Below are positions 1 through 64,000 of a stretch of 64,000 bases of DNA, piece after piece. The notes under the pieces are model-generated. The model searched no databases. It was not told the origin of the DNA and saw only the letters and a program-made list of their open reading frames with translations. Each line of letters opens with the position of its first letter. Within the stretch, counting starts at the first letter, position 1. Where the stretch lies: the NCBI GenBank assembly GCA_963735595.1, contig CAVTLK010000004.1, positions 416,001 through 480,000 of the forward strand, written 5' to 3'. The stretch is from an uncultured delta proteobacterium (GTDB taxonomy: Bacteria > Desulfobacterota > Zymogenia > Zymogenales > Zymogenaceae). Position numbers and translations under genes: made by a program.

Positions 1-974
1 AGCCGCATTTCCGTGTCGCGGATGATATCGAGGCTCTGGGCCTCGACGAGGGCCGGCGGCGCCTCGATGGGGTGCTTGTCGACGAGCCGCTTTATGATAC
101 GGCGGCTGACCGCCTGGTCTTCCCGCTTGGCGGCGGTGTCTTCGAGCCGCTTCCTGACGTCATCCTTGAGCGCCTTGAGGTTCTCGAATTGGCCGACATC
201 CTTGGCAAACTCGTCGTCGATCTTCGGGACGTTCTTGACCCGAATCTCCTTGATATCGACTTCAAACTGTAATCTGCTTTCCGGCCAGGTCCTTGCTGTG
301 ATAGTCGGCCGGGAACTCGACCTCGAAACTGAGGTGCTGACCCGGCCTCCTGGCCGATCAGGTTTTTTTCGAAATCCTCGATGAACCTACCGGCGCCGAT
401 CTCGACGGGGTAGTTCTCGGCGGCGGCCTCCTTTGACGGGCTTGCCGTCCATCGAGCCGGCAAAGCTGACGGTGACGATATCCCCCTTCTTGACGGGGCG
501 CTGCTTTTCCTCTGCCTCGAGGGTGGCGTGGTTTTCGGCGAGCCTCTCGACGAATGCCTCAATTTCTTTCTTGTCGATATCCATGCTTAAGGCGCTCGAC
601 CTCGATGGCCTTATAGTCCGACAAGCGCGACTACCGGGGTCACTTCAAAGGCGGCCGAATAGGTGAACTCCTCGTCCTCGACCGCCCCATCGGTATCCAC
701 CTCGGGGTATGAAACAGGGCGGATGCCGGCCTCGGAAAGCGCCTTGGAGTAGCTGTCGCCGAAGAGTTGTTCGGTAACGTCGGCCTTGACCTGGTCCTTG
801 AAAAGTGATCTCGAGGACGTGACGGGGAATCCTGCCGGGCCTGAAGCCCTTGACCTTAGCCTTCTTGTTGAGGGCGAGGTAGGCGTCCTCGACGGCGGAA
901 TTGACAACGTCCCGGGGAATGGTGACGGTAATCTTTTTCTTGACGCTCGATACGTCTTCAACGGTAACCTTCAT
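1..974 (-). CDS. tig: Trigger factor, 3'-truncated by the window edge and broken by several frameshifts (probable sequence errors)
   Basis: N-terminus MKVTVEDVSSVKKKITVTIP...VKGFRPGRIP (ribosome-binding signature). FKBP-domain segments (KGDIVTVSFAGSMDGKPVKGG, IGAGRFIEDFEKNLIG) are spread over ORFs 645..974, 611..961, 387..584 and 92..562. Preceded by tRNA-Leu. Confidence 0.9.
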
Positions 975-1031
975 GGAAACGAACTCCTGATCGTATGATG
1001 GTTATGAGTGCGAAACAACGGGGTGATGGGA

Positions 1032-1116
<85 letters not shown>

Positions 1117-1139
1117 AATAGGGCGGAACGTAAAAAAAT

Positions 1140-1215
1140 TGGTGGGCCATCTAGGGATCGAACCTAGGACCTACTGATTAAGAGTCAGTTGCTCTACCAA
1201 TTGAGCTAATGGCCC
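1140..1215 (-). tRNA. tRNA-Lys(CTT)
   Basis: Reverse complement GGGCCATTAGCTCAATTGGTAGAGCAACTGACTCTTAATCAGTAGGTCCTAGGTTCGATCCCTAGATGGCCCACCA. Confidence 0.97.
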
Positions 1216-1442
1216 ACGTATGTATTTACCCGTATCTTGGAAAAATAACATGAGGGGGAAAGCTTGTCAAGATGATTTTTTGGGATTTAGGCGGCCGGAG
1301 GGAGTGACTATCAGAAAACCAGAGAGACGTTATGCGTATGACTAATCCGACCTACGATCATCGCGAGCCCCCCGTATGGGGCCGACAGGGGCGTTATAGG
1401 CGAAATCGTCTCATTTGGCCAGTTCCGGGAACGAGGATTGTA

Positions 1443-2066
1443 CTACTTCCCCGGCCGATAGACGACGTGGCGGCACCGGTCGTCACCCCGGGCGATGCAG
1501 AGCGTCTCCTCGATCCGCAGGTCCTGCCCGACGATCCAGCGGCCGATGGCGTGGGAAAAGCCGGTCCCGGCGTTGCATATCGGCGCAGTAGTCTTCAGCC
1601 CGGAGCACCAGTAGCAGGGAGAGAGCTCGATGACGTAACCCTCGTCATTCGCGTAGCAGGTATAGATGTCGCCGAAGATTCCCTTCGCCGCCACGAACAT
1701 GATATCCTGGAGACGCACGAACTCGTCAAAGAGCCTGTCCGGCGTGCGGTCATCGGGCTTTAAACCGTCGATGTTAAGGAGGGCGGGGAACTGCTCCAGT
1801 ATGATCTCGAAGGACCGCTTGCCCAGCTGGAACGTTATGGTCCTTGACCCCCGCTCCCCCAGGACCCCGATGAGGCCGGACATGAGGCGGGTAAAGTCCT
1901 CCGAGCTTTGCTCCAGCTCGAGGTTATTGGGGGGGTAGTTTCCGATAAATTTTTGGAGTTTTGCGTAGTTAAGGATAGAATTGAGGCCGTTGAGGCCAAG
2001 TATTTCCTCGGCCGTTATAAATCCAAGATATAATACCTGATTTGGCAGATTCCCCTTCAGCGGCAT
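1443..2066 (-). CDS. Stand-alone V4R (4-vinyl reductase) domain protein
   Basis: C-terminal PCYWC...PIC...IEETLCIARGDDRCRHVV motif; AGGAGAG RBS upstream. Confidence 0.8.
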   Translation of the reverse strand: MPLKGNLPNQVLYLGFITAEEILGLNGLNSILNYAKLQKFIGNYPPNNLELEQSSEDFTRLMSGLIGVLGERGSRTITFQLGKRSFEIILEQFPALLNIDGLKPDDRTPDRLFDEFVRLQDIMFVAAKGIFGDIYTCYANDEGYVIELSPCYWCSGLKTTAPICNAGTGFSHAIGRWIVGQDLRIEETLCIARGDDRCRHVVYRPGK

Positions 2067-2390
2067 GGTACTCTCCTTTTAAAGGATATCGGTTAACTGT
2101 CCGAATAGACGAGCGACACTACCTTACGAACCTAATGGAGATACTGCGTTTGTGGCGGTTACTATACCATACCTACGTATAATTTGTATAAAATTTTTAC
2201 CGGATAATCTACAACTACATAGTAAGACAGGTAATGCTTTGCATTGCCTGTCTTAAACCTTTTGTTACCGCGTGCCGCTTACAACACCCGGGATTCAAAG
2301 GACTTCTACGAACAGAATAATCGCCGGGTTCCCCCGGTTCAGCCTGAAACCTCCCGGGTTTGGTACCGGAGGCTGGTCACGCCGGCTATT

Positions 2391-3092
2391 TCATTTTCCT
2401 TCCGGCTGGTCCCACGAGTAGGAGTACTCGTCGGGGAGCTCTTTCCCCAGGGCGGACATCCCCGCTTTCACGATACGTGTCATTTCGGCGACCCGTCTAC
2501 CGACGTTTTCGGCGCACAGCATCCCCTCTGGGTCGTCGTTGTCCTTACCGAGCGGGTTCGGGCCCTGGCCGGTCCATGCGGCGGCACCGATGTAACAGCC
2601 GGCTATATTGTCCCCGGATACCACGACCCCGTTCATGAGCAGGCAGCTGTGTATCAGGGCCGTCAGCGTCAGCTCCTGCCCGCCGTATCGGGTAGCGCCG
2701 CCGGTGAGCACTCCGCAGACCTTGCTGAACCGGGGCACCGCCTTCCCGCGCCCGAGGTAATGAAGGAGCGACATATTGCCCAGCCTGTCCAGGAGGGCCT
2801 TCATGGAGGCGGGGATAGAAGTGTGATAAACGGGAGCGGCCCACAATACGCCGTCTGCCTCCATATACTTAGGCACGAACTCGTGAAAGTCGTCCATAAT
2901 TACGCAGTAGCCTTTCTCCAGGCACTTGTAGCAGCTGATGCAGAATCCTATTTTTTTGCCTCCCATTTCGTAGAGCTCAGTCTCAATACCCGGCACGTTT
3001 CCGGCGGCTTCCAACGCCCTGCTCAGCATTCTGGTCGTGTTGCCGTTCTTTCGAGGGCTCCCCCCAACGCCGAGGATTTTTATCTTTTTCAT
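2391..3092 (-). CDS. Flavodoxin-family / iron-sulfur flavoprotein (NADPH-dependent FMN reductase fold)
   Basis: GSPRKNGNT FMN loop, CISCYKC...C Fe-S motif, ADGVLWAAPVY, GGQE. Confidence 0.9.
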   Translation of the reverse strand: MKKIKILGVGGSPRKNGNTTRMLSRALEAAGNVPGIETELYEMGGKKIGFCISCYKCLEKGYCVIMDDFHEFVPKYMEADGVLWAAPVYHTSIPASMKALLDRLGNMSLLHYLGRGKAVPRFSKVCGVLTGGATRYGGQELTLTALIHSCLLMNGVVVSGDNIAGCYIGAAAWTGQGPNPLGKDNDDPEGMLCAENVGRRVAEMTRIVKAGMSALGKELPDEYSYSWDQPEGK

Positions 3093-3192
3093 CTCTGGCT
3101 ACGCTCCCAAAGTATTTAAGTAAGATATATCAAGGAGTGCGCCCAATACAAGGCTTTGCCGCGATTTGCCGGACGCACCCGTAGGCTGGAGC

Positions 3193-4455
3193 CTATTTGA
3201 ATGCGAAGGGCACCTCGTACACGTCCTTTGGCAGTCCCATGACCACTTCGTTGCCCTTTTCGTTGATAATGACGAGGTTTTCGAAGTGGAACGTCCCGAC
3301 GCCACCGAACTTCCTCATCCCTCCCTGGCCCATCCCCGTCGGCTCGATCTCAAAGACCATGCCGGGCTGGAGCACGGTTTCCTCCGAGCGTCCGAGCACG
3401 GGGGGTTCCTGAATGTCCAGGCCGATGCCATGGCCGACCATTTCGATCGTCCCCATGCCTGCCTTTTCCACCACACCGGCCACCGCGCCCCATACGTCTT
3501 TAGCCTTGGCGCCCGGCCGCGCGGCCGCTACGCCCGCGTCAAAGGCCTCGTACATCACCTGGCACCCCTTGATGAATCCCTCTGATACCGGGCCGACGTC
3601 AACCATCCGGCCGTTATCGGCCCAGTACCCCTTGTACCTGCATGCCTGGTCCAGGGACAGATAGTCGCCCTTCTTGATGGTGACGCCCTCGAAATGGAAG
3701 CCGGTATCGAACATGCCCTCCTTGGCGCCAACCATGATGTGTCCCGGATTGATAAAGTCAGCCCCGTTTTCAAACGCGGCGATGATCCACGTCCGGCCCA
3801 CATCCTGCTCGGTCATCCCCGGCTTGAACCGGGATACGGCCGTCATCTGTGCCTGCCGGTGAATCGCGGCGGCCTTTTTCAGGCGCTCGATTTCCAGGGT
3901 CGATTTAATCATACGGCATCCCCAGACGATCACGTCGCCGTCGACGAATTTCGCGTTGGGCAGCGCCTGCATCATTGTCTGGATGTCGTTAAACGGTCTC
4001 GGTATCCAGGTATGGGCGATCTGCCCCATTTCGAGGGCGACGTTTCCCTTGCCGTACCCCATCTCGCTGACGGTATCGGCGACCTCTTTCGGGAAGGCCC
4101 GCTCCGAATGGGTCTCGTGCACGTCGGCCTGGGTTCGGATGTCCCTGACCCAGCATTGGGCCTCCGCCGCCCAGCGGAAGAACTCGCCGGTAATGTTTAC
4201 CGGATTTCCATCCTTCGGAATCAGCGTTACCATCGGCTGAATGCTGGGCAGCATCCAGTGGTTCGAGGTGAATCCTCCGAAATACCTGCAGTTCTGCTCG
4301 CTCCAGAGCACGAGGATGTCGACCTTCTTCTCCTTCATCAGGCTCTGGGCCCGATCGATGCGCGATTTCCACTCTGCGTAGGGGACGTCGGGAAAGGTCG
4401 GATCGGGTCCGAACAGCTCGTATCCGGGGGGATCGGGTGCTTTTCTCAGTGACAT
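3193..4455 (-). CDS. M24 family (Xaa-Pro aminopeptidase / creatinase-like) hydrolase
   Basis: Creatinase-N-like start (EWKSRIDRAQSLM, NCRYFGGF), RMIKSTLEIE, D..YKGYWAD..R, GHGIGL, EIEP, FEN; ATG 4455 has a GGAGG RBS. Confidence 0.85.
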   Translation of the reverse strand: MSLRKAPDPPGYELFGPDPTFPDVPYAEWKSRIDRAQSLMKEKKVDILVLWSEQNCRYFGGFTSNHWMLPSIQPMVTLIPKDGNPVNITGEFFRWAAEAQCWVRDIRTQADVHETHSERAFPKEVADTVSEMGYGKGNVALEMGQIAHTWIPRPFNDIQTMMQALPNAKFVDGDVIVWGCRMIKSTLEIERLKKAAAIHRQAQMTAVSRFKPGMTEQDVGRTWIIAAFENGADFINPGHIMVGAKEGMFDTGFHFEGVTIKKGDYLSLDQACRYKGYWADNGRMVDVGPVSEGFIKGCQVMYEAFDAGVAAARPGAKAKDVWGAVAGVVEKAGMGTIEMVGHGIGLDIQEPPVLGRSEETVLQPGMVFEIEPTGMGQGGMRKFGGVGTFHFENLVIINEKGNEVVMGLPKDVYEVPFAFK

Positions 4456-4620
4456 GGCGGCCTCCGTGTAAGAATAATAAATATTAAGGATAGAAACGTG
4501 CTTAAGATGTGGGCGGCGGCGCCCGTCACGGTGATCGTCAGGATGCGGCGTTGTCAGCCAGGGGGTGCCTTGAGGCGGCCCCTTACTTTTTTGGGGGGTG
4601 GTACAGGCCACGGGGAGGGA

Positions 4621-5205
4621 TTACGGGGTGAGAAGCCGTACCACCATTTCCTTCATGCTCTGGCGCAATTCCGTGTTCTGCCGGACGTCCAGTACCTGCT
4701 CTAAATACGCCAGCCCCTCCATGCAGCCTATGATGACGTTTGCCGCGTTGGAAACGTCCGCTTTTCCGATGACGCCTTGATCTCTGTAGAGGATAAGCTC
4801 ATTGATCAGGAGGCCGCGAAACCGATCGTACATCCCGGCGAACTGCGCCCTGATCTTCTGATTCCTGAAGGTAAGCGAATAACACGAATAGAACGCACCG
4901 TTGTCAACAAACCGAACCTTGTCCAGACCGAAAAGCCCGTCGAGGAACAGGTGAAACCTCCTATGGTAATCATCGGTCTCACCGAGTCCGTAGAAATAGG
5001 GCTCTTCGTACTTGGCCAGGATAAAGTCTACCAGTTCCGCGGTCATTTCCTCTTTTGTCTTGAAATAATGCGTGATAAGGCTTGGTTGGATTCCCATCAG
5101 CTTCGCGATCCTCGCGATGGACGCGCCCTCAATACCCTTTTTTGATATGACCTGGTAGTAGCTTTCCAGTATTTCCCGTCTTCGTATGTCGGCTATTCGT
5201 TCCAT
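4621..5205 (-). CDS. TetR-family transcriptional regulator (BetI-like)
   Basis: N-terminal HTH RRREIL...GIEGASIARIAKLMGIQPSLITHYFKTKEEM. Confidence 0.92.
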   Translation of the reverse strand: MERIADIRRREILESYYQVISKKGIEGASIARIAKLMGIQPSLITHYFKTKEEMTAELVDFILAKYEEPYFYGLGETDDYHRRFHLFLDGLFGLDKVRFVDNGAFYSCYSLTFRNQKIRAQFAGMYDRFRGLLINELILYRDQGVIGKADVSNAANVIIGCMEGLAYLEQVLDVRQNTELRQSMKEMVVRLLTP

Positions 5206-5293
5206 TACCGCCTTTCTTGAAAATTGGCTGACTACCGAGTTTCTTATATAGGGTTTTTTATTGTATATTTGTACAATTTGTTATACAAATGAC

Positions 5294-5338
5294 CAATCAC
5301 GTGATTGAGATTCTAATTAAGAACGGAAACCGTGTCAA
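5294..5338 (-). promoter_or_regulatory. Sigma70 promoter of the TetR gene with a palindromic operator at the start site
   Basis: Minus strand TTGACA(5338-5333)-17 bp-TAGAAT(5315-5310), followed by the perfect palindrome CAATCACGTGATTG (5294-5307). Confidence 0.7.
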
Positions 5339-5453
5339 GTAAAAAGGAACCCGCTCACGGGCGGGCAGTTGGGCCTGCCGTGAGGCCGGATGGCGGCCCT
5401 AACGGGCCCTCTGCGTATGGTATACCGGTGTTTTTCGAAGAGGAGGACAAGCC

Positions 5454-6284
5454 ATGAGCCGGAAGGTCGTCATAACGGGAACGGCGGGAGGAATCGGATA
5501 TGAGGTCGCAAAACGTTTGGCCCAATCGGGAGATACGGTTATCGGTTTTGACCGGAACGACAGCGGGATCGCGCGCCTGAAAAAAGAATTGGATCAGATC
5601 GGCGCGCCTCACTATCTGTCTGTCCTTGATATTACCGACAGAGAAGGAGTGGCGAAATTCCGCGACGCAGCGCTCAAGGAATTCGGCGCGGTGGATGTCG
5701 TTCTTTCGAATGCCGCGGTCGCATCGTTCGGCTCCTTCGAGGAGGCCGACCTTGGAGGGATGTCCCGATCACTCGAGATCAATGTCCTTGGAACGGCGAC
5801 GGTCCTCCAGGCCTTCATCCCCGCGATGCGGGAGAGGGGGAGCGGGCGGCTGATCGCCATGTCGTCGTTTACGGGCATAGTGCCGTTCCCGTTCGAATCG
5901 ATCGATACCGCCTGCAATTTTGCCATCGAGGGCCTGGTCCGGGCGTTACGCTACGAGGTGGAGCCCTTCGGGATCGAGGTGGGGATGATCGAGCCTTCCA
6001 TCGTCGTCACGGAGCTTACGGCCGGCATCCACGCGGTGCCCCCTGCCGGATCGCCCTATCGGGAGAGGGTTCAGAGGTTTCTTGCCAAGGACAGGGAAAT
6101 GAAGAAAAACGCCATGATGCCCGGCCTCGCGGCTCAGAAGATCGTGAAAATCATCAAGGGCAAAAGGCTGAAGCTGCACAACCGGATCGATTTCACCAGC
6201 GCCTTTTTTCTTGCGGTTGATAAATTCCTGCCCGCCGGCGTAACTGACGGCATCCTGTTGCGCCAGATGGATATCAAGCCGTAG
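5454..6284 (+). CDS. Short-chain dehydrogenase/reductase
   Basis: VVITGTAGGIG, DVVLSNAAV, MSS; the YxxxK position reads DTACN (atypical). Confidence 0.88.
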   Translation: MSRKVVITGTAGGIGYEVAKRLAQSGDTVIGFDRNDSGIARLKKELDQIGAPHYLSVLDITDREGVAKFRDAALKEFGAVDVVLSNAAVASFGSFEEADLGGMSRSLEINVLGTATVLQAFIPAMRERGSGRLIAMSSFTGIVPFPFESIDTACNFAIEGLVRALRYEVEPFGIEVGMIEPSIVVTELTAGIHAVPPAGSPYRERVQRFLAKDREMKKNAMMPGLAAQKIVKIIKGKRLKLHNRIDFTSAFFLAVDKFLPAGVTDGILLRQMDIKP

Positions 6285-6471
6285 ACGGCATTACGGCCGG
6301 CAGTAATCTCCGGCAGTATTGCGGCCGATCCTTTTATCGTGCAAGCGCGTGACAGCCCGGTGGATAGGGGGTGGACGAAAATATTCGCTGATACCTTTTT
6401 GATAGCGGTTTTATGATATACTAATTCTGTCGGTTTCTATACATCCGTACTATAAACAATAGGAGGAACCC

Positions 6472-6864
6472 ATGAGTATATCCGAAAAGATCCAGCAGGC
6501 GGATTGGCAAAAGGAAAAGCACGTCCCCGCCATCGAATGCCCGGACAAAGTCAAGGCCGATGACTTCGTGAAGGTAACCGTCTCGCTGGGCAAGGCCGTC
6601 GCCCACCCAAACACCACCGAGCACCACATCCGATGGATCGCGTGCTTCTTCTCGCCCGATGACGACAAATTCACCTACGAGCTGGGCCGCTTCGAGTTCA
6701 ACGCCCACGGGGAGGCGGTGGCCGGCCCCAACCAGGGCCCGGTCTACACCAACCACGAGGTGACGTTCGCCTTCAAGACCAGCAAGCCCGGAAAGCTTCA
6801 TGCCGTTGCCCTCTGCAATATCCACGGCCTCTGGGAGTCGGAAAAATCGCTTTCCCTCGCGTAG
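6472..6864 (+). CDS. Superoxide reductase-like (class II SORL / neelaredoxin-type) protein
   Basis: EKHVP, HPNTTEHHIRWI, CNIHGLW motifs. Confidence 0.9.
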   Translation: MSISEKIQQADWQKEKHVPAIECPDKVKADDFVKVTVSLGKAVAHPNTTEHHIRWIACFFSPDDDKFTYELGRFEFNAHGEAVAGPNQGPVYTNHEVTFAFKTSKPGKLHAVALCNIHGLWESEKSLSLA

Positions 6865-7036
6865 GGTTACACCCAGGCTATACACGTCCCGCCGCCGATT
6901 GGGCAGACCGGGCCGATCGGCGGCCCCGCGCCGCCTGCCGCCGCGTGAGCGTCATGCGGGGAGCGCGGGGCACTACCGCCCTTGCGGGACCCGGCCCGAT
7001 ACCGATCTAACCGGATCAAGGAGGAGGCAGGAAGCG

Positions 7037-7474
7037 ATGAGAGAACTGACGACCGAAATCGATATCAAGGCGCGGGCGTCCCGCGTCTGGGAGATCGTTA
7101 CGGACTTTGGGACGTACCCCTCGTGGAACCCCTTTATCAAAGAGATCGTCGGCCGGCCGAAGATCGGCACCCGCCTCGAGGCGACGATGGAGCCGCCGGG
7201 AGGAAAACCAATGCGTTTTTCGCCCAGGGTTCTCGTGGTGCGGCCGGGCCGCGAGCTGGTATGGAAGGGGAGCCTGTTTATGCCGGGGATCTTTGACGGC
7301 GAGCATCATTTTATCATCGAGCCGATAAGTAAGAACTCGGTGCATTTTATCCAGCGTGAGCGCTTCAGCGGGGTCCTCGTCCCGTTTCTCTGGAAGATGC
7401 TCGACACCAAAACGCGAAAGGGTTTTACGGCGATGAACAAGGCCCTCAAGGCGCGGGCCGAAAGGGCCGGGTGA
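7037..7474 (+). CDS. SRPBCC / polyketide cyclase-like protein
   Basis: VWEIVTDFGTYPSWNPFI...FDGEHHF...MNKALKARAE; RBS upstream of ATG 7037. Confidence 0.88.
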   Translation: MRELTTEIDIKARASRVWEIVTDFGTYPSWNPFIKEIVGRPKIGTRLEATMEPPGGKPMRFSPRVLVVRPGRELVWKGSLFMPGIFDGEHHFIIEPISKNSVHFIQRERFSGVLVPFLWKMLDTKTRKGFTAMNKALKARAERAG

Positions 7475-7580
7475 TAGGAGGCCGTGCCGCCGCAGGAGTT
7501 CGGATAAGCGCTGCGGACCATCCCCCTGACATGACCCCCGGCTCCGTGCATCAGCACACCCATCCCCACAGGAGCGAAAA

Positions 7581-8096
7581 ATGGATATACGGACGATCCG
7601 GCTATTGGCCGGCTACAACGAAAAGACGAACGCGGAGATGAACGCGCTCATCTCCCGCCTGGACGCGGCCCACTGGAATCACAATTTCGATGCGTTCTTT
7701 CCCAGTATCCGAATGGTCTGTAACCACCTCTATATCGCGGATTTCACCTGGCTGAAGCGTTTCAGTAATCTGCGCGATTTCCGGTACTTTAAAGACGCCG
7801 TGTTTTCCCGGGAGATCAGCTTTGCGGAAGACGCGTTCGTAACCCGGGAGGATTACCAGACCAAGAGGCAATACCTGGACGGGCTGATCGCGGCGTTTGC
7901 CGATGAGGTCACCGATACCGACCTGGGGAACACCCTGACGTATAAAGATATACGGGGAGTGGAAAATACGCGGAATTTCGGCGGGCTGATCCTGCATTTC
8001 TTCAACCACCAGACGCATCACCGGGGGATGATATCGGTCTATATGGAAATGCTCGGGATACCGAACGACTACAGCAATCTTGCAAAACTCGTTTAG
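7581..8096 (+). CDS. DinB family protein
   Basis: LAGYN..N, FFPSI...NHL..D..WL, HFFNHQTHHRG. Confidence 0.9.
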   Translation: MDIRTIRLLAGYNEKTNAEMNALISRLDAAHWNHNFDAFFPSIRMVCNHLYIADFTWLKRFSNLRDFRYFKDAVFSREISFAEDAFVTREDYQTKRQYLDGLIAAFADEVTDTDLGNTLTYKDIRGVENTRNFGGLILHFFNHQTHHRGMISVYMEMLGIPNDYSNLAKLV

Positions 8097-8223
8097 GCGA
8101 TGCCGCCGGTCAAACGTAGCGGCGTGGCCAAGGCCATGTGCCGCGCCGTCCCAACGATCGGGCATTGCCTTTTCACCCGGAATATGCTACGGTAAGAAAA
8201 TCGAACAATCCGGGGACAATCCG

Positions 8224-8790
8224 TTGAGCAGAGACGCCATATCATTAACAACACCGCTTTCCGACGCCGCCGTCAAAACGCTTCTGGCAGGCACGGCGGT
8301 GACTCTATCGGGCGTCGTATACACGGCCCGGGACGCGGCGCACCGCCGGTTCATGGAGATCCTTGACCGGGGGGAAGCGCTCCCCTTTGACCCGGCCGGC
8401 TCCGTCATCTACTACGTCGGGCCGACACCGGCCCCGCCGGGACGGGTTATCGGCTCGGCGGGCCCCACGACGGCCCGGCGCATGGACCCGTTTGTCCGGC
8501 GGCTCTCGGCGCTCGGCGTCAAGGGCAGCATCGGCAAGGGCGACCGGGCCCCGGAGGTCGCCGAGGCGTTGATGGAGCACACGGCCGTCTATTTTGCCGC
8601 CACCGGTGGGGTAGGCGCGCTCCTGTCTCGTCATATCACGGCCGCCCGGGTTATCGCCTTTGAGGACCTCGGCCCGGAGGCGGTTCGCGAGATCGTTTTC
8701 GCGGATTTTCCCGCCGTCGTGGCAATAGACTGTCACGGGAACGATCTATTCTCCGAGGGCAGGAAGCGCTACCGGGCAGGCCCCGGATGA
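8224..8790 (+). CDS. Fe-S hydro-lyase beta subunit (fumarate hydratase / tartrate dehydratase C-terminal type)
   Basis: YTARDAAH, IYYVGP, GSAGPTTARRMD, IGKG, FEDLGPEA, AIDCHGNDLF; start (TTG 8224) uncertain. Confidence 0.9.
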   Translation: MSRDAISLTTPLSDAAVKTLLAGTAVTLSGVVYTARDAAHRRFMEILDRGEALPFDPAGSVIYYVGPTPAPPGRVIGSAGPTTARRMDPFVRRLSALGVKGSIGKGDRAPEVAEALMEHTAVYFAATGGVGALLSRHITAARVIAFEDLGPEAVREIVFADFPAVVAIDCHGNDLFSEGRKRYRAGPG

Positions 8791-8806
8791 AAGGGGAGTA
8801 GTAGTC

Positions 8807-9826
8807 ATGGGCGATACTCGGATACGGGCGGCGCTCGTCGGCGTCGGCGGGTGGGGTTCAAACATCCTGCGGGCGCTGCTGGGCCTCGACGCCGTCCGGC
8901 TGACCCATATCTGCGACAGCAACCCCGAGAGGGTACGCTCCCTTTCGGCGCAGCATCCCGGGATAGCCTGCACCGAGGAATACGGGGCGCTTGTCAATAA
9001 TCCGGATATCGACGCGGTGCTGATCGCCACCCCGGCGGCAACGCACGCGGCCATCGCCGAGGCGTTTTTTGCCGCCGGAAAGGCCGTCTTTGTCGAAAAG
9101 CCGCTGACACTCTCGATGTCCGACGCCGACGGACTTTTCCAACTCGCCCAAAAAGACCCGGCCCGCCCGCTCATGGTAGGCCACCTCCTCATCTATCACC
9201 CGGCAACGGCCATGATCAAGGACATCATCGGGAGCGGCGACCTGGGCAATATCTACTATATCTATACCAAACGGCTCAACCTCGGCGTGGTCAGGCAGGA
9301 CGAGAACGTCCTCTGGTCGCTGGCGCCCCACGACATATCGATCCTCATCCACCTCATGGGGGGGGCGCCCGAGGCGGTTTCGGCCCACGGCGGCGCCTAC
9401 CTCAACCGGAAGGTGGAGGACGTCGCCTTCATGACCCTCTTTTTTTCGGACGGGAGGATGGGGGAGATCCACGTCTCGTGGCTGGACCCCAGCAAGGAGC
9501 GCAGGACCGTCGTCGTCGGCTCAAGGAAGATGCTCGTCTTTGACGACATGGAGGCCACCGAAAAGATCCGCATCTACGACAAGGGCGCCCAGGTGAAGGC
9601 GGCCGCGGATTTCGCACGGAGCATCTCGATCCGCCACGGCGATATCCATATTCCTCTGGTTGCCGCGCAGGAACCGCTGATGGTGGAGGTCCGGCACTTC
9701 ATCGACTGCGTCCGCGATAAAAAGGCCCCGAACACCGACGTCTTGCAGGGGCGGCAGGTCGTGCAGGTGTTGACGGCCGGGGACGAGTCGATGAGAAACG
9801 GGGGTAAGATCATCCGCCTGAAATAG
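8807..9826 (+). CDS. Gfo/Idh/MocA family oxidoreductase (sugar-nucleotide dehydrogenase-like)
   Basis: VGVGGWG, IATPAATH, VFVEKP, MVGH, LAPHDIS. Confidence 0.9.
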   Translation: MGDTRIRAALVGVGGWGSNILRALLGLDAVRLTHICDSNPERVRSLSAQHPGIACTEEYGALVNNPDIDAVLIATPAATHAAIAEAFFAAGKAVFVEKPLTLSMSDADGLFQLAQKDPARPLMVGHLLIYHPATAMIKDIIGSGDLGNIYYIYTKRLNLGVVRQDENVLWSLAPHDISILIHLMGGAPEAVSAHGGAYLNRKVEDVAFMTLFFSDGRMGEIHVSWLDPSKERRTVVVGSRKMLVFDDMEATEKIRIYDKGAQVKAAADFARSISIRHGDIHIPLVAAQEPLMVEVRHFIDCVRDKKAPNTDVLQGRQVVQVLTAGDESMRNGGKIIRLK

Positions 9827-9883
9827 CGGCGGGAGTCAACAACCCCGATCGACGGAACGCTGCAAAAGGCCCTTACGCCACTC

Positions 9884-10348
9884 CTATAAATCCAATTCCT
9901 CCACCACGCACTTCGATCCGGGAGCGCACCCCTCGAGCCCCTCGATCGCCCGGATAACCGGCTCCGGCACGGGGGCCTTGGCGTTTGCCCGGTAATCGAA
10001 GGTCACGACTACCGAATCCCCCGTCGCCGCCGCGCCGAGCTTCGGACTCACGACGAGGTATTCCATGGTGAAGTGGGTATTGCCGATGGTGGAGACCCGG
10101 GCGCCGACCGAAAGGGTATCGGGATAGTAGAGGGGTATCCGATAGGTGCAGGAGGTCTTTGCCAGGATCGGCCCAATCCCGATCTGTTTCATGATCTCGA
10201 TCAATCCCGCCTGTTCCAGGTAGCGCATACGCGCCGTCTCGAAATACCGAAAATAGATGATGTTGTTGAGGTGGCCGAGGGCGTCCATCTCGCCCCAGGC
10301 AATGGGGATCGAGACGACGACCGGGTAGTCCTTCAGCTCATTGGTCAT
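9884..10348 (-). CDS. Acyl-CoA thioesterase (4HBT/YbgC family)
   Basis: WGEMDALGHLNNIIYFRYFETAR. Confidence 0.92.
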   Translation of the reverse strand: MTNELKDYPVVVSIPIAWGEMDALGHLNNIIYFRYFETARMRYLEQAGLIEIMKQIGIGPILAKTSCTYRIPLYYPDTLSVGARVSTIGNTHFTMEYLVVSPKLGAAATGDSVVVTFDYRANAKAPVPEPVIRAIEGLEGCAPGSKCVVEELDL

Positions 10349-10378
10349 GGGCGGCTCCTTTGGCGATGTATCCGTATA

Positions 10379-10939
10379 TCATCGGCCGGTATAGTGGTCA
10401 ATAAAGAGGTATTCCGACAACGCCTTACGGGGCGGGCGCCCCCGCTCCGCCTTGATCTGGTTCTCGCTCAGGTATGGCTTCAGCTCGGTCGTGTGCTTCC
10501 CAACGTTGACCAGCGTAATCAGGGTCGCGTCCGCCGGGATGCCGAGGACCTCCTTTGCCCTGTTCTCGTCGTACCCGGCAATGGGGTGGGCTACGAGGCC
10601 CAGCTCCGTGGCCTGCAGGACTATAAAGGCCACCGCCACGCCTGCGTCAAACAGGAAGTAGTCGCGCCCGGGCATCATGCAGTCGTCCTCTTTTTTAGCA
10701 AACGCCGCGATGATGAGGGACGAGTCCCTGGCCCACCGGTTTCCTTCCGAGAGCGCCGCATGGAGCTTGCCGAGCGCCTCCGGCCCGTAGACGAAGACGA
10801 AGCGCCAGGGCTGGTTGTTGTTGCAGGACGGCGCAAGCCCCGCGGCGCCGGCCAGGTCCTCCACCAACTCTTGTGTGATCGTCACCGGCACGAAGGAACG
10901 GTACGCACGCCTTGTCATGATCGCTTCTTTCACGTCCAT
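10379..10939 (-). CDS. Nitroreductase family protein
   Basis: RRAYRSF, APSCNNNQPWRF, LQATELGL. Confidence 0.92.
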   Translation of the reverse strand: MDVKEAIMTRRAYRSFVPVTITQELVEDLAGAAGLAPSCNNNQPWRFVFVYGPEALGKLHAALSEGNRWARDSSLIIAAFAKKEDDCMMPGRDYFLFDAGVAVAFIVLQATELGLVAHPIAGYDENRAKEVLGIPADATLITLVNVGKHTTELKPYLSENQIKAERGRPPRKALSEYLFIDHYTGR

Positions 10940-11296
10940 GGCACACCTCGCAGTATCGCCGTTACCGCTCTCTAACGGAAACGGGGTATTCTACAATATA
11001 ATTATATCACGAATGACAGATTCCATATATCCTCACCAACCCTATTCAGTCTCGTCCTGCGACGGCGCAGCGCGATGCGCCCATCGGCCCGCGGCTGGGC
11101 GCGGCGTATATAATGGGAAAATTATCTGTTGACAATTCCCTATGGTAAGGGATAAAAATAGGCATCAGTATACTTCTACCCGTATCGGTCGAGAGGCGGG
11201 CGGGCGGGAAATACCGGCCAATCCCCGACAGGGCACGGCCCTCCGACGGGGGACGACGGTTGCCCGCGGCGGCCATGAAACATCGAGGTGCCGAAC

Positions 11297-11806
11297 ATGA
11301 TACAGAATCACCGGGCGATCATCGCGTGTATCGCAGCCGTTCTCATCGCGATCCCGGTCGCGGCCTGGGCGGAGTCCGCCGAGGACTGGCTGAGGAAGGC
11401 CAAAGAAGAGACCAATCCCGAGCTGCAGGTCGAGTATTTCACGAAAGCCATCCGGCTCAACCCCGAGCTTGCCGAGGCCTACACCGGCCGGGGAACCGCC
11501 AACAGCGACCTGGGCAGGTACGACAAGGCCATCGCGGACTACACGAGCGCGATCGCGCTCAACCCGGATATCGCCCAGACCTATAATAACCGGGGATACG
11601 CGTACGAGATGTTGGGGCGGCACGACAAGGCCATCGCGGACTATACCCGTGCCATACGGATCGAGCCGCACTATGCCAGTGCGTTCAACAACCGGGGGGT
11701 CGCCTACTATAACGCGGGGCTTAAGGACGAGGCGCTGGCAGATTTCGACAAGGCCTGCAAATACGGGAACAAGGAGGGGTGCGAGAACTATTATAAGGTC
11801 AAGTGA
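11297..11806 (+). CDS. Secreted tetratricopeptide-repeat protein
   Basis: Signal peptide ending AWA, three TPRs (AY.NRG...AIADYT.AI.L.P), C-terminal KAC..G...GC. Confidence 0.88.
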   Translation: MIQNHRAIIACIAAVLIAIPVAAWAESAEDWLRKAKEETNPELQVEYFTKAIRLNPELAEAYTGRGTANSDLGRYDKAIADYTSAIALNPDIAQTYNNRGYAYEMLGRHDKAIADYTRAIRIEPHYASAFNNRGVAYYNAGLKDEALADFDKACKYGNKEGCENYYKVK

Positions 11807-11820
11807 GCCGCCCACCGGAT

Positions 11821-11849
11821 CGGAGGGCCGTTCGCGAACGGCCCCTACA
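11821..11849 (-). repeat. GTAG-type REP-like palindrome
   Basis: Minus strand GTAGGGGCCGTTCGCGAACGGCCCTCCG: GTAG followed by a palindrome, just after a stop codon. Confidence 0.6.
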
Positions 11850-11953
11850 AAGGGAGGACGGACACCACATGTGGTGACCCTGCAGGTGCTAAACCGTTAC
11901 GTATTTGTATCCGTAGGGTACGACATGTCATGTCGTTCCCGTCTTGTTTTCAC

Positions 11954-11991
11954 TGTCATTGCGAGGGCGCGCCAGCGCCCGTGGCAATCCC
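11954..11991 (+). repeat. GTCATTGCGAG...GCAATC-type extragenic palindromic element
   Basis: TGTCATTGCGAGGGCGCGCCAGCGCCCGTGGCAATCCC with nested stems ATTGC/GCAAT and GGGCGC/GCGCCC. Confidence 0.5.
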
Positions 11992-12191
11992 CTTACTGTC
12001 ACCGGGAATAACACGTAAGGCCCGCCGTTTTCGCCCGCCCGGCGCGTCACAACCCCTCAACCCCCCGGTCTCCCCCCGCCAGATACCATTTGACAAAACC
12101 GTCGTCATCTGGTAAATTTCTAAAATTACCGTTCATCAAAGCGACAAATCCATCGGCTGCGGGAGAGACTCCGCGCACATTGAGGGAAGCC

Positions 12192-13415
12192 ATGACGAAT
12201 GACGCGATCGACGAGACGACCACCAACAACTCGGGGGATAACGGCGAGACCGGCGTTACCGAATCGAAGGCCGCCTCCGAATATCGCCCGGGGCTGGAGG
12301 GGATCATCGCCACGAGGTCGGCCATCTGCCACATCGACGGCGAAAAGGGAAAGCTCTCCTACCGCGGCATCACCATCGAAGAACTGGCCGAGCACAGCAC
12401 GTTCGAGGAGACCGCCTACCTCCTCCTCTACAACCACCTGCCGAGCGACCGGGAGCTCAAGGAATTCTCCACCCTCATCGCGCGGCAGCGGCACCTGCCC
12501 CTCTCCGTGTCCGAGGCGATCAAGAAATTCCCGGTGGGTATGCACCCGATGCTTGCCCTCCAGTCGGCCGTCGCGCTCCTGCAGGGAGAGGACTTCTATG
12601 CCGACGACGTGTCGTCACCGATCCACAACATACGGCGGTCGATCTCGCTCATCGCCAAGTTCCCCACGATCGTGGCGGCGTTTGACCACTGCAGGAACGG
12701 CGAAGACCCGCTGCCGCCGGTTTCCAAATACAACCATGCCGAGAACTTCCTGTTCATGCTCACGGGAGACCCCGCCGACCCCGGCGTGGCCCGGGTGCTG
12801 GACAAGTGCTTTATCCTCATGGCCGAGCACACGATGAACGCCTCCACCTTCACGTCGCGCGTCGTCGGCTCCACGAACGCGAGCATCTACTCGGCGCTGT
12901 CGGCGGCGGTCGGCGCCCTGTCGGGCTCATTACACGGGGGGGCCAACGAGCGGGTCATACGGACGCTCTATTCCATCGGGAGCGCCGATAACGTGCCGAA
13001 GTATGTCGACGAGATGCTGGATTCGGCAAAAAAGATCATGGGGCTGGGCCACCGTATCTATAAGACCACCGATCCCCGGGCCCCCATCCTGAAATCGTAT
13101 ATCCCGGGGCTGTTGGAAAAGGTCGGAGGGGAGGAGTTCAAGGAGCTCTACGAGATCGCCACCGAGCTCGAGGGCGAGGTAGAAAGGAAGCTCTCCCATA
13201 AGAAGGTCTACCCCAACGTCGATTTTTATTCCGCGGTCGTGCTGGAGATTCTGCGCATCCCGATCGACCTGTTTACCCCGGTTTTCGCCATCGCGCGGTC
13301 GGTTGGCTGGGCGGCACACTGGATGGAGCAGGTCGAGGCAAACCGGATCTTCAGGCCGATCCAGGAATATATCGGAGACCTGAACCGGCCGTATGTCCCC
13401 ATCGAAAGAAGATAG
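12192..13415 (+). CDS. gltA: Citrate synthase (type I/II, Si-face)
   Basis: GLEGI, LSYRG, AEHTMNAST, LHGGANE, MGLGHRIYK..DPRA, YPNVDFYS, FAIARSVGW. Confidence 0.93.
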   Translation: MTNDAIDETTTNNSGDNGETGVTESKAASEYRPGLEGIIATRSAICHIDGEKGKLSYRGITIEELAEHSTFEETAYLLLYNHLPSDRELKEFSTLIARQRHLPLSVSEAIKKFPVGMHPMLALQSAVALLQGEDFYADDVSSPIHNIRRSISLIAKFPTIVAAFDHCRNGEDPLPPVSKYNHAENFLFMLTGDPADPGVARVLDKCFILMAEHTMNASTFTSRVVGSTNASIYSALSAAVGALSGSLHGGANERVIRTLYSIGSADNVPKYVDEMLDSAKKIMGLGHRIYKTTDPRAPILKSYIPGLLEKVGGEEFKELYEIATELEGEVERKLSHKKVYPNVDFYSAVVLEILRIPIDLFTPVFAIARSVGWAAHWMEQVEANRIFRPIQEYIGDLNRPYVPIERR

Positions 13416-13578
13416 GAGAGCGGGCAGGCGGGTATCCCGCGGATATCGCAATCTTCGCAATCTTCCGCTCGCCGCCACCGCCCCGGAGGAACCGTCCTGT
13501 CCCGGCGCGCCGACACGTAGACGGGACAGGGCGTATTGATTTGACTGTCGTTGCTCCATTTCATAACGAGGACACCCC

Positions 13579-14826
13579 ATGAAGACCTACACCTTCACCA
13601 AATCCTACCAGATGTTCGAAGAGGCCAAGAAGTATGTCCCCGGCGGTATCTACGGGCCGAGGAGCCCGATGTTCCTTACCTTCGGCTCGTACCCCTGCTT
13701 CCTTGAGCGGGGAAAGGGCTGCCATATCTGGGACGTGGACGGCAACGAGTATATCGACTATATGTGCTCGTTCGGCACCAATATCCTGGGGCTGGGGCAT
13801 CCCGGGGTGGAGGCGGCGGCCAAGCGGCAGGAAGACCTCGGCAACTGCTTCACGCTCCCCTCAAGCCGGTGGAACGAGCTGGCAAAGCGGCTGGTGGGGC
13901 TGATCTCCGGCATGGGCTGGACGGTATTTTCCAAGAACGGTTCCGACGTGACTACGTATGCCATCACGGTGGCCCGCCACTTCACCAAGAAGCGGGTCGT
14001 CATCATGGCAAACGGCGTCTATCACGGGTCCCACTTCTGGTGCGTCCATAACGTCAACGGAATCCCCCCGGAATACAAGGCGCACGTCGAGCACTTTGAT
14101 TACAACGACGTCGCGGGGCTCACGGCCCTGTTCGAAAAGCATAAGGACGACGTGGCGGCGGTAATTCTCACGCCCTTCCACCATCCGGCGATGGCCGACC
14201 AGGTGCTGCCGGCAAAGGGCTTCTATGACGCGGTGCGCTCGCTGTGCGATAAGAACGGGTCGCTCCTGATCATGGACGACATCCGGTGCAACTTCCGGCT
14301 CCACCTCAACGGCTCCCACGTCTTTTTCGGGGCCAAGCCGGACCTGGTGACGATGGGAAAGGCGATGGCAAACGGGCATCCGATCGGGGCCTGCCTGGGC
14401 ACCGAGCGGCTCAAGGAAGCGGCGACGGGGGTCTATTTCTCCGGCACGCATTTCTTTGCGGCGGTGCCCATGGCCGCGGCGATGGCGACCATGGACATCA
14501 TCGAGGAAGAGGGGGTCATCGAGAAGGTGGCACAGCTCGGCGTGTCGCTGAGGACGGGACTGCTGGGCCTGGCCAAGGACGCGGGGCTTTCGGTGGTCTA
14601 TACCGGGGCTGACGCGATCCCCTTCATGCGGTTTGACAACGACCCGGTCTTTGACGTGAACCGGCTCTTCTGCGGCGAGGCGGCAAAGCGGGGGATCTTC
14701 TTCCACCCCCACCACAACTGGTTTCTGTCGGCGGCCCACACCGAGGCCGATATCACACATACGCTCGAGGTGTCGCGGGAGGCGTTCAAGGCCGTTTCCG
14801 AGCACCTCGCGGCTAAGAAGGGGTAG
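13579..14826 (+). CDS. Class III PLP aminotransferase (glutamate-1-semialdehyde aminomutase-like subfamily)
   Basis: WDVDGNEYIDY, KNGSDVT, YHG, MDDIR, MGKAMANG (PLP lysine). Confidence 0.88.
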   Translation: MKTYTFTKSYQMFEEAKKYVPGGIYGPRSPMFLTFGSYPCFLERGKGCHIWDVDGNEYIDYMCSFGTNILGLGHPGVEAAAKRQEDLGNCFTLPSSRWNELAKRLVGLISGMGWTVFSKNGSDVTTYAITVARHFTKKRVVIMANGVYHGSHFWCVHNVNGIPPEYKAHVEHFDYNDVAGLTALFEKHKDDVAAVILTPFHHPAMADQVLPAKGFYDAVRSLCDKNGSLLIMDDIRCNFRLHLNGSHVFFGAKPDLVTMGKAMANGHPIGACLGTERLKEAATGVYFSGTHFFAAVPMAAAMATMDIIEEEGVIEKVAQLGVSLRTGLLGLAKDAGLSVVYTGADAIPFMRFDNDPVFDVNRLFCGEAAKRGIFFHPHHNWFLSAAHTEADITHTLEVSREAFKAVSEHLAAKKG

Positions 14827-14829
14827 GCC

Positions 14830-15204
14830 GTGTACCTGCACCACTCCGGCATAAAGTCGGCCGATATTGACAAGTCGCTGGACTTCTACACGCGGATCCT
14901 GGGCCTCGAGGTGCTCGAGCGGATAGACCTGGTGGGAAGGCGTTTCTATTTTATCGGCAACGACAAGACCCGTATCGAGATCGAACAATCCAACCCCGGC
15001 GACGAGATGATCAACGTGGATAAGGGGTACGGCCTCTATCACCTGGCCTTTGCCGTGGAGGACCTCGAAGGGCTGGCCGCCCGGCTCAAGGCCGAGTCTG
15101 TCAGGTTCATCATGGAACCGATGCAGCTTCGTGCCGACCGCAAGATCGCCTTCATCGAGGACCCGGACGGGGTCAGGATACAGCTGATCGAGTTCGTGGC
15201 GTAA
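14830..15204 (+). CDS. VOC / glyoxalase family protein
   Basis: LHHSGI...SLDFYTRILG, YHLAFAVEDL, FIEDPDGVRIQLIE. Confidence 0.9.
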   Translation: MYLHHSGIKSADIDKSLDFYTRILGLEVLERIDLVGRRFYFIGNDKTRIEIEQSNPGDEMINVDKGYGLYHLAFAVEDLEGLAARLKAESVRFIMEPMQLRADRKIAFIEDPDGVRIQLIEFVA

Positions 15205-15407
15205 ACCCCCGACCGACCCGACGGGGCGCCCGTCCACGAGGAGGACCGCGGGCAATGTCCTCACACACACCCTATCGCGTCCGAACGTCCGACCGACGGC
15301 AAGCGGGTAATTCCGTAGAAAACCGGGCCGGATTTTATCGTTATATGAACCCCTCTCTGTGAGGGGTTTTCTATTTTCAGATACCGATTTACCGGGAGGT
15401 AAAGCTC

Positions 15408-16199
15408 ATGGCAGACCTCGTGCGGGTGACCGCGGACGGCGGGATCGCCGTTGTCTTGCTCAACCGGCCGGAGACGTTTAGCGCCTTTGACCTCGATATG
15501 GTGAGGGAAATGGCCGACCGTCTCATCGAGGTCGGGGCGGACGGCGCGGTACGGGGGGTAGTGATCGGCGGGGAAGGGAAGGCCTTCTGTGCCGGCGGCG
15601 ACCTGAAGTATATCCTTGGGTACCCCGGCGGCGTCCACGCCGCCTTTATGACGCTGGCCGCCCATTTCCATCGCGCGGTGCTGGAGATCAGGGGGATGGG
15701 AAAGCCGGTGGCGGCGGCCGTAAACGGGGCCGCCGCGGGCGGAGGGTTCTCTCTGGCGCTGGCGTGCGATTTCCGGGTGATGGCGGCCTCGGCGCTTCTG
15801 ATCCAGGGCTATACGTCGCGCGGCCTTTCCATCGACGGCGGGGGGACGTGGACGCTTCCCCGGATCGTGGGGGCGGCCCGGGCGCTGGAGATCGCCGCCT
15901 TCGACGAGCCGATCGACGCGAAAAGGGCGCTGGCATGGGGGCTTGTTACGAAAGTAGTCGATAACGACACCGCTGTTGCCGAGGCCGTGGCGCTCGTTAA
16001 GAAGATCGCCGCGGGATCGCCCGAATCGTTTACCTGGAGCAAGCGGCTGATCAACGAATCTTTTGATACTCCGCTTGCCGTCCAGCTCGAACGCGAGCGG
16101 GAGGGAATCGCGGCCTGCGGCTCGTCGAAAAACGGGATCGAGGGCCTGCGGTCTTTTGTCGAGAAACGGGCAGCGGTGTACAGTCGTGAACGTAAATAG
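15408..16199 (+). CDS. Enoyl-CoA hydratase/isomerase family protein (PaaG-like)
   Basis: LNRP, AFCAGGDL, KPVAAAVNGAAAGGGFSLALACD, GLSIDGG. Confidence 0.9.
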   Translation: MADLVRVTADGGIAVVLLNRPETFSAFDLDMVREMADRLIEVGADGAVRGVVIGGEGKAFCAGGDLKYILGYPGGVHAAFMTLAAHFHRAVLEIRGMGKPVAAAVNGAAAGGGFSLALACDFRVMAASALLIQGYTSRGLSIDGGGTWTLPRIVGAARALEIAAFDEPIDAKRALAWGLVTKVVDNDTAVAEAVALVKKIAAGSPESFTWSKRLINESFDTPLAVQLEREREGIAACGSSKNGIEGLRSFVEKRAAVYSRERK

Positions 16200-16221
16200 C
16201 CGCATCGGATTGTACAGTCTG

Positions 16222-16249
16222 AGCCGCCCATTACGGGCGGCTTTCTATT
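16222..16249 (+). terminator. Probable intrinsic terminator
   Basis: AGCCGCCC-attac-GGGCGGCT then TTCTATT, 22 bp after the stop codon. Confidence 0.55.
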
Positions 16250-16655
16250 CTGCCGCAACACCAAGGGACTTAGAACTCCCGTTGCCGCGCAAAAGGGAGG
16301 GCATCAGGTGTTTGGCCTGCACGATTCGCAACCCGTTTCTTCGATCCTGCCAAAATTTAAAAGTGCAGGACTGGCCTTTCTCCGGTCCTAAACAGGCATA
16401 TAGGTGTAAGAACGTTGTATAATGTAACTCCGAATTAATAGGACGCATGCATAAGCGTAAGTCCCTTTCTGATTATGAAAGCGTTTTATTGTTGACAAAC
16501 CTATTACGCTATTATACTAAATAATTATTCGATATTAGTATATTGTATACATATGTATGCTCGATAGGATGTTAATGTATCCATGCTATTTATTAAGAAC
16601 GGACGCATAACAAATCAATGCGTCCTATTTGACCATCAAAAGAGGAAAAACAGCC

Positions 16656-17246
16656 ATGACGGACGAAAAAACAGTAACCAACATAGCGATACGGGCCTCC
16701 TATGATTCCATCCGCGAGATCGTTGGCGAGAAGGCCGGGGACATGATCTTTAAAAGCGTTGGCCTGGAGCAAGTCCTGGAATCTCCTCCGGACTATACCT
16801 TGGACAAGAACTTCACCAACAAGCAGCAGCTCGATATCTATGTCGAAACCGTAAACCTCGTGGGGGCGGTGGGGGCGCAGGGGATCTTACGGCTCATCGG
16901 GTACAAGAATTCAGAGACTTCCATCCTCAAGTTCGGGATACTCGACCACCTCAAGGATCTACCGCAAGACGAGCGGATTGTGAAGTCCTTCGAGTTCCTG
17001 AAGATGGTGATAAACAAGGGCCGGGTGGTCGCGCCCGGCGGCGGATTTCCGGCATTTGACGTCTTCGACTGCCTGATGTGCGTTGACATCACGAGCAGGA
17101 AACCCTACTGTTCGCAGTACGCCGGGGCTCTCCAGTTTCTTACCGACTGGGTATACGGCAAGGGTATCTACCTCGTAAGGGAAACGAAATGCAGGGCGCT
17201 GGGAGACGATACGTGCCTGTTCGAAGTAGAAAAGAGAGAACGGTAA
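16656..17246 (+). CDS. Second stand-alone V4R domain protein
   Basis: DCLMC...PYC...VRETKCRALGDDTCLFEV; AGAGG RBS. Confidence 0.8.
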   Translation: MTDEKTVTNIAIRASYDSIREIVGEKAGDMIFKSVGLEQVLESPPDYTLDKNFTNKQQLDIYVETVNLVGAVGAQGILRLIGYKNSETSILKFGILDHLKDLPQDERIVKSFEFLKMVINKGRVVAPGGGFPAFDVFDCLMCVDITSRKPYCSQYAGALQFLTDWVYGKGIYLVRETKCRALGDDTCLFEVEKRER

Positions 17247-17369
17247 GAGAGAGAAGTACGGGGTTGACGTCGGCGAATTGTACTATTGATTCCGTATTGC
17301 CGCTATCGGCTGTGCCGGTCTGAAGTAGATGTTCCCGTTACCTGTTAATACGGTAGGATAGTCGGAGCA

Positions 17370-17406
17370 AAATAAACTAAAGGGCCGCCCGTTTTCGGGC
17401 GGCTTT
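17370..17406. terminator. Bidirectional terminator between the V4R gene and tRNA-Glu
   Basis: GCCGCCCG-tttt-CGGGCGGC hairpin with an A-rich left flank and T-rich right flank. Confidence 0.6.
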
Positions 17407-17415
17407 GTGATTTCT

Positions 17416-17493
17416 TGGCGACCCCAAGGGGATTCGAACCCCTGTTGTCGGCGTGAAAAGCCGATGTCCTGGGCCTGACTAGACGATGGGGTC
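17416..17493 (-). tRNA. tRNA-Glu(TTC)
   Basis: Reverse complement GACCCCATCGTCTAGTCAGGCCCAGGACATCGGCTTTTCACGCCGACAACAGGGGTTCGAATCCCCTTGGGGTCGCCA. Confidence 0.96.
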
Positions 17494-17632
17494 GCTGTTT
17501 GTCTCGGTTACCGGCCTATCCCCGCATGTGTGGGGAGCTACCTCGTTAATCCACTACTCTGTAAATGAAGCGTCAACACTTCTCAACCGTTCTGTAATGC
17601 ACCGGCGGTGTTTGATCCCGCCGGTTTTTTTC

Positions 17633-17708
17633 TGGTAGGGCGTACTGGATTCGAACCAGTGACTCTCTGCTTAAAAGGCAGATACTCTACCGACTGAGTT
17701 AACGCCCC
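17633..17708 (-). tRNA. tRNA-Lys(TTT)
   Basis: Reverse complement GGGGCGTTAACTCAGTCGGTAGAGTATCTGCCTTTTAAGCAGAGAGTCACTGGTTCGAATCCAGTACGCCCTACCA. Confidence 0.96.
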
Positions 17709-17883
17709 GTCTTGGTACGAACCTTTAGGTTAAATAGTTCCTGCCCGCTTGTCAAGTCTTTTTTGCCGCCCGCGTCCAATTATTTCTCTGCCCGTGATAC
17801 TCCCACTATGGCCCACTATGGGCTGCCGTCCGGTATCACGTGTATCGGATGTACGCAGGCGGGCTTCCGGCGGAACCCCGGCC

Positions 17884-19227
17884 CTAAAACGTATCCCGTT
17901 TCGAGTGGTCTTCGAACCGCGTGTGTTCGTTGATAAAGGTCAGCCGCGCCGTTCCCGTCGGCCCGTTGCGCTGCTTGCCGATGATGATCTCGGCTATCCC
18001 CTTATCGTCCGAATTGGGATTGTAGACCTCGTCCCGGTAGATGAAGGCGATCACGTCGGCGTCCTGTTCGATGGCCCCGGACTCCCGCAGGTCGGCCAGG
18101 ATCGGCCGCCTGTTTTCCCGGCTCTCCACCGCCCGGGAGAGCTGGGAGAGCGCCACCACCGGGACCTTGAGCTCCTTTGCCATCGCCTTGAGGGAGCGCG
18201 AGATCTCGGATATCTCCAGATCCCGCCGCTCGGCCTTTCCCATGCCGGTCATCAGCTGGAGGTAGTCGACCACCACCAGCCCGATGTTCGCCTCGACCTT
18301 GAGGCGGCGGGCCTTGGCGCGCATCTCCAGGGGGTTGAGGCCGGAGGAATCGTCAATAAATATGCTGGTCTCGAGGAGGTTTCCCGCCGCGCCCGTCAGC
18401 TTTTTCCATTCGTCGGCCCTGATCTTTCCCGTCCTGATGCGGTTGAGCTCGATCCTGGCCTCGGAGGCAAGCATCCGCATGACCAGCTGCTCCTTGCTCA
18501 TCTCCAGCGAGAAGACGGCCACCGGCACCTTGTGCTTGAAGGCGGCGTTGAGCGCGATGTTGAGGGCCAGCGCGGTTTTCCCCATCGAGGGCCGCCCGGC
18601 GATGATGATGAGGTCGGCGGGCTGGAGGCCGGCGGTCATGTCGTCGATATCCTTGAAGCCGGTCGGCACGCCCGTGATGTCCAGATCCTTATTGTATAAG
18701 TGCTGAATTATCTCGACGCTCTCGGTGACGATCTTCTGGATGGGGAAAAACGCCTGCTTGATCTTGTGCTCGGAGATTTCGAAGATCTTACTTTCGGCCT
18801 TCTCCAAAAGCTCGTCCACGTCCCGCTTGGCCTCGTAGCTGTCGGCGATGATTTCGGACGAGGCGGCGATCAGGCCGCGAAGGATGGCCTTTTCCTTGAC
18901 GATCTTGGCGTAGTATTGGATATTGGCGGCGGTGGGGACGTTATCGACCAGGGAGGTGATATATGCGATCCCGCCGGCATCCTCCAGCGTCCCCTTCTTC
19001 CTGAGGGTCTCGGTCAGGGTAATAAAGTCGACCGGCTCGCTTTTGTCGAAGAGATCGATCATCGCCGAGAAGACTTTCCGGTGACCCTCCCGGTAGAAAT
19101 CCTGGGGCATGAGGATATCCAACACCTTTGTGATGGCCCGATCCTCGATAAGGATTCCCCCCAGCACGGACTGCTCGGCATCGAGGCTCTGGGGCGGCAT
19201 CCGTAAAACGGCTTCACCCGATCCCAT
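17884..19227 (-). CDS. dnaB: Replicative DNA helicase
   Basis: PPQSLDAEQSVLG, AGRPSMGKT, FSLEMS, VDYLQL, SQLSR, DLRESGAIEQDAD, KQRNGP; no intein. Confidence 0.98.
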   Translation of the reverse strand: MGSGEAVLRMPPQSLDAEQSVLGGILIEDRAITKVLDILMPQDFYREGHRKVFSAMIDLFDKSEPVDFITLTETLRKKGTLEDAGGIAYITSLVDNVPTAANIQYYAKIVKEKAILRGLIAASSEIIADSYEAKRDVDELLEKAESKIFEISEHKIKQAFFPIQKIVTESVEIIQHLYNKDLDITGVPTGFKDIDDMTAGLQPADLIIIAGRPSMGKTALALNIALNAAFKHKVPVAVFSLEMSKEQLVMRMLASEARIELNRIRTGKIRADEWKKLTGAAGNLLETSIFIDDSSGLNPLEMRAKARRLKVEANIGLVVVDYLQLMTGMGKAERRDLEISEISRSLKAMAKELKVPVVALSQLSRAVESRENRRPILADLRESGAIEQDADVIAFIYRDEVYNPNSDDKGIAEIIIGKQRNGPTGTARLTFINEHTRFEDHSKRDTF

Positions 19228-19370
19228 ATATGCCCCCTTGTTGACTATAGCGATGATTTGACGGGTCGCGGGTGGTGCGGGTACGCGGCCGCCGCGACGT
19301 GGTCCGATGGCCCGATGGAACGGCGGACGGGACAGCGCGAAAAAAACCGAAAACCGGGTCCGGGAACCGC

Positions 19371-19817
19371 TTAGTCCTGCTTGACGACCGTCAGCTTGAG
19401 GGTGGCCACGACATCCGTGGCCAGTTTAATCGGCACCGTATAGTCGCCCAGCCGTTTTATATGCTCCTCGATAACGACCTTTCTCTTGTCCACCTCGATG
19501 CCCATCTCCACCAGCGCTTCGACGATCTCGTGAGAGGTCACCGAACCGAAGAGCTTGTCTTCCTCCCCGGCGTGCTTCTTCATCGTTATCGAAATCGCCT
19601 CGATTTTTTCCTTAACGGCCTGGGCGCTCAGCTTTTCTTTTTCCTTGATCTTTTCATCCCGTTTCTTGATTGTCCCCAACAGCTTGAGATTTTCCCGGGT
19701 AGCGGCCAGGGCAAAGTTCTTGGGCAGGAGGTAGTTGCGGGCATAGCCGGTGGCGACCTTAACCACGTCCCCGGTCTTGCCCAGGGAGGCAACGTCCTGT
19801 ATCAGAATCACTTCCAT
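19371..19817 (-). CDS. rplI: 50S ribosomal protein L9
   Basis: LGKTGDVVKVATGYARNYLLP, KLFGSVT. Confidence 0.98.
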   Translation of the reverse strand: MEVILIQDVASLGKTGDVVKVATGYARNYLLPKNFALAATRENLKLLGTIKKRDEKIKEKEKLSAQAVKEKIEAISITMKKHAGEEDKLFGSVTSHEIVEALVEMGIEVDKRKVVIEEHIKRLGDYTVPIKLATDVVATLKLTVVKQD

Positions 19818-20040
19818 GGTGACTTCTCCTTGTCGTGATAGTGCAAACTGCGCCGCGAGGCGACGGCAAAACGGGAAAACGGACGGTTTTCAGCTTCACC
19901 GATCCGATTGCCGGCCCCGACAGCGCCGCCGGACGGCGGCCGGCCGTAGTCATTATAATGTCACGCCGACCGTCGGTCACGTCGCGCGAACGCTCCGGCC
20001 GCCTTAAACGGGCTATACGCCCCCCGCCGGCGTCCGGCGC

Positions 20041-20343
20041 CTAATACTGCGAGATCGTGGATGTGAAGGGGAGCAGCGCCAGGATTCTCGCCCGCTTTAT
20101 GGCGACGGTCAGCTCACGCTGGTGCTTGGCGCAGTTTCCCGAAATCCGTCGGGGAATGATCTTGCCCCGCTCGGTGATGAAGTAGCGCAGCATCTTGGCG
20201 TCTTTATAGTCAATCGTGATGGCCGGCGTCATGCAAAAGCGGCAGACTTTGCGCTTGTGAAACCCCTTACGCTTGACCACCTTCGCGCCGGAGTTGCCGC
20301 GCGAATCCCCATTTGATGTTCGTGATTCGTATCGTCTTTCCAT
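20041..20343 (-). CDS. rpsR: 30S ribosomal protein S18 (zinc-binding form)
   Basis: [41 protein letters not shown]. Confidence 0.97.
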
Positions 20344-20625
20344 ATCGTTCGTTTCCAGAATAACCGTAGGCCGTACCGGACGCGTACCCGTGAATTGTAC
20401 ACCGGTGTTGGTCCCTTCGGGCCTGTTATTGGTTAATAATGTCGTCGGCTGATACTTCGCCGCCCGCCACAGGTGCGCCGCGAGCGAGTGCCTGTCCGAC
20501 AGCCGACCGACAAGCAGTGTCGACTCGTCCGTCGGGCCGCCGCCGTGCCCGGTCTCTTGTATGCCGGGTGCCCTTACGTTCAGCCGGGTACCCCCCATTC
20601 GCGGGGGACGTCGGCTATCCTCAGC

Positions 20626-21087
20626 CTATTCCTGCGGCTGTCCCGAGGCGTCGGACGTATCATCGGACGGGGGCGTTTCTTCCAGATCCTCATCGCTCTC
20701 GGGCGATTCGGGGCCGGCGGCAGGCGTAACGCGGGCGCCGTTCTGGTCGGTATGCTCCCGATCCTCCTCTTTCTTTTCCTCGGTGGTGATTTCGATCTCG
20801 GTGGCGGCAAGGATAATGGTCAGGAACTTCAGCACCTCTTCCATAATCCTGAGGTTCCGCTCAAGAACTGCCACGATCTTGGGTTCACCGTAATAGACGA
20901 CCCTGACGTAATTGCCTTTGAGTTTTTTCTTGACTCGATAGGCGAGCTTTCTCTTACCCCATCGATCCATCAGGATGACCTTGCCCTTTTGTCCCTCAAG
21001 GACGGTTTGGACGCGCTTGATCGACTTTTCGGAGTCATCTTCGGTGAGATCGGGATCGAGAATAAAGACGGTCTCGTAGGTACGCAC
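20626..21087 (-). CDS. rpsF: 30S ribosomal protein S6 with acidic tail
   Basis: MRTYETVFILDP, WGKRKLAY, GNY. Confidence 0.97.
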   Translation of the reverse strand: MRTYETVFILDPDLTEDDSEKSIKRVQTVLEGQKGKVILMDRWGKRKLAYRVKKKLKGNYVRVVYYGEPKIVAVLERNLRIMEEVLKFLTIILAATEIEITTEEKKEEDREHTDQNGARVTPAAGPESPESDEDLEETPPSDDTSDASGQPQE

Positions 21088-21089
21088 GT

Positions 21090-21212
21090 GAAATTCACCT
21101 CCCTTCGGTTATAAAGCCCGGTATTTATGGGGAACGATCGGCGATCTGTCACGGTCCGCATCAGCCCTTCGACCTTTACGAATCCGACCGCGTTCCCCCC
21201 GAGCAAGGAGAC
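21090..21212 (-). promoter_or_regulatory. Putative S6:S18 autoregulatory leader of rpsF
   Basis: Minus strand CTCCTTGCTCGG...CCGAAGGGGAGGTG can pair over the SD. TTGACA-16-TAGATT promoter at 21269-21242. Confidence 0.55.
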
Positions 21213-21483
21213 AGTAGGTATTATTTAGTTGTCGAAAGGGAAATCTATCATATTTTTACGGGATGTCAAGATAATTTTGCCCGGGAACGCCCCGCTTATC
21301 CTCCCGGACCCGCCCCGTCGATCCCACTCGTGCTTGAAAACCCTTGACATCGCATCTTTTTTGTGTTAGATACTTAAAAATCGGGTTGGTGCGCACGCCG
21401 TTATGCCGTAATAGACCACTCGCCACTCGATATCTTCGTTATGATCTCACATGTAAGCAGAATACCCGGGCAGGTATACGTAG

Positions 21484-22398
21484 ATGAAACGAAAGAAGAA
21501 ATACTATACTATCATGGTCGTGCCGCAGAAGGCGCAAAAGGTCTTTAGATTCAAGATCTCCGATATTGCCTTGTATGTCGTAGCCGGCGTGACGGGCATC
21601 ATCATCATCATCTCGGTCTGGATGCTGTATAACTACCTTGACGTGCGCCTGAAAGTCGCCGAGCTCAACTCCCTCAGAGAAGAAAACCGGCAGCAGAAAG
21701 ATCAAATACGGGAGTTTGCCTCCAAGCTCGAGGATCTCAACGGTGAGATGGAAAAGATCCGCCAGTTTGACGAGAAACTCAGGATCATCACCAACATCGG
21801 CGAGAATTCCGAGGGGGGTGACGTGTTTGGGGTCGGAGGACCTACCCCGGAGGAAGGAAACAGCGTTACCGAGCTCGATAAGCGCCACGAGTCGCTCATC
21901 CGCGAGATTAAGGTGGACCTCGAGAACCTCCAGGAAGAGTCCAAGATGCGCGAAGAGAGTCTCCAGGGTCTCCTGAGCTTCCTCGAGGAACAGAAAAACC
22001 TCCTCTCGTGCACCCCGTCTATATGGCCGACACGGGGTTTTGTAACCTCGTCGTTCGGGTACCGCCGCTCCCCCTATACCAAGACCCTTCGTATGCACGA
22101 AGGCCTGGATATCGCCAATAAGGTCGGAACATCCATATACGCAACGGCCGACGGCGTGGTGGTCTTTACCGGCATCGAGGGGAGTTACGGAAAGGTATTA
22201 TCCATCGACCACGGCTATGGGATCGCGACGCGGTACGGGCATCTGGATACCATCTTGGTCAAGGAAGGGGATAAGATAAAACGGGGCGACAAGGTCGCTA
22301 CCCTTGGCGTTACCGGCCGCACCACCGGCCCGCACCTCCACTACGAGGTGAGGATAAACGGCGTGCCGGTCAACCCGAGGAACTATATCCTCAACTAA
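21484..22398 (+). CDS. M23 family metallopeptidase with N-terminal membrane anchor and coiled coil
   Basis: TPSIWP, HEGLD, YGHL, TGPHLHYEV. Confidence 0.93.
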   Translation: MKRKKKYYTIMVVPQKAQKVFRFKISDIALYVVAGVTGIIIIISVWMLYNYLDVRLKVAELNSLREENRQQKDQIREFASKLEDLNGEMEKIRQFDEKLRIITNIGENSEGGDVFGVGGPTPEEGNSVTELDKRHESLIREIKVDLENLQEESKMREESLQGLLSFLEEQKNLLSCTPSIWPTRGFVTSSFGYRRSPYTKTLRMHEGLDIANKVGTSIYATADGVVVFTGIEGSYGKVLSIDHGYGIATRYGHLDTILVKEGDKIKRGDKVATLGVTGRTTGPHLHYEVRINGVPVNPRNYILN

Positions 22399-22578
22399 GT
22401 CGGCCGGTCGGCGCACCGACCGCAGACTGGTGTCGTGCCGGTGTCGTACATATGACGGGGCACGCGTTATCAGGAGAGCCGTGTAAACCCCGATGGAGTG
22501 TACCTCCTTCGGGGTTTTAGTTGGAGACACGAACCGGCCGGCCATGGTTTTTGGCGAGAATAATTTTAGGACTCCGTT

Positions 22579-25501
22579 ATGTTTATAGACTTTTTACAGA
22601 AGCTGTTTGGCTCTCAGAACGAGCGCGAGATCAAACGGATAATTCCCATCGTCAACGAGATCAACGACCTGGAACCCGGGATGGCCGCGCTTTCAGATGA
22701 GGCCCTGAAAAACAAGACCGCCGAGTATAAGCAGAGATTGGCCGACGGCCAGACGCTGGATCAAATCCTCCCCGAGGCCTTTGCGGCGGTCCGCGAGGCT
22801 TCCAGGCGGACGATCGGGCTGCGCCATTTTGACGTCCAGCTCATCGGAGGGGTCGTCCTCCACGAGGGGAAAATCGCCGAGATGAAAACCGGCGAAGGCA
22901 AGACCCTCGTGGCGACGCTTGCCGCCTATCTGAACGCCGTCTCCGGCAAGGGCGTTCACATCGTCACCGTCAACGACTATCTGGCCGGGCGCGACCGAAA
23001 CTGGATGGGCCGTATCTACGAGTTCCTCGGCCTTTCGGTCGGCGTAATCGTCCACGACATGGATGACGCTGAGAGAAAAAAGGCCTATGCATGCGACATC
23101 GTCTACGGTACGAATAATGAGTTCGGCTTCGACTACCTGCGCGATAACATGAAATACCAGCTCGAAGACTACGTCCAGCGCGATCTCAATTTCGCGGTCG
23201 TCGACGAGGTAGACTCGATCCTCATTGATGAGGCCAGGACCCCGCTCATCATTTCGAGCCAGGTGGACGTTGACCTGCATCAGTATGACAAGCTCAAGCC
23301 CCTTATCAAGCGGCTCGTCTCCCGCCAAAAGGATCTCGTCGCAGAACTATTTTCCGGCGCGATGACGGCCGAAAAAAACGACGACGACGAGACGATGATG
23401 GTCAACCTGCTTCGGGTGGAGAAGGGGGATCCAAAGAACAAGCGCCTCCTTAAATACATGGCCGACCACAAGGACGTCAAGAGGTCGATGACCCAGTGGG
23501 AGAGCATCTATATCCGTGACAAACGGACGGCGGACTTCGAGGAAGGGCTGCTCTACATTTTCTCGGACAAGGAGCACAATGTTTCTTTTACCGATGAGGG
23601 CCAGGCTATCATCCGGTCGTCGGTCGGAGAGCTGTTTGACCTTGGCGACGTCAACGAAGAGTATATCAAAATCGAGCAGGACGATTCCCTGTCTGCCGCC
23701 CAGAAGGAGCAGCGTAAACGGGAGGTGGGCGCCGAGCACGAGGATAAGACCGAAAAGATCCATAACCTCGGCCAGCTCCTGAAAGCATACACGCTGTTTG
23801 AGCAGGACGTCGACTACGTCGTCAAGGACGGCCAGGTCATTATCGTCGATCAATTCACCGGACGTATGATGCCGGGACGGCGCTACAGCGACGGCCTCCA
23901 TCAGGCGCTTGAGGCCAAAGAGGACGTCACCATCGCCAAGGCAACCAAAACCGTGGCGACCATTACCCTTCAGAACTACTTCCGTATGTACAATAAGCTG
24001 GCCGGCATGACCGGAACCGCCGATACCGAGGCGGAGGAATTCCATAAGGTCTATAGGCTGCCCGTAATGGTCATCCCCACAAACAAGCCGCTCAGGCGGT
24101 CGGAGGACCCCGACCTGATCTACAAGACCGAAAACGCGAAATTCCTGGCGGTGGCAGACCACATCGGAGAGTTGTATGAAAAGGGACGGCCCGTCCTTGT
24201 CGGGACCACGTCCATCGATAAGTCGGAAAGGCTCGCACGGCTCCTTAAGATGCGCAAGGTCAACCACCAGGTGCTTAACGCGAAGCACCACGAGCGCGAG
24301 GCGGAGATCGTGGCGATGGCCGGGCAGCAGGGCAGTGTCACGATTGCCACCAACATGGCCGGCCGAGGAACCGACATCGTCCTGGGCAACGGAGTGTCGG
24401 ACCTGGGCGGCCTGCATATCATCGGGACCGAGCGTCACGAGAGCCGCCGGATCGATAACCAGCTTCGCGGAAGGTCCGGCCGGCAGGGTGACCCCGGTTC
24501 ATCCCAGTTTTACCTGTCGCTCGAAGACGATCTCTTGCGCATTTTCGGCGCCGACCGGATCATGTCCGTCATGGATCGGCTCGGCATGGAGGAGGGGGAG
24601 GCCATCGAGCACAGCCTGCTGACGCGGGCCATCGAGAATGCCCAGAAAAAGGTTGAGAGCAATAACTTCTCCGTCAGAAAGCACCTGCTCGAGTACGACG
24701 ACGTCATGAACAAGCAGCGTGAGGTCATTTACGCCCGGCGCCGCGAGATCCTGTCCGACGACGAAATCGGTGAAGACATCATGGAGATGATCGAGGAAAG
24801 GGTCGACGAGATCATCATGACCTACACCGACGATAAGGGCTACCTCGAAGATTGGGATACTATCGGAATCGCCGAGACGGTGATGCGGTCGTTTTCAATC
24901 CCGATCAATATGTCGGACCCGAAGCTTAAAGAGATGACGCAGGATGATTTCGCCGACTGGCTCGGGGATAAGGTCGTCTCTACCTACAAGGCCAAGGAGG
25001 AGCATATCCAGGCCCCTCTCATGCGACGGCTTGAAAAGCTCATCATGCTCCGGGTGCTGGACGCCACCTGGCAGGACCACCTGGAGGCAATGGACCACCT
25101 CAAGGAGGGAATCGGGCTGCAGGGCATACGGGCAGCGTAACCCCCTCATCGAATATCAGAAAGAGGGGTACGAGCTCTTTCTTGAAATGGGAGAAAATGT
25201 TAAGGGAGAGGTGCTGTCACAGCTCTTTCGCGTCCAGATCGCCCGGGACGAGACGGCGCAGGCGCGGGCGGAAAGGGACCGGCTCACGCTCATACACCGG
25301 GAGTTTACCGCCCCCGCGATGGGAGAGGGCCCCGAGGCCGAAAGGCCGGCGGGATTACGGCCGGGCCCTGAGAGGCCCGTCGGCGAGAAGGCCAAGCCCA
25401 TCGTGCGCGAGACGCCAAAGGTCGGCCGGAACGACCCCTGCCCCTGCGGCAGCGGGAAGAAGTACAAGAAGTGTCACGGAAAGGTCGAGGCCTACGGGTA
25501 G
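22579..25501 (+). CDS. secA: Preprotein translocase SecA (one-base frameshift near 25120, probable sequence error)
   Basis: [55 protein letters not shown] continues in ORF 24944..25501 and ends in the SEC-C motif [13 protein letters not shown]. Confidence 0.97.
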
Positions 25502-25529
25502 GCCCCGACCTGAAAGGGTGTATCTATAA

Positions 25530-26717
25530 ATGACAGCTGATGCGCCGGTGTGTCCCGGCTTTCGGGCCGCGGGGATTGCGGCCGGCATAAAAAAGACGGG
25601 TGACCCCGATCTGGCGTTGATTGCCTCCGATACGCACTCGGTCGGCGCCGCCGTGTTTACCGAGAACCGGGTAAAGGCGGCCCCGGTGCTCCTCACCATG
25701 GAGCGCCTCCACGGGTGCCGGCCCCGGGCCGTGCTCATCAACAGCGGAGGGGCCAACGCCTGCACCGGCGACGAGGGGATTGCCGATGCCCGCACCCTCA
25801 CGGGAGAGGTCGCCCGCAGACTGGATATCCCGGAAGACGCGGTCCTTGCCGCGTCGACCGGGGTGATCGGCCAGCGCCTGCCGGTTGACCGTATCGCGCG
25901 ATCGATGGACTCGCTCGTCTCCGACCTCTCGCCGGACGGCTTCGGCCGGGCCGCCCGGGCGATCATGACGACGGACACCTGCCCGAAATGCATCGCACTG
26001 CCGTTCTCGGCGGGCGGTACCAACCATACGGTGCTTGGGATCGCCAAGGGAGCGGGGATGATATTTCCGCACCTCGCCACGATGCTGGCCTTTGCCGTCA
26101 CCGATTTTCCCATCGAAAAGAAACTCCTTGAAACTATTCTGAGACAGGCCGTCTCATGCTCGTTTAACGCCATCACGGTAGACGGGGACATGAGCACCAA
26201 CGACACGCTGCTGGTTCTCTCGGCCGGGGAACAACGATCATACAATAGTTCCGCCGACTGTGCCCCGTTTCGGGAGGCGTTCACGGAGCTCTGTGTCCGG
26301 CTGGCGCGCCATATCGTCAAAGACGCCGAAGGGGCGACGAAGCTGGTGGCCGTTACGGTGCGCGGAGCGCCCGACGGCCGGACGGCGCGGCGGGCGGCCT
26401 TCCAGGTGGCCAACTCCCCCCTCGTGAAAACTGCGTTTTTCGGAGAGGACCCAAACTGGGGACGAATTATCGGAGCGATCGGATGCGTCGATGGAGAGTT
26501 TGATCCCGCGCACGCCGATATCCGATTCGGGGACGTCCTGGTGGTTTCGGGGGGGATCGGCTGCGGCGCCGATAGGGAAGCCGCCGCCCGGGAGATAATG
26601 AAGCGGCCGGAGTATGAGATCATCATTGAACTGGGCGCCGGTCCCGATTCGTTTACCGCCTACACGTCCGACCTTTCCGTCGATTACGTGAAAATCAACG
26701 CGGATTACCGGAGCTGA
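25530..26717 (+). CDS. argJ: Ornithine acetyltransferase / N-acetylglutamate synthase
   Basis: NSGGANACTG, STGVIG, AKGAGMI.P.LATML, DGDMSTND, DAEGATK, DPNWGR, INADYRS. Confidence 0.96.
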   Translation: MTADAPVCPGFRAAGIAAGIKKTGDPDLALIASDTHSVGAAVFTENRVKAAPVLLTMERLHGCRPRAVLINSGGANACTGDEGIADARTLTGEVARRLDIPEDAVLAASTGVIGQRLPVDRIARSMDSLVSDLSPDGFGRAARAIMTTDTCPKCIALPFSAGGTNHTVLGIAKGAGMIFPHLATMLAFAVTDFPIEKKLLETILRQAVSCSFNAITVDGDMSTNDTLLVLSAGEQRSYNSSADCAPFREAFTELCVRLARHIVKDAEGATKLVAVTVRGAPDGRTARRAAFQVANSPLVKTAFFGEDPNWGRIIGAIGCVDGEFDPAHADIRFGDVLVVSGGIGCGADREAAAREIMKRPEYEIIIELGAGPDSFTAYTSDLSVDYVKINADYRS

Positions 26718-26729
26718 AGGAAACGCCGT

Positions 26730-27641
26730 ATGTTCAAGGTCATTATACAGGCCGTTCGGGCGCCATTTTTCACGGGAACGATCATCCCGGTTGTCATCGG
26801 GGCGGTGGAAGCGGCCAGGGTCGGCCGCTTCGATATCGTCCTGTTTGCCCTGTGCCTGGTCGGGGCGCTTTCGTTTCACGCCGCGGCAAACGTCATCAAC
26901 GACTATTTCGACTATCTCGGCGGGACCGATAACGTGAATCGGTATCATAACCTTTTTTCGGGCGGCAGCCGGGTAATCCAGGACGGCCTTTTAACGCCGA
27001 GACAGACGCTGAGGCTTGGAATCGGCCTCCTTTCGGCGGGGATCGCAATCGGCCTCGTTCTTGTTGTCAGGGTAGGCTGGGAGGTGCTCATTTTCGGGGT
27101 TGCCGGGACTATCCTCGTGCTGGCCTATTCAATCCCCAGGTATGGACTCGCTTACGTCGGCCGGGGGCTGGGCGAGCTGGCCGTGGCGGTCGGTTTCGGG
27201 CCGCTGATGGTGCTGGGCACCTACTGGGTCATGGCGGAAGTGCTCTCGGCGGCGATATGGTGGCTTACGCTGACGCCCGGGCTCTTGATAGCCCTGATAC
27301 TGTTTGTCAACGGCTATCCCGATTACGAGGCGGACCTGAAGACGAACAAACGGACCGCGGTCGTCACCTACGGACGGGCAAGCTCGCGCTGGATCTACGC
27401 CCTGATCCTGGCGGCAACATACCTGGAGATCGTGCTGGGCGTCGTTCTCTCAATCATTCCGGCGCTCTCGCTGGTCAGTCTGCTCACGATACCGATAGCT
27501 TTCGCGGCGACGAAAAGGCTCTTTCGGGTTTATGATGACCCCCGGGGGGTCGTGCCTGTCTGCGGCATGACGATCGGCATTCACCTTATCACCGGGGTGT
27601 TGCTTGCCCTTGGGGTGGGGTTGAGCGGCCTTATCGTATAA
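26730..27641 (+). CDS. menA: UbiA-family prenyltransferase (MenA-like)
   Basis: NVINDYFDYLGGTD, GLGEL, NGYPDYEAD...KRT, multiple TM helices. Confidence 0.8.
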   Translation: MFKVIIQAVRAPFFTGTIIPVVIGAVEAARVGRFDIVLFALCLVGALSFHAAANVINDYFDYLGGTDNVNRYHNLFSGGSRVIQDGLLTPRQTLRLGIGLLSAGIAIGLVLVVRVGWEVLIFGVAGTILVLAYSIPRYGLAYVGRGLGELAVAVGFGPLMVLGTYWVMAEVLSAAIWWLTLTPGLLIALILFVNGYPDYEADLKTNKRTAVVTYGRASSRWIYALILAATYLEIVLGVVLSIIPALSLVSLLTIPIAFAATKRLFRVYDDPRGVVPVCGMTIGIHLITGVLLALGVGLSGLIV

Positions 27642-27889
27642 GGGAAAGGGATACATGGCGGCTTTTTTTATTGCATATTGTCCAGTTTTGTGTTAAATAA
27701 GTAAATTTACATCCCCATTTTTCGATACGCGGGGGGCGGACGGGGTGGATCGTATCATGAATATGATGCGTATATCCGGCATAGTGGGCATAGTGCGGAA
27801 GCGATATGTAATAGTGCGCAATAATAGGTAGTAGCGGGCAATGGCGGCAACGATGGGCGCACGCGCCCTGAAATATACATCACATTAAG

Positions 27890-27975
27890 CACGCCCTGCC
27901 GGTGGGGACAGGGAGGTGACCCGATAACGGGTTCCCGGGTCCCGGCGGGCGGAAGAAACAACCACCATAAGGAGT
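27890..27975 (+). promoter_or_regulatory. Putative rpsB (S2/t44-like) leader
   Basis: Long stem CGCCCTGCCGG...CCGGCGGGCG closed before GAAGAAACAACC, directly upstream of the rpsB SD. Confidence 0.5.
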
Positions 27976-27981
27976 TGAACA

Positions 27982-28818
27982 ATGAGCTACATCGCGATGA
28001 AAGAGCTTCTGGAGGCCGGCGTACACTTCGGCCATCAGACCAAACGCTGGAACCCGAAGATGAAACCCTATATCTTCGGGGCGCGAAACGGAATTTACAT
28101 CATAGACCTCCAGAAGACAGTTACGCTGTTTGACAAGGCCTATGAATTTGTGAGGCAGGTTTCGGCGCGGAACGGGACGATCCTGTTCGTGGGAACGAAA
28201 AAACAGGCCAACGAGTCGATACAGGCCGAGGCTGAACGCTGCGGGATGTATTTCGTCAATGAGCGATGGCTCGGCGGCACCATGACAAACTTTGTCACGA
28301 TCAGGAAGACGGTCGAGCGCTTCAAGCGGCTTGAGGCCCTCCTTTCGGCCGACACAATCGATTCACTGCCAAAAAAAGAGGTAGCCGGGCTTGCCTCCCA
28401 GAGGGAAAAGCTCTCCCGGAGCATCGGGGGAATCAAGGATATGGGAAGGCTGCCGGACTGCATCTTCCTGGTCGACCCGAGAAAGGAGCGGATCGCCGTT
28501 GCCGAGGCCAATAAGCTCGACATCCCGGTCGTGGCCGTCGTTGACACCAACTGCAACCCGGATAAGATTAATTATGTCATTCCCGGAAACGATGACGCGA
28601 TCCGAGCGATTCGCCTGTTTTCCTCCCGTATTGCCGACGCCGTCCTCGAAGGTAAGCAGCAGACGACCGCCGCGCCGGTGGAAGAGGCCGTCAAGATAGA
28701 AGAGCCCGAGGAGCAGAAGGATGGGCCCGTTGTCGTAAGAAAAACGGCCCCCGCACGCGCCAAGACTCCCGATACTGATGAGCCGGGGCCGGAAGAACCG
28801 ATAACGGATGAACAATAG
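27982..28818 (+). CDS. rpsB: 30S ribosomal protein S2
   Basis: [32 protein letters not shown]. Confidence 0.98.
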
Positions 28819-28860
28819 TAGATACAGGATAAAGCCCTGACGGCTTGTAAGGAGTGGAAA

Positions 28861-29463
28861 ATGGAAATTAGTGCTCAGATGGTCAAGGACCTGCGGGAAA
28901 AGACAGGGGCCGGAATGATGGACTGCAAGACCGCCCTGGCCGAATCGGCCGGCGACATGGAAAAGGCAATAGACGTTCTCAGGAAAAAAGGACTTTCCCG
29001 TGCCGCCAAGCGGGCGGGGAGGGCGGCGAAAGAGGGAATGGTCGGCTCCTATATTCATATGGGAGGGAAAATCGGGGTTCTCGTCGAGGTTAATTGCGAA
29101 TCCGATTTTGTTGCCCGCACCGACGACTTCGTGGCGTTCGTCAAGGATATCGCCATGCAGGTTGCCGCCTCGAGCCCGCAGTATTTGACCAGCGAGGATA
29201 TACCCGAGACGGTTCTCGACAGGGAGCGGGAGATCTACCGCGCCCAGGTGCAGGAAACCAAGAAGCCTGAAAACGTCATCGATAAGATCGTCGAGGGCAA
29301 GCTTAAGAAGTTCCATACCGAGGTCTGCCTGCTCGATCAGCCGTTCGTGAAAGACCCGAATATATCGGTCGCCGAACACCTTACCAACATGATTGCCAAG
29401 ATCGGCGAGAATATGATAATAAGAAGGTTCGTTCGGTTTCAGCTCGGCGAGGGTGTTGAATAG
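28861..29463 (+). CDS. tsf: Elongation factor Ts (short form)
   Basis: LREKTGAGMMDCK, EVNCESDFVA, RRFVRFQLG. Confidence 0.97.
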   Translation: MEISAQMVKDLREKTGAGMMDCKTALAESAGDMEKAIDVLRKKGLSRAAKRAGRAAKEGMVGSYIHMGGKIGVLVEVNCESDFVARTDDFVAFVKDIAMQVAASSPQYLTSEDIPETVLDREREIYRAQVQETKKPENVIDKIVEGKLKKFHTEVCLLDQPFVKDPNISVAEHLTNMIAKIGENMIIRRFVRFQLGEGVE

Positions 29464-29546
29464 GGAGTTGACGGCGATCCGTGTAAGGCGTTGAATATTC
29501 TTATATGCTGGGAGGCCCTGAAGGGGGATGCTGGGGGCGGTGAGAC

Positions 29547-30257
29547 ATGCACTATAAACGGGTACTGGTCAAACTGTCCGGTGAGGCCCTGGCGGGTTCC
29601 CAGAAGTCCGGCATCTGTCCGAAGGCTATCAAATTCATCACCGAGGAAATCGGGGAGACTGCGGGACTCGGCATCGAGATGGCGCTGGTGGTAGGCGGCG
29701 GAAACATCTTTCGCGGGATATCGGCCAGCGAGCAGGGGATGGACCGCGCCAATGCGGATTATATGGGGATGCTGGCCACGGTAATCAACGCCCTGGCCCT
29801 GCAAAACTACCTGGAAAGGGCCGGGCATGTGACCAGGGTGCAGACTGCCTTCGAGATGCGGGCGGTGGCCGAGCCCTATATTCGGCGCCGGGCCATCCGC
29901 CATCTCGAAAAAAAGCGGATAGTCATATTCGCGGGGGGCACCGGAAACCCCTATTTTACCACCGATACCGCGGCCGCGCTCAGGGCAATGGAGATCGGGG
30001 CAGACGTTATCATCAAGGCCACGAAAGTGGACGGTGTATACGACAAAGACCCGGTGCGATTTTCAGACGCCAAGAAATTTGAAGAGATCAGCTATATCCA
30101 GGCCCTCAATCTCGGGCTCGGCGTAATGGATTCCACCGCCCTGTCGCTCTGTATGGATAACGACCTTCCCATCATCGTGTTTAACCTCCTGGTGCCCGGA
30201 AACCTCGCAAAGGTCGTCTCAGGACAAAAAATAGGAACAGCTGTAAGGGGTACGTGA
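29547..30257 (+). CDS. pyrH: UMP kinase
   Basis: [31 protein letters not shown]. Confidence 0.98.
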
Positions 30258-30811
30258 TGGAAGAGGTATTGTCTGATTTAAAACAAGAGATGGAAAAGAC
30301 CGTAAAAGGCTTTACCAACGAGCTCAAGCGGATCAGGACCGGGCGGGCCTCAACGGCGATCCTCGACGGGATCAGGGTAGACTACTACGGAAATCCCACG
30401 GCGCTCAATCAGTTGGCGACCGTCTCGGCCCCGGAACCCCGGCTCCTTATCATTCAGCCCTGGGATGCGGGCTCTATCGGCGATGTCGAAAAGGCCATCC
30501 TCAAGTCCGATCTCGGTCTTACTCCCCAAAACGATGGCAAGGTCATCCGGATTAACATCCCAAACCTTACCGAGGAACGAAGAAAAGAGCTGGTCAAGAT
30601 GGTCAAGAAGATGAGCGAAGACTTCAAGGTCGCCCTTCGGAATCATCGGCGGGACTCGATCGAGTTTCTCAAGGAGCTGAAAAAGGAAAAGGAGATCTCG
30701 GAAGACGACTATTTCCGCCTCCACGAAAAGATACAGGAGCTCACCGACGAGCATATCAAGAGCACCGATGCGATCCTCGCCGACAAGGAAAAGGAGATCA
30801 TGGAGATCTAG
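30257..30811 (+). CDS. frr: Ribosome recycling factor
   Basis: IRTGRAS, VDYYG, LTEERRKEL, RNHRRD. Confidence 0.98.
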   Translation: MEEVLSDLKQEMEKTVKGFTNELKRIRTGRASTAILDGIRVDYYGNPTALNQLATVSAPEPRLLIIQPWDAGSIGDVEKAILKSDLGLTPQNDGKVIRINIPNLTEERRKELVKMVKKMSEDFKVALRNHRRDSIEFLKELKKEKEISEDDYFRLHEKIQELTDEHIKSTDAILADKEKEIMEI

Positions 30812-31025
30812 CGCCGGCAAAAAAGGCCGGTTGCCCCGTCGCGGGCGCCGCTTGCGGCCGCGGACGAGGCTGAATAACGGGAGATTCAGGTGGGAGAAAG
30901 AAGCCCAAATTCCCGGATCTGCACCGCGCTGCTAATGACGAGGACCTACGGATTACGATTCATACAGCGGCGGGGTGCGCCGCATCATATGATGCCGCTT
31001 TAGTGAGGGCAGTGACCGGTTTAAT

Positions 31026-31760
31026 ATGAAAGATATGAAAAATATCCCCCGACACGTGGCTATCATCATGGACGGGAACGGCCGGTGGGCCAAGGAGAAA
31101 AACCTTCCCCGAGTTGAAGGCCACCGCAGGGGAAGCGAGGTGGTCAGGAAGATCGTGGAGGTCAGCCGGGAAACCGGGATAAAGGTCCTTACCCTCTACG
31201 CCTTTTCGGAAGAAAACTGGAACCGCCCCAAGGACGAGGTACAGGCGCTCATGGGCCTCTTGGCCGAGTTCCTCCAATCAGAACTTCCCAAGATGATGAA
31301 TGAGCGTATTCGACTCTGTGCGATCGGGAGGTTCTCTCAGCTTCCGGATATCGTCCGCCGGATCCTTCTCGAGACCGTCGCGTCCACCAAGGACAACGGC
31401 GGTATGACGCTTAACCTTGCCCTCTCCTACAGCGGAAGGGGTGAGATCGTCGATGCCGCCAAAGAAATCGCGGCGGAGGTTGCCGAAAAGCGGGTGACGC
31501 TCGAAGAAATCGACGAGGATATGATCGCCCGTCACCTCTATACAAAAAGCCTACCCGATCCCGACCTCCTTATCCGTACCAGCGGGGAGATGCGGATCTC
31601 GAACTTTCTCCTGTTTCAGGCAGCCTATACGGAGCTCTTCTTCACGCAGACCCTCTGGCCCGATTTTACCAAAGAGGAGTTTTTGTCTGTATTGAAGGAC
31701 TTTTCGAGACGGGAGCGGCGTTACGGACTGACCAGTGAGCAGCTTTCGGAAAAGGCGTAA
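31026..31760 (+). CDS. uppS: Undecaprenyl diphosphate synthase
   Basis: HVAIIMDGNGRWA, YAFSEENWNRP, IRTSGEMRISNFLL. Confidence 0.97.
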   Translation: MKDMKNIPRHVAIIMDGNGRWAKEKNLPRVEGHRRGSEVVRKIVEVSRETGIKVLTLYAFSEENWNRPKDEVQALMGLLAEFLQSELPKMMNERIRLCAIGRFSQLPDIVRRILLETVASTKDNGGMTLNLALSYSGRGEIVDAAKEIAAEVAEKRVTLEEIDEDMIARHLYTKSLPDPDLLIRTSGEMRISNFLLFQAAYTELFFTQTLWPDFTKEEFLSVLKDFSRRERRYGLTSEQLSEKA

Positions 31761-31914
31761 ATGAGATTCGCGGCCATCGTGTTTGCCCCGTGGAACCCTA
31801 TGGCGCCCCGCCTCGCCGCGACAACAGGGACGACGAGGACTTAAGGCCGGCGCCGCGAAGCGGCGATCCACGCGCCGTCCCGTACGTGCCAATCACATTA
31901 TAATGGAGCCGTAT

Positions 31915-32712
31915 ATGTTAGCCGCCCGTCTTCTTACCGCCGCAGTGGCCATTCCGTTGGTATTGGCCATTATCATCCTCGGCGGAAATCTCGGCTTTTT
32001 CCTCTTAGTCTTCGTGGTCGTGGGAGTTTCCCTTTACGAGTATTTCACCTTCATCTATCCCCAGAAGGTCAATATCCAGATCATCGCCCACACGGCCCTC
32101 GGCCTCCTGTTGCCTATCACCTTCTATTTCGGGTATCCCGAGATGGTCGTCTCGGCCGTGGCCTTTATTTTTATCTTTGCTACCGCCTTTGCCCTTTTCC
32201 GCGTTACCGACCCGGCCAGGAAGGCCGAGAATCTCTTTATGCGTCTGTTCGGAATTTTTTATGTGGCCTTTCTCCTCTCCTACCTCATCCTGTTGCGGAA
32301 GCTCCCTCACGGAATCGAGTGGGTGGTGCTGGCGCTGGCCATAAACTTCGGCACGGACGCCGGCGGCTATTTCGCCGGAAGGTTTCTCGGCAGGCACCCC
32401 CTCTATCCGGTTATCAGCCCAAAAAAGACCGTCGAGGGCGCGATCGGCGGGATTATCCTCTGCCTGGTGCTGTTGGTGATCGCCAAGTACGTCCTGATCA
32501 AACAGCTGGGGTGGGCCGACGTCCTGATCCTGGGCTTTATCTCGTCGGTTTTGGCTATCCTCGGCGATATGGCCGAATCGCTGGTCAAGCGCGGCTTTAA
32601 GGTAAAGGATGCGGGGGGGCTGTTACCGGGACACGGCGGATTTCTTGACCGGATAGACTCGTTTGTTTTTTCGGTCCCGTTTATTTATTACTACGCGGCG
32701 TACTGTTTTTAA
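31915..32712 (+). CDS. cdsA: Phosphatidate cytidylyltransferase
   Basis: ISPKKTVEG, GDMAESLVKR, KD.G.LLPGHGGFLDRIDS; start at 31915 (GGAG RBS) or 31903. Confidence 0.95.
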   Translation: MLAARLLTAAVAIPLVLAIIILGGNLGFFLLVFVVVGVSLYEYFTFIYPQKVNIQIIAHTALGLLLPITFYFGYPEMVVSAVAFIFIFATAFALFRVTDPARKAENLFMRLFGIFYVAFLLSYLILLRKLPHGIEWVVLALAINFGTDAGGYFAGRFLGRHPLYPVISPKKTVEGAIGGIILCLVLLVIAKYVLIKQLGWADVLILGFISSVLAILGDMAESLVKRGFKVKDAGGLLPGHGGFLDRIDSFVFSVPFIYYYAAYCF

Positions 32713-32715
32713 TCC

Positions 32716-33867
32716 ATGAAAAAGGTTGCCATCCTCGGCTCTACCGGTTCTATCGGGACCCAGGCCGTCGATATCATAGAGCACAACAGGGATCGATTTG
32801 CCGTAACGGCCCTTGCCGCCTACGGTAATGTCTCCCTGATCCGGCGGCAGGCAGAACTGCTCAAACCGCGAATCGCAGCTCTGTATGACGAGGGTGCAGC
32901 CCGGCAACTCCGGCAGCTGCTCCCACCGGAGATAGCGGTGCTGTCGGGCGAGGCCGGGGTGAGGGCGGCCGCCGCAGAATCGGGCGCCGATATCTGCCTT
33001 ACTGCAATGGTGGGTGCTGCCGGGCTTGGACCGACGATGGCGGCCGTTGAGGCCGGTATCGACATAGCCCTGGCCAATAAAGAGACGCTCGTGTGCGCCG
33101 GACCGCTGGTGACCGAACGGGCGCGGGAAAAAGGGGTGCGGATACTGCCGGTAGACAGCGAACACAGTGCGCTCTTCCAATCGCTGGTTGGGCACGACCC
33201 GGCCCACGTCAAACGGCTCATCATCACGGCGTCCGGCGGACCGTTCTGGAAGCGGCCGATAGAGGAGCTTGGCTCGGTTACTCCCGAAGAGGCGGTGCGC
33301 CACCCCCGGTGGAACATGGGTAAAAAGATCAGCGTTGATTCGGCCACGCTCATGAACAAGGCCCTCGAGGTTATCGAGGCAAGCTGCCTCTTTGACGTGC
33401 CCCAGGAAAGGATCTCCGTCGTTATACACCCGGAGAGCATCGTCCATTCCATTGTCGAATATATCGACGGTTCAATGATAGCACAGCTTTCCACGACCGA
33501 CATGAGGCTCCCCATCGCCTACGCGCTGGCTTACCCCGCGCGAGTAGAGCGCGCAGCCGAGCCGCTGGACCTGGCCGCCGTCGGCCGCCTTTCATTTTTC
33601 GAGGCGGACGAACAGCGGTTCCGGGCCCTGACCCTGGCGCGCAGGGCGCTGAGTGTCGGCGGTACGATGCCCGCGGTGATGTCCGCGGCCAATGAGGAGG
33701 CGGTGGCGCTCTTTCTTGAAAAAAAGATAGGCTTTCTCTCGATCGTGCGGCTGGTGGATAGCGTGATGGGAGGTCACCGGCCAACGATCTGCCCGTCGCT
33801 TGGCGAGATCATTGAGGCCGACCGTTGGGCGCGACATGAAACGAATATAGTTGGAGAAGCACTATGA
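32716..33867 (+). CDS. dxr: 1-deoxy-D-xylulose-5-phosphate reductoisomerase
   Basis: LGSTGSIG, LANKE, PVDSEH, TASGGPF, HPRWNMG.KISVDSATLMNK. Confidence 0.98.
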   Translation: MKKVAILGSTGSIGTQAVDIIEHNRDRFAVTALAAYGNVSLIRRQAELLKPRIAALYDEGAARQLRQLLPPEIAVLSGEAGVRAAAAESGADICLTAMVGAAGLGPTMAAVEAGIDIALANKETLVCAGPLVTERAREKGVRILPVDSEHSALFQSLVGHDPAHVKRLIITASGGPFWKRPIEELGSVTPEEAVRHPRWNMGKKISVDSATLMNKALEVIEASCLFDVPQERISVVIHPESIVHSIVEYIDGSMIAQLSTTDMRLPIAYALAYPARVERAAEPLDLAAVGRLSFFEADEQRFRALTLARRALSVGGTMPAVMSAANEEAVALFLEKKIGFLSIVRLVDSVMGGHRPTICPSLGEIIEADRWARHETNIVGEAL

Positions 33868-34925
33868 CGGTAGTCTATTTTATTATCCTATTGGGCGTAT
33901 TGATCTTTGTCCACGAGCTGGGCCACTTCATCGCCGCAAAATCGATGGGCGTCAGAGTTGTCACGTTTTCGCTCGGCTTCGGTCCGCGGATTATCGGCAA
34001 GAAGATAGGCGATACCGACTACCGGCTTTCAGCCTTCCCGCTGGGCGGGTACGTGAGGATGACCGGTGACGATCCCTCCCAGACGCCGACTAAAGAGGAG
34101 CAGCCCTACTCGTTTCTGGCCCAGAAGAACTGGAAAAAGATCGCCATCGTGGGGGCGGGTCCGCTGTTCAACCTGGTCTTCGCGATCGTTGCCTTGTGGA
34201 TCGTATTCATGGCAGGGGTGCCGGTTATCGACCCCGTCCTCGGTGAGCTCAAAAAAGGATATCCCGCCGAGGCCGCCGGCCTTAAACCGGCCGACCGGGT
34301 TATCTCTATAAACGGGGCGGCCGTTGACGAGTGGGAGTCGATGGCCACGATTATTACGGAATCGGGAGGCAAACCGCTCGAATTCGTTGTCATGCGGGAC
34401 AATATAGAGACAGCCGTGGAGGTTGTCCCGATATACGAGGAGGGGTTGAGCGATATCATGACCCCCCAGAAGAAGTATATGATCGGGATAACTCCATCGG
34501 GCGATTTTCACCTTGTGAACTACGGAGTGCTGTCGGCCGCAGGGAAAGGCTTTTCCGAGACCGGCCGCCTGATTTATTTGACGTTTCTGGTTATCGGCAA
34601 GATGTTCACAGGAGAGGTCGCCCTCAATAACCTGGGCGGCCCAATCCTGATTGCCAAGGTGGCCGGGGAAGCGGCGCGACTCGGGATCATGCCCTATATC
34701 CACTTCATGGCGCTCATCTCGATCAACCTTGCCGTCCTGAACCTATTGCCGGTGCCGGTTCTCGATGGGGGGCATCTCCTCTTCTTTGCGATCGAGGGGA
34801 TTATCCGAAGGCCCATCAGTCTCAAGGTCAAGGAGATCGCGCTTCAGATCGGGCTGGGGATGCTGGTGCTGCTCATGATCCTGGCGTTCTACTTTGATAT
34901 CGAGCGCCTTGTATTTTCCGGGTGA
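33864..34925 (+). CDS. rseP: RIP metalloprotease RseP
   Basis: HELGH, PLGGYV, PDZ region, NLLPVPVLDGG. Confidence 0.96.
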   Translation: MTVVYFIILLGVLIFVHELGHFIAAKSMGVRVVTFSLGFGPRIIGKKIGDTDYRLSAFPLGGYVRMTGDDPSQTPTKEEQPYSFLAQKNWKKIAIVGAGPLFNLVFAIVALWIVFMAGVPVIDPVLGELKKGYPAEAAGLKPADRVISINGAAVDEWESMATIITESGGKPLEFVVMRDNIETAVEVVPIYEEGLSDIMTPQKKYMIGITPSGDFHLVNYGVLSAAGKGFSETGRLIYLTFLVIGKMFTGEVALNNLGGPILIAKVAGEAARLGIMPYIHFMALISINLAVLNLLPVPVLDGGHLLFFAIEGIIRRPISLKVKEIALQIGLGMLVLLMILAFYFDIERLVFSG

Positions 34926-34928
34926 CCG

Positions 34929-35651
34929 ATGATTTGCCTGGGGATTGATACGTCGAGCATGGTCGCACGCGTGGCGGTCGCCGGGGAAGGCGGGGTCACG
35001 GCGCGGCTGACTACGGAAACAGGTAAAAACCATTCGGAGACGCTCCTTGGTGCAGTCCGTGACGTTCTTAAAACGGCCGGGATACCCATTGACGGGATCG
35101 AGCTCGTCGCGGTTGGACTGGGGCCGGGGACATGGACGGGCCTGAGAGTGGGGATTACCACGGCCAAGGCAATCGCCTACGCGCTTTCTGCCCCGATTAT
35201 CGGGGTATCGACTCTCGACGCGACGGCCGCGGGCGTTACCTGTTACGCGGGAAGGCTTGCCGTCATCGTTGACGCGCGGCGCCATGAGGTCTGCGGGAGG
35301 CGATATGACGTTGACGGGGGGGGAGGTGTGAGCGCCGAAGGGGACGTCTTTGTCACCCCGCCCGAAAGCCTGGATCGGTTCGTCGGGCCCGAATATGCGC
35401 TTGTGGGAAACGGCGTCGGATTGCTGCCGGAGACGGAGCGAATAAAGAGACCCGTTCTTTCCGATACGTTTGGGGATGTGGACGCTGGGACGATCTGCCG
35501 CCTGGCCATCGAGCGATACCACCGACAGGGCCCGGACAACCCCCGGGACGTTAGGCCGGTCTACGTACGAAAGTCGGACGCCGAGACCGGCCGTGAGAAA
35601 AAGAGGAAAGTGTCGAGAATATCTGTTGACAAGGGATATTTTATTCAATAA
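34929..35651 (+). CDS. tsaB: tRNA threonylcarbamoyladenosine biosynthesis protein TsaB
   Basis: LGIDTS, HSE.L, GPGTWTGLRVG, DARR.EV, P.YVR. Confidence 0.93.
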   Translation: MICLGIDTSSMVARVAVAGEGGVTARLTTETGKNHSETLLGAVRDVLKTAGIPIDGIELVAVGLGPGTWTGLRVGITTAKAIAYALSAPIIGVSTLDATAAGVTCYAGRLAVIVDARRHEVCGRRYDVDGGGGVSAEGDVFVTPPESLDRFVGPEYALVGNGVGLLPETERIKRPVLSDTFGDVDAGTICRLAIERYHRQGPDNPRDVRPVYVRKSDAETGREKKRKVSRISVDKGYFIQ

Positions 35652-35691
35652 AATCAACAAATTGTATTTTTTAAGAGAAGGGGGGTCGCAC

Positions 35692-35916
35692 GTGGAAGAC
35701 AAAGAAGGACTTCTTAAGAAGAGGCTGATGGAAGAGGACCCTGAATTCAAAAAACTGATGGAAGAGCACGTCGCGTTTGAGGGAATACTGGCGGGATTCA
35801 ACGAGCGCACGCATCTGACGCCGGCCGAAGAGATCGAGCGCAAGAGGATTCAGAAGTTAAAGCTCTCCGGAAAAGATAAAATGGAAGCCATCTTGGCCAA
35901 GAATCGGGAGAAATAG
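35692..35916 (+). CDS. Small DUF465/YdcH-like coiled-coil protein
   Basis: GTG start after a G-rich [11 protein letters not shown]...[23 protein letters not shown]. Confidence 0.75.
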
Positions 35917-35993
35917 GCGTATACCCGCTGCCGGGGAATTCCGCGGCGGCGGGAGCGGCCCATGTCCGGGATGGAGACCGCCTACCGAAAATA

Positions 35994-37679
35994 ATGACCA
36001 TCGAAGGAACCGACATATTCTTTAAGAGCCTCATCGACGAGGGAGTGGATACCATTTTCGGGTACCCCGGGGGGGCGGTGCTGAACCTCTATCACCGCAT
36101 GCCCGCCTACCCGATCCGGCATATCCTCGTCCGCCACGAGCAGGCGGCGGTGCACGCCGCCGACGGCTATGCCCGGGCCACGGGGAGGGTGGGTGTGGCG
36201 CTGGTGACCTCCGGCCCGGGGGCCACCAACACCGTCACGGGGATTGCGACCGCGCATATGGACTCCATTCCCGTGGTCGTCTTTAGCGGGCAGGTACCCA
36301 CCATGCTCATCGGCAACGATGCCTTTCAGGAGGCCGACATCGTGGGGATTACCCGTCCCTGCACGAAGCACAATTTCCTGGTCACAAAGACCGCCGACCT
36401 CGAGGAGGTGGTCAAGGAAGCGTTTCACATCGCCTCGACGGGACGGCCCGGCCCTGTCCTTGTTGATCTGCCCCGGGACGTGGTGGCGGGCCGCGCGAAA
36501 TATCAGCGTATCTCGGCCGTTTCTCTCAGGAGCTACCGGGTTACAACCGAGGCCGACGACGACGGCATCCAGAAGGCCTTTTCCGCCATGACGGCCTCCC
36601 GGCAACCGGTCCTTTATGTCGGCGGCGGGGTAATCAGCTCCTCGGCCTCGGAAGAGCTGATACGGCTGGCCGAGCGGCTCTCGATCCCGGTGACCTCGTC
36701 CCTCATGGGGCTGGGGGGATTCCCGGGATCTCATCCCCTGTTTCTGGGGATGCTCGGGATGCACGGGACGTACCGGGCCAATATGGCCGTCACGAACTCC
36801 GACCTCCTGATCGCAGTGGGCTCGCGGTTTGACGACCGCGTCACCGGAAAGGTCGACGAATTCGCGCCGCAGGCAAAGATCATCCATATCGATATCGACC
36901 CGTCGTCGATCAGCAAGAACATCATCGTGGATATTCCGATCGTCTCCGACGTCAAATACGCACTGGGCAGGCTCCTTTCCCTGTTCGAGACCGACGCCAC
37001 CGACTGGGCAGAACAACGGCGCGACTGGCTTGGCCAGATCGAGGAGTGGGGCACAACGCACCCGCTCAGCTACAATAGCAACGGCGGCGAAATCAAGCCG
37101 CAGTACGTGGTTGAATCGATTTATCGGGTGACGAAGGGGGATGTTATCATCTCGACAGAAGTGGGTCAAAACCAGATGTGGACCGCGCAGTTCTTTACGT
37201 TTGACCGGCCGCGGACGCTCTTGACTTCCGGCGGGCTGGGCACCATGGGCTACGGGTTTCCCGCGGCTATTGGCGCACAGGCGGCCTTCCCGGATAAGCT
37301 CGTCTTCGACATCGCCGGCGACGGAAGCATCCAGATGAATATACAGGAGCTGGCAACGGCCGTCCAACACGACCTTCCGGTGAAGATCGCCGTCCTCAAC
37401 AACGGATTTCTCGGAATGGTCAGGCAATGGCAGGAGCTCTTTTATGACCAGCACTACTCCCATACCGAGATGGAATTCTCGCCGGATTTTGTGAAGCTGG
37501 CCGAGGCATATAAGGCCGTCGGGATGAGAGTCGAAAAACCGGCCGACGTGGTGCCGGCTATCGAGGAGGCAGTCCGCGTGAGGAAGCCGGTAATCATGGA
37601 TTTTGTGGTGAGCCGGGAGGAAAACGTCTATCCGATGGTGCCGGTCGGCTCTCCTCTCGACAAGATGCTGCTGGTGTGA
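35994..37679 (+). CDS. ilvB: Acetolactate synthase large subunit
   Basis: [37 protein letters not shown]...NN, GMVRQWQ. Confidence 0.97.
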
Positions 37680-37836
37680 GATAATTCGGCACGTTTGTGA
37701 TATGCCCCGCTTACGTGAGGGAACGTTCCTTTCACCGGGAGCGTAGAGACCCGCGTGGCGGGCGCCTCTCGGGGCGCCGATGCGAAATAGGACTCGGACA
37801 AGCCGTCCGTACCGATATCCACCCGATACCGTTTGA

Positions 37837-38859
<1,023 letters not shown>

Positions 38860-38860
38860 C

Positions 38861-39505
38861 ATGAAAAACAAGAAGAGTATCGTCGCGGTTGAGGGCCTGC
38901 CCTTTATCATTCCCATGCTGGTAATTACTATCGTCAGCGCCGTCCTGCTTCCGGTATGGGTTACGGCCATCTGTGCCGCCATCCTGCTGTTCGTGACGGC
39001 CTTCTTCAGGAATCCGCAAAGGAAGATCCCCTCCGACCCCAAGGCGGTCGTCTCTCCCGCCGACGGCAAGGTCATTGAGATCAAGCCGATGGATGAGCCC
39101 GGTTTTCTCAAAGGGCGGTGTATCCGCGTGTGCGTCTTCATGAACGTATTCAACGTGCATGTAAACCGTGTCCCGCTGGGAGGGACCGTGCGTAAGGTTC
39201 AATACTTTCCCGGAAAATTCCTCGTAGCAAGCCTCGACAAGGCCTCGGAGCTCAACGAGCGAAACGCGGTCCTCATCGAGGGCGCCGGAGGCGTTAAAAT
39301 CCTTGTCATACAGATTGCGGGCCTGGTTGCACGCCGCATCGTCAGCTACGTTGCGGCGGGCGATTCGGTCAATAAAGGCGATCGATTCGGGCTGATTCGT
39401 TTCGGCTCGCGCCTCGATCTTTATCTTCCCGAAAATACCGATATCAGGGTTCAGTTAGGCCAAAAGGTCAGAGGCGGAGAGACGATAATGGGGGTGCTGC
39501 CATGA
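38861..39505 (+). CDS. psd: Phosphatidylserine decarboxylase (short type)
   Basis: FFRNP.R, SPADG, NVHVNR, IRFGSR self-cleavage motif. Confidence 0.95.
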   Translation: MKNKKSIVAVEGLPFIIPMLVITIVSAVLLPVWVTAICAAILLFVTAFFRNPQRKIPSDPKAVVSPADGKVIEIKPMDEPGFLKGRCIRVCVFMNVFNVHVNRVPLGGTVRKVQYFPGKFLVASLDKASELNERNAVLIEGAGGVKILVIQIAGLVARRIVSYVAAGDSVNKGDRFGLIRFGSRLDLYLPENTDIRVQLGQKVRGGETIMGVLP

Positions 39506-40392
39506 GAGAGAAGAAGATTCGGGATGGAAGAATAGGCATCTCGCGGATCAAGAGAGAGGACCTCAAGAAGGGGATCTACATCCTCCCCAATCTCCTGACA
39601 ACCGGCGCTTTGTTCATGGGCTTCTTTTCCATTGTCGCGTCTGCCACAGGCAGGATCGATCATGCGGTAGGGGCGATATTCCTGGCCGCGGTCTTTGACG
39701 GCCTTGATGGAAGGGTGGCACGGCTCACCCATACCGTGAGCGCCTTTGGTGTTGAGTATGATTCGATCTCGGATGCGATCTCGTTCGGCGTTGCCCCGGC
39801 GGTGTTGCTCTACCAGTGGGCGCTTGCCCCCTTTGCCCGGTTCGGCTTTCTGGGCGCCGCCCTCTTTGCCATCTGCGCCGCACTGAGGCTCGCCCGGTTT
39901 AACGTACAGATCAACACCGTCGAGAAACGCGTCTTCAACGGGCTTCCGTCTCCCGGCGCGGCGCTGATGCTGGCGGCTACCGTCCTTTTCTTCGAGGATC
40001 AGGCACTCTCGGTGGAGGTCTGGGGCCCGTTCCTTCTGGTGATGGTATACTGTACCGGGCTATTGATGGTCTCCAACGTAAAGTACTCGAGCTTCAAGGA
40101 ACTGGACGTCCTCAGGAAAAAACCGTTCCATACCCTGGTCCTTACGATCCTGATCCTGATACTGATTGCCACCCGGCCGGAGATGATGATATTTTCCCTG
40201 ATCTCACTGTACGTCCTATCGGGCCCCCTGTATCTCCTCTATTGGGCGATCTTTAGGCCCAAGGCGGTCGAGGCGAGCGAGGGAAAGGACCCCGGGCCGA
40301 ACTCGATAGGCCCTGCCGTCCGTCTTCAACCACTCTCGGCATCAATTACGTCGCCCGAAAGGCGGCCCGCGATGACGGGACCGGCCGGTTGA
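39502..40392 (+). CDS. pssA: CDP-diacylglycerol--serine O-phosphatidyltransferase
   Basis: LPNLLT, DGLDGRVAR...G..YDSISD..SFGVAP, RLARFN. Confidence 0.95.
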   Translation: MREKKIRDGRIGISRIKREDLKKGIYILPNLLTTGALFMGFFSIVASATGRIDHAVGAIFLAAVFDGLDGRVARLTHTVSAFGVEYDSISDAISFGVAPAVLLYQWALAPFARFGFLGAALFAICAALRLARFNVQINTVEKRVFNGLPSPGAALMLAATVLFFEDQALSVEVWGPFLLVMVYCTGLLMVSNVKYSSFKELDVLRKKPFHTLVLTILILILIATRPEMMIFSLISLYVLSGPLYLLYWAIFRPKAVEASEGKDPGPNSIGPAVRLQPLSASITSPERRPAMTGPAG

Positions 40393-40437
40393 ACGGCGGC
40401 GGTACTATATATAATTTTCTAACGCGTGATATAACAG

Positions 40438-41977
40438 ATGAATAATACGGTTATTATATTCGACACAACGCTCAGGGACGGCGAGCAATCGCCCGGCGCC
40501 AGCATGAACATCGAGGAAAAGGTCACCGTAGCCAGGCAGCTCGAGCGGCTGGGTGTTGACGTGATAGAGGCGGGATTTCCCGTAGCCAGTCCCGGCGATT
40601 TCGAAGCCGTCAAAAAGATAGCACAGACACTTGACCGTGCGATTGTGGCGGCTTTAGCCAGGGCAAAGATCAAGGATATCGACGTGGCCTATGACGCAAT
40701 CAAGAACGCCAAGCGCCCGCGGATCCATACGTTCCTGTCAACTTCCGATATCCATCTCGAGTACCAGCTCAAAAAGACGAGGGACGAGGCTCTCAAGATC
40801 GCATCGGCCTGCGTTAAACGTGCGAAATCATTGTGCCCGGACGTTGAGTTTTCGGCGATGGACGCCACCCGCAGCGACCCCGCGTACCTTGCCGACGTTA
40901 TATCGGCCGCCATCGACGCCGGGGCGACTACCGTCAACATCCCTGATACGGTGGGCTACACCGTTCCCGATGAATACGGGCATATCATCGGCTACCTAAT
41001 GGAGCACGTATCGGGAATTGAGAACGTCGTCGTTGCGGTCCACTGCCACAACGACCTGGGTCTGGCCGTGGCGAACTCTCTGGCGGCGGTGCGCGCCGGC
41101 GCCCGCCAGGTCGAGTGCACCATCAACGGCATCGGCGAGAGGGCGGGCAACACGTCCCTCGAAGAATTCGTCATGGCGCTGGTGGTCCGCAACGACCGGA
41201 TCGGGCTTTCAACCAATATCGTCACGGAGCTGATTTACCCCACCAGCCGGATGGTCTCGGCGATCACCGGCATCGTGGTGCAGCCGAATAAGGCGATCGT
41301 CGGCGCTAACGCCTTTTCCCACGAATCGGGCATACATCAGGACGGGCTCCTGAAGCAGAAGACCACCTACGAAATCATCACGCCCGAAAGCATCGGCTAC
41401 ACGCAGACAAATCTCGTCCTTGGGAAACACTCGGGCAGGCATGCATTCTCCGAGCGCGTCACGAGAATGGGCTTTGATCTTTCGGACAACCAGGTCGAAC
41501 TTGCCTTTAAGGCCTTTAAGAGACTTGCGGATAAAAAAAAAGGACGTCTTCGACGAGGATATCGCTGCCGTCATCGCCGAGGAGATCCTGAGGATACCCG
41601 ACCGATACCGGCTCATCTCGCTGACGGTAAGCTCGGGCACCGAGGCAATGCCGACCGCTACCGTGATCCTTTCCATTGACGGCAATAAGGTCAAGGACGC
41701 CGGATTCGGCGACGGCCCGGTGGACGCGGTCTACCGCACTATCGCCAAGATGGTCAAGACACGGTGCAAACTCGCCAGCTATGAGGTCAAGTCCATCACC
41801 GGCGGCACGGACGCCCTGGGGGAGGTGACGGTTCGGCTCGAAGACGGATCGGACCGCTCCATAGGGGCCGGATCGCACACCGACATCCTGGTGGCCTCGG
41901 CGATGGCCTTTATCAATGCCCTCAACAAGCTCGAAGCGGTCAAGAAAAAAGACCTGAGGACTTCCCAGACGGTCTGA
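40438..41977 (+). CDS. leuA: 2-isopropylmalate synthase (frameshift in the A9 run at 41533-41541)
   Basis: [38 protein letters not shown]; regulatory domain (GDGPVDA, DILVAS) is in ORF 41420..41977. Confidence 0.95.
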
Positions 41978-42108
41978 TCGGTCGCGGCTGCTTTTCGCGG
42001 ACACGGGAGGCGGACGGCTACTGAATCAGCCGTTATTTAGCGACCAGCCATATAACGGGAACGGTGCCCGGTCCCGGTGGATAGTGTATACCTACAGGTA
42101 GAAAGACC

Positions 42109-43374
42109 ATGGCGATGACGATAACCGAAAAGATCCTGGCGGCCCACGCCGGCAGGGAGTCCGTCTGCCCCGGCGATCTGGTAATGGCGCGGGTTGACCT
42201 TTGCCTCGGAAACGATATTACCGCGCCCCTGGCCATTGACGTCTTTGAGGAGGCGGGGGCCGACGGTGTCTTTGACGCCGATAAGGTGGTCCTCGTATGT
42301 GACCACTTTACCCCCAACAAGGATATCAAGAGCGCCAACCAGTGCCGGCGCGTCAGGGAGTTCGGCAAGACCTTCGGCCTCGCGCACGTCTATGACGGGG
42401 GATGTTCCGGGGTCGAGCACGCGCTTCTCCCGGAGCTGGGCCTCGTGGCGCCGGGCGAGCTCATCATCGGGGCGGATTCCCATACGTGTACCTATGGCGG
42501 GCTTTCGGCGTTTGCCACCGGTGTCGGGAGTACTGATCTTGCCGCCGTGATGATGACCGGCGAGGTGTGGCTTCGCGTCCCCGAGTCGATGAAATTCGTG
42601 CTTACCGGCACGCCGGGTAAATGGGTGACCGGCAAGGACTATATCCTCGCGATTATCGGCGATATCGGAGTAGACGGGGCGCTCTACCGGGCGATGGAAT
42701 TTACGGGGGATGCGGCCGGGCGCCTGCCGGTCGAAGAAAGGCTGACCGTGGCCAACATGGTCATCGAGGCGGGGGGCAAAAACGGGATATTTGCCGCCGA
42801 CGACAAGACAACCGAGTACCTCGCCGGGAAGACGACACGGTCGTTCACTCGTGCCGTAAGCGACCCGGGCGCCGAGTATGCCGAGGTCCGGGAGTATGAC
42901 GTATCCAAGCTGCAGCTCCAGGTGGCGCTTCCCCATCTCCCGTCAAACGCCGTCCCGGTAGGCGACGCGCCGGATTTGCCGATCGACCAGGTCATCATCG
43001 GCTCCTGCACGAACGGCAGGATCAGTGACCTGAGGATGGCGGCAGAGGTCCTTGCGGGCAGGAAGGTCCACGCGGACGTGCGGCTCATTGTCATCCCGGC
43101 GACGCCGGCGGTCTGGCGGCAGGCGATGGACGAAGGGCTCTTTACGATCTTTTTGGATGCCGGCGCCCTGATCGGCCCCCCGACGTGCGGGCCGTGCCTC
43201 GGCGGCCACATGGGGATACTTGGAAAGGGGGAGCGCGCCGTGGCGACGACCAACAGGAATTTCCAGGGCCGCATGGGCGACCCCGGCAGCGAGGTCATCC
43301 TGGCGGGCCCGGCGGTAGCGGCGGCATCGGCTGTCGTGGGGAAGGTCGCGGGGCCGGATAAGCTGGGTATGTGA
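42109..43374 (+). CDS. leuC: 3-isopropylmalate dehydratase large subunit
   Basis: GADSHTCTYG, IGSCTNGR, CGPCLGGH, TTNRNF.GRMG. Confidence 0.96.
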   Translation: MAMTITEKILAAHAGRESVCPGDLVMARVDLCLGNDITAPLAIDVFEEAGADGVFDADKVVLVCDHFTPNKDIKSANQCRRVREFGKTFGLAHVYDGGCSGVEHALLPELGLVAPGELIIGADSHTCTYGGLSAFATGVGSTDLAAVMMTGEVWLRVPESMKFVLTGTPGKWVTGKDYILAIIGDIGVDGALYRAMEFTGDAAGRLPVEERLTVANMVIEAGGKNGIFAADDKTTEYLAGKTTRSFTRAVSDPGAEYAEVREYDVSKLQLQVALPHLPSNAVPVGDAPDLPIDQVIIGSCTNGRISDLRMAAEVLAGRKVHADVRLIVIPATPAVWRQAMDEGLFTIFLDAGALIGPPTCGPCLGGHMGILGKGERAVATTNRNFQGRMGDPGSEVILAGPAVAAASAVVGKVAGPDKLGM

Positions 43375-43493
43375 TGAACATGCGGCAGCACTCACTGTCT
43401 TCAATACCGCAGCGCCGGAATAGCCGTCCAACCGAGTATCGAGTGGCTGGGCTGCCGCCGGTCGCATCGGAAATAACGAGGTAAGGCCACGTC

Positions 43494-43991
43494 ATGAAAT
43501 ATACCGGGACCGTTTACAAACTCGGAGATGACGTCGATACCGATGCCATCATCCCCGCGCGCTTCCTCAACACTACCGACCCCGAGGAGCTGGGCGGCCA
43601 CGCCTTTGAGGATGCGGCCCCCGATTTCCGATCCGCACTCAGGGGAGGCGGAATCGTGGTGGCGGGTAGAAACTTCGGCTGCGGCTCCTCCCGGGAGCAC
43701 GCGCCGGTTGCGATGAAGACTGCCGGCGCCCGGATCATCATCGCCGAGAGCTTCGCCCGCATATTCTACCGGAATGCCTTCAATACGGGCCTTGCCATCC
43801 TCGAATCGGCCGACGCCGCCCGTGAGATCCGCCCCGGAGATTCCGTCGAAGTAGACGACCGGGCGGGCATCATAACAAACCTTACCACCGGGAAGACCTA
43901 CCGGGCAAAGCCGATCCCCCCGTTCATGGCAGAGCTGCTTTCGGACGGGGGTCTGATCGCGCACCTGAAAAAGAACAAAAAGAAACGGTAA
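43494..43991 (+). CDS. leuD: 3-isopropylmalate dehydratase small subunit
   Basis: [29 protein letters not shown]. Confidence 0.96.
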
Positions 43992-43995
43992 TCCC

Positions 43996-45090
43996 ATGAA
44001 ACAATATCGGATAGCGCTTTTGCCCGGCGACGGCATCGGGGTCGAGGTCGTCGCCGAGGCCAGAAAAGTCCTCGAAGCCGTGGGACGCCGTCACGCCATT
44101 TCCTTCGATTTCGTCGAATGCCTGGTGGGGGGGGCCGCTATCGACCGCTTCGGCGTGCCGCTTCCCGACGAAACACTTACACAGGCCCGCAGTTGCGATG
44201 CCGTTATCCTGGGGGCCGTGGGCGGCCCCGCGTGGGATAAACTGGCCACCGACAGTCGGCCCGAGGCGGGCCTGCTGGGCCTGAGAAAGGGGCTCGCGCT
44301 CTTTGCCAACCTGCGACCGGCTATCCTCTTTGACGAGCTGATCGGCGAGTCGGCGATCAAAGAGGAAGTTATCCGGGGGGTCGATATCATGGTGGTGCGG
44401 GAGCTGACCGGTGACGTCTATTTCGGAACCCCGCGCGGAATCGAAAAGCGGGACGGACAGCGGGTCGGGATCAACACAATGGTCTATTCCGAATCCGAGA
44501 TCAGGCGTATCGCGCATACGGCGTTTTCGGTCGCGCGGAGGCGCAGAAATAAAGTTACCTCGGTGGACAAGGCCAACGTCCTGGAGTCAATGGCCCTGTG
44601 GCGGGACGTGGTCACGGAGGTTGGGCGGGAATATCCCGACGTGGCGCTCGAACATATGTACGTCGATAACTGCGCCATGCAGCTCGTCAGAAACCCGCGT
44701 GACTTCGATACTATTTTGACAACCAATATGTTTGGTGATATAGTGAGCGATGAAGCGGCGATGCTGACCGGCTCCATCGGCATGCTCCCCTCTGCGAGCC
44801 TCGGCGAGTCCGGTTCGGTCGGGCTATTCGAGCCGGTCCACGGCAGCGCCCCGGACATCGCCGGGCGTGGCATCGCCAACCCGATCGCCTGCATTCTGTC
44901 TACGGCGATGATGCTCGACCTGTCGTTCCACGAAGAAGCGGCGGCTTACACGATAATGAGCGCAGTCCGAACGGCCGTTGCAGACGGACTGAGGACAACG
45001 GATATTTACCGGGGCGAAGGCACGCGCGTATCGACCACTGAAATGGGAGACCGTATTACCGAGATGATCGGGAAACTGAAAGGAGTGTAA
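43996..45090 (+). CDS. leuB: 3-isopropylmalate dehydrogenase
   Basis: [56 protein letters not shown]. Confidence 0.97.
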
Positions 45091-45099
45091 CGCAGTACT

Positions 45100-46125
45100 A
45101 TGGCAGCGAAAAAGGAATACCGCGTGGCGGTGGCCGGAGCCACCGGCGCCGTCGGTAACGAGATGGTCAAGACACTTGAGCAGAGAAATTTCCCCGTCCG
45201 GGAGCTCGTGTTGCTGGCCTCGGAGCGGTCCGAGGGCAAGAAGATGCGTTTTCGCGGCACAGACGTCACGGTGCACACCATGACGAAGGACTCGTTTGCC
45301 GGCGTGGATGTCGCCCTCTTTTCCGCGGGCGCTTCACGAAGCCTCGAATTTGCCCCGGCCGCAGCGGCCGCAGGAGCCGTTGTCATCGACAATTCGAGCG
45401 CATTCAGGATGGAGCCGGATATACCACTGGTGGTGCCGGAAGTCAATCCGCAGGCTATAGCCGACTTCACGAAGCGCCGAATAATCGCCAATCCGAATTG
45501 CTCGACCATCCAAATGGTGGTCGTTCTCAAACCCCTGCACGACGCGGCCAGGATAAAACGCGTCGTCGTATCGACGTATCAGGCCGTCTCGGGAACGGGA
45601 AGCAAGGCCATTGAGGAACTGGACCGTCAATCGAGAGCGGTACTGGGCGGGACATCGTTCGAGAAGAAGGTGTATCCCCATACGATCGCCTTCAACTGCC
45701 TGCCCCATATCGACTCCTTTACCGATAATGGGTATACCAAGGAAGAGATAAAGATGGTCAATGAGACCAAGAAGATCATGGGGGACGACACAATTGCCGT
45801 AACCGCAACCACCGTGCGGGTTCCCGTTTTCTATTCCCACAGCGAGTCGGTCAATATCGAAACCGAGAAAAAACTGACACCCGAACGGGCGCGGGAAATC
45901 CTAAAAAAGGCCCCCGGCGTTGTGGTAGTCGACGATCCATCTCATAATATCTATCCATTGGCGCTGGACGCGGCCGGAAAGGACGATACCCTCGTCGGGA
46001 GAATCAGAGAAGATTTCTCGATACCCAACGGACTAAACATGTGGATCGTCTCAGATAATATTCGAAAGGGGGCGGCGCTCAACGCCGTACAGATCGCCGA
46101 GTACTATATAACCCACTACGCGTAG
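45100..46125 (+). CDS. asd: Aspartate-semialdehyde dehydrogenase
   Basis: GATGAVG, IDNSSAFR, IANPNCST, TYQAVSG, RVPVFYSHSE, DNIRKGAA.NAVQI. Confidence 0.98.
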   Translation: MAAKKEYRVAVAGATGAVGNEMVKTLEQRNFPVRELVLLASERSEGKKMRFRGTDVTVHTMTKDSFAGVDVALFSAGASRSLEFAPAAAAAGAVVIDNSSAFRMEPDIPLVVPEVNPQAIADFTKRRIIANPNCSTIQMVVVLKPLHDAARIKRVVVSTYQAVSGTGSKAIEELDRQSRAVLGGTSFEKKVYPHTIAFNCLPHIDSFTDNGYTKEEIKMVNETKKIMGDDTIAVTATTVRVPVFYSHSESVNIETEKKLTPERAREILKKAPGVVVVDDPSHNIYPLALDAAGKDDTLVGRIREDFSIPNGLNMWIVSDNIRKGAALNAVQIAEYYITHYA

Positions 46126-46130
46126 GGGTA

Positions 46131-48338
46131 ATGGCTCAAAACGATACAGACGCCAGGTATCTCGCCTCTCTAAAGCAGGGCACCTTCTCGAAGGAGGAGC
46201 GTCTCAAGCTTGCTCGGGGACAAACCTTCGAGGGGATCGCAACCCCCCCAAATACCCTCGCCAAACTCTGCGAGGATTCCGACCTGCTTGTTCGGGTTCA
46301 GGCAAAAAAGTCGATCCTACGGCTTGCCGAACAGGACCTCGTTCAGATCGCCGCCGACGCCGGCACATCTCCCGAGCTTCTCCTTTTCCTGGCTAAGCAC
46401 TTCCATGACTCTCAGGCCGTCGGGACCGCCATCATCGGCAATAGAAAGACTACGGAAAAGATTCTCTATTATCTCCAGGGAGAAATAGACGAACACGAGG
46501 AGGATCGCGAATCGGCCTTTGCCGGCAGCACCTCCGAACAAGATGTTGAGTTCGAGGTGGAAGACATCACGTCCCCCGGAAGAGGCCGGCAGCCCGATGA
46601 CGATATCGAAGTTACCGTCGAGCTCGACAGTAAGGAAGATTCACACGGCGGATTCTCCGAACGGGAAAGATATTCCGACGCCGACATGGAGGTCGTTATC
46701 GGTGTAGAGTCGGGTCATGAAGAAATCATCGACGAGCACCTCCTGGAGAGGAATATTATCGGCTCGGACGAGCTTTCCGGGATATTATCCGAAAAAAGAG
46801 CTGAACCGACGGGCTCCGATACCGACATTAAGGACTTCTCCTCTACGGTTGACGAGATCGAGGGGAGATTCGATGACGTCTTCCAGATTGATACGGGACG
46901 GCACGATACGACTGAGGCGGATGCCTCGACCGGCGACTTCGAGATTGGAGACATAACGGGGGGGATGGCCACCCACGAGATAGCCATAGAACCGGATAGT
47001 AAACCTGTGCGGGCCGAAACGTCCAATCAGGAGAAGCCTGGCCGCGGCCCGCGGGTTATGATGGATGAGACAAGAAGAGAGGTTGCCGTCGACACCGGCA
47101 AGTTTGTCGCCCGTCTCCCGATGGGCCGCTACTTCTATAAAGTCTCGCCACTTGAGATTCTCTCCCGGATAATACGTATCTCCGTGCCTATTGTCGCCGT
47201 CCTGGTGATCCTTACGGTTTTCTGGCTTGCCATGCCCACTACCCATCCATCGATCGAGGAGCTGGAGGGAGGCGTTAACAGGATCTTTTACTCAATCAGG
47301 ACGGACGGTCTAAACGCGAAGATCCCCGATCCTTTTCCGCCCGGATCTTCAATCGTGTCCTGGGAATTGCTAAAATCCTCGCCGGAGACGGAAGTTACAA
47401 AGGGAGGGCTCGAGAAGGCGATCGAAACCTACACCGCCGATTTTTCGGAAGAAATAGAGTATGACAATACCAAGAACGAGCTTTCTCTTCAGGAAAAGAC
47501 GTATAGAGAAAACGGGCAGCGAATTGCGGAGATCGATGAGACGATAGGTGTTCTCAACGCCGATAAAACAAAGTACCTCAGTCTCGTTTCTAACGATAAG
47601 CTGGACGCTCAATCCATCGAAGAGGAATACCAGAAGGAGGTAAAGATCTTCAAGGAGGACTTTAACACCTTCGAGAATCAGATAAAGATAATCGAACAGG
47701 ATACGGCCGACGCGAAGCGACGGATAGCCGAGTATGAAGCGGTTTATGGAAGGGGAGGTAATGACCCCGCATATAACGCCAATAAAATGGAGCTTGAGGA
47801 TCTCGCGGCCACGTACTCTCGTCTCAAGCCCCAGTACGATAAACGAAAGGCCGGTTATGACTCAAGGCTCAGGACCATCCGAGAGCAGTATCAGAATATG
47901 CTTGACGATAGGGTCTGGCTTGAAACCGTCGAGAAATATATTAAGGAGCTCCAGCAGGAAAAGATACGGCTTGTCTCCGAGAACAAGATTATCGAAAAAG
48001 AAGTAAAGCAAATCAAAGAACAGATCAAGGACCTCGAGGCCGAGCGATCCACACGCCCTAAATTGACCGGAGAAAACCTCATCATGTTCCTGCTCCTGAC
48101 TCACTATATGCGCGAGAGGGGTGTTGAGGAACTAAACGAGATCTCGATCCTGGATCGGTACAGAATCTATAAAACGGTATCCGACGTAGACGTCGGACTT
48201 GCCGAAAACGGTAAGGAAGTACAGAAGCACTATAAGCTTACTATAATGAGGCTTGAGACGGAAAAGTCCATAATCTTTTATCTGTGGAATAAGAACTCGA
48301 CAACCTGGGTCCTGACCTCTATTACCGCCGATAAGTAG
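46131..48338 (+). CDS. Hypothetical 735-aa membrane protein: helical-repeat N-terminus, acidic linker, one TM helix, long coiled coil
   Basis: Long ORF tightly packed between asd and ecfT; D/E-rich central region; hydrophobic segment VPIVAVLVILTVFWLAM; heptad-rich C-terminal half. Confidence 0.8.
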   Translation: MAQNDTDARYLASLKQGTFSKEERLKLARGQTFEGIATPPNTLAKLCEDSDLLVRVQAKKSILRLAEQDLVQIAADAGTSPELLLFLAKHFHDSQAVGTAIIGNRKTTEKILYYLQGEIDEHEEDRESAFAGSTSEQDVEFEVEDITSPGRGRQPDDDIEVTVELDSKEDSHGGFSERERYSDADMEVVIGVESGHEEIIDEHLLERNIIGSDELSGILSEKRAEPTGSDTDIKDFSSTVDEIEGRFDDVFQIDTGRHDTTEADASTGDFEIGDITGGMATHEIAIEPDSKPVRAETSNQEKPGRGPRVMMDETRREVAVDTGKFVARLPMGRYFYKVSPLEILSRIIRISVPIVAVLVILTVFWLAMPTTHPSIEELEGGVNRIFYSIRTDGLNAKIPDPFPPGSSIVSWELLKSSPETEVTKGGLEKAIETYTADFSEEIEYDNTKNELSLQEKTYRENGQRIAEIDETIGVLNADKTKYLSLVSNDKLDAQSIEEEYQKEVKIFKEDFNTFENQIKIIEQDTADAKRRIAEYEAVYGRGGNDPAYNANKMELEDLAATYSRLKPQYDKRKAGYDSRLRTIREQYQNMLDDRVWLETVEKYIKELQQEKIRLVSENKIIEKEVKQIKEQIKDLEAERSTRPKLTGENLIMFLLLTHYMRERGVEELNEISILDRYRIYKTVSDVDVGLAENGKEVQKHYKLTIMRLETEKSIIFYLWNKNSTTWVLTSITADK

Positions 48339-48346
48339 CCGTTAAA

Positions 48347-49144
48347 ATGAAATTCTTACAAGACATAACCCTCGGCCAATATATGCCGGTCGATTCATTC
48401 GTCCATCGGCTTGATCCAAGAACGAAGTTCATAACGCTCATGATACTGATGATCATCGTTTTTTTTATCACGAGACCCCTTCCGTTTCTTCTTATGGGAC
48501 TGTTCATCGCCCTGATCATCAGGCGCTCCAATATACCCATCGGCTCCGTAATGCGCGGGATTGTCCCTTTTTTCTGGCTCTTTCTCTTTGCCGCAGTCGC
48601 CCATCTTTTTTTCACCCCCGGGCGTTCCATTCCCCCCTTTCCCGTTGGATTCCTTAACGTCACCGAGGAGGGGCTGATAAACGGAGCGTTAGTATCTACG
48701 CGGATCCTTTGCGTCATCGTGCTGTCGTCGCTCTTGACCCTCACGACTACGCCGATGGAATTGACGACCGCATTGAAAAAGGTCCTGTCTCCGCTGAGGG
48801 CCGTTAAGGCCCCGATAGATGATTTCGTCATGATGATGATGCTGACCATCCGGTTCGTTCCCATTCTCCTTTTGGAATCTCAGCGAATCATCAACGCCCA
48901 GAAGTCCAGGGGCATCGACTTTGAAACGGGAGGGATATTTTCGCGGGCCAAGAAACTCGTGCCTATTCTTATCCCCCTGTTCCACCTATCTTTCAAGCGG
49001 GCCGACGAACTGGCCGTGGCCATGGTCTGCCGGGGTTACGTTACGGGTGCCGACCGGACAAGTTTCAAAGAACTCCGGTTTGCCGGTACCGATTTCCTGT
49101 CTATGGCCGTTGTCCTTCTTATGACGCCGTTCTTTTTTATCTGA
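48347..49144 (+). CDS. ecfT: ECF transporter transmembrane component T
   Basis: LGQY.P.DS.VHRLDPRTK, TTTP, RFVP.L, AQKSRG, RA.ELA.AM..RGY. Confidence 0.93.
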   Translation: MKFLQDITLGQYMPVDSFVHRLDPRTKFITLMILMIIVFFITRPLPFLLMGLFIALIIRRSNIPIGSVMRGIVPFFWLFLFAAVAHLFFTPGRSIPPFPVGFLNVTEEGLINGALVSTRILCVIVLSSLLTLTTTPMELTTALKKVLSPLRAVKAPIDDFVMMMMLTIRFVPILLLESQRIINAQKSRGIDFETGGIFSRAKKLVPILIPLFHLSFKRADELAVAMVCRGYVTGADRTSFKELRFAGTDFLSMAVVLLMTPFFFI

Positions 49145-49145
49145 C

Positions 49146-49886
49146 ATGAGGAATATACGGCTGACCCTTTCCTATGACGGCACAGACTTTTCCGGGTGGC
49201 AGTACCAGCCGGATGCGAGAACGGTGCAGGGAGCGGTGGAGGAAGCGCTGGGCGTGATACTGGCCGCCCCCGTGAGAATAGGCGGGGCGGGAAGGACCGA
49301 CGCGGGCGTACACGCCCTCGGGCAAACGGCCGGTTTCAGGACTACCTCCCGCATACCGTGTCCTGTGCTCTGCCGTGGGCTCAACGCGCTGCTTGCCCCG
49401 GATGTACGTGTCCTTTGTGCCGACGAAGTCCCGGATTCCTTTGACGTGCGAAGATCGGCGATCCTACGGGTATATCGATATTTTATCTATACGGGATCGG
49501 TGATGTCCCCGTTTATGGGCCGGTATGCCTGGCATATCCCGGCGCCGCTGGGCTCCGATGCGATGAATCGGGCGGGCTCTCAGTTGGTGGGAACCCATGA
49601 TTTTGCGTCGTTTGCCTGCGCCCAGGACGAAACGATGAGCACGGTACGACAGATCGTGTCTTTTCACGTCGATGAAGTCGGCGGCGGCGTTATACAGATC
49701 GAAATCGCCGCGAATGCCTTTCTCAGGCATATGGTTCGTTCCATCGTCGGCACGATCGTGGACGTGGGGAGAGGAAAAATGAGCGTCGAGGACTTCGGCG
49801 AGATCATCCGGGCGCGCGACAGGGCCCGGGCCGGGGTGACCGCCCCCCCCCAGGGGCTCTTTTTGGTCGAGGTGCGCTACCCGTGA
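49146..49886 (+). CDS. truA: tRNA pseudouridine(38-40) synthase
   Basis: YDGTDFSGWQ, AGRTDAGVHA, GTHDF, FLRHMVR, APPQGL. Confidence 0.97.
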   Translation: MRNIRLTLSYDGTDFSGWQYQPDARTVQGAVEEALGVILAAPVRIGGAGRTDAGVHALGQTAGFRTTSRIPCPVLCRGLNALLAPDVRVLCADEVPDSFDVRRSAILRVYRYFIYTGSVMSPFMGRYAWHIPAPLGSDAMNRAGSQLVGTHDFASFACAQDETMSTVRQIVSFHVDEVGGGVIQIEIAANAFLRHMVRSIVGTIVDVGRGKMSVEDFGEIIRARDRARAGVTAPPQGLFLVEVRYP

Positions 49887-50446
49887 GACGGCGAACCAGG
49901 ACGTTTATCCTTATATCGCTCTTCTCGGCCCTGACGGCTGCGGGCGCCTTTATCAAGATCCCCATGCCGCTGGTGCCGATGACCCTTCAGACGCTCCTGG
50001 TCTACTCGTCCGGCCTCTTCCTGGGGCCTGCGGGCGGGGCCCTGTCTCAGCTCATATACGTGACGCTCGGGCTGGTGGGTTTTCCGATCTTTTCCGGGGG
50101 GGGCGGGATTGCCTACATCTTTTCCCCCACCTTCGGCTACCTTATCGGGTTCATTCCGGCCGCCGCGGTGGCGGGCCTGCTCTCGCGAAGGGGAGGAAGG
50201 GTCTGGCCCGTATGCGGGGTTATATGCGCCGTCCTGATCGTTTATATCTTCGGGGTTCCCTATTTTATGGTTGCCGCGCACTTCTTCCTGGATAAAGAAA
50301 TCGCCCTGGTGACCGCGCTCAAGATCGGGTTCCTGTTGCCCCTTATTGGTGATTCGATGAAGGCCGTAGCGGCCCTTGCCGTCTTTTTCTCTGCGCGCGA
50401 GCGGCTCGGCCTTCCCTTGGGGACAAAGGTATGGACCGAACGATAA
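49883..50446 (+). CDS. bioY: Biotin ECF transporter S component
   Basis: VPMTLQ, LGLVGFPIFSGG, PTFGYLIGF, GD..K. Confidence 0.92.
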   Translation: MRRRTRTFILISLFSALTAAGAFIKIPMPLVPMTLQTLLVYSSGLFLGPAGGALSQLIYVTLGLVGFPIFSGGGGIAYIFSPTFGYLIGFIPAAAVAGLLSRRGGRVWPVCGVICAVLIVYIFGVPYFMVAAHFFLDKEIALVTALKIGFLLPLIGDSMKAVAALAVFFSARERLGLPLGTKVWTER

Positions 50447-51387
50447 CGCTCTTCGATGTGCCCCAGAAACGCCTCAGAGAGGTGCAAAAGGCCCTCTCGA
50501 CACTCGATCTTGCGGGCGCGCGGCTGAATATGGATGTGCTCGCCAGGCAGTACCCCGATCACCCCGAGGTAAGGCGCGAGGATATAATCGTCCGGTTTCT
50601 GGAGGAGACCTTTTCCACCATCACGAAACCGGCCCAGCTCTTCACCCACTATTCGGCCTTCAAGAAGCTCCTTAAAGAAAGCTCGTATATACCCGAATAC
50701 CTTGCCGACCTCGAACGGGCCTATTTCGGGCGCGTCGTGGACGCGGGGGGAACCGAGCCCCTCGCCCCGATTTATGGATATCCCCCGGGGTACCTTCTGC
50801 TCAAGGCCGGGCGCCTGGAGGAGGCCAAGCAGTCATTGATCGGAGAGCTCTCTCAAGCGGGAATTACTCCCAAGAAAAGGGCGCACCTTCTGGGATACCT
50901 CGGAGACGTCTTTATTGCGGGAGGAGAGATCGAAGAGGCGCGGCGGCACTACGTGGAGGCGATCCAGGCCGACACGAGCGGGATTGACGTCAAGGCGATG
51001 CTGGACGACGACACCAAGGCGTTGATCCTCGGCACGTACATCCCCGAGGGCCTGGGAGGGATCTGGGCCGCCTCCGTCGGCTATATACTCATGGTGTTCC
51101 CCGCGCCCGTATTTCGGGATTCGGACGAATTGATGGCCTTCTTTAAGGAATTTAACCGTCATCGATCGGAGCTTGGGAAGGACGATTCCGACGAGACGCC
51201 GGGCAGGGTGTTCTATCATGCGCTGGTCATGGTGGAACACGAGAAGCTGTTCCGCGCGCTCAAGGGCGCCGACATGATGGAGCTGCGAAAGCTCATGCGT
51301 ACCATCAATCCCGCCCTCTATCGTTTCTACACCAAGGCATCGATGGCGCGTAAAAACGGAGAAGACCTCTTCGAAAAGGATCAGTGA
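50431..51387 (+). CDS. Hypothetical helical (TPR-like) protein
   Basis: 318-aa ORF overlapping the bioY end; LGYLGDVFIAGGEIEEARRHYVEA resembles a TPR. Confidence 0.7.
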   Translation: MDRTITLFDVPQKRLREVQKALSTLDLAGARLNMDVLARQYPDHPEVRREDIIVRFLEETFSTITKPAQLFTHYSAFKKLLKESSYIPEYLADLERAYFGRVVDAGGTEPLAPIYGYPPGYLLLKAGRLEEAKQSLIGELSQAGITPKKRAHLLGYLGDVFIAGGEIEEARRHYVEAIQADTSGIDVKAMLDDDTKALILGTYIPEGLGGIWAASVGYILMVFPAPVFRDSDELMAFFKEFNRHRSELGKDDSDETPGRVFYHALVMVEHEKLFRALKGADMMELRKLMRTINPALYRFYTKASMARKNGEDLFEKDQ

Positions 51388-51403
51388 CGAGGCACGCTCG
51401 GAT

Positions 51404-51898
51404 TTATCGAAGGATGCAGGGCTCCGGCCTCTCGGGTGAGAGCGTCCCATCGTAAAGCAGGTGTGTCACGGCCCCTCCCATCATCACCACCGCCGCTGCG
51501 ATAAGGTGCTTACGGTGGCACCGGTCCGGATCCCGTTCCGCGCACATCACGGCGCAGCGCTTCGATAAAGATAGCTCCCAAAGCCGCCGTAACCCCTCAC
51601 GAAATGACGCGCTTGCCGACGCCTCCACCCACGAGAGGGGAGGCCCTTTCGCGCGCCCTCCCGGACGGCCTCCCAGAAGATCCCCCAGGTAGCAGTATCC
51701 GATACGGGCCGACGCCAGGCTTTTTTCGAGCGCCGCCCTGTTGAACTGAGGCGCAAAACGCGAGAAGGGAACGCTCCTGACGTCAACGATCAGCTCGATC
51801 CCGGCCGCCCCGATAAGCTCGATAAAGCGGCCGATCGGGTGGTTGGAGTGTCCGACGGTATAGAGAACGGCCGCTGTCCGCCGGTTGCTATAATCCAT
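51404..51898 (-). CDS. DUF488 family protein
   Basis: LYTVGHSNH, DVRSVPFS, LGGR, MCAE.DP..CHR. Confidence 0.88.
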   Translation of the reverse strand: MDYSNRRTAAVLYTVGHSNHPIGRFIELIGAAGIELIVDVRSVPFSRFAPQFNRAALEKSLASARIGYCYLGDLLGGRPGGRAKGPPLSWVEASASASFREGLRRLWELSLSKRCAVMCAERDPDRCHRKHLIAAAVVMMGGAVTHLLYDGTLSPERPEPCILR

Positions 51899-52466
51899 CG
51901 TTAGCGTGTTTAATGACAAGGGAGCGAAACGATGTAAGCACGGTATCCCGGTAGGTTTCAAAGGACGCCGGGTCACAGCGAAAGACCAGGGTGACCCGGC
52001 TCTCGTCGGTGAAATAGTCCTGTATCCAGATATAGTCCGGTCCGAAGAGGGTGTTCTTCTCGGTGCCCCTTGCCAGGACCCTGACTCCCGACCATCCATC
52101 GAGATAGAGGTTTTCCTTCTCAACGAGTACGTAGTTTTCGCTCGAAAAGGCCCTCACATAGCCTCTCATTGCCTTATCGGCCCGATCCTCCGAAGAGCCG
52201 CTGCCGGAATACACCGAGAACGTGATTTTTGGGTTATGCTCCGTTGTCGGGGAAAAGGCCGTCGTGCCCCAGAAACCCCATCGAATCCACCCATTGGGCG
52301 GCATAAAGGACGCAACGCCGAGGGAATCGGTCACCAGACTACCGAGCGATACATCTCCGGCGTTCGCACGTGGGACGGCAGGAAGCAGAAAACATACGCA
52401 GACCACAACCGAAAGAATCATCAGGGGGGAACCAAACGGGGATCTCTTATCGATGCTACCGTTCAT
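51888..52466 (-). CDS. Hypothetical exported protein (possibly PsbP/DcrB-like fold)
   Basis: Hydrophobic N-terminal signal, F.PP.GW, C-terminal 'SFRSL' pattern; overlaps the DUF488 start. Confidence 0.6.
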   Translation of the reverse strand: MNGSIDKRSPFGSPLMILSVVVCVCFLLPAVPRANAGDVSLGSLVTDSLGVASFMPPNGWIRWGFWGTTAFSPTTEHNPKITFSVYSGSGSSEDRADKAMRGYVRAFSSENYVLVEKENLYLDGWSGVRVLARGTEKNTLFGPDYIWIQDYFTDESRVTLVFRCDPASFETYRDTVLTSFRSLVIKHANDGL

Positions 52467-52863
52467 AAATAGTCCCTATGGTATAATGGTTTTGCATTAT
52501 AGCACGATGGGTTTCGCAGGTGCGATCTTTATTTATGGGCCGGGTTTATTGACTTTATCGCGGCGGCGTGGTAGATTTCATTCAGGTAACAGCGTGGCGG
52601 CGGTATTGCCGCCGGTTTTACCCGTATTTTGCAGGGGTATGAGTCTACCGTTCCGCTCGCCTCATTTTTTTACGTCAACCTCAAAAGGATCAGGCTTATG
52701 ACCGCCGCACCGGCCTCCGATCCAGCGGATCGCGCCGATCGACGGACAGATACTCTGTTGTTCGGCCGGAACGGGGTATTTCGTGAGGGATTTTCCCGAG
52801 GTGATTGATCGGGACCGGCGGGTCATTATCCGTTTTTACGTATCGACGATGATTGGAAACAAT

Positions 52864-55410
52864 GTGAACGATCATGATATCGAGGGCTTTCTGTCCCGGG
52901 TGCTTCCGGTCGTGTCCAAGCCCGGCCGCTATATCGGTGGGGAGGTAAACTCGCGGGGTGGAACACCGTCCCCCGGTGATATCCGGGTATGCCTCGCCTT
53001 CCCCGAGGTCTACGAGATCGGGATGAGCCATCAGGGGACGGCGATTATCCTGGACATCCTCAACGGGATAGACGGGGTCTTTGCCGAGCGGGTATTTGCC
53101 GTATGGCCTGACATGGAAGCCGAGATGAGGCGGGCCGGCATTCCCCTCTTTTCACTGGAAACCAGGACCCCTCTTGACCGGTTTGACATCATCGGTTTTT
53201 CGCTGATGTACGAGATGACGTATACCAACGTGGTGGCGATGCTGACGCTTGCCGGCATACCGGTTCTCGCCGCCGATCGGGACGAGCGGTTTCCCCTGCT
53301 TATCGCCGGCGGCGCCTGCGCCTTCAACCCGGAGCCTGTGGCCGAAATCTTCGACGCCATCGTGGTCGGGGACGGCGAGGTGGCAATCGCCGAGATCGTG
53401 AGCGTCCTGCGGGAAATGCCCGGCGCGGCCGGGGACGACCTGCTGACCCGGCTTGCCGCGCTTTCCGGCGTCTATGTGCCCCGGTTCTACGAGCCGGCAT
53501 ACCGGGACGGCGTCTTCTGCGGGATGGGCCATAAAAAACCCGGCCCCCGAACGATCAAGAAACGGACGGTTGCCGACCTTAATGACGCGGCGGGCCCGGC
53601 AAAACCGATCATCCCCCATGTCCAGGCGGTCCACGACCGTATCAGCGTTGAGATCGCCCGGGGATGCCGCCGCGGGTGCCGGTTCTGCCAGGCGGGATAT
53701 ATCTACCGTCCCCTCCGGGAGCGGGACGCCGATACGATCGAACGGGTCGTCGAAGGCCGGCGGCGCGCCACGGGCATGAGGGACGTGTCGCTGCTCTCGC
53801 TGTCGTCGGGCGACTACTCGGATATCGAGCGCCTCATGGCCAACCTCATGGCATCGCTTTCGGAAAAGCGGGTTGCCCTCTCGGTGCCGTCTCTGAGGGT
53901 CGATACCCTGACCGACGAGATGATCGCCCAGATCAGGAGGGTCCGCAAGACCGGGTTTACCGTCGCCCCGGAGGCGGGCAGCGCGCGTCTTCGCGCCGTC
54001 ATCAACAAAAACATTTCCCAGGCCGAGATCGAGGCGACGGTCCAGCGCGTCTTTCGCGCCGGGTGGCGGCTCATCAAGCTCTATTTCATGATCGGGCTTC
54101 CCACCGAGACTGACGAGGACATCCATGAGATCGTCGACCTGGTCACGAACATCGAGCGGATTGCCCCGGGACGCGGCAGGACGACCCTGAACGTGAGCGT
54201 CTCGACATTTATCCCCAAGCCCCATACCCCCTTCCAGTGGGAGGGCATGACGCCCCGCGCGGAGATCGTGAGGCGCCAGGAGATACTTCGGGGGGGGCTG
54301 CGCTCCGGCCGCGTCGCCCTGAAGTTCCACGACTCCCGGATGAGCATGCTGGAAGCGGTCTTTTCCCGGGGCGACCGGAGGCTGCGGCCGGTGATCGTAC
54401 GCGCCGCCGAACTGGGCTGCCGGTTCGACGGCTGGACGGACCGCCTGCGCTTCGACCTGTGGGAGCGGGCCTTCGCGGATAGCGGGCTCACGATGGAGCA
54501 GTACACCGGGTGGGCCCCGGCCGTGGACGCGCCGATGCCCTGGGATCATATCGAGACCGGCGTGGGCCGGCAGTTTTTTGTCAAGGAGCGCGAGCGGGCG
54601 ATTGCGGCGGCCTCCGCGGCGCCATGCGTCAACGACAGGCTCCTCGACGCCGGTGCGTTAGGGCAGCATTCGGAGGGGGGGCATCCGGAAAACCAGCCTG
54701 CCGGCCCCGCGGCCGGGCCGCCCGGGGACGGTGGTGCGCCGGCGGCCGGCGACCGGCTCAAGTATCTCTTCTTTTATTCCCGGACGGGCATGGTGCGGTT
54801 TCTCTCGCACCTGGAAACCGCGTCTGCCCTGGAGCGGGCGCTGGCGCGGGCCGACGTCCCGGTCAACTTCTCGGAGGGTTTTCACCCCAAGCCCCGGATC
54901 AGCTTTTCGGGGGCGCTGGCGGTGGGGGTGGAGGCTCGCCGCGAACCGTTTGTGGTCGAGCTTTCCCGTCACATCGATACGGTTGACGTGGCCGGGCGGC
55001 TCAACAAGACGCTGCCGGAGGGCATCCTGATAGAATCGATCGTCGCGCCGTCGGATAGGCAGAGTAGCCGGGAGGCGAGGATGGCCGATTGTGCCTATCG
55101 GGTGGGTTTGCCCGAAAACGGGTATGCACCGGGTGAGTTGACGGCGCGCATCGCGTCTTTTTTGGACGGGGCCGAATGTTGGTACGAGGGGACCGTCAAG
55201 GGGCAGCGCAAGCGCATCAACGTCCGTCCTTATATCAGCGATATTACATACGACGCGTCTGACGGGATGATTATGGTGATGAGGCGAATAGGCGGCTCAT
55301 CGCCCAGCCCCTATCGGGTAATCTCGGCCCTGTTGGGGATAGCCGAGGAGCAGGCCCGATCGCTCATGGTGGTCAAGGAGCCGTTGGAGCCTGAAGCGGC
55401 GACGACCTGA
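52864..55410 (+). CDS. TIGR03960-type radical SAM protein fused to a TIGR03936-type (DUF2344) domain
   Basis: KPGRYIGGE, FPEVYEIGMSH, RGCRRGCRFCQAG, APEAG, PKPHTPFQW, PWDHI; C-terminal RFLSHLE, SEGFHPKP; start uncertain. Confidence 0.92.
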   Translation: MNDHDIEGFLSRVLPVVSKPGRYIGGEVNSRGGTPSPGDIRVCLAFPEVYEIGMSHQGTAIILDILNGIDGVFAERVFAVWPDMEAEMRRAGIPLFSLETRTPLDRFDIIGFSLMYEMTYTNVVAMLTLAGIPVLAADRDERFPLLIAGGACAFNPEPVAEIFDAIVVGDGEVAIAEIVSVLREMPGAAGDDLLTRLAALSGVYVPRFYEPAYRDGVFCGMGHKKPGPRTIKKRTVADLNDAAGPAKPIIPHVQAVHDRISVEIARGCRRGCRFCQAGYIYRPLRERDADTIERVVEGRRRATGMRDVSLLSLSSGDYSDIERLMANLMASLSEKRVALSVPSLRVDTLTDEMIAQIRRVRKTGFTVAPEAGSARLRAVINKNISQAEIEATVQRVFRAGWRLIKLYFMIGLPTETDEDIHEIVDLVTNIERIAPGRGRTTLNVSVSTFIPKPHTPFQWEGMTPRAEIVRRQEILRGGLRSGRVALKFHDSRMSMLEAVFSRGDRRLRPVIVRAAELGCRFDGWTDRLRFDLWERAFADSGLTMEQYTGWAPAVDAPMPWDHIETGVGRQFFVKERERAIAAASAAPCVNDRLLDAGALGQHSEGGHPENQPAGPAAGPPGDGGAPAAGDRLKYLFFYSRTGMVRFLSHLETASALERALARADVPVNFSEGFHPKPRISFSGALAVGVEARREPFVVELSRHIDTVDVAGRLNKTLPEGILIESIVAPSDRQSSREARMADCAYRVGLPENGYAPGELTARIASFLDGAECWYEGTVKGQRKRINVRPYISDITYDASDGMIMVMRRIGGSSPSPYRVISALLGIAEEQARSLMVVKEPLEPEAATT

Positions 55411-55444
55411 TCGGGCGCCTGCCGGGCGCCGATTTGAGAGGAAT

Positions 55445-56950
55445 ATGGTAAAAGAGATCATTATCAATGCCCATCCCTGGGAAACACGGGCCGCCCTGCT
55501 CGATAACGGGGTGCTGTCCGAGTTTTACCTCGAAAGGCCCAAGGACCTGGGAGTCTCGGGCAATATCTACAAGGGAAAGGTTATCAGGGTAATGCCCGGC
55601 ATGGAGGCGGCGTTCGTCGATATCGGGCTGGAGAAGGCGGCCTTCCTCTATGCCACCGACTTCCTGGACGAGATCGACGAGATGGAGAGCCTGCTGGACA
55701 AAGTCAGCCCCGATTACTTCGAAGGCCTTGAGCAGCCCTACTCGGTCCCCGCGGCCGGCACCGTCGAGATGATGAAGCGGGGCCAGGAAGTGCTCGTGCA
55801 GGTGGCCCGGGAGCCGATCGGCTCCAAGGGCGCGCGCATCACCTCCCATATCTCGTTGCCGGGCAAATACCTGGTGCTGCTGACCATGATGGACCGGGTG
55901 GGCGTATCCCGCCGCATCGAGGATGAGCCCGAGCGAAAGCGCCTCAAACAAATCGTCGAGCAGGTGAAACCTCCCGGAGCGGGCTTCATCGTGCGCACCG
56001 CCGGACAGGGGATGAGCGAGAACGAGATCAAAGAGGACCTCGAGTTTCTCATGAAACTCTCCCGCTCGATCCTGGCCAAGAAGGAGCGGTCCGGCGCCCC
56101 GGTTCTCATCCACCGGGAGCTGGACCTGGGCCTGCGCATGGTCAGGGACCTGCTTACCCAGGACGTCGATGCGCTGATTGTCGATTCCGAGTCCGAGTAC
56201 CACCGGCTCCTGGAATTTGCCGAGTCGTTTCTGCCGCGGGTCGCGGGCTCGATCCGGCGCTACGAGCGCCCCGTGCCGATATTCGAGCACTACGGCCTGG
56301 AGATGGAGATAAAACGTGCGCTGGGCAAGAAGGTCTGGCTCAAGTCGGGCGGTTCTATCGTCATCGAGGGTACCGAGGCGCTGACGGCCGTGGACGTGAA
56401 CACGGGAAAATTCGTCGGGAAGCGGGACCTCGAAGATACGATCCTGCGAACAAACATGGAGGCCGTCCGCGAGATCGCCTACCAGCTGAGGCTTCGCAAC
56501 ATCGGGGGATTGGTAATCATTGACTTTATCGATATGGAGCGGGCCGAGAACCGGGAAAAGGTCTACAACGCGCTGGAAGAGGCGATGAAGGCCGACACGA
56601 AGAAGACCAACATCCTCAAGATATCGGAGCTGGGCATCGTGGAGATGACCCGCAAGCGCACCCGCGAAAACCTCACCCAGGCGCTGGCCGACCCGTGCCC
56701 CTACTGCGACGGCCACGGCTTCTTGAAATCAAAACGCACCGTCTGCTACGAAATCTTCCGGGACCTGATAAAAGGGGCAGGCGCAAAACATGAAAAAGCC
56801 ACGGTGCAGGTGAACCCGGACGTGGCCTCGCTCCTGTATGACGAGGAGCGGGTGTGGCTCGACGACATCGAGGAGCGGTTCGGTATCCGCGTTGCGGTGC
56901 GCGCCGCGCCGCAGTTCCATATCGAGGAGTATGAGATCGGGTGGGGGTAG
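55445..56950 (+). CDS. rng: Ribonuclease G (Rne/Rng family)
   Basis: GNIYKGKV..V.PGMEAAFVDIG, DVNTG, LRNIGG..IIDFIDM, EMTRKR, CPYCDG.G. Confidence 0.95.
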   Translation: MVKEIIINAHPWETRAALLDNGVLSEFYLERPKDLGVSGNIYKGKVIRVMPGMEAAFVDIGLEKAAFLYATDFLDEIDEMESLLDKVSPDYFEGLEQPYSVPAAGTVEMMKRGQEVLVQVAREPIGSKGARITSHISLPGKYLVLLTMMDRVGVSRRIEDEPERKRLKQIVEQVKPPGAGFIVRTAGQGMSENEIKEDLEFLMKLSRSILAKKERSGAPVLIHRELDLGLRMVRDLLTQDVDALIVDSESEYHRLLEFAESFLPRVAGSIRRYERPVPIFEHYGLEMEIKRALGKKVWLKSGGSIVIEGTEALTAVDVNTGKFVGKRDLEDTILRTNMEAVREIAYQLRLRNIGGLVIIDFIDMERAENREKVYNALEEAMKADTKKTNILKISELGIVEMTRKRTRENLTQALADPCPYCDGHGFLKSKRTVCYEIFRDLIKGAGAKHEKATVQVNPDVASLLYDEERVWLDDIEERFGIRVAVRAAPQFHIEEYEIGWG

Positions 56951-56971
56951 GGGAATTTTAAGTAAATCCAT

Positions 56972-57019
56972 ATACAATTTGTAGTGGATACCTAATAAGA
57001 TAAACACCATATATGGTGT
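56972..57019. promoter_or_regulatory. Tandem NrdR-box-like operators
   Basis: ATACAATTTGTAGTGG (56972-56987) and the perfect palindrome ACACCATATATGGTGT (57004-57019), starts 32 bp apart; NrdR consensus acaCwAtATaTwGtgt. Confidence 0.7.
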
Positions 57020-57025
57020 TTTTTC

Positions 57026-57054
57026 TTGACTTTCTAGTTCTTTTATGCTAATAT
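57026..57054 (+). promoter_or_regulatory. Sigma70 promoter of the CBASS operon
   Basis: TTGACT-17 bp-TAATAT with extended -10 TG. Confidence 0.75.
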
Positions 57055-57093
57055 AGCGATATTTAATCGAACCTATTGTTTTAGGCTATAAGG

Positions 57094-58617
57094 ATGGCAC
57101 TTCAAGTAATTCCAAGAATTGCTGGCGATGATTTTCAAGCTCGATGGTTTTGGTTTCAAGCTTGCCGACTATTTTCTATTTATAAGACCGTCGATACCGT
57201 AATCTTCGAATCAAAGGAACATGGGGGCTTCGATGATGTGGTGGTGAAGTATAGCCGGCCAATACCTGACGGAAGAGGTAACACCATAAATGCTGATTGT
57301 TATCAAATAAAATTTCATGTTAACCATGCCGGTTCTTTCACATGCGATAAGTTAAAAGACCCAAGTTTTATCGGGAGTAGTAAGGATTCAATTCTTCATA
57401 GACTTAGAGATGCTTACTTAGGAACACTCGGTAAAGAGAAATGCCTGTTTAACATAATCTCATCATGGCCGATAGATCCTAATGATTCACTTGCTACGCT
57501 TGTTGATCAGTATGATAATAAACTTAGGTTAGATGAGGTTCTATTTAATCCTAAGAAGATCCATTTCGTGGGTATTAAGGATGACTGGAAACGAGTTCTT
57601 GGCGTTGCCAATGAAGGTGATTTATACAAGATATTAAGTCAGCTCAGGATAGATACATGGCCGCCTAACCTAAAACTATTTCAAGAAGTTCTTAATACGA
57701 AATTAGAAAACGTAGGGCTACTACCTATAAGCGATGCTTCTATCGGAAGTCTTTATGACGATCTAATTTGGAAACTATACCGTAATGGACTTAATACGTT
57801 CCGGCAGGGCGATATTATAGAAATTGCCAAGAACGAGGGGTTATGGGTAGGAAATAGAATATCGAGCGAAACGAAGTTACGTTTAGGTATTCGTAGTTTT
57901 CATAAATGGGCCGAGTATTTGGAGGATGATACTAGTTCTCTCCTCTGTCTTCTGAAATACTTCGATAATAGAAAACTTAAGAAAGAATATGCATGGACTA
58001 AACACATTATACCAGAGGTCAAAGGTTTCTTGGAATCTTCCCTGAAGGACGAGAATTCTTGTGAACTCATCCTGGATGCTCATTCTTCGATCGCTTTTCT
58101 CGCGGGTTATATATTAAACTCCAAGTCTGGCAAGAAAGTGACGATTAGACAGAAAACGATAAAAGGTGGTATTGAGTTTTGGTCTGGTAGTGAAATAGAA
58201 AATAGCGATAAAAGCGAATGGTGCTGCGAAACGATCGAGAGGGATTCCGGGAAAGCTGACTTAGCCGTAGCTATCAGTATATCTAATAACACTATTGGGG
58301 ATGTGGACGACTTTGTCGGACGCTCATTGCCCGTTGGGAAGATTCTTCATTTAAAGCTTCTGTCCGGGACAAGTCAGGTAGCGATTAAAAACGGTGCCCA
58401 TGCTTTACACTTGGCACAAGACGCAATAAGATTGATCAGAGAACATTACGCGAGAAAAGGGGATAGTACTCGTGTCCATTTTTTCATTTCCGCACCTAAT
58501 GGTTTTACTTTTTTCTTTGGGCAAGCGTCTCACGTATTAGGGAAACTGGTCCTTTACGAGTATGATTTTTCGTCGGGGGTATTGGGTTCCTATGAACCAG
58601 CAGTAGTACTGCCGTAA
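57094..58617 (+). CDS. cap4: CBASS effector: PD-(D/E)xK-like endonuclease fused to a SAVED domain (Cap4-like)
   Basis: N-terminal GDDFQ...FDDVVV...YQIKFH nuclease motif; C-terminal AHSSIAFLAG, VTIRQ, LAVAISIS, VHFFISAPNGFTFFFGQ, LYEYD..YEP typical of SAVED. Confidence 0.88.
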   Translation: MALQVIPRIAGDDFQARWFWFQACRLFSIYKTVDTVIFESKEHGGFDDVVVKYSRPIPDGRGNTINADCYQIKFHVNHAGSFTCDKLKDPSFIGSSKDSILHRLRDAYLGTLGKEKCLFNIISSWPIDPNDSLATLVDQYDNKLRLDEVLFNPKKIHFVGIKDDWKRVLGVANEGDLYKILSQLRIDTWPPNLKLFQEVLNTKLENVGLLPISDASIGSLYDDLIWKLYRNGLNTFRQGDIIEIAKNEGLWVGNRISSETKLRLGIRSFHKWAEYLEDDTSSLLCLLKYFDNRKLKKEYAWTKHIIPEVKGFLESSLKDENSCELILDAHSSIAFLAGYILNSKSGKKVTIRQKTIKGGIEFWSGSEIENSDKSEWCCETIERDSGKADLAVAISISNNTIGDVDDFVGRSLPVGKILHLKLLSGTSQVAIKNGAHALHLAQDAIRLIREHYARKGDSTRVHFFISAPNGFTFFFGQASHVLGKLVLYEYDFSSGVLGSYEPAVVLP

Positions 58618-58638
58618 GATTAGGGGAGGATATTATTT

Positions 58639-59679
58639 ATGGATCTACCAACCTACTTTAAGGATTTCTTGTCAAATATACGTCTTACAGATTCTCAGAC
58701 TGAAGAACTGAAAAAAGGACACGAACTTCTCAGAAATCGACTTCAAGAGTACGATGAGATATCTAGAACCGTTATCACAACTTTCTTGCAAGGTAGTTAT
58801 AGGAGAGGTACGTCAATTCGCCCCAAACCAGAATCTCTCGCTGATGTCGATGTGGTAGTCGTGACAAACATAGATAAAGGGTCCGTAACACCGGGAGATG
58901 CTCTAAAGCTATTTATGCCTTTCTTAGACAAATACTATAAGGGAAAATATGAAATTCAGGGTCGTTCCATCGGAATCGATATGAGTAAGATATCTTTGGA
59001 TCTTGTGCCTACGACGAGTATGGCTAGTAGAACGACACTAGAGTCCGGCTTTTTTAGGTCAGATAAAACGATTGAAGACTACGAATTTAAAAGACTCGGT
59101 TCCTCATTACCGCTCTTCATTCCGAATCGAGAAGTGGATAGATGGGAGGAAACGGATCCAATAGCACAAATTGACTGGACTATTGATAAAAACGCGAATT
59201 GTAATGGCCATTACGTTAATGTAGTTAAGGCCCTTAAATGGTGGCGTCAGGAAAAACAGTCGAAGCCAAAATATCCCAAAAGCTATCCATTAGAACACCT
59301 TATTGGCCAGTGCTGTCCTGACGGCATTAAGAGCGTTGCCGAAGGGGTAACTAAGTCGTTGGAGGGAATTAAAGATAAATTCGCTGCTGCCGCCCAGCAA
59401 AAAACAACCCCGTTTATTCCAGACCATGGGGTTCCAAGTCATAACGTTTTAGGGCGTGTTTCCGGTGAAGATTTCTCGGCTTTTCATACTCATGTTGGTA
59501 ATGCCGCATCTTTATCAAGAAAAGCGTTCGATTCTGCTGATCTAGAAGAAAGCTTAGAACTATGGGGACAACTGTTCGGAGATAATTTTCCCGATTCAGG
59601 TAATGGCGGTGATAAAGGCGGTGGCTATACAGAACGGAAAAAGAGTACAAATATAGGGGGGAGTCGCTGGGGGAAATAG
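58639..59679 (+). CDS. CBASS cGAS/DncV-like nucleotidyltransferase (CD-NTase, SMODS)
   Basis: FLQGSYRRGTSIRP...DVDVVVV, DLVP, W..TDP, VKALKWW, PKSY.LE; flexible Gly-rich tail. Confidence 0.92.
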   Translation: MDLPTYFKDFLSNIRLTDSQTEELKKGHELLRNRLQEYDEISRTVITTFLQGSYRRGTSIRPKPESLADVDVVVVTNIDKGSVTPGDALKLFMPFLDKYYKGKYEIQGRSIGIDMSKISLDLVPTTSMASRTTLESGFFRSDKTIEDYEFKRLGSSLPLFIPNREVDRWEETDPIAQIDWTIDKNANCNGHYVNVVKALKWWRQEKQSKPKYPKSYPLEHLIGQCCPDGIKSVAEGVTKSLEGIKDKFAAAAQQKTTPFIPDHGVPSHNVLGRVSGEDFSAFHTHVGNAASLSRKAFDSADLEESLELWGQLFGDNFPDSGNGGDKGGGYTERKKSTNIGGSRWGK

Positions 59680-59744
59680 AATATAAGACTATAAGTAAAG
59701 AGCTCCTGGATGGCAGAAGAGCAATAGACGGCATATATGGAGCC

Positions 59745-61484
59745 ATGATACTAGAAGACTGGTTGTGGTATCCGTCAGTTTCAAAATGGGCTTTACATTG
59801 TCGTTTAAGTATCCCAGTAGTTACATCGGACGAGGTACTTGCCGTAACCGATTGGTATTTCCTTGTTGATGAAATATACCCGTGGGGTGATGTAAAGGTT
59901 CATCCCGCAAAAATAAATGGTATCAGCCGAACATACCAACACCAAATATATAATAGTTATGGCGATAATGATGAACCATGGAGAAACGGTAATATTTGTG
60001 TAAACAACAGCACATACATACTTGGCCGCGGTTATAGTAATGAACCTTATGAATCTCGCGAAAGGTTAGCGTGGAATGTAAAACGAACTATTGATTGGCT
60101 AATTGACGCAAAAAACGGGACCTTAATAAAGCCGGGCGAACCTTTCGAGCTCCCTTATCCCCCCTCCCGCGTAAATGTACCTAGAGTGATCTTTTGCGAG
60201 GACGAAAGTACTTTTAAACTATGGAATACAAAGCACGATACTTTTCTTGGACTTGTATATTTCTTTATATCGTCCACCATTAAAGACACCCTTCTTGTGG
60301 ATCGTTTCTGTGGTTCTAACGGGCAAGAGATATTTAGAATTGATTGGGGGGCAAATTTTGAAAGTAAAAGAAGTAACCCCCTTATAGGTATCTGGTTAAG
60401 ATTTAATGAGCCATTAGTACTTCCACCTTGGCAAGTCCCTTTTAATTGGGGTGAAATCTCAACTGCAGCAGACGCTCAAGGGATAGATTTTCTAGGAGCC
60501 ATACGCAAGATTGCCAGTCATCTTCGTGATGGTAAACCACACGTTCTTCTAATCGGTTTCCCCATACCAGAATTCGTTGGCGATAAACAAGTTAGAATGC
60601 ATTGGCAATCTATCGAATTCCCAATACTACGGCCAGGGAAGAGTTCAATACCAAAAGGTTTTAGAGATAACGAGTCGGGTTGCTGGCAACGAGACAAAAC
60701 ACAAATATTTAGAAACTCCAATTCAATTGGCTGGCTAAGGACGGAAAACTGGAACAGCAGCGAAATCAGGAGCAGGGGCCAATTAGCGAATTCAATCTTG
60801 TCAGAAAGGGTACTTCTTATTGGAGCAGGAGCGGTAGGCTCAGTTATAGCTGAGCTTCTTGTTAGAGGAGGAGTTAAGGAATTAACTATTCTTGATGATG
60901 ATAAAGTAGAGATTGGGAATCTAGTACGGCATAGTCTATCAATGGAGAGTATTGGTAGATCCAAGGCGGAGGCTCTAGCGGATAAGCTTACTAACCTATC
61001 TCCGCACCTAAAGGTAAAAGGCTTTATCAAGAAGATAAAGAGCATGGACGGCGAAGTTATTGATTTGGTTGGAAACTCGGGTATTATCATAGATTGCTCT
61101 GCGTCGGATGATGTACTATATATACTTTCAACGTATAGCTGGCCTTCCAAACGATTTTTCTTTTCTATTTCAATTGGACTCCAGGCAAGAAGAACCTTCA
61201 TGTATAGTTCGTTTTCAGTAAACTTCCCGCATAACAGCTTTATGGAAGAAATGAGTAAATGGCATGAAAAAGAAAGAGAAGAGTCTAAGAATGTTCCTTT
61301 TCCTATGGAGGGAATTGGATGTTGGCATCCTGTCTTCCCCGCTCGCGCTGATGATATATGGTTAACCGCTTCCGTTGCTGTTAAGTACATAAACGAGATA
61401 CTAACGAAACCAGCAGGAAACCAACTAGTGGTTTTCGAGCATATTGGGGATATAGGCTGTTTCGCGGGAATTAGAAGAATATAG
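59745..61484 (+). CDS. cap2: CBASS Cap2 (E2-like + ThiF/E1-like ubiquitin-transferase-like enzyme); true start may lie upstream
   Basis: YPWG...HQ...GNIC (E2-like), LIGAGAVGS, DDD.VEIGNLVRH, IDCS, GIGCWHPVFPA. Confidence 0.9.
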   Translation: MILEDWLWYPSVSKWALHCRLSIPVVTSDEVLAVTDWYFLVDEIYPWGDVKVHPAKINGISRTYQHQIYNSYGDNDEPWRNGNICVNNSTYILGRGYSNEPYESRERLAWNVKRTIDWLIDAKNGTLIKPGEPFELPYPPSRVNVPRVIFCEDESTFKLWNTKHDTFLGLVYFFISSTIKDTLLVDRFCGSNGQEIFRIDWGANFESKRSNPLIGIWLRFNEPLVLPPWQVPFNWGEISTAADAQGIDFLGAIRKIASHLRDGKPHVLLIGFPIPEFVGDKQVRMHWQSIEFPILRPGKSSIPKGFRDNESGCWQRDKTQIFRNSNSIGWLRTENWNSSEIRSRGQLANSILSERVLLIGAGAVGSVIAELLVRGGVKELTILDDDKVEIGNLVRHSLSMESIGRSKAEALADKLTNLSPHLKVKGFIKKIKSMDGEVIDLVGNSGIIIDCSASDDVLYILSTYSWPSKRFFFSISIGLQARRTFMYSSFSVNFPHNSFMEEMSKWHEKEREESKNVPFPMEGIGCWHPVFPARADDIWLTASVAVKYINEILTKPAGNQLVVFEHIGDIGCFAGIRRI

Positions 61485-61497
61485 AACTAAAACGAGC

Positions 61498-61995
61498 ATG
61501 GAAGAGTATAACGAGTTTTGGTCAAGAGATAGGAAATACGGCTTAAATATTTCCAGGATACTCGTAAGGGAAATTTATGAATATTGTAATGAGTCCGGTT
61601 ATCTGGAAACGGGTGGAACACTAATCGGCTACTATAATCGAAGCCGTGATTGTGCATTTGTTACAGCTATAACTCCCGCGCCTAGTGATTCAAGAAGTGG
61701 GTATAGTCGGTTCTATCGAGGTTTTGAAGGTTTACAACATTTGTTAGACCGCTTTTGGGTGGATAAGAGGGAGTATTATCTTGGTGAATGGCATTATCAT
61801 CCGGCATGTCAATCTGATCCAAGTGGATTAGATAATAGTGAAATTTTGCGTATTTCTAGAGATAGGAATTACAATTGCCCGGAGCCAATTCTTATTATTG
61901 TAAGTAGGGCAAAGAATCGTGGTATGAATATAAGAGCGTACGTAGTTTCGAGAGAACTTTCTTTACAGAAACTCCTGAAACGCTATTCTAAATAA
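61498..61995 (+). CDS. cap3: CBASS Cap3 JAB/JAMM isopeptidase
   Basis: ETGGTLIG...YLGEWHYHP....PSGLD (E..HxH..S..D). Confidence 0.92.
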   Translation: MEEYNEFWSRDRKYGLNISRILVREIYEYCNESGYLETGGTLIGYYNRSRDCAFVTAITPAPSDSRSGYSRFYRGFEGLQHLLDRFWVDKREYYLGEWHYHPACQSDPSGLDNSEILRISRDRNYNCPEPILIIVSRAKNRGMNIRAYVVSRELSLQKLLKRYSK

Positions 61996-62090
61996 CGTAG
62001 ATATCGCGAGTTAATATGAGGTATTCTAAGATATATGAACAAATAGTCTTATAATCTCACACTATCTTCCCTTATAACCCCATACCGCCC

Positions 62091-62150
62091 TTGCCATATA
62101 CCAGATCATGCAGTAGTATTATATTAGCACTCACCTCTGTCGAGTGCTAA
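62091..62150 (+). promoter_or_regulatory. groE promoter and CIRCE element (HrcA operator)
   Basis: TTGCCA-17-TAGTAT, then the perfect TTAGCACTC-N9-GAGTGCTAA at 62124-62150. Confidence 0.95.
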
Positions 62151-62341
62151 CGTTTTTGGTCCGGAAATGTATGCGTTATTCATTATTTCCTCCGGCGCGG
62201 CCGCCCGCCTGCGGCGTCCCGGCCTGTTGTGCTACCGTTCCATTGTGTCATTTCGTCATTGCGCCATTGAGATATAGAGGCAACAGCGCCGCGCGAGCGG
62301 CCTATGGTTTTATGTAACACTAAATAAGAAAGGAGTGGGCT

Positions 62342-62632
62342 ATGAAGATCAGACCACTGCAGGACCGCGTCATTGTCAAGCGGGTCGAGGAGGAAGAGAA
62401 GACCAAGGGAGGCATCATCATCCCCGATAGCGCGAAGGAAAAGCCCGTCGAGGGCCTGGTTATGGCCGTCGGCAAGGGCAAGGTCCTTGAGAACGGCACA
62501 AAGCTCGATATGAGCGTCAAGGTCGGCGACCGGATTCTCTTTTCCAAGTACGCCGGAAACGAGGTCAAGATCGACGGCGTCGAACACCTCATTATGCGAG
62601 AGGATGACATCCTCGGCATCATCGAAAAGTAA
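62342..62632 (+). CDS. groES: Co-chaperonin GroES
   Basis: [30 protein letters not shown]. Confidence 0.98.

Positions 62633-64000
<1,368 letters not shown>

Follow-up and report, generated by a model that had tools for sequence, protein, structure and literature searches.

NrdR operators have been described at the ribonucleotide reductase (RNR) operons of E. coli (nrdAB, nrdHIEF and nrdDG) and S. coelicolor (nrdAB and nrdRJ), where, in the available portions of PMC13584703 and PMC9110341, two 16-bp boxes are separated by a 16-bp linker, carry C4, A6, T11, G13 and an AT-rich core, and occur in genomes that have nrdR. The promoter examined here, in front of a CBASS operon, shares all of these properties but differs in that its target is an immune operon and its box pair abuts the predicted −35 from upstream and does not overlap the predicted hexamers. 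According to the accessible text of PMC13584703, C4 as well as G13 is critical, A6 and T11 seemingly so, a TT middle is harmless, the AT content has a floor of 63%, an A8T change is tolerated (its Table 5), C5 with G12 in both boxes cost 5-10 fold in binding, and cross-species binding of NrdR was shown. The part of PMC9110341 at hand describes a bound NrdR tetramer that turns the DNA 180 degrees and restricts polymerase access.

Two further described cases bear comparison with this locus. In the available part of PMC12051234, both hexamers of S. pneumoniae nrdHEF (−35 and −10) lie downstream of box 2, as they do here, although the linker of nrdHEF measures 26 bp and its target is an RNR operon. 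P. aeruginosa topA is, like the CBASS operon, a non-RNR target, reported in the accessible text of PMC4409342 to be activated by NrdR; it differs from the CBASS case in having a single box and in the reported activation, which RNA-seq did not reproduce (bioRxiv 2025.03.28.645925). As far as the available text of that preprint goes, RNR operons are the only ones in P. aeruginosa that combine boxes with a response to nrdR loss, which counts against the favoured reading set out below, and no non-RNR gene of that species has more than one box. For CBASS, regulators are described in the available portion of 10.1101/2022.04.27.489752 as responding to ssDNA or DNA damage. The descriptions of CapH/CapP, CapW and CapK/CapS within reach likewise have CBASS transcription controlled by a DNA-metabolism signal, as proposed here, but through dedicated regulators encoded beside the operon, whereas here a conserved host regulator would be borrowed. 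Our literature search, in which subscription journals were poorly covered and supplements fell outside, turned up no paper in which NrdR controls a defence operon. What appears to be new is a known operator type in a new setting, a CBASS promoter.

The CBASS island and its predicted promoter

The four-gene operon in the window (the whole stretch of 64,000 nucleotides that was analysed) is, by its protein matches, an ordinary type II CBASS with CD-NTase, effector, Cap2 and Cap3 all present (Table 1), and the gene order given by the sequence-only reading agrees with the Pfam, PADLOC and PDB matches. We take the CD-NTase to be CdnD, and the inverted repeat in the groES leader is presumably CIRCE-type. 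The protein families are the same four as in type II CBASS with Cap4 and a cyclic AMP-AMP-GMP synthase (PDB 7yib, 7ljl, 7d48); only the promoter is unusual. The island consists of these four genes between rng and groES, and its ORF list holds no regulator or RNR gene, which bears out the sequence-only reading, and no integrase; no CapW- or CapH/CapP-type regulator gene was found beside the operon.

Table 1. Features of the CBASS island and its flanks, in window positions
Feature	Position	Strand	Basis and remarks
rng (RNase E/G family), host gene bordering the insertion on its left	55445..56950	+	Pfam PF10150, E 1e-104
NrdR-type box 1	56972..56987	.	ATACAATTTGTAGTGG; C4, A6, T11, G13, TT middle; 12.9 bits
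NrdR-type box 2	57004..57019	.	ACACCATATATGGTGT; perfect 16-bp palindrome, reaching 20 bp with flanks (57002-57021); 19.9 bits
T-rich 6-bp gap, box 2 to −35	57020..57025	+	read from sequence
Predicted sigma-70 promoter	57026..57054	+	TTGACT (57026-57031), 17 bp, TAATAT (57049-57054) preceded by TG extension; 9/12 consensus match, consensus only; start site predicted near 57061
Cap4-type effector, nuclease + SAVED (SAVED/PD-(D/E)XK)	57094..58617	+	PF18145; PADLOC effector E 9e-150; PDB 7yib Cap4 E 4e-62
CD-NTase (SMODS), related to cyclic AMP-AMP-GMP synthases	58639..59679	+	PF18144; PDB 7ljl/7d48 E 7e-95
Cap2 (E1-E2)	59745..61484	+	PADLOC E1-E2 E 3e-198
Cap3 (JAB)	61498..61995	+	PF14464, PADLOC JAB
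Inverted repeat in host groES leader	62124..62150	.	sequence

Alignment showed that similarity to relatives ends just past the rng stop codon and returns near 62000. A match to rng was found in seven of nine family genomes, and in all seven the groES leader follows rng within ~150-330 bp; the stretch after rng holds neither an nrd gene nor a CBASS, and its best pair scores 2.6 bits. Since the rng-groES site is empty in these relatives, the boxes either came with the island or arose on it. On this comparison the operon is horizontally acquired, and newly so. The GC content is 29% in the spacer between rng and the effector, 41% in the CBASS operon and 60% in rng and groESL. The spacer itself is 143 bp long and contains no tRNA or other donor remnant. 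BLAST found no source copy of it elsewhere in the host's own genome, and its resemblance to the G003 spacer was not significant, as 1536 of 2000 shuffles scored as high.

The sequence-only reading placed two boxes 32 bp apart, start to start, with the second a perfect palindrome and the pair ending 6 bp upstream of the −35; the sequence agrees on each point, and the promoter holds as a consensus match. The pair does not overlap the predicted hexamers, whereas most nrd pairs of the phylum do, and an UP element would fall in the T-rich gap. No plus-strand terminator was predicted between rng and the boxes, the palindrome itself excepted, so read-through from rng may also feed the CBASS operon. 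Because the RNR gene of this genome is frameshifted, a one-base error in homopolymer lengths here, for instance in the T run ahead of the −35, is conceivable. When four contig sets from sequencing runs were compared with the region, one 229-base piece matched, in the effector, and no long piece spanned the promoter, so that these sets showed no strain variation.

Match of the box pair to NrdR operators

We scored the pair with a matrix that excluded the host's own genome and drew on relatives, in which 14 of 30 RNR loci gave a clear pair; the loci were chosen by eye, and the 16 without a clear pair in the available stretch were dropped. The seed consensus used to locate these pairs was one that we assumed. 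Box 2 is the top single site of the genome, and the pair (12.9 + 19.9 = 32.7 bits) ranks first among all 31-32 bp pairs in the 3.6-Mb genome, ahead of the host nrd pair (25.5 bits) and of the next one (19.4). It lies within the leave-one-out range of the phylum nrd pairs (15.5-38.9 bits, n = 14) and outscores 10 of those 14 real pairs, and 32.7 bits was never reached in 6.1e7 simulated positions of spacer or island composition. The sequence-only reading had envisaged a matrix from the genome's own nrd promoters; ours was drawn from the RNR promoters of relatives instead.

C4, A6, T11 and G13 are present in both boxes when checked against the available rules of PMC13584703, the AT content between C4 and G13 is 88% and 75% against the floor of 63%, and the 16-bp linker falls inside the 15-16 bp rule. 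By matrix score, then, no other pair in the genome matches an NrdR operator as well as these boxes, and their identification as NrdR-type stands, with rank 1 and every critical base in place. Box 2 has C5 and G12, which calls for caution on binding strength. The genome contains 140 perfect palindromes of at least 16 bp, so the palindromy of box 2 means little alone.

The nrdR gene that this identification presupposes is there, as one intact copy with zinc ribbon, ATP cone, Asp15 and Arg17. A single RNR gene was found, on another contig, with a promoter in which TTGACA is followed by a 31-bp box pair; this gene (G000 C2:527451-529505) is broken by several frameshifts, which are probably assembly errors. 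In this genome, which is 93% complete, a class III RNR was looked for and not found.

Other sites in the host genome resemble single boxes or weaker pairs. One 19.1-bit box (G000 C5:107093) sits 5 bp before a TTGACG and has no partner at 31-32 bp; the start of the gene downstream looks to us like smc. At G000 C4:363723, inside a long intergenic region, DnaA-box-like words are interspersed with the 19.4-bit pair, and the site is possibly an origin or a promoter hub. A dispersed palindromic repeat has a 16-bp core that mimics a single NrdR box (C4:288825, C4:321217, C4:427862, C2:629606 and C2:654485).

NrdR-type pairs at other promoters

Of the homologous CBASS loci, which the sequence-only reading proposed to scan, 0 of 96 (84 metagenome/viral and 12 genome/plasmid) carry the box pair. 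The 84 loci with the same effector cover 747 kb, 55 of them being non-duplicate with their own upstream region, and no 31-32 bp pair above 13 bits occurs anywhere in them; the 12 loci with the same cyclase have no pair upstream, and none occurs at the plasmid homologues from Enterobacter and Salmonella that were examined. An effector-only scan of the genome collection gave three loci, and a partial match outside the main homologue scoring (L224) scored −1.3 bits. These loci are distant, with effectors 29-44% identical, none above 42% at full length, and hosts mostly unknown. The pair therefore does not appear to be a feature of this CBASS family, and its absence counts against the favoured reading set out below, with the reservation that the kin compared share at most 42% full-length effector identity.

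Of the 125 other CBASS loci examined in all, 4, in two lineages, have a pair before the first gene; a borderline pair at L091, which scores 14.6 bits, has a weak first box and lies 370 bp ahead of the cyclase, was left out of this count. Three are Rhizobiales type III CBASS loci with pairs of 14.3, 26.2 and 20.6 bits, and the fourth is a two-gene DncV-like CBASS in G305, preceded by a 26.6-bit pair with TTGCCA in the linker. The simulated AT-rich background at 20 bits is ~0.0006 per 330 bp, so the four pairs are not due to chance. In the Rhizobiales loci (L038, L039 and L255) the pairs lie upstream of an AAA ATPase gene, the third shifted by one box unit, and a Bradyrhizobium homologue of that system (L256) scored 1.3 bits. 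The G305 pair (L097:7783-7829, C291) overlaps the predicted promoter, a Replic_Relax gene adjoins, and next to the DncV-like cyclase the effector is without a Pfam or PADLOC match. None of the four pair-bearing loci has a divergent regulator at the promoter, whereas at 11 pair-less plasmid CBASS operons a regulator is annotated in that place (CapH/CapP-like, XRE, WYL or another kind), albeit in small numbers.

Beyond CBASS, a type II R-M operon in G204 is preceded by a 25.5-bit pair. In G317 a near-identical promoter cassette is duplicated, once before a type II R-M operon and once ~460 bp upstream of the TIR gene of a ThsB-like TIR cluster, with pairs of 35.8 and 33.5 bits (C15, L343:3197-3243 and 5235-5281) and TTGACA in the linker. 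The G305 and G317 defence pairs overlap hexamers in the fashion of repressor sites.

Across the phylum, a strict pair pattern gave ~241 sites in 168 of 401 genomes, with 14 in the reversed control. We fetched 111 sites, chiefly from multi-match genomes, so that RNR is under-represented; RNR genes account for 21 of them and other positions for 90, and of the subset that was annotated most precede housekeeping or regulatory genes. The annotated non-RNR targets include dnaE, a UvrD-type helicase, mutS, mraZ, hfq, CO dehydrogenase subunits, kinases, WYL regulators, tRNA and rRNA, and the defence targets among the annotated sites are the three in G204 and G317. Defence thus appears to be a minority target of the phylum's NrdR-type pairs, and the 90 of 111 sites away from RNR genes count against the favoured reading set out below. 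Individual non-RNR pairs, at L225-L254, L100-L139 and L271-L341, also precede PAS kinases, 16S rRNA, tRNA-Val and tRNA-Arg; in two genomes of one family, pairs of 33.8 and 36.4 bits (L345 and L346) lie 200-350 bp upstream of WYL-domain regulator genes. In viral stretches the strict pair occurs at the right spacing in at least 120, versus 14 at the wrong spacing, a count that possibly includes prophage-flanking host DNA.

The layout of the CBASS promoter, a pair followed after 4-7 bp by TTGAC, was matched 32 times in 28 of 401 genomes, the host included, and once in the reversed control, though three of the matches score low and look like chance. Its targets are mostly tRNA, kinase and regulator genes; it stands before tRNA-Val, tRNA-Arg, PAS kinases, a response regulator, ParA-like genes, mraZ and one class II RNR, and the 4-7 bp gaps in these other promoters are mostly T-rich. 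The two central bases, left free in the pattern, are AT in 27 of 28 upstream-class boxes, and the motif columns of this class match those of nrd boxes. No example was found in the nine other genomes of the host family, and the host's tRNA genes have no pair above 6.8 bits within 450 bp upstream. At none of the 21 RNR-linked sites is the upstream position the sole one serving the RNR gene (TTGAC stands on both sides at one of them and has no match at seven), which also counts against the favoured reading. These comparisons suggest that the CBASS promoter belongs to a phylum promoter type otherwise absent from its own family, and that it would be one of a wider, apparently undescribed set of NrdR-type operators, a set whose breadth looks well beyond that of the regulon in model species. 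Among the loci compared the pair is private to this operon copy, and it probably came with the island from a same-phylum donor, the layout being in wider use in the phylum. A link between NrdR and CBASS in particular, as the sequence-only reading had put it, is not borne out, given the 96 homologous loci without the pair and the housekeeping genes served by the same layout across the phylum; what stands is the recurrence of tandem boxes at four other CBASS loci, two R-M operons and one TIR cluster.

Proposed regulation and rival explanations

We lean slightly towards a reading in which host NrdR binds the pair and damps CBASS when dATP is high, with expression when replication draws dATP down. 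NrdR loaded with dATP/ATP would occupy both boxes, bend the DNA and obstruct the stretch beside the −35; counting five flanking bases, the edge of its footprint would fall at 57024, abutting the −35 and covering the alpha-subunit zone. Idle replication would then mean repression, and use of dATP by the cell or a phage would bring release, so that defence would be linked to the growth or replication state generally, beyond phage. What the analysis shows is the sequence, its score, the intact nrdR, the empty site in relatives and the recurring layout; binding, repression over activation and any benefit in infection we infer. Taken separately, that NrdR binds the pair is very probable, that it measurably controls this CBASS operon is fairly likely, and that infection-triggered release matters for immunity is doubtful. 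The supply of dNTPs is raised by many lytic phages, and this would tell against dNTP depletion as the trigger, as the sequence-only reading had it; alternatively, phage-borne operators could soak up the repressor.

It is possible that the island simply carried a donor promoter of the common upstream-pair type, in which case NrdR may bind while the link to immunity would be incidental and unselected. This is what 0 of 96 homologous loci would lead one to expect, the layout is absent from the nine other family genomes and the host's own tRNA promoters, and the closest sequence to box 2 and the −35 among the fetched loci is a tRNA-Arg promoter, identical at 21 of 22 bases. Against this, both boxes are near-optimal and above most nrd pairs, the 143-bp spacer shows no tRNA or other donor remnant, and pairs recur before unrelated defence operons in other layouts, and we consider this explanation unlikely. 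Activation is more unlikely still; here NrdR binding would turn CBASS on at high dATP, for example when a phage drives host DNA breakdown. The sites are centred near −50 and −82, usual activator positions, and topA offers a reported precedent through a single box (PMC4409342, in its accessible text). However, topA was unchanged by RNA-seq in the available text of bioRxiv 2025.03.28.645925, upstream boxes occur also at an RNR operon, S. pneumoniae nrdHEF (PMC12051234, in the part at hand), and the G305 and G317 defence pairs sit over hexamers as a repressor's would. The nrdHEF precedent, and the fit with growth-linked targets such as tRNA, are the reasons we favour repression.

Two further explanations dispute the identity of the boxes or their origin. 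That the boxes belong to some other protein sharing the motif, or are left over from the genome's palindromic repeat, is improbable: several of the next-best single sites are repeat copies with a core one or two bases off box 2, and the phylum's wide target range is unlike the NrdR regulons of model species, but box 2 is without the G/C arms of the repeat, whose copies make no pairs at 31-32 bp, the upstream-class motif columns equal those of nrd boxes, and the ~241 strict 31-32 bp pairs in 401 genomes stand against 14 in the reversed control. A relic promoter, left behind when an nrd gene was displaced from this position of the chromosome, is an alternative raised in the sequence-only reading and has nothing for it beyond the motif. 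It is contradicted by the rng-groES junction of all seven relatives with an rng match, where there is no nrd gene and no pair (best 2.6 bits), and the host RNR gene sits on another contig with a pair of its own, making a local relic highly improbable.

Returning to NrdR repression, a bolder and rather unlikely extension is that defence operons (CBASS types I-III, R-M and TIR) have repeatedly been wired to NrdR, with phage replication turning them on by dATP drain or repressor titration, and that the phylum's NrdR is a broad growth-state regulator acting also upstream of the −35. If NrdR does control this operon, a borrowed regulator would provide a ready-made read-out of nucleotide supply for a defence operon without a regulator gene of its own, and would differ from the known CBASS regulators, which are dedicated DNA-damage-sensing proteins. 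It would also extend an NrdR regulon that model-organism work limits to RNR operons. The wider phylum pairs, at tRNA, dnaE, mraZ, mutS and kinase genes, may be no less important than the one at CBASS.
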